Part shown: piece by piece, positions 1 through 23,740 of the stretch
How positions within the stretch are numbered: the stretch's first letter is position 1
Layout: the number at the start of each line of letters is the position of its first letter
Assembly: GCA_054661495.1 (NCBI GenBank)
Contig: BAAFSQ010000154.1
Span: 1-23,740, forward strand
Direction: 5' to 3'
From: Zygophlyctis sp. KS116
Lineage: Eukaryota; Fungi; Chytridiomycota
Length of the DNA stretch: 23,740 nucleotides
The notes under the pieces: model-generated
What the model saw: the letters and a program-made list of their open reading frames with translations, nothing else
Databases searched by the model: none
Told to the model about the DNA's origin: nothing
Translations under genes and position numbers: made by a program

Positions 1-1659
1 TTTTTGTTTTCTGAAAGGGAACAGTCATTTAATGTGCTTCTTGAAAACACAAGAAAGAGATATGAAGCTTGGAAAGATCGAATTTGGGATAAGTCGGTTC
101 ATCCTATTCCTTTTCTTGCTAATGGGCCTGGGAGTGGGAAATCCCGATTCTTGCAAGAATTGTCTGGATCGTTTAAGGACTACGTCCAGAAATCTGATTC
201 AAATGATGGATTGAAAAAAATCCTTAATGAAGCGTTATATATCAATATAACATTTGGGCATGGCAGTACTTATTCTATGGCGGATGTTGAGTTTGGTTTA
301 GAAAAGGATATTTGTATACGCATACTAGAACAGGCCGACCCGCTCAATGGCCGTGCGTTTACTGCGCAATATGATGCAAATAAAGAGGGCGAAGGTCTCT
401 TGGCTTTTACTATTGACAAGGTATGTGGGGACGAATATAAGTGTCTTGTTCTTGCAATCGACGAAATCAACAAGATCCATTCGAATAACGAAGCTGCCTT
501 TAGAGAACTATTCAATGTCGTTGGTAAGCTATCAAGTTCATGCTCGATATTTGTTGTACCAGTTGTTGCCGGAACAGTGGTTGGTCCGATTAAAGACTTT
601 GTTTTGAAGTCTAGTTATCCTCCCTGCCGAATTCTTCTCCCACTACTATCTTTGGAAGCGTGTAAAACGATTCTGAAAACGAAGATTTCAGAATTGGATA
701 CTGAAGATAAGCGATTTATACAAGTAGTTTCTGATATTGGAGGACACTGTCGCTCGTTGGAATATCTTTATAATTTTTTAGTTTCGAAAAAATTCAACAA
801 GTCGTCGAATGGATGTTGGATTGATGCCGGAAATAAAGTTCGACACGAAATTCGCAATGCTTATAATGTAGAACATCGTGCACTTGGCCATGCCATGGCA
901 TACTCATTTCTTAATATTCCAGTTGATGAAACCGCAAAAGTTGGAGAAAATGCAACATTCTTGGACCTAGAAGAAGCTGGGCTCATACAATTGGAGCCAA
1001 AGAAAACTAAATTTTTGGTTAAAATTCCCTTTATGTTTTTGTGGTGTTATTTGGAGCGATATGACGAAGAATATTACGGCCATTTCTGGGCGTATATACT
1101 TATCGGAAAAGATATTGGCTGGCAGGAATGGGAAGTATTCAATCGGAACTATATTGCGTTTCGTATTTCTCTGTATGAATCTCTCGGGTATAAACAAGTC
1201 TCTCTACGTGACTTTTTCCAAGGTGCCATCGTCAATTTCTCTCAAGACATAATTGTCAAAATTCCTTCATTTGAAAAGCCCGAAATTATGACAGCGATTA
1301 AATACTATCATCGGCCAGAGATCAATGCTGAACCATATTTATTGGATGCCTTAGATGCAAAATTTGACGCTGGTACTTGGCTAGAATCAGCAAGCTCTGA
1401 ACGTATTTTGCTGATGGTGCAACAAATCAAAGAATCAAGTGGAACGAATTCTTTTGATGCCAAACTGATCAATTCAGAATATCAAAAAGCGAGATCTTCT
1501 GTTGTCACTCAAAACACAGATTTTGTTTTTGTGATGTTTTGCCGCAGAAATGGTAAATTTAAACATACAGATCTACCTGAGAACGCTGTCATAGTCTCGA
1601 ATGCACAGTTGCTAGATTTCTATAGAGAGCCATACTTTCAGCGATTAAGAAAGGTATAG
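1..1659 (+). CDS. Crinkler (CRN/CR)-type effector-like protein: P-loop NTPase plus C-terminal restriction-endonuclease-like domain; 5' end probably outside the window
   Basis: Frame open from base 1. Walker A GPGSGKS, Walker B LVLAIDE, GT motif (VVAGT), GGHCRSLE motif, then WQEWE...LRDFF.GA and a D...Q-x-K motif (FDAG...QQIK) resembling CR-REase domains. No intron is needed over 1.65 kb. Confidence 0.7.
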   Translation, partial: FLFSEREQSFNVLLENTRKRYEAWKDRIWDKSVHPIPFLANGPGSGKSRFLQELSGSFKDYVQKSDSNDGLKKILNEALYINITFGHGSTYSMADVEFGLEKDICIRILEQADPLNGRAFTAQYDANKEGEGLLAFTIDKVCGDEYKCLVLAIDEINKIHSNNEAAFRELFNVVGKLSSSCSIFVVPVVAGTVVGPIKDFVLKSSYPPCRILLPLLSLEACKTILKTKISELDTEDKRFIQVVSDIGGHCRSLEYLYNFLVSKKFNKSSNGCWIDAGNKVRHEIRNAYNVEHRALGHAMAYSFLNIPVDETAKVGENATFLDLEEAGLIQLEPKKTKFLVKIPFMFLWCYLERYDEEYYGHFWAYILIGKDIGWQEWEVFNRNYIAFRISLYESLGYKQVSLRDFFQGAIVNFSQDIIVKIPSFEKPEIMTAIKYYHRPEINAEPYLLDALDAKFDAGTWLESASSERILLMVQQIKESSGTNSFDAKLINSEYQKARSSVVTQNTDFVFVMFCRRNGKFKHTDLPENAVIVSNAQLLDFYREPYFQRLRKV

Positions 1660-1751
1660 ATTTATAGGAAGAAATCTTTGAATAGAACTATCGAATATAA
1701 AATGTTGCGCCTCTTCTGAAAGGCGGAAATTCGCACGTTTGAAAATTGTAA

Positions 1752-4700
1752 ATGAGTTTTTTATCGTTTGTGCCTTTTTGGAACTCCCTCTCAGAGAATA
1801 TTTCACAGCGGGTAGTTAAATTTATACTGAGTCAGTCCCTCGGAAAGTATTTAGATTTAGAGTCTGATATTGTGTTTGGGAATAACATTCAGCTTTCGAT
1901 GCTAAATATCAACTTGGATGTATGCATTCACTCTAAAAATATAGGCGGTCAATGAGCTTCTTGCCGATAGTCCTTGGGAAGCTGAGCATGGTAGGATATC
2001 AAGGCTGGAATTAGATATTCCGTGGTCAAATATGACGGGTGGAACGTTCCAAGTGGTCGTACATGGCCTAGAAATTAAGCTAAAGTTCAAAGACAAATTA
2101 ATGCGAAGGAGAAGTGGTATGAATCCTATTTTGATTTAAATAGAATCAGCAGAGTCTGATTTGTCAGCTTCCTTTTATATGGCCCAGGAATTCATTGCAC
2201 TGGCACGATCGGCGTCAAATTCATCTCCAGATTTAGAAGTAATAGATGCGATTACTGAAGCAGATGATCAAAATATACAAGACGAATTGGCAGGTGTGGA
2301 GCCTTTAGCCAAAATTATTGAAGGAATGGCGAGTAGATTTAAAGTTCTTTGTCATGACACGGTTTTACATCTTGATATAAACCTTCACGAGTCTTTAAAA
2401 CTATCGGGTTTAGAAATTAAAATACCATTACAGAAATTATCAAATGGAGATGATGATGCTGATAAAAGTTTTGCAAAGAAGCTCGTTATTGAAAGTATTA
2501 ATCTTTTTGGGATAGATTCAGATATTGGAAAGTTTTGGGTGGCAAGTCTCTCTGATTTATCAATTAAATTTAAAACATTGCAAAAAGTGGATAAAAAGGC
2601 ATTAAATATTTTTGCATCGATAAATAATGCAAAGATTCTTTTCTCCAAATCTTCATTAGCACATATAAAAGAAATTTCTGTATTGTTGGAAACGCTAGAG
2701 ATTTTTAAAACACAGGAAACACAAGATCAGTGTGTAGAAATGGAAAAATCAAATTCTGATTCGAGTTATCAATATTTTAATCCGTATAATCTTTTCTCTT
2801 CAGAGATACCTGGTGGTTTTGACAGGATTGAAACGACAGTAAAACATACGCCCGTTGTAGTATGGCAAATTAGCGCAGAGGTAGTTCTTTCTAAAGTAGA
2901 GCTACTTTACTCTCTTGAAGAGCGAGGTCTAGTGATTGAAAATCAAACATTTGATGAAATTCAGTCGGATTTTCTCTCTTTATCTCTACAAGAAGCAATT
3001 TTTATCAGGTCTCATTCTGGTAATAGCACATTTTCCTGTAAAGATTTAAACATTTCATATTTGGATCAGGATTCAAATTCCGTTTGTTCGATTTTGAGAA
3101 TAGATGATAATACCGAGAAAACAGGTTTTTGTGCCTTGTCTAGTACATATTCTAATAATGTATTTGATTTTCAATTTTTAAAAGGACTAAAAATCAATTT
3201 AAGCCGAAATATAATAACAACAATATCATCAAGATCAAGTTTATTTGCAAAAACTAATAATGGCGATAAAAAGAAAAAAGGGAAGACTCATTTTCAATTA
3301 ACGCTTACCAATATTTGTTTGATATATGATTTGGATTTACAGCTTCAAAGTACTGTTTTCATGATAGACTTGCATGACATATCGTTCAAGTCAAATGATT
3401 TCTGGGAATTAAAATTCCAGGGTGGCGCTATATCCTTTTTGAGTAAGATTATGATTTTTTGATTCAAGTTGAAGACAATTCTACAAAAGTGGTCTGTTTT
3501 TCTGGACTCGATGAAGCACAGCCTTGTAAAGTTCGCATGTCCGAAAAGTTGGAATCCATCTCTTATTTTATCAATGGTTGTCCGGAAGTTGCAAAGGATA
3601 GTGATTGGCATGACATTTCTGGCCGAAGAAAAGTCCATACCCCTAAAACGATTGATTTGTTTTCGCTAAAGGTAATATCCTGAGATTTTTGCTAAAAGCA
3701 GTGCATAAGCGTAGATATTCCTTGTCTTAGTATAACTATCGAATTATCTACGGCAATATTTTTAAAGGGAGTATTTGAAATATTGCAATCTACAAGCAAA
3801 GCATCAGAGGCAGATTCGCCTCAGAATATCACAAACAACCTAGGTCTATCTTTGGCGAGTGGTAAATAACAACCAATGATCTCATGATTAGTTACTTTTT
3901 TCTTGAATTCCGCTATGGGTGCTGCTGAAATTTCGTTTTCGAATGTCGATATTACTAATTTTAAAAGAGATGTAAATTAGCTTGGATTAAATTATAGTCC
4001 GCAGAATATTTCTATATTAGTTTTTTGGACCCAATATTAGCGCAGAAAGGAAAATCTCTTATACTTAGCTCAAGTGAACACGAGGCAGTAAACTAATGAA
4101 TATTCACTAATTCATAGAAAGTTTGTTTCAGACACAAGAAGCATATTGTGAAAAAAAATCCTCCAGAAGTTCATCACAGCGTAGTCGAATTCAATGGTAT
4201 ATTTCTAGACGGAAGTATAAGGACAAAATTAGATCCATTTCTCAAAGAATATTCCGCCTTATTTGATTTAAACCCAAATAAGACCAATGCGTATACGGTA
4301 AATTATATATCTAACAGTAAAGCCTCGAATCGCTAATAAATTATCCCATTGGCGGCTCATAATTAATAATTGTGGATTTTTCTTCCAATCCAAGACCGTC
4401 TTTGGAAAGGTGTCTATTTCATTGGCAGTGGTATTTATTTTTAAGCTGGTTTTAATCAACAGATGAAAGCTGATGTGGAATCAGGATCTCAAGAATTATT
4501 ATATGAATTAGAGGTCCAAGACTTAAAAGCCTTCTTCAGAAATCAAGAAATGGAGTACAAGCACCCTATTTTTTTAGCATCTTATTTAAATCTCATTATC
4601 AAGATTAATCGAAGTGTGAAAATCCCATGTACTCATGTAATATTAAATGTTATATCAATAATATAGATCCATTTGAATGGGAATGAAATTATTTCGGATC

Positions 4701-6455
4701 TTGATCCAAATTCGTATTATTTGATTCGCTGCTTCGCTGATGAATCTATAACTCGACCGGAGCCTGATTCTAATAACAACCCACTTTCAAACTATAAGGA
4801 TTCAGAAATTAAAGAATTATCAAGTAAGTTTCTTAATTTTGATAATCTAAAGATGACCTGAAAGATGATACTTACCGGCGCAAAAATGATTCATCACCAA
4901 AGCATCAATTGTTTTCATATGATGAGTTTCATGATGTTTCTGACGAGATAAGCTCGGAATTCGGAAAATTTTCGTTTGGTGCAGATGTAGAGGATGGCGA
5001 AGTAAAGATTCTTAGGCCGACTCCTTGGAGTATAGATGATAACTATTTTTTGAAGCTGCCTACTTCGACGCATGAACCGTAAGATTTTCGCTAAGACTCA
5101 ACTTAAGAGCTATAGCCATTCCGCTACTAGTTTCCCTAAAGAATATTAATCTATCGATTCGTCTTAGAGGAGATAACAGTCCTGAATTTAATTCTCTCGT
5201 AAAAAAAGGGTTGATGCTTCAAGAAGAAGCTCTAGATTTTGACTCAGAACTCTTAGATTCTTCTCCTAGCTTGGAAATCAAACTCCAAAATATGAATATG
5301 GAGCTTGAAACATTTAGAGAAATGATCATGTGCTTTCGTCTTCGTCTTACCGCTAAAGATATTGAAATTTTAGATCATTTAAATTCTTCGGAATTTACTA
5401 AATTTATGGCCGCAGTTGTTCCGGACTCAAATCAACGACCAAGAGAAACAAACAGAGACATGATTAAACTGGAATTCTCTCAACATAGCCCAAAAGACGG
5501 CAAAAGTGGGGTACTCGAACATAATATTAAGGTATTCTTTGAATTAAGGGCTCAAAATTTCTAGCTGGCCGTGTTTCCAATCAGATTACAGATTGATCAA
5601 AGAACTCTAGACTTTTTGATTAAATTCTTTGGAGACAGCAAAATTTCTTCAGAATCCTCTGGAAACTCGGATATTCCTGATGAAACCTTTTTTCGTATTT
5701 TATTTGAATCAACTTTAACAATTAGAGAGCGTGCAGATAACCCCCATAATATTTAAAATTGATTACAATCCAAAGACGTTTGATATGAGCGACTTTGCAT
5801 CTGGAAATTATGTAGAATTACTACATTTTTTTGCATTAGATGATTTGAAGTTAACTTTGGATTGTATAAAACTCTACGGTGTACTTTTTCACAAATTTAA
5901 ATGATTAGATTAAAGGATGGAAAAAATTGGGTGAATCAATCGGAAAGTACTGGATCCCAAGGGTATATAATACACAAATACCCAATTTAGCTTCAGGAAT
6001 ATCAGGAATAAGATCTGTGCTAAATTTGGGGACTGGCGTTGCCGACTTGATTCTCCTCCCTCTTGAAGAATATAAAAAAGAAGGAAAAGTTCTTCGAGGC
6101 TTAAGAAAAGGTCCGAAATATTTTATAAAAAGATAGGAGCCAAATCCCTGATACAAAACACAGCTGCAGAGAGTATTAAAATTGGCAGTTCTCTTGCGAT
6201 GGGAACCAAAATCCTCCTAGAAAAGGCTGAAGATATTTTTGAGGAAGGGTCAATTTCTACAAAATCTGAAAAACATTCTCATGGAACGGTTATAGCAATT
6301 CCAACCCATATATCAAATGGACAGGTATTAAATCTTGATTAAAAGAATAGATTCGTGCTGTTCCAATTGCAATTCTAAAACCAATGCGCAAATCTATAGG
6401 AACTCTAGGCCAATTGATGTCTCAAGTCTCTAAAGGACTCTCTGGAAAAGATTAA
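1752..6455 (+). CDS. ATG2: Autophagy-related protein 2 (lipid-transfer protein), about 18 exons, about 1400 aa
   Basis: N-terminal chorein-like segment (FILSQSLGKYLD...GRISRLELDIPWSN). C-terminal ATG2 motifs RPRETN, FPIRLQIDQRTLDFLIKFF, KIDYNPK, GIRSVLNLGTGVADLILLPLEEYKKEG and IRAVPIAILKPM. Seventeen GT-AG introns of 25-33 nt (e.g. 1920-1944, 2117-2143, 3442-3467) join the fragments into one frame ending TAA 6453-6455. Confidence 0.88.
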
Positions 6456-6458
6456 ATA

Positions 6459-7085
6459 CTATGCAATATTTTGTCTAACAACCTCATCAAATTGCTCATG
6501 CATTAAATCACAACCTAATTTCCCCAACTCTACTAGATCAGGCATTGCATCAGCAGACAATCTACCTTCTAAATGCGTTAACGCCAAATTCCCAGTCCTA
6601 GGTAGATAAGCAACTGTAAAGACTGGGAGATCCAAAGACTCTTCAGAATAATTCAGATCCAAAATTGGACACTTGTTTGACAATGATACTGAAACTGCAA
6701 CTAACCCGTCCTTCATCTCAATTCCAGCATCTATCAATGCCAAAGATACTGCATTACACACAGTAGCCAATAGACTTCCGTCATTTGCCAAGATCTGAAC
6801 CTGTACAGAAATTTCTGATGATTCAGGAAAGATGATTTGTTTAAATGTAGATTCAATGATTGCCTGTAAATCTCCTCCATCTCTTCCCTGTAATTTTCCA
6901 ACCACCACATGCATTCCACTCCTTTTCGACTCTCTTGGACCTAAAACAGACACCAAGACTCTAGTGTTTCCAACCGCCAAAAGACAAGATCCATCAGCGC
7001 CCCTGACAGTGTTTAGAATCACTACTGTTTTCCGAAGATCATTTGCTCTCCTTCCATCTCCTCTGAGTCCTTCTGGTGAGATCAT
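6459..7085 (-). CDS. RRP41: Exosome RNase PH-like subunit Rrp41/Ski6
   Basis: ISPEGLRGDGRR, ADGSC...GNTRV...GPRE, DGS...NAVSLALIDAGIEMKD, PILDLNYSEE; single exon. Confidence 0.88.
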   Translation of the reverse strand: MISPEGLRGDGRRANDLRKTVVILNTVRGADGSCLLAVGNTRVLVSVLGPRESKRSGMHVVVGKLQGRDGGDLQAIIESTFKQIIFPESSEISVQVQILANDGSLLATVCNAVSLALIDAGIEMKDGLVAVSVSLSNKCPILDLNYSEESLDLPVFTVAYLPRTGNLALTHLEGRLSADAMPDLVELGKLGCDLMHEQFDEVVRQNIA

Positions 7086-7141
7086 TGAGAAAAATTGTAT
7101 GAAGCCATGTTAGAGGGTTACCATCAGATTTTAACATCAAA

Positions 7142-7882
7142 ATGGATGAAAAGGTACCAGATCTGTCATAATTTTAGCCTAAATTTGTTCCTAATATTCC
7201 AGTCAGTAGGCCGGTGAGACAGGCGACGGCACCGAAAAAGGAAAGGACTACAAGGAAGAGAGTAGTAAAAAAGTCTGATCCGACAGAAGCAGTTGCGTCG
7301 GGACCATTTGCTCTTGGGCCGGCTAAAAGATCAGCCACAAAGATTGCCAGAAGTGGGTCGAGTATAAGTGCCGGAGTAAAGATCAAGTCGGAATCGTTTT
7401 CAGGGCAAAGTACAGAAAAATTATTTATAAATTCTGATGCTGAATCAGAACAAGAAGATTTGGAATTTGATGCTCTAGATCCCAATGCTCCTCTAAGCAT
7501 TTCAAATCAATCAAATCAATCAACGATCTCAATGCATGATCAGTTTCATCAGAATGATTTAATTCTGATTCAGGTTCCTGATATTCTTACGTCAATTATT
7601 GATTCTTCTTCCTCTTTAGAAGCAATTACTGAATCAGATAGTGTAACAGTAAAACAAGAGAATAATATGGTTCCAAATGTAAACAGTAAAAAGGGAAAAA
7701 TTGGTTCTTTAGTAATTCATCCAGATGGAAGAATGGAATTGCGTATTTCTTCCCTATCTTTTGATATTTCTAATGCTCCAGAGAGTCATTTACTGCAGAA
7801 ATTGGTTGTAATAGATGGCAAAATTGGTACAGATTTGGGAAAAGTATCTCAAAGGATGATGTGTACTCCACAAATAGACTAG
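7142..7882 (+). CDS. RPC53: RNA polymerase III subunit RPC4/C53
   Basis: ATG 7142 plus a 24-nt intron (7154-7177) gives MDEKPKFVPNIP. Also VASGPFALGPA, LILIQVPDIL, GKIGSLVIHPDGRMELRI and LGKVSQRMMCTP, typical of the Rpc4 C-terminal domain. Confidence 0.85.
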
Positions 7883-7901
7883 ATCAAAAATAAATGATTT
7901 A

Positions 7902-9649
7902 TCACAAGACTTCTAGTTTTTCAAGTTTAACATAGTCATGAATAACCTAAATCTTTTTAATAAAGTAAACTTACATCTAGAGCTTGTTTTAATTCCAAAT
8001 ATCTTCGAGCTTCAGACAGCCAATCAAGAGCTAGTACACGCTGCCATCCTCTTAAGCGATTAATTTGTCTTGCAGCAGAGTCAATATCACCGCTAGACAT
8101 GTATTCATATGAATTTTCAAGAACATTTCCAGTGATTTCTCCAATTGGGGATCGAGGACCAAAAGAAGAAATTAGATAAGAGATTACTCCACCATTTTCA
8201 GGCATGTATCTGATTCTGCTAATATCTTTTCTTAGTTTTAGAAACGAATCGACCAAATCTTTATATTCTGGCACTCCAACTACTGCTAAATCTTTAGGTA
8301 AAGATGACAAAATAGTAGAAATAAATGGATATTTTGAGCCTGCAAGCCATAAACGTTCAAACTCTTTTTCAATTGAGTGAGGAGAATTAGATACAGCTTT
8401 TGAGAGATTTTCTAAAGCTATTTCTATATTTTGTAACTTGTATTTTTGTTCAAGCCTCGACGCGATATCCTCTGTCACATTCTGAAGAACTTGAACTTTG
8501 ACAGTCAAGTAATCCAATTTTGCCAATCTTCCGTCCCTTTCCTGATCCAACTTTTCTTCAACAATTGCTTCCCATGACTTTTTAAGTTCCTGTTCTTGAT
8601 TCAAGAGTGCATTAGATTTTTCTGTTTCATACTCATTTCTAATATTTTCGAGTTTTAATTTTTCTTCCTGTTGCATCTGATTTGTATATAAAGTTTTAAA
8701 TTCATCAAGCTTTTCTGAATATTCCTTTTCTAGCTCTAAAGCATGAGATGTCATTGCATTAACTGAAGACTCCCATTGTTGTTCTAAAACCTGAGAAAAC
8801 TCTGACCCTTGTTCTTGTAAAGCCTTTGAAATCAAATCATCCTGTTCTTTTTGTAGATTTGAAACATTTTCAAAAACTGTTTCTAATTCCCTATAAACTT
8901 GATTCAATCTAGGCTGCGCCTATGGTATTATAAAAAGATTATTATTACATCTGGAACATCCGCCATCAAATCCCCTAAAACTATTCCAAGATCCATACAA
9001 CTCTTACCAAGATTATTCAATGTATTATTTCCCCCAAAATTCATTTTTAAACTTGAAAAATCCAGTTTAGGATCCAAAACCTGTTCATTTTTATCATTTG
9101 AAAATGCAACTTTAACATCGACCACATTTTTAGAATATAAATCTTCTTTTCCTAAACTTGAGACTAAATAATCTGCTTTAGGACCATTTGTAGCATCTAC
9201 AGTCTCATTAACCATTTCTGACACCTGACCCGTGATAGTAGCAGGCTCTACTAAACTGACATCTTCCTTTCTCTCTTCAGACTTCATTTCTGACTCTTCT
9301 TTTGAATCTAACCTCGATTTTTCTTCCAATAGTCCACGGTCATAAGCCATTGGCGGTTCCCATTTATCATTGACATCCACATAGTATTGTGAATAATCTA
9401 TGGCTTCACCCGGCTTTGCATCTTTTATTCTCTGTTGTAACATTGCTTGTGCTAGTCCTTCCAAATCTCTTAATCTAGTGAAAGTCTTGTCTTCGTCATT
9501 CGGTTTTCCAAAATATGGTTTTAACTTGTTTGTACACAAATCATTCTTGGCTGCTTCTCTGACAAGGACGATTGTCAATACACCCGCACCAAGAGCGGTT
9601 GAGACTCTCTATGATGAGTTGAACATTTACTTACAAGAAACTTGCCCAT
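7902..9649 (-). CDS. MIC60: MICOS subunit Mic60 (mitofilin/Fcj1), 4 exons
   Basis: N-terminal hydrophobic segment, long coiled coil (ERDGRLAKLD), PENGGVISYLISS and mitofilin C-terminus GDIDSAARQINRLRGWQRVLALDWLSEARRYLELKQALD. First intron 9609-9634; stop TGA at 7902-7904. Confidence 0.88.
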
Positions 9650-9727
9650 TTTAACTGCTGTGACTAGGAATTTTTAACGCAAACTCGTAAGTGCCAGCGG
9701 CTCTAAATATTTTATTTCTATTGTAAA

Positions 9728-12700
9728 TTATGCCATGCTGGACTTTATTCCAATCACTGATCCTTCATCAATAGATATACTTGCATTCGAAAAACTCTTG
9801 TAAATATTTGAAAATTTGTAGTAGTCATTCAAGGAGAGACTCGGACTAGATTGACTTTTAGCAGATTTAAAATGTAAATCAGTAATCAGACTCTAATAAT
9901 TTAAAATTTGTGAATTACATTTGGGTTTAAGGATTCCTGAACACATGCTAAATGTGCAGTATATACAAGTGATTGAATATCAGCGCCAGAATATCTTTCA
10001 AGAGATTCAGCCAAGTGTTTAAATTCAAAGTTGGGATCAAGGTTGATATTAGAACATATAGTTTTCATAATCTAAGATTAGATATAAAAAATACATCAAT
10101 TCTTTCATCAATTGAAGGGAAACCAATAAAGATAGACTTGTCTATTCTTCCTGGTCTGAGTAGAGCAGGATCTATCAAGTCTGGGCGTGATGTGGCTGCT
10201 AATATAAATACACCATCCAGTCCTTCAGCTCCATCCATTTGAGTTAATAGTTGATTAACTACACGGTCAGTAACTCCAGTATTGTCATTTCCTCTAGTAT
10301 TAATCAAGGATATTACCGTCGTGGGGCTAATGAATCAAATTCGTCAAAAAAGAGTACGCAAGGTTTGGCAGCCATGGCACGTTCGAATACATTTCTTACC
10401 TTGAATTTAGTATTTTTTTTAAAAAGTTACAGCTGCTTCACTAGATCCAATATATTTGTTTAATAATTCTGGTCCTTTTACAGTAATAAATGATAATCCA
10501 AATTCTGATGCAACTGCAGACGCTAATAAAGATTTTCCACATCCTGGATATCCATAGAGGAGAATTCTTGAAGTAAATAGAAATAATAATTACCCAGATC
10601 TGTATCTTATAGGACAAGATGAAAAGAGTGCAGCATATCGAACTGGCCATTCCAAAGTTTGGATCAGCATTTCCTTGGCTTCATTATAACCTCCTATTTT
10701 GTTAAATGAAACTTCCATTTTCTGTTCAGATTTTAGTAATGAATGAGGGGTGAAATCTAATACATCATCAGAAATAAATCACCTTTAAATGCTGCATCAA
10801 AATCACATTGCATCAAATTATTTTGCGATTCTGAATCTAGTAAACGTATTGCCATTTCATGAATAGCTCTTCGAACTAAAACTTCTAAATCACGAGGTAA
10901 GAATCCATTGCTCGCCATTTCTACATTTTCCCATTTAATTCCGCTAAATGACATTCCTTCTTTTCTTATCATAGACTGAATGATCTTTTGGATTAGATAA
11001 ATCAAAATACCTCTGATCTTTGACTACGATTTGGAGCATTTAATCTAAACTTTTGTCCAAAAAAGTGAGATTCAAGCATATATTTGTGAAGATTATTTGC
11101 GTCTTGTGCGGTGACTAGTACTGAAATTTGAAATCTGTCCATAAAACTAGATGCCATTTCACAAAATATCATGGCAATATGATAATTTCTAAATGATTCT
11201 GATTGCTATTCATTATAATTTTAAAACATACTCCGTCTTCTGCCAGACACAAGGAATCAAAATCATCAAATACCAAAACACAAGGTGAACGCCATGCAGC
11301 CTCTAAAAATAATTCCAAGAAAGTATTTTTAATTTTTGTCATGCCTTGGTTTACTAAATTCTTGCAATTGACTAAATTTGTATCTGGGAATTAATTTTTA
11401 TAATAAATATACAAGCAAAACATTCCTCATCTTTAGCAAGAAAAGAATTCAAGTATTTTGCTGTAAAAGTTTTACCCATTCCGTGCAATCCACAGAGTAG
11501 TACAGCCTTGAAATCTAAAATATTAAAAATCCAAAATTACTATAAACTCCAAGCCGTGATTGTTTATCAGTAAATTTCAAATTCGATTTTAAACAATCTG
11601 CTATTTTTGATATGAAATCACAATCATAATGATCCGGCATTTGATTTTCAGAAACCGTATCAGAGACGTAAAAAAGTCCAACTTTTTGCGAGTCTTGCTC
11701 CTTTTCCAATTTCCAATCCAAGAGTTTAATATTCTCTCTAGTCAATAATAGACAAGAACCCGAAAATTTCAACTGTACAGTCACACTTGATGAAATTTTT
11801 AAAAACATTCCATTAAATAAAACAACTCGGTCTTGCGATTGTAAAACCGAATCTAAGAATCCCATTAATTCATCCTTGCAATCACTAGAATCACCACAAT
11901 CACTTGAACCATTCTTGTAAACTACAGAAATTGACTCTTTTACTGTATTCGCTGGTTCAATCGGCCCTTGCACTCTATTAGAATCAATAATCATGAAAGA
12001 AAACCTAAAAATCTGATAATCAGTCTCTAAAAACCAAAATCCATCAGAAAAAACCAATTGCCCCGCTTGTAAATCTTTAGAAATTTCAACTATTGCATAA
12101 ACTGATTCATAATCCTTTTTATCAATTGACAAAAGATCAATTTGAACCACTTGTCCCCTTAATGAATTTTCCGACACGACCACCTTGTATCCTTCAAGTC
12201 CTGAATAATTAGGAATACATCTAAATTCCTTTTTAAAAGCCTCTACTTTCCTTAACGGAACTATTGCAACCTGAACTCCACTATTTAATTTTAGAGCACC
12301 TATAGTTTTTGGAAAAGTTGATTCAACCAAAACTTTAACAATAGAACCATCCTTGACTCTTAAAGGAATCTCCATACCATCATAAACAATTTGTACCTGA
12401 GATAGTATCTGATCCTGTAAATATTCCGCCTGAATTTCAATTATTAACCAATCTTTTATAGTTTTTGGAACAACAGTTATCCATTCTGCATCAATAGCAT
12501 CAACTTTTGTTAAAGTAACAATATCCCCATTCTTCCAATTTAAACATTTTAATAATTCTGTATTGAGTCCAACAGTATCTATTCCAATTTGACTAGTAAA
12601 TCCATTCCAACAAACGTATGCATCCTTGTCTTTAGAAATTCTAAAAACCACTAGTCCACTTAAACCATACTCCTGAGAGAGAATTATTGAATGATCAGCA

Positions 12701-12732
12701 ATAAATGGGGACTCTTGTATAGTAAATCTCAT
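9728..12732 (-). CDS. PEX1: Peroxisomal AAA+ ATPase Pex1, about 11-12 exons
   Basis: Pex1 N-domain ([33 protein letters not shown]). D1 GLHGMGKT and [14 protein letters not shown]2 [75 protein letters not shown]. Ends IGIKSSMA*. Confidence 0.93.
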
Positions 12733-12738
12733 TAAAAA

Positions 12739-13051
12739 ATGCGTAGAGGTAAATATAGATGAATTTATTATAGATTCTGTTCAAGAGAATCAAGTTTTAG
12801 ATTCACTATTAGAATCTCTTTCAAGACAGGAGGCAACTCAGTCACTTTTATCAAATGAATTAGAGTCTCAAGCTAAATTAATAGAAAATTTAGATTCTCA
12901 GACTGAAAATCAAGATGTTCTTATTAGATCTACACATCAGAATTTATTACAAGTACAATCAGAGGTGAATACTAGTTTTGATTTATTTTGGATTATAATT
13001 GGACTATTATTTATATTGTTTGGACTATTGATATTCATAAAATATACATGA
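12739..13051 (+). CDS. Small tail-anchored Qc-SNARE (Syn8/syntaxin-8/Tlg1-like), 95 aa, not in the ORF track
   Basis: Exon 1 12739-12748, 25-nt intron 12749-12773, exon 2 12774-13051 give MRRDSVQENQVLDSLLESLSRQEATQSLLSNELESQAKLIENLDSQTENQDVLIRSTHQNLLQVQSEVNTSFDLFWIIIGLLFILFGLLIFIKYT*: a heptad SNARE motif with a central Q (NELESQ) and a C-terminal transmembrane helix. Confidence 0.8.
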
Positions 13052-13150
13052 TTTTTATTATTATAGATTATAGATTTTATTATAGATTTGACGGTCTACT
13101 TACTCTCACGCATAATACATATGTGACCCATTCACCTTTGTCAATTGTCA

Positions 13151-13174
13151 ATGGCCCAATGGCCCAATGGCCTC
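13151..13174 (+). repeat. Short 8-bp tandem repeat (CAATGGCC-type, about 3 copies) creating CCAAT boxes upstream of SPA2
   Basis: Sequence tgtcaattgtcaatggcccaatggcccaatggcc read directly; edges approximate to a few bases. Confidence 0.6.
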
Positions 13175-13287
13175 CCACCGACTTGTACGTCAACCACTGT
13201 ACGCACCACCGCCAACCACTGACTGCCTGGACATTCACACTGTTGGCCGTCAATTGCAAATTAACTATTAATCAACGGCAAGTAGAA

Positions 13288-15523
13288 ATGGCTTCCCCTG
13301 AAGAATTGGCAAACTACCACTATAATAATTTTAATAATTTCTTGGGCTCAAAATCGTCTTCAACAGTCTTGAATCATCAGGCAAAGAATAAATTGGCTAA
13401 ATTAACAAAATCTCAGTTTTCGGAATTGGCCACAGACGTAAACGATGAAATTGAACGGAGGAAAATGAATACTGCAGATCATTTACCCTTTATTAATGAA
13501 TATCCAATGAAACGGAATCAGGCCAGGGAAAAATTATCAACGCTCAATGAAAGGAGATTTACGGATCTCGCGTCAGATGTGTTGGCAGAATTAATTAGAA
13601 GATATCCTGCATGGTATATTTTAGGTTTTAGAAAATTATAGTAGTAGAAAGGTTATCAAGACTCATGATGTATTGCCAAAATCAGACAAGGATAAGAATG
13701 CTTTAGAAAGAATTAAAGGTCAATCAGTGGCTCCTTCTATAGGTTTGGCACGGTCATTGTCAAATTCAGATGTTGCTCCTGGAAAGAATTATAATTCTAT
13801 AATGTCAAATGCTAGTAAAGTAGATGGGACAAGTAAAATTAAAGAATATGAGTTGAGGATGTCGGAATATCAGACTCAAATTACAGATTATGAATTGAAA
13901 AATTTGGAATTGGAAACAAAAGTTTATGTAAATTTTTAAAAAACTTAGATTTAGAAATTTTCTCAATTGAAAACAGAAAATGAAAGACTACAATTAGAAT
14001 TGAATAGATTGAAAATTGTAAGTGGTTTAAACTATAATTTTCAAGAGTGAAGATTCAACAAAAGATGCTCATAAAGGGATTGAGGAAAAATATCAAGTCT
14101 TGGAAGAACAATATCAGGGTTTAAAAGAAGATTACGAGAATCAAGAACAGGTATTTTTAGGCTTTGTAAACTTTAGCTGACTCTTGCTATTCGTGCAGAG
14201 GCAAATTCTTTACTGGAAGAAGTCAAAAATATTAATAGTGAAAGGGATAAGCTTTTGATCTCTTTTAATGAGCTTAAAGAAGAAAACAGTAGAAATATTC
14301 TAGAAATTGAAAGATTGAAAAAGGAAAATATCGAATCGGCTAAACTGTTTTTAGAGGAAGATGTAATAACTTGAACTAACTTGCTAGAAAAATGAAAGTA
14401 ATGAATCTATCTTAGAGGATTCTTTAAAATCTGCTCAAGAGGATATAACCCAAGGAACGCCTCTGGAAAATTTCCAGGATGCAGAAAATAATCCAGAAGC
14501 TCCAACGATGGATGATCATTCAGATACATCTACTGACAAGGAAGCAAATAATTCTTCTCCTTTGAAAAGCTCTCCCAATAAATCTCAAGAGAAGGAAATT
14601 CCCAAACAAGAAACTCAAGAGGAAAGTGATAATCAGGCGCGAATGCCTAATTTCTTTGAAAATACTTTAATTAAGAAGCAGCCAAGAGTTGCTTATGAAG
14701 AGGCTCTACAGGATTTATTCCTCAACGCTGAGTAATTTAGTTTAACTAATTTCTAGAATGAAAGAGTCTACCGGTGTACTGATTTCAATGAAGGAAATTG
14801 TTTTATCATGTAAATCTATCACTGAAGATGCCTCTGAATTGGAGGCAAATTATTCTATTAAAAATGATGCTGATTTAAAAGCAGATCTTTCTCAGGCACT
14901 GACTAAACTTATGGCTTCTGCAAAGGATCATGCAGCGAATCCTTCTGATGAATCTTTACGGGCATTGCACTCGTCATCATCAAAGCTTACTTCTGTATTA
15001 GAGAATCTTGTAAACTCCTTTGTTAGTATGGATGAAAATAGCAGAGACTATGACAACCTTAATTCTCAAGACGACTCTTATTTGAATGATGAGTATGAAT
15101 ATTATGATCACCCTCAAAATTATTCCAACGATCAGCTCAAGGTAATACTTAAAACTCTAATCCCAGGGATTTCTTGAAGAACAAACAGATTTTATTGTTC
15201 GTTCAATTCAAACTCTTTTAAATACCATGAGAGAGCCTGGACCATATGGTGATGAATTTACAGAAATTATACGTGAAATTATGGCAGTGGTTGATATTGT
15301 CATTGAGACATGTCGCCCATCAATGCTAGAAATAAGTGATAGCCCTCAGCTTGCCGAGATATTCGAGGAGTTACATACTGTAAGTCGACAACTAGAATCT
15401 TTTGGATCTGAAATGGTTGGACCTGCTGGCCAGACTGATAAACAATTGAAACAAAAAATGGCTTCATCTTCTTATGAAATAGCTAAATTTGTAAAGGAGC
15501 TGCTGACGTTTTTGGAATCATAA
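13288..15523 (+). CDS. SPA2: Polarisome scaffold Spa2/GIT-like protein, multi-exon
   Basis: Two SHD repeats (AKNKLAKLTKSQFSELATDVNDEIERR; RNQAREKLSTLNERRFTDLASDVLAELIRRYP), a coiled coil, and C-terminal helical bundles ending KQKMASSSYEIAKFVKELL. Likely ATG 13288. Confidence 0.85.
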
Positions 15524-16145
15524 TTATGTTTTATTTGAAATTTTTATTGCCCATTCTATGCCTGTTGAGACTCCATCTCCTGTTTTTGCAGAACATGGTT
15601 GAATATTCCATGTCCGATCTCTGATAGAATGCAAATTTAGACCCAATGCAATCTATTATTAGTCATCAATTGTATCAAACCTCGTCTCCCTGTAAAGCCA
15701 TTGGTAAATCTTGCTTATTGGCCATGATAAGTAGAGGAACACCCGCCAACTTGACTTCATCAAGCAATGCAAATAATTCTCTACCACTACGAATAAATTT
15801 AAAAAAAATCATTACGTTTCTTCCAGTCTTCTCTTATCTGATGAATCCACTACAAATATTAACACGTCTGTAGCTTCAAAATAATTCCTCCAGTACGGCC
15901 TGATAGTCTTTTGTCCTTTTCTTACCTTGAAAATATATACCTCCAATATCCCAAACGTTTAATTTAAATCCTTCCTTTGAGACTGTTTTAATATTGAATC
16001 CTTGAGTTGGCTTGGTTTCTGTGATTTCATCTCCAGCAAGACGTTTAAGAATAGAAGTCTTGCCTGCATTGTCCAGTCCTAATAGAAGCATGCGAAGTTC
16101 CCTGTCCGATCTTAACAATTTGCGAAGTAGTTGCAGTAAACCCAT
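15524..16145 (-). CDS. ARL3: ADP-ribosylation factor-like GTPase ARL3 (ciliary), 4 exons
   Basis: [81 protein letters not shown]; stop TAA at 15524-15526. Confidence 0.9.
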
Positions 16146-16186
16146 AGTTCTAGCGGAGAATAACTCAAACACGCAATATTCATATG

Positions 16187-16595
16187 TTAAATCGGTCTAT
16201 ATAATTTAGATATTTCACTAACTAATCTTGGTCTATGGAAGAAGGGGCTTTTTTTAATCTCGTAATCAAACCATCCATATTCATGAGAAGATAATAGAGG
16301 TTGATCATACTTTTCGTTTGGAACCATATTCGTTCTCTTAATTACACCGATTGCTTCCTCTAATATCAGAAACATATAAATTACGATCGAATTTTCCAGT
16401 TAAATTAGAATTAAGTGGTTTCTGACTAAATACAGCATTCTTTAAAACTGTAGGGGTGATTATGTATTCTGACTGAGGTCTCGCAAACTTTTTTTCCTAT
16501 AGATTACAAATCTTGAAGGATACCCTCTTGATATTTTCCGCTAGCATGACATTCATCAATTCCTTTTTATAATCTGATTGATCTTTCCTTGACAT
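16187..16595 (-). CDS. FAM183/CFAP144-like flagellar protein, 3 exons
   Basis: Spliced product [28 protein letters not shown]...[18 protein letters not shown]...[10 protein letters not shown] has the P..KY..P...S.EYGW motif and size of the FAM183 family. Introns are 27 and 25 nt. Family assigned from memory of the motif. Confidence 0.65.
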
Positions 16596-16633
16596 TTGAA
16601 AATTACAGAAAAATTCCCGATATTGAACAAAAG

Positions 16634-19032
16634 TTATTGAGGAAGCTCAATATCAGAGTCACAAGAAGAATCTTCTTCAAGTCCAGTCTCGTTTGAAGGG
16701 CCGTGATCTATATCTATTGTAGCATCTTCAATGGCAGGAAAAGGATCTCTCCAATACGTTAAATCTGCATACTCGGTGTTCATGGACTGTCGAACACTAG
16801 GAAATACTTGATCTACAATATCATTTAGCTGCTTGTAAGATGATTTGAAATTTCGAAGTAATTCTTGCTTAAGCTCTCCAGAAGGATCCACCGTAAAAAT
16901 TCGAGATGATGGAACATCCACACTACGGTATGACAATGCATCCTATCCGTTTATATGAGATATATTACAGTAATACGGTTTCCAAAACCTGCATAAAATG
17001 GATTAGGATTTTTATCTCCAAAAAGTTTTTTAATATCCCTTAAACAAGTAATCTTGAATTCCTCTGGTTTCCGTAGAATTACTTCTCTATACAATCAACG
17101 GATTCATTTTTTACCTATGGAACGATTTAAATAATCGATCCGGGGACATAATTATCGGCCCTTCAGGAAGTTGGCAGCTCCCTTGCTCTATACTATCGAG
17201 ATATACACGAGTAGAGGTTGATTGTCCTATTGCACGTGAAGTAAGATAAAGAATTAAATATCCATTTTGCCTGATGTTTGTGTATAAATTAGCGACCCCT
17301 GCATGAGTCCAGTCTCTCCCGACCATAGTAAACATGTGTCCCAAAACATCAGATCTTTATTTAATCTCTAAAAGTACTTACTTTGTTATCGTACCGTCAA
17401 CATCAGAAATTACGATTTTAGATGAATATTTCCATAGAAATATTTTCGCTGTGCATGTTGCTTTTCCTTGGAATTTCGAGTCTACCGTAAATTCAACAGT
17501 ATTAGACCCTTTCTTCAAATTTAATGACTTCTTTAAATCTTAATTAATTAATATTTACCAATTGATCAGAATTAAGACGTAAACTTTTAGCATAATTTGG
17601 TTTCCTTTCTTCTTTTTTCGGCGAAGGAGATCTACTTAATTTATCCTATTATTATCATAAAAAAGGATTACAGATCCAGGACTCTTTGACCACCAGTTTT
17701 TTATCGCAGAAAAATACGCTTTTGATTCTGTAGGAGCCTTTTTAAAACTTGAATCAGATAGCGGTTTACCAAATACAGCAAGAGAAGTTATCATCGGAGC
17801 AGCTACTACCCAAGGATAGTATTGATTCTGAAATCGAATAACCAGTTGCGGATCGTTCAGGATAGTTGGATTCGAGTCAAATTCTAAAAAAGAAATCCTA
17901 TGCTTTTCAAAAATCTTGTAATTATCCTAATATTAATAATTCAAAAATTTACATCATCTTTGTCTTGTTTAAGATCTTTAACTCCGCATAAAGACATTGC
18001 AATAATATCTTTTGACTCATTTTGAGAATTGTTTTGAGTAATGATTGATACATCTATTGCAATTTTATCATTAGCATTGGTAGAATTATCAGCATTTTCT
18101 GTTGCCTTATTTGCTACGGTCTGATTGACATTAGGATCAATTATACAAGGTTCTATTTTATTCGAACCATCTATTTGATGATCTTTAGCGGCTTCAAAAG
18201 ATTCTGATGTAATAGCAGGTATATCCTCATTCCCAAGGGAAAGAGTAGGTCCATTTTCCAGACTAACAGTGCCAGTAAAATTATCATTAAATTCTTGATT
18301 ATTATGAGTAGGCATAGCAATCCCTGAATTATTATGTTCCCATTCATCTTCCTTTACTGGAAGCCCTCCCCATTTCCAACTCCATTCTCTCTTTAACGGT
18401 GGCGGACTATTCTAAAAATTATCAAGTGAATAAAATTACTTGAGCTTCCACTCTTTCAATTTCCGTATCACTTAAAGGCTCTAAATCATTATCATGAATA
18501 CTCTATACCATGAACTAAATGATCATCTACAACTGCCCTATATTCTGTTGCTGAATGAACCCGTTTATGTCCAGAAGATATTTCCAACCGAGTAACCCCT
18601 TGTAGGTCTAATAGATCTACGTCTTCAGTATTAACACTTGGTAATATAATTGGCGATGTAGCATAATCTAGAGGCACTGGATTAATCGTTTCAATAACAA
18701 AAAATGCTTCACCTGCATCTCCAACTTTCATCAATAGTTGAGTGAGGCGTCCGTTCACGGTGACATCAACCTGTAAGTTAAACCCTTGGTTGATAAACCT
18801 TTTTTTCACTCGGTAATAACAATTTTAGTTTTCCAAATCTAACATGAAAGGGAGAACAAGCCAAATTTCCATCCGGACCTTCAACAACAATTACATCTAT
18901 CGCACCAGAAAGAGTTGAAGGATTAATATCAGTCATTATATTCCCTACAGCAGAAAGAGTATCAATAACCTATGTTCTATATAAATCCCAAGTTATTACC
19001 TTTCCAGCGGCAAATGCTACAACAGATGTCAT
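16634..19032 (-). CDS. PAH1: Lipin / Mg-dependent phosphatidate phosphatase (Pah1/Ned1), multi-exon
   Basis: N-Lip [16 protein letters not shown]...[20 protein letters not shown], middle domain ([22 protein letters not shown]), catalytic [30 protein letters not shown]. Exon 1 19000-19032 plus a 30-nt intron 18970-18999 restores an N-terminal amphipathic-helix region. Confidence 0.93.
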
Positions 19033-19716
19033 CTAAACAGTTAAGACCTACCCTAAGAGCCTCCAGCTTCAAGATTTTAAGTCAATCTTTTACTACTTTC
19101 AGAGGATCATCTCTAAAATGGATTCCTAATGCATTAACTGTCAGTCGGATATGTATGAGCCCATTGATCTCTTGGCAGATTATAACTCAACAGTCAGATC
19201 TTGCCCTCTTAACCCTTGCGATCGCATCAGTCACTGATGTTTTAGATGGCTATATTGCACGAAGGTATAATATGAAAACTAAACTAGGATCATTTTTAGA
19301 TCCAATTGCGGATAAAGTTTTGGTTACTACACTTGTTGGATCATTATGGTATACAAGTGCTTTAGAACCTAGTCTAGCTGGATTAATTCTCTCTAGAGAT
19401 ATATTACTTGTGACTGGTGTTGGAATTTACCGAGCAAAAGCCTTGAAATTCTCTAGAGATTTTTTTAATTTTAAAATTGCAACACCTCAACTAGAAGAAG
19501 TTAAGCCTCCAATGATCTCAAAGATTAATACTGGATTACAATTAGGTCTTTTAGGACTTTTAGTTGGAAATGGAGTTTTATGGGAGATGCCAATGTTTTT
19601 ATTGGGACTAAAGTATGTTTTATTTATTTTATTTTAGAGCTTGTGTTGGAATTACTACAATCTGGTCTGGACTCAAATACTTTAAAATCGCGAAAACATT
19701 ATTCTTGAAGAAGTAA
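19026..19716 (+). CDS. CRD1: Cardiolipin synthase (CDP-alcohol phosphatidyltransferase family), 2 exons
   Basis: IPNALTVSRI, TDVLDGYIARRYNMKTKLGSFLDPIADK, RDILLV, EVKPPMISKINTGLQ, and after a short intron [25 protein letters not shown] looks like a mitochondrial presequence. In-frame ATGs at 18972, 19014 and 19026. Confidence 0.88.
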
Positions 19717-19720
19717 GTTT

Positions 19721-20461
19721 TTATTTCTTACAAAAGAAACTTGTAATGCTCTTCATACCCTTTCCTGAATCTTTTTTTTGAGATGTTTTAGACTTCTAAA
19801 CTCTTAAAAGGTTAAAAAATACCTTTTTTACAATACTAGTCTCCTTTTCCCCACTCCTCTTCTTGATTACAATTTGATCTGTATAAAAATTTTCATTAGT
19901 TTCTTTCAGATCCTTTAGACCTAGACTCTGCCTCATCTCTTTCAGCCATTTTGGAGAAATGTAGTCTGATAGTAATCTTGAAGCATAATCACTTGTACAA
20001 TCCTGTCCAACAACTGCCTCTACTTTATTTTTTAGCCAATTTAAAGTTTTTTCATGATTTATTCTAATAAAAGAATCATCCTGAATCTCATCATTAACAT
20101 CACAAATCATTAATAGTTTGTCTAGACTCAAGAAATTGACCAGTTTTGCTAAATCAGGAAATTCATCTGATGATAATAAATCATCTAACCCATAAAACAT
20201 TGGTTCCCTGCTTTCCAACAATCCAAGAATGACAAATAGTGGATCTAACCGTGAACATAACATCAAGTTTCCATCTTTTATAATTACATTTCCAAAAAAA
20301 CAGGAATATTCCTTTAAATTTGAATCAAAAACCCAATTCTTGACACGATACAACTGGGTTCCATCAGTACCAAAAACACTAGGCTCTTGACTAGATAAGT
20401 CTGGCAGTAATAGCCATTCCAGCTCTCCTGCGTCTTGAGAAACGATTATTGGCGGTGTCAT
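19721..20461 (-). CDS. RNH202: Ribonuclease H2 subunit B
   Basis: IIKDGNLMLCSRLDPLFVIL, ICDV, KTLNWLKNKV; after intron 19796-19822 the C-terminal PIP box GMKSITSFF. Confidence 0.85.
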
Positions 20462-20587
20462 TTCTAGTACCAGGGTAGTATACGGTCTAGTACTACTGGA
20501 AAATCAGCAGGCTCTGCGCCATTGTGATCTGGCACAGCTGATTCATGTGTCGGAGATAACGTTAGACCGCGTACGTTTGAATAGTAA
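20462..20587. promoter_or_regulatory. Candidate bidirectional promoter between RNH202 and NNF1
   Basis: 126-bp GC-richer spacer between divergent starts, with TAGACCG facing each gene, a CGCGT core and TTTGAA just before the NNF1 ATG, plus two inverted repeats. Confidence 0.55.
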
Positions 20588-21094
20588 ATGGACGGAAAAC
20601 AATTGGTAAAACTTAAACTTGCGCTGGGAAAGGCTCTAGAGTCTTCCATGACTGCATGCTCAAAGGATAAATTTAATGATGCATTTCCTTCTCTAGGAAA
20701 GGGTAGTTTAGACATGGCAAGAGATCAAATTTGTGATTTTTTAAAGGGAAATTGTCAAGAAGAATTTACAAATATTCTTGAAAAGAGAAATATTCCTCAA
20801 AAATTACAAGACTTGGAAGGGCTTCAAGAAGCTCAAGAAATGTAAATTATTTTACTTATTACTAGAATTTTTGAGCCACAAAATTTGGCAGAGGCAACAC
20901 TGATTCAAGCTAGGAAAAAGGAAATTTGTGATTTAGACTCAATGATTGAATTTTATAATTCAGAAAATGAAAAACTAATTCAATCTCTAAAAGAAGAAAC
21001 AGAAAAAATTTCAGATAAATGGAACTATTTAAACAGTTTTGTAGATAATAGTCTATGTAAAAGACTCTTGAATGAATTAGAATCTTCTGTCTAA
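20588..21094 (+). CDS. NNF1: Kinetochore MIND/Mis12-complex subunit Nnf1 (PMF1)
   Basis: KFNDAFPS...CQEEFTNILEKRNIPQKLQDLE Nnf1-like signature; a 24-nt intron 20842-20865 joins the two ORFs in frame. Confidence 0.75.
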
Positions 21095-23133
21095 GATGGG
21101 AGAAGAGATTCAAATACATTTCCTTCATCTTCTTCGTCTTCATTAGTAGGTATTATTGGTTGTTGAGATCTTGTAGATCGTGATCTTGAAGGGATCCAGT
21201 CAACACTTGATTTTTTAACTTCCTTTTTAGTTGTTGTACGTCTTGGTTGCTTTGAGGGTGGTGCTGCAGACTTTCTAGTAGGTTTAGCTTTGGGCGCAGG
21301 TTCATACTGGGGTTCGGATAAATCTTCTCCATCACTTATAACTGGAAGAGTATTTGGAGCGATTTTTGAAATTTTGGCTTTTCTGACTCTAGAAGAAGTA
21401 GTAACAGGCTGAATCACTGGAGATGAAGGCTCTTGAGACTCTTGATCCGAGTCTACAATATTTTTTCTTTTCCTAGAGTCTGGGACATTACGCTGAGTTT
21501 TTGAAATGATTGGAGAAGTATTGTCTTTTTCAATTTTAGAATTGTATTCATCGAATTGAGCTTTTTTGGTCCTAGCGACCTGATATTATAAAATATAATA
21601 ATATACCTCTGTTTCAAGTACATCGTCATCTTCAAATTCAATTTTACAAACATCAATCCCTTTTCTGGTTTTTTCCAGAGATTTATCCAAGAAACTGATT
21701 TTAGCAAAGTTTTATTACCTTTTAATCGCATCCCTGTCTTCACGATCAGCAAATAGAGTAACAGCCTCATGAAATTGGTTTTCAGGTAAAATACCCAAAT
21801 GCTGTACTCCAAGAAACTCATTTACCAAATCAGACACGGCAAGCCTTTCCATTTGTGGGAGTATACCAATGTCTGGCATATCAGGCTCAGTCACAGACTT
21901 TGTTTTATCCTTTTTTCTCCTGTAAAAATGTATTATATCTAAAGGATTGGCAACTTTAGATACAAAAGACTGTCCAAATCTTTGAGGATTACAAGGATTA
22001 AAACCACCCGAATATTCTACTCTTAACCTTACCAGCGGTTTTGGGAAATCAGATTCATTTTTTCCAGAATTCATTGATAGCCATTCATCCAATGACTTTT
22101 CAATCAGTAATTCAACCTTTTTTTTAAAATTTTATAGAATTACTTGATTATGTAAAAAAATTAAAAGACCACTAGAATCTTTTGGATTTAAATCAGTTTT
22201 TTCTAATTCAAAATCCTGAATAACAAAAGGCCTAACAGATTTCAATCTAATCTTTTTAAAATCCCATTTCTCTTGCTGCAATTCAAGAATCCCAACGTGT
22301 TTAATTTTAGATTCCCCTTCACACAAGGACGTAGCAACTGAAGATCCTGGCTGAGACACAAAAAATGATCGTTCTGGATTATGATTTGGCTCTATTAAAC
22401 ACCTTTTCCTATTATTTTAAATAAATTACTCATGTTCATGTCCCCAAATAACAAAATCCAAAAAAGAGTCCAAGAAATTTTCTGGTATAAAATTTTTTAC
22501 CGAATGTGCAACTCTATTTTGATGTAAAACCAGTATATTAAACCATTCCTTTGAACCATCTTGAGTCACTGGCCTTATAAATCCCACTTTATCAGACGTA
22601 AAAGCTCTATATAGTGACTGATCTCTAATATTCCCTAATCCATATAATGCAAGTTTAACATTTCCTTTTTTCAATAGAATTGGAGATATTTGTACATCAT
22701 CAACCTTTGATTGTTTCCCAAAGTAATTGATCAGACCAGTAGAAGAAATCAAATCCAACGAACAAAGCCCCAACTGACCGCTTGGCTCATCATGATTTCC
22801 GTGAATAGAAAATATTGGCAATTGAATATTAATATTTAAATTCTCAAAATTCACATCCTGCCCATTAAAATCAACATTTTTATCTGACAAATATTCCAGC
22901 GAAGACGGATTATTCCCCATTGTATACTTTTTAAGAATTTCAATAGTTTTGTACAATGTGAATCTCGACGGATTGTTTGCATGAAATAGATCGCCGCCCA
23001 AAATCACACAATCGACCTTCTCCTGTGCAGCTATTTGTAATACTTCCTCAAATGCATCAAAGGAATCTGATCCTCTGAGTGGATCCTTCTCTAAATAGCC
23101 AAGATGATTATCAGAAGAAATCAGAATTCTCAT
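21091..23133 (-). CDS. MRE11: Double-strand break repair nuclease Mre11, about 5 exons
   Basis: SDNHLGY, GGDLFH, SIHGNHD, LHQNR, WGHEHE, QPGSSVATSLCEGE, PLVRLRVEYSG, NPQRFGQ.FV.KVANP. Confidence 0.96.
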
Positions 23134-23576
23134 TTAGAGCTAGGGTAATTGACCGTCTAAACTCATAGTCTCGGCGAGTCAATTGTAAACTTTTATTTTG
23201 TAACATCATAGACCAGTATGACTGATGAGACTCTACCCGAAACTGTTTCTAATAAATTATCTGATCCGCTATCGTGGAGCATTGTTGCTTGTCATTAAAA
23301 ATTACACTGACAATGACACAATCATCCAATCTTGAAATGACGCAATAGTTCATGTGACGCCGGCCTAGACATAAGGATCAATGACGTCGTCAGAAAGTTA
23401 ATCTCCGAATTGCGTGACTTGCACTATTTACTACGAGGATAAAATATTAACCGGGATATGATAAATGTTTAACCGAGCAGATGATTACAATCATTCGATT
23501 ATTAGATACAACTGACGTAATGGCTCAATGATTTATTCCGTTTCGCGACACGTAAGTTGAGGATAAATTATAAATC
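23134..23576. promoter_or_regulatory. Divergent intergenic region with clustered TGACG/TGACGCAAT-like (bZIP-type) motifs
   Basis: ATGACACAAT 23313, ATGACGCAAT 23337, GTGACGCC 23354, ATGACGTCGTCA 23381, ATGATTACAATCAT 23481, CTGACGTAAT 23512. Confidence 0.45.
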
Positions 23577-23740
23577 ATGACTGATCAGGTTGGAGAATCT
23601 AATGGCTTAATTAATAATGGTGATGGGATTACTTTTAAGTATCTTGCTACAGTAATTGAAACTTCTATTTTTGCTACTGGCTATAAATTGCAAAACAAAA
23701 TTAATGAAAAACGTCTTTATCGAAGAAATATTTCGACTGC
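23577..23740 (+). CDS. Hypothetical protein, 3' truncated by the window edge
   Basis: ATG 23577 opens a stop-free frame to the end of the window (MTDQVGESNGLINNGDGITFKYLATVIETSIFATGYKLQNKINEKRLYRRNIST). No family recognised. Confidence 0.4.
   Translation, partial: MTDQVGESNGLINNGDGITFKYLATVIETSIFATGYKLQNKINEKRLYRRNIST

Follow-up and report, generated by a model that had tools for sequence, protein, structure and literature searches.

The lipin gene and a gene for a cardiolipin synthase-like enzyme lie on opposite strands of the window (the whole 23,740-nt stretch of DNA that was analysed), and their reading frames most likely cross head-to-head over 19 nt, at positions 19014-19032 of both strands, with a minimum of 7 nt (19026-19032). 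The larger figure applies because the synthase ATG at 19014 and the lipin ATG at 19032-19030, on the minus strand, cross. A head-to-head coding overlap with no intergenic DNA had been proposed in the first-pass annotation, and the comparison of relatives bears it out, as the antisense ATG is in frame in 5/5 lineages (the window species, L001, L002, L031 and L032). The overlap is retained in these lineages down to 54% synthase identity. Our preferred account, to which we assign a probability of about 0.6, is that the spacer was lost by compaction and the linkage was then frozen, which would make the overlap a by-product and no dedicated lipid switch.

The minus-strand gene (16634-19032, about 11 exons and about 707 amino acids, stop codon included) is by homology a lipin, that is, a Pah1/LPIN-like phosphatidate phosphatase, with a predicted Mg2+-dependent activity. 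The model was assembled from Pfam matches and a splice chain, and its exon borders are approximate except at introns 1 and 2. The exons of lipin and of the synthase were searched individually. Matches to Lipin_N, Lipin_mid and LNS2 are spread across the lipin exon pieces. Specifically, Lipin_N (N-LIP) is matched by exon 2 (E 7e-23, from profile position 7) and by the exon 3 piece (E 2e-07), four exon pieces cover positions 11-226 of the LNS2 profile (C-LIP, HAD-like), and the catalytic DxDxT is present as DVDGT. Exon 2 also has matches among solved structures, in chains of Tetrahymena Pah2. With introns of 22-30 nt, a heuristic splice chain yields an open coding sequence that includes DVDGT; an automatic chain with wide intron limits was rejected for its arbitrary introns. 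Exon 2 (18799-18969, minus strand, 57 codons) carries the N-LIP core, starting at 18969 and running into the INPSTLSG motif. Relatives share 90-100% of its residues as far as SEKK, beyond which the read-through diverges. Intron 2 is placed at 18771-18798 (minus strand, 28 nt, GT..AG), and the Lipin_N profile resumes in the next frame from 18770; the 22-nt intron 2 of the constrained splice chain was contradicted by homology and was replaced by this one.

An in-frame stop sits directly upstream of exon 2, so lipin needs an upstream exon. The candidate is exon 1 (19000-19032, minus strand, 11 codons, ATG at 19032-19030), with an in-frame TAG immediately upstream of it and joined to exon 2 across intron 1 (18970-18999, minus strand, 30 nt, GT..AG). 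This ATG, the 11-codon exon and the 30-nt GT-AG intron had been read from the window in the first-pass annotation; all are in the sequence and are kept in five lineages. In these lineages the amino acids of exon 1 are conserved and its synonymous sites vary. At the same site in the relatives, intron 1 measures 26, 26, 28 and 26 nt, with GT and AG kept between otherwise unrelated sequences. Additionally, an intronless outgroup homologue (P0125) has an N-terminus of equal length and similar sequence to exon 1, and the spliced lipin model places 26 residues before the NPxTLSG motif, the same number as in this homologue. In characterised lipins the stretch before this motif is a membrane-binding amphipathic helix. 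To judge from these comparisons, the model of exon 1 and intron 1 is real and no accident of annotation.

The plus-strand gene begins with exon 1 at 19014-19612, which matches Pfam CDP-OH_P_transf (E 3e-28). It is followed by a 25-nt intron at 19613-19637 (GTATGT..TAG), recognised from the sequence and a splice search, and by exon 2 at 19638-19716, which ends in a stop codon at 19714-19716. Removal of the intron restores a C-terminal helix resembling that of fungal homologues. The signature D-x2-D-G-x2-A-R-x8-G-x3-D-x3-D is present, and its motif residues are invariant in the alignment. Among named proteins, the most similar are CMP-forming cardiolipin synthases of fungi and insects, at 38-46% identity, and NCBIfam groups the protein with pgsA/ClsA at scores below the prokaryotic cut-offs. 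By sequence similarity the protein is closest to named cardiolipin synthases and not to the phosphatidylinositol, phosphatidylserine or choline/ethanolamine phosphotransferases. It is best described as a cardiolipin synthase-like CDP-alcohol phosphatidyltransferase, with its substrate choice, as against phosphatidylglycerophosphate, a prediction. The earlier naming of the two genes as lipin and cardiolipin synthase thus agrees with the Pfam matches, the DVDGT motif and the CDP-alcohol signature. The N-terminus of the synthase (19014-19118, plus strand, 35 codons) resembles a presequence, having 6 K+R, 0 D+E and 11 S+T residues. The corresponding N-termini in relatives are 31-76 codons long, similar in make-up and in every case in frame with the conserved ATG; across four lineages they are basic, Ser/Thr-rich and contain 0-1 acidic residues, a composition that would suit a mitochondrial presequence.

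The synthase open reading frame holds in-frame ATGs at 18972, 19014 and 19026, each of which gives an acid-free, presequence-like N-terminus. The next in-frame Met, at 19155-19157, lies within the Pfam match, as the first-pass annotation had noted, and downstream of the first-helix motif P-N-x-L-T-x-x-R, which is invariant. The ATG at 19014-19016 (plus strand) is antisense to lipin codons 6-7, being built from the antisense of Ala GCA and of the T that opens the Phe or Ser codon, and is in frame in 5/5 lineages. In L002 and L031 its counterpart is the sole in-frame ATG upstream of the domain, and in L002 the frame is open for 76 codons from it. The ATG at 19026-19028 (plus strand) belongs to the heptamer ATGTCAT, which the first-pass annotation had described as read on both strands and which is found at 19026-19032. 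This ATG occurs only in the window species (the window, L003 and L033) and in L032, and it depends on which base lipin codon 2 has in its third position. As far as the aligned sequences go, the heptamer is a lineage-specific by-product of synonymous choice in that codon. The most upstream ATG (18972-18974, plus strand) lies within lipin intron 1 and is species-specific, with no counterpart in L001, L002 or L031. The most likely start of the synthase is 19014. The first-pass annotation had taken 19026 as the last usable start, with an overlap of at least 7 nt; the overlap and its 7-nt minimum stand, but the conserved start is 19014 and the overlap is likely 19 nt. Both the window species and L001 have a downstream in-frame ATG that could serve instead, and in L001 its use would abolish the overlap. 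The two lipin synonymous sites that fix the antisense Met-Leu are invariant, but a dual-coding constraint at these two sites could not be separated from background (chance about 0.1). Lipin exon 2, which is not part of the overlap, has 17/52 invariant third positions as well, and invariant synonymous sites were for this reason rejected as proof of dual-coding selection.

Because the coding sequences overlap and no intergenic DNA separates them, each transcription start must sit inside the partner gene. The first-pass annotation had placed each promoter inside the other gene, which follows logically from the overlap, and we infer that the transcription starts of both genes lie in this way. A candidate core-promoter word for the synthase, TATATAAA, is located at 18978-18985 on the plus strand, in lipin intron 1 and 29-36 nt upstream of the ATG at 19014; intron 1 of relatives is likewise A+T-rich. 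By the usual spacing this word would set a start site at about 19008-19020. For lipin, the probable site of the core promoter and 5' UTR is the presequence-like stretch at 19014-19118. This stretch also contains a telomere-like word, CTCTTAGGGTA (19050-19060, minus strand), upstream of the lipin ATG. The word is found at the lipin/synthase junction in 4/5 lineages, in both orientations. No enrichment was seen in the window (1 copy, no more than in shuffles) or in the genome (8 copies, against 28 for the reversed control), and on these counts the word was rejected as a general promoter element, as distinct from one that may act at this locus.

Two alternatives concern the extent of the overlap. 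The synthase might start at 19026, shortening the overlap to 7 nt, or at 18972, extending it to a genomic span of 61 nt that includes the lipin intron. All three ATGs stand before suitable N-termini, the ATG at 19026 would be the first AUG if transcription began at 19015-19025, and the start site that the usual spacing predicts from TATATAAA includes such positions. Most relatives, however, have no counterpart of either ATG, while the one at 19014 is universal and the sole option in two lineages, and we consider these starts rather unlikely. It is very unlikely that there is no true coding overlap, as would be the case if lipin used the internal ATG at 18936-18934 or if the synthase, through a non-AUG start or an overlooked 5' exon or intron, began past 19032. 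Metagenome gene callers did choose the internal lipin ATG (P0121), but such callers do not model introns, and this start would drop some 22 residues with matches in the Lipin_N profile and in homologue N-termini. Coding-type substitutions in exon 1 and the conserved GT..AG intron in five lineages likewise argue against a lack of overlap, as does the synthase frame of L002 and L031, in which no stop codon interrupts the reading from the conserved ATG onwards and no other ATG occurs.

The junction is set in a genome where tight packing is common. The source lineage is uncultured, fungus-like and lake-dwelling, with a very compact genome (a 12.7 Mb assembly, 34% G+C, mini-introns of 22-30 nt). 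The block SPA2/GIT - ARL - lipin - synthase - RNH202 - NNF1 - MRE11, comprising at least seven functionally unrelated genes, is syntenic in L001, L002 and L003, as judged in relatives with sufficiently long contigs and, in partial view, in further contigs. The lipin/synthase linkage is also visible in the gene table of the P0124 contig. The first-pass annotation had suggested a search for this linkage in related genomes, and the search found it together with the rest of the block. Elsewhere in the window, the divergent ATGs of PEX1 (12732, minus strand) and a plus-strand gene (12739) are 6 bp apart, with a spacer at 12733-12738; the partner of PEX1 is SNARE-like, a weakly supported assignment (Pfam SNARE E 0.14). 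The stop codons of the convergent SPA2-like and ARL genes abut at 15521-15526, and 79 nt lie between those of the convergent synthase and RNH202 genes. The synthase orthologue of Dimargaris verticillata lies among different neighbours, 1.4-1.8 kb distant. A scan of metagenome contigs with the clade alignment yielded no clade member but only distant relatives (31-41% identity). On the gene orders compared, the lipin/synthase linkage is specific to the clade.

Compaction is favoured as the cause because the whole block is syntenic and other junctions in the window are equally tight. Under this account, two ordinary lipid housekeeping genes would have lost their divergent spacer in an extremely compact genome, and each core promoter would have come to occupy whichever part of the partner gene is under the least constraint. 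The synthase core promoter would be set in the A+T-rich mini-intron and first exons of lipin, and the lipin core promoter in the putative mitochondrial presequence of the synthase, which is loosely constrained, and both 5' UTRs would be very short. A degree of mutual interference between the initiation complexes would be an unavoidable side effect, and the pairing of lipin with cardiolipin synthase would be a historical accident. The linkage would persist because no rearrangement could separate overlapping genes without destroying both. Special regulation of the pair is not expected on these grounds.

The first-pass annotation had suggested instead that the overlap couples, or mutually excludes, two branches of phosphatidic acid metabolism. 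Lipin converts phosphatidic acid into diacylglycerol, and Crd1 uses CDP-diacylglycerol derived from phosphatidic acid, so that the branches compete. A selected regulatory device could exclude or tune these branches by promoter occlusion, head-on polymerase interference or antisense pairing, and in one variant antisense RNA might mask the donor of lipin intron 1. Both genes do act downstream of phosphatidic acid, the overlap has been kept in all five lineages and covers the region of the exon 1/intron 1 junction of lipin, and antisense effects on splicing or expression have been proposed for compact genomes (PMC6009652). However, the frozen synteny of a block of unrelated genes explains this conservation equally well, and unrelated genes in the window are joined just as tightly. 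Additionally, there is no significant excess of constraint on synonymous sites, and a non-overlapping start is available in L001. The coupling proposal is thus unsupported, and we regard a selected device as decidedly improbable. Its most elaborate form has a slighter chance still: the 19-nt crossed start would be a selected toggle, at which two initiation complexes exclude each other and the synthase mRNA begins with sequence complementary to the start codon and exon 1 of lipin. In this way any one copy of the chromosome would be committed to either the diacylglycerol/storage or the cardiolipin branch, with the orientation-flipping telomere-like word as a shared control element.

The overlap attributed here to compaction resembles several known systems in part. 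Transcript starts within neighbouring genes, very short 5' UTRs and overlapping genes have precedents in microsporidia and nucleomorphs (PMC3629993, PMC6009652, PMC3514955). As at the lipin/synthase locus, intergenic DNA has nearly disappeared in microsporidia and gene order is conserved (2005 study, as cited in PMC3629993 and PMC6009652); internal starts and very short 5' UTRs are in our case predicted from the DNA. In microsporidia, however, it is mainly transcripts and not reading frames that overlap, and introns are almost absent. In contrast, the lipin and synthase reading frames share 19 nt, and a start codon lies antisense in the first exon of the partner, beside a mini-intron; these features are known from DNA. 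Overlapping genes have also been described in nucleomorphs (Gilson and McFadden 1996, as cited in PMC3629993), where introns are tiny and coding sequences overlap by anything from a few to tens of bases, which is attributed to compaction. Cryptophyte nucleomorphs have 11-44 overlapping genes each, with tail-to-tail overlaps most prevalent (PMC3514955). The lipin/synthase overlap is instead head-to-head, with both promoters apparently displaced into coding DNA, and the 12.7 Mb host genome occupies a free nucleus and not the relict nucleus of an endosymbiont. The bidirectional-promoter pairs of animals and yeast are likewise divergent and close, with possible co-regulation or interference. Classical pairs of this type share an intergenic promoter between two non-overlapping start sites, whereas lipin and the synthase have no intergenic DNA between them and their coding regions cross.

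In conclusion, comparison with relatives supports a head-to-head crossing of the reading frames of two eukaryotic nuclear genes at this locus. The start codon of one gene is made from codons of the other, and the promoters would have been pushed into coding DNA or a mini-intron. Overlap of this kind is already known from compact genomes, and the lipin/synthase pair adds a new example. There is also a practical consequence for annotation, since gene callers that forbid overlaps or ignore introns of 26-30 nt truncate both proteins, as the metagenome calls did. Overall, the lineage is a good system in which to ask how little dedicated promoter DNA RNA polymerase II needs, and whether mini-introns and presequences may serve as refuges for regulatory words.

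The 5' end of the lipin gene, the Pah1/LPIN-like gene on the minus strand, lies in eukaryotic DNA with a G+C content of 34% and very short introns. The coding sequence opens at 19032 with ATG ACA TCT GTT GTA GCA TTT GCC GCT GGA AAG and is interrupted by a 30-nt intron at 18999-18970, with GT at its start and AG at its end, after which the frame is open into INPSTLSG and the remainder of the N-LIP domain. Pfam was queried with the exon pieces one by one. Exon 2 matched Lipin_N (E 7e-23, profile positions 7-61), with the match carrying on in the next exon, while another piece matched Lipin_mid (E 9e-21) and four pieces covered positions 11-226 of the LNS2 profile. The catalytic DVDGT was also found. 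A constrained splice search gave a model of about 11 exons and 707 residues with introns of 22-30 nt, although its second intron was contradicted by homology and 18798-18771 was used instead. Exon 2 has an in-frame stop directly upstream, so a further exon before it must supply the residues that match the beginning of the Lipin_N profile.

Word-based protein searches and contig look-ups recovered DNA from relatives, including four further lineages. Two lake metagenome contigs, L003 and L033, belong to the same species as the window (97%). The others are a Logan contig, L001 (synthase identity to the window 69-75%), a JGI contig, L002 (53-59%), and the lake metagenome loci L031 and L032 (lipin exon 2 identity about 90% and 87%). 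For the contig encoding the metagenome protein P0124 (JGI, NCBI and ENA), linkage was taken from the gene table alone. Among named organisms, the closest homologues are fungal. The 11-codon first exon is common to all five lineages, MSSVVASVAGK being one of its forms, and 8 of its 10 third positions vary. The GT..AG introns that follow (30, 26, 26, 28 and 26 nt) are unrelated in sequence, and exon 2 beyond them is near-identical. A conserved exon with varying third positions next to unrelated introns is the pattern typical of coding sequence followed by an intron, and the comparison indicates that the lipin start at 19032 is real. In addition, the intronless outgroup homologue P0125 begins with MTSIVTDLAGR and has as many residues before the NPxTLSG motif as the lipin model. 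In solved chains of Tetrahymena Pah2 the motif does not start until residue 17-18, which shows that having an N-terminal extension is normal. The internal ATG at 18936-18934 is an unlikely start; it would leave just four residues before the motif.

The plus-strand open reading frame from 18972 encodes a CDP-OH_P_transf domain (Pfam, E 3e-28) with the full D-x2-D-G-x2-A-R-x8-G-x3-D-x3-D signature, and the best named relatives of the product are the cardiolipin synthases (CMP-forming) of fungi and insects, at 38-46% identity. After a 25-nt intron (19613-19637, plus strand), the gene is completed by a short final exon that runs to 19716. In-frame ATGs occur at 18972, 19014 and 19026, and the next Met, at 19155-19157, falls within the first conserved helix. 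The first-pass annotation had described the sequence accurately, with 19026 as the last usable synthase ATG, the next Met inside the conserved domain, and the 11-codon lipin exon with its GT..AG intron. Seven public metagenome protein calls for the clade (P0001, P0002, P0004 and P0121-P0124) all begin at internal Mets and read through mini-introns, so that both proteins are truncated or false-tailed in databases.

The three candidate synthase starts differ in their conservation. The ATG at 18972, which falls within the lipin intron, is specific to the species. The ATG at 19026, part of the ATGTCAT heptamer at which the genes were proposed to cross, is limited to the window species and L032; it appears when lipin codon 2 ends in A and is thus a synonymous accident. 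The equivalent of the 19014 ATG shares its frame with the WIPNALT motif wherever a lineage's sequence reaches that motif, and on the L032 contig, which ends before it, heads an open frame. It is the sole ATG in L031, and in L002 no other ATG occurs in the 76-codon frame that it opens. From the conserved ATG the presequences measure 35, 31, 76 and 38 codons. That of L002 (4674-4901), at 76 codons versus 31-38 elsewhere, keeps the frame and has one acidic residue, which makes the N-terminal extension very plastic. All of these N-termini are basic and Ser/Thr-rich with 0-1 acidic residues, a composition that would be expected of a mitochondrial presequence. Based on these sequences, the synthase most likely starts at 19014, for a coding overlap of 19 nt (19014-19032). 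The head-to-head crossing reported earlier is therefore upheld, but the 7 nt assigned to it is the minimum for the window species, and the conserved overlap is probably 19 nt.

The conserved ATG is held largely by lipin's own amino-acid constraint. Its complement on the lipin strand consists of the final two bases of codon 6 (GCA) followed by the first of codon 7 (TTT or TCG). Dual-coding selection is not demonstrated by the invariance of the two synonymous lipin sites on which the antisense Met-Leu depends, as 17 of the 52 third positions in exon 2 are invariant too.

The transcript of each gene has to start upstream of its AUG, which places each start site within the partner gene, and candidate positions are suggested by sequence features. 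The plus strand is free of ATG from about 18847 to 18971, and in lipin intron 1, at 18978-18985 (plus strand), TATATAAA precedes the conserved synthase ATG by 29-36 nt. The introns of the relatives are likewise A+T-rich but contain no exact TATA word. The lipin mini-intron may double as the core promoter of the antisense gene. On the minus strand, the nearest ATG above the lipin start codon is 43-76 nt away in four lineages, which points to a short leader starting inside the presequence-coding stretch; in L032 no such ATG occurs within the 81 nt available. The two least constrained segments, mini-intron and presequence, would each house the partner's candidate core promoter. Complementarity between the mRNAs would extend over 19 nt or more in addition to the two leaders, and a single stretch of DNA would be contested by two initiation complexes, making some interference unavoidable. 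In four of the five lineages a telomere-like word, CTCTTAGGGTA, was also observed at a distance of 25-45 nt upstream of the lipin ATG (on the minus strand of the window at 19050-19060, on the plus strand of L001 at about 4985-4996, and in L031 and L032). It reads in the lipin sense in two of them and in the synthase sense in the other two, and always encodes a presequence Leu-Arg (CTA AGA or CTT AGG). Enrichment was seen neither in the window nor in the genome, which has 8 matches versus 28 for a reversed control.

It was further proposed that the overlap could couple, or make mutually exclusive, the two lipid branches served by these enzymes. The linkage itself was confirmed, as lipin and synthase adjoin head-to-head in all relatives' loci found. 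This conservation is accounted for by frozen synteny across the entire block: the order SPA2/GIT, ARL, lipin, synthase, RNH202, NNF1, MRE11 is kept where contigs are long enough (L001, L002 and L003). These at least seven genes of unrelated function are stable in order and orientation across lineages whose synthases are only 54-75% identical. The analysis found nothing to single out the pair, and equally tight junctions occur in the same window. The regulatory interpretation is thus unsupported and less likely than a by-product of compaction. Once overlapping, the two genes would be inseparable without damage to both. Among the neighbors, the synthase and RNH202 have convergent stops just 79 nt apart, and the SPA2/GIT-like stop (TAA 15521-15523, plus) abuts that of the ARL GTPase (15526-15524, minus) with zero spacer. 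The PEX1 ATG (12732-12730, minus), with a PEX-1N domain downstream, lies 6 bp from a plus-strand ATG (12739-12741). From that ATG, a 10-nt exon leads across a 25-nt GT..AG intron into a tail-anchored SNARE-like frame (Pfam SNARE weak, E 0.14). In the fungus Dimargaris verticillata the orthologous synthase lies between PPIP5K-like and HECT genes, 1.4-1.8 kb away, without lipin, and the DNA upstream of lipin on an unrelated contig (L035, 51% G+C) is ordinary, which argues that the linkage is specific to the compact clade.

Comparable behavior has been reported for other compact genomes, in microsporidia and in nucleomorphs (PMC3629993, PMC6009652, PMC3514955). The most prevalent overlaps of cryptophyte nucleomorphs are tail-to-tail, so the head-to-head geometry of lipin and synthase appears to be the rarer subtype. 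The window also contains a Mitofilin/MIC60 gene (7960-9608, minus; E 7e-47). The organism thus retains cristae-organising machinery alongside cardiolipin synthesis and a PEX1 gene and, though compact, is not amitochondriate.
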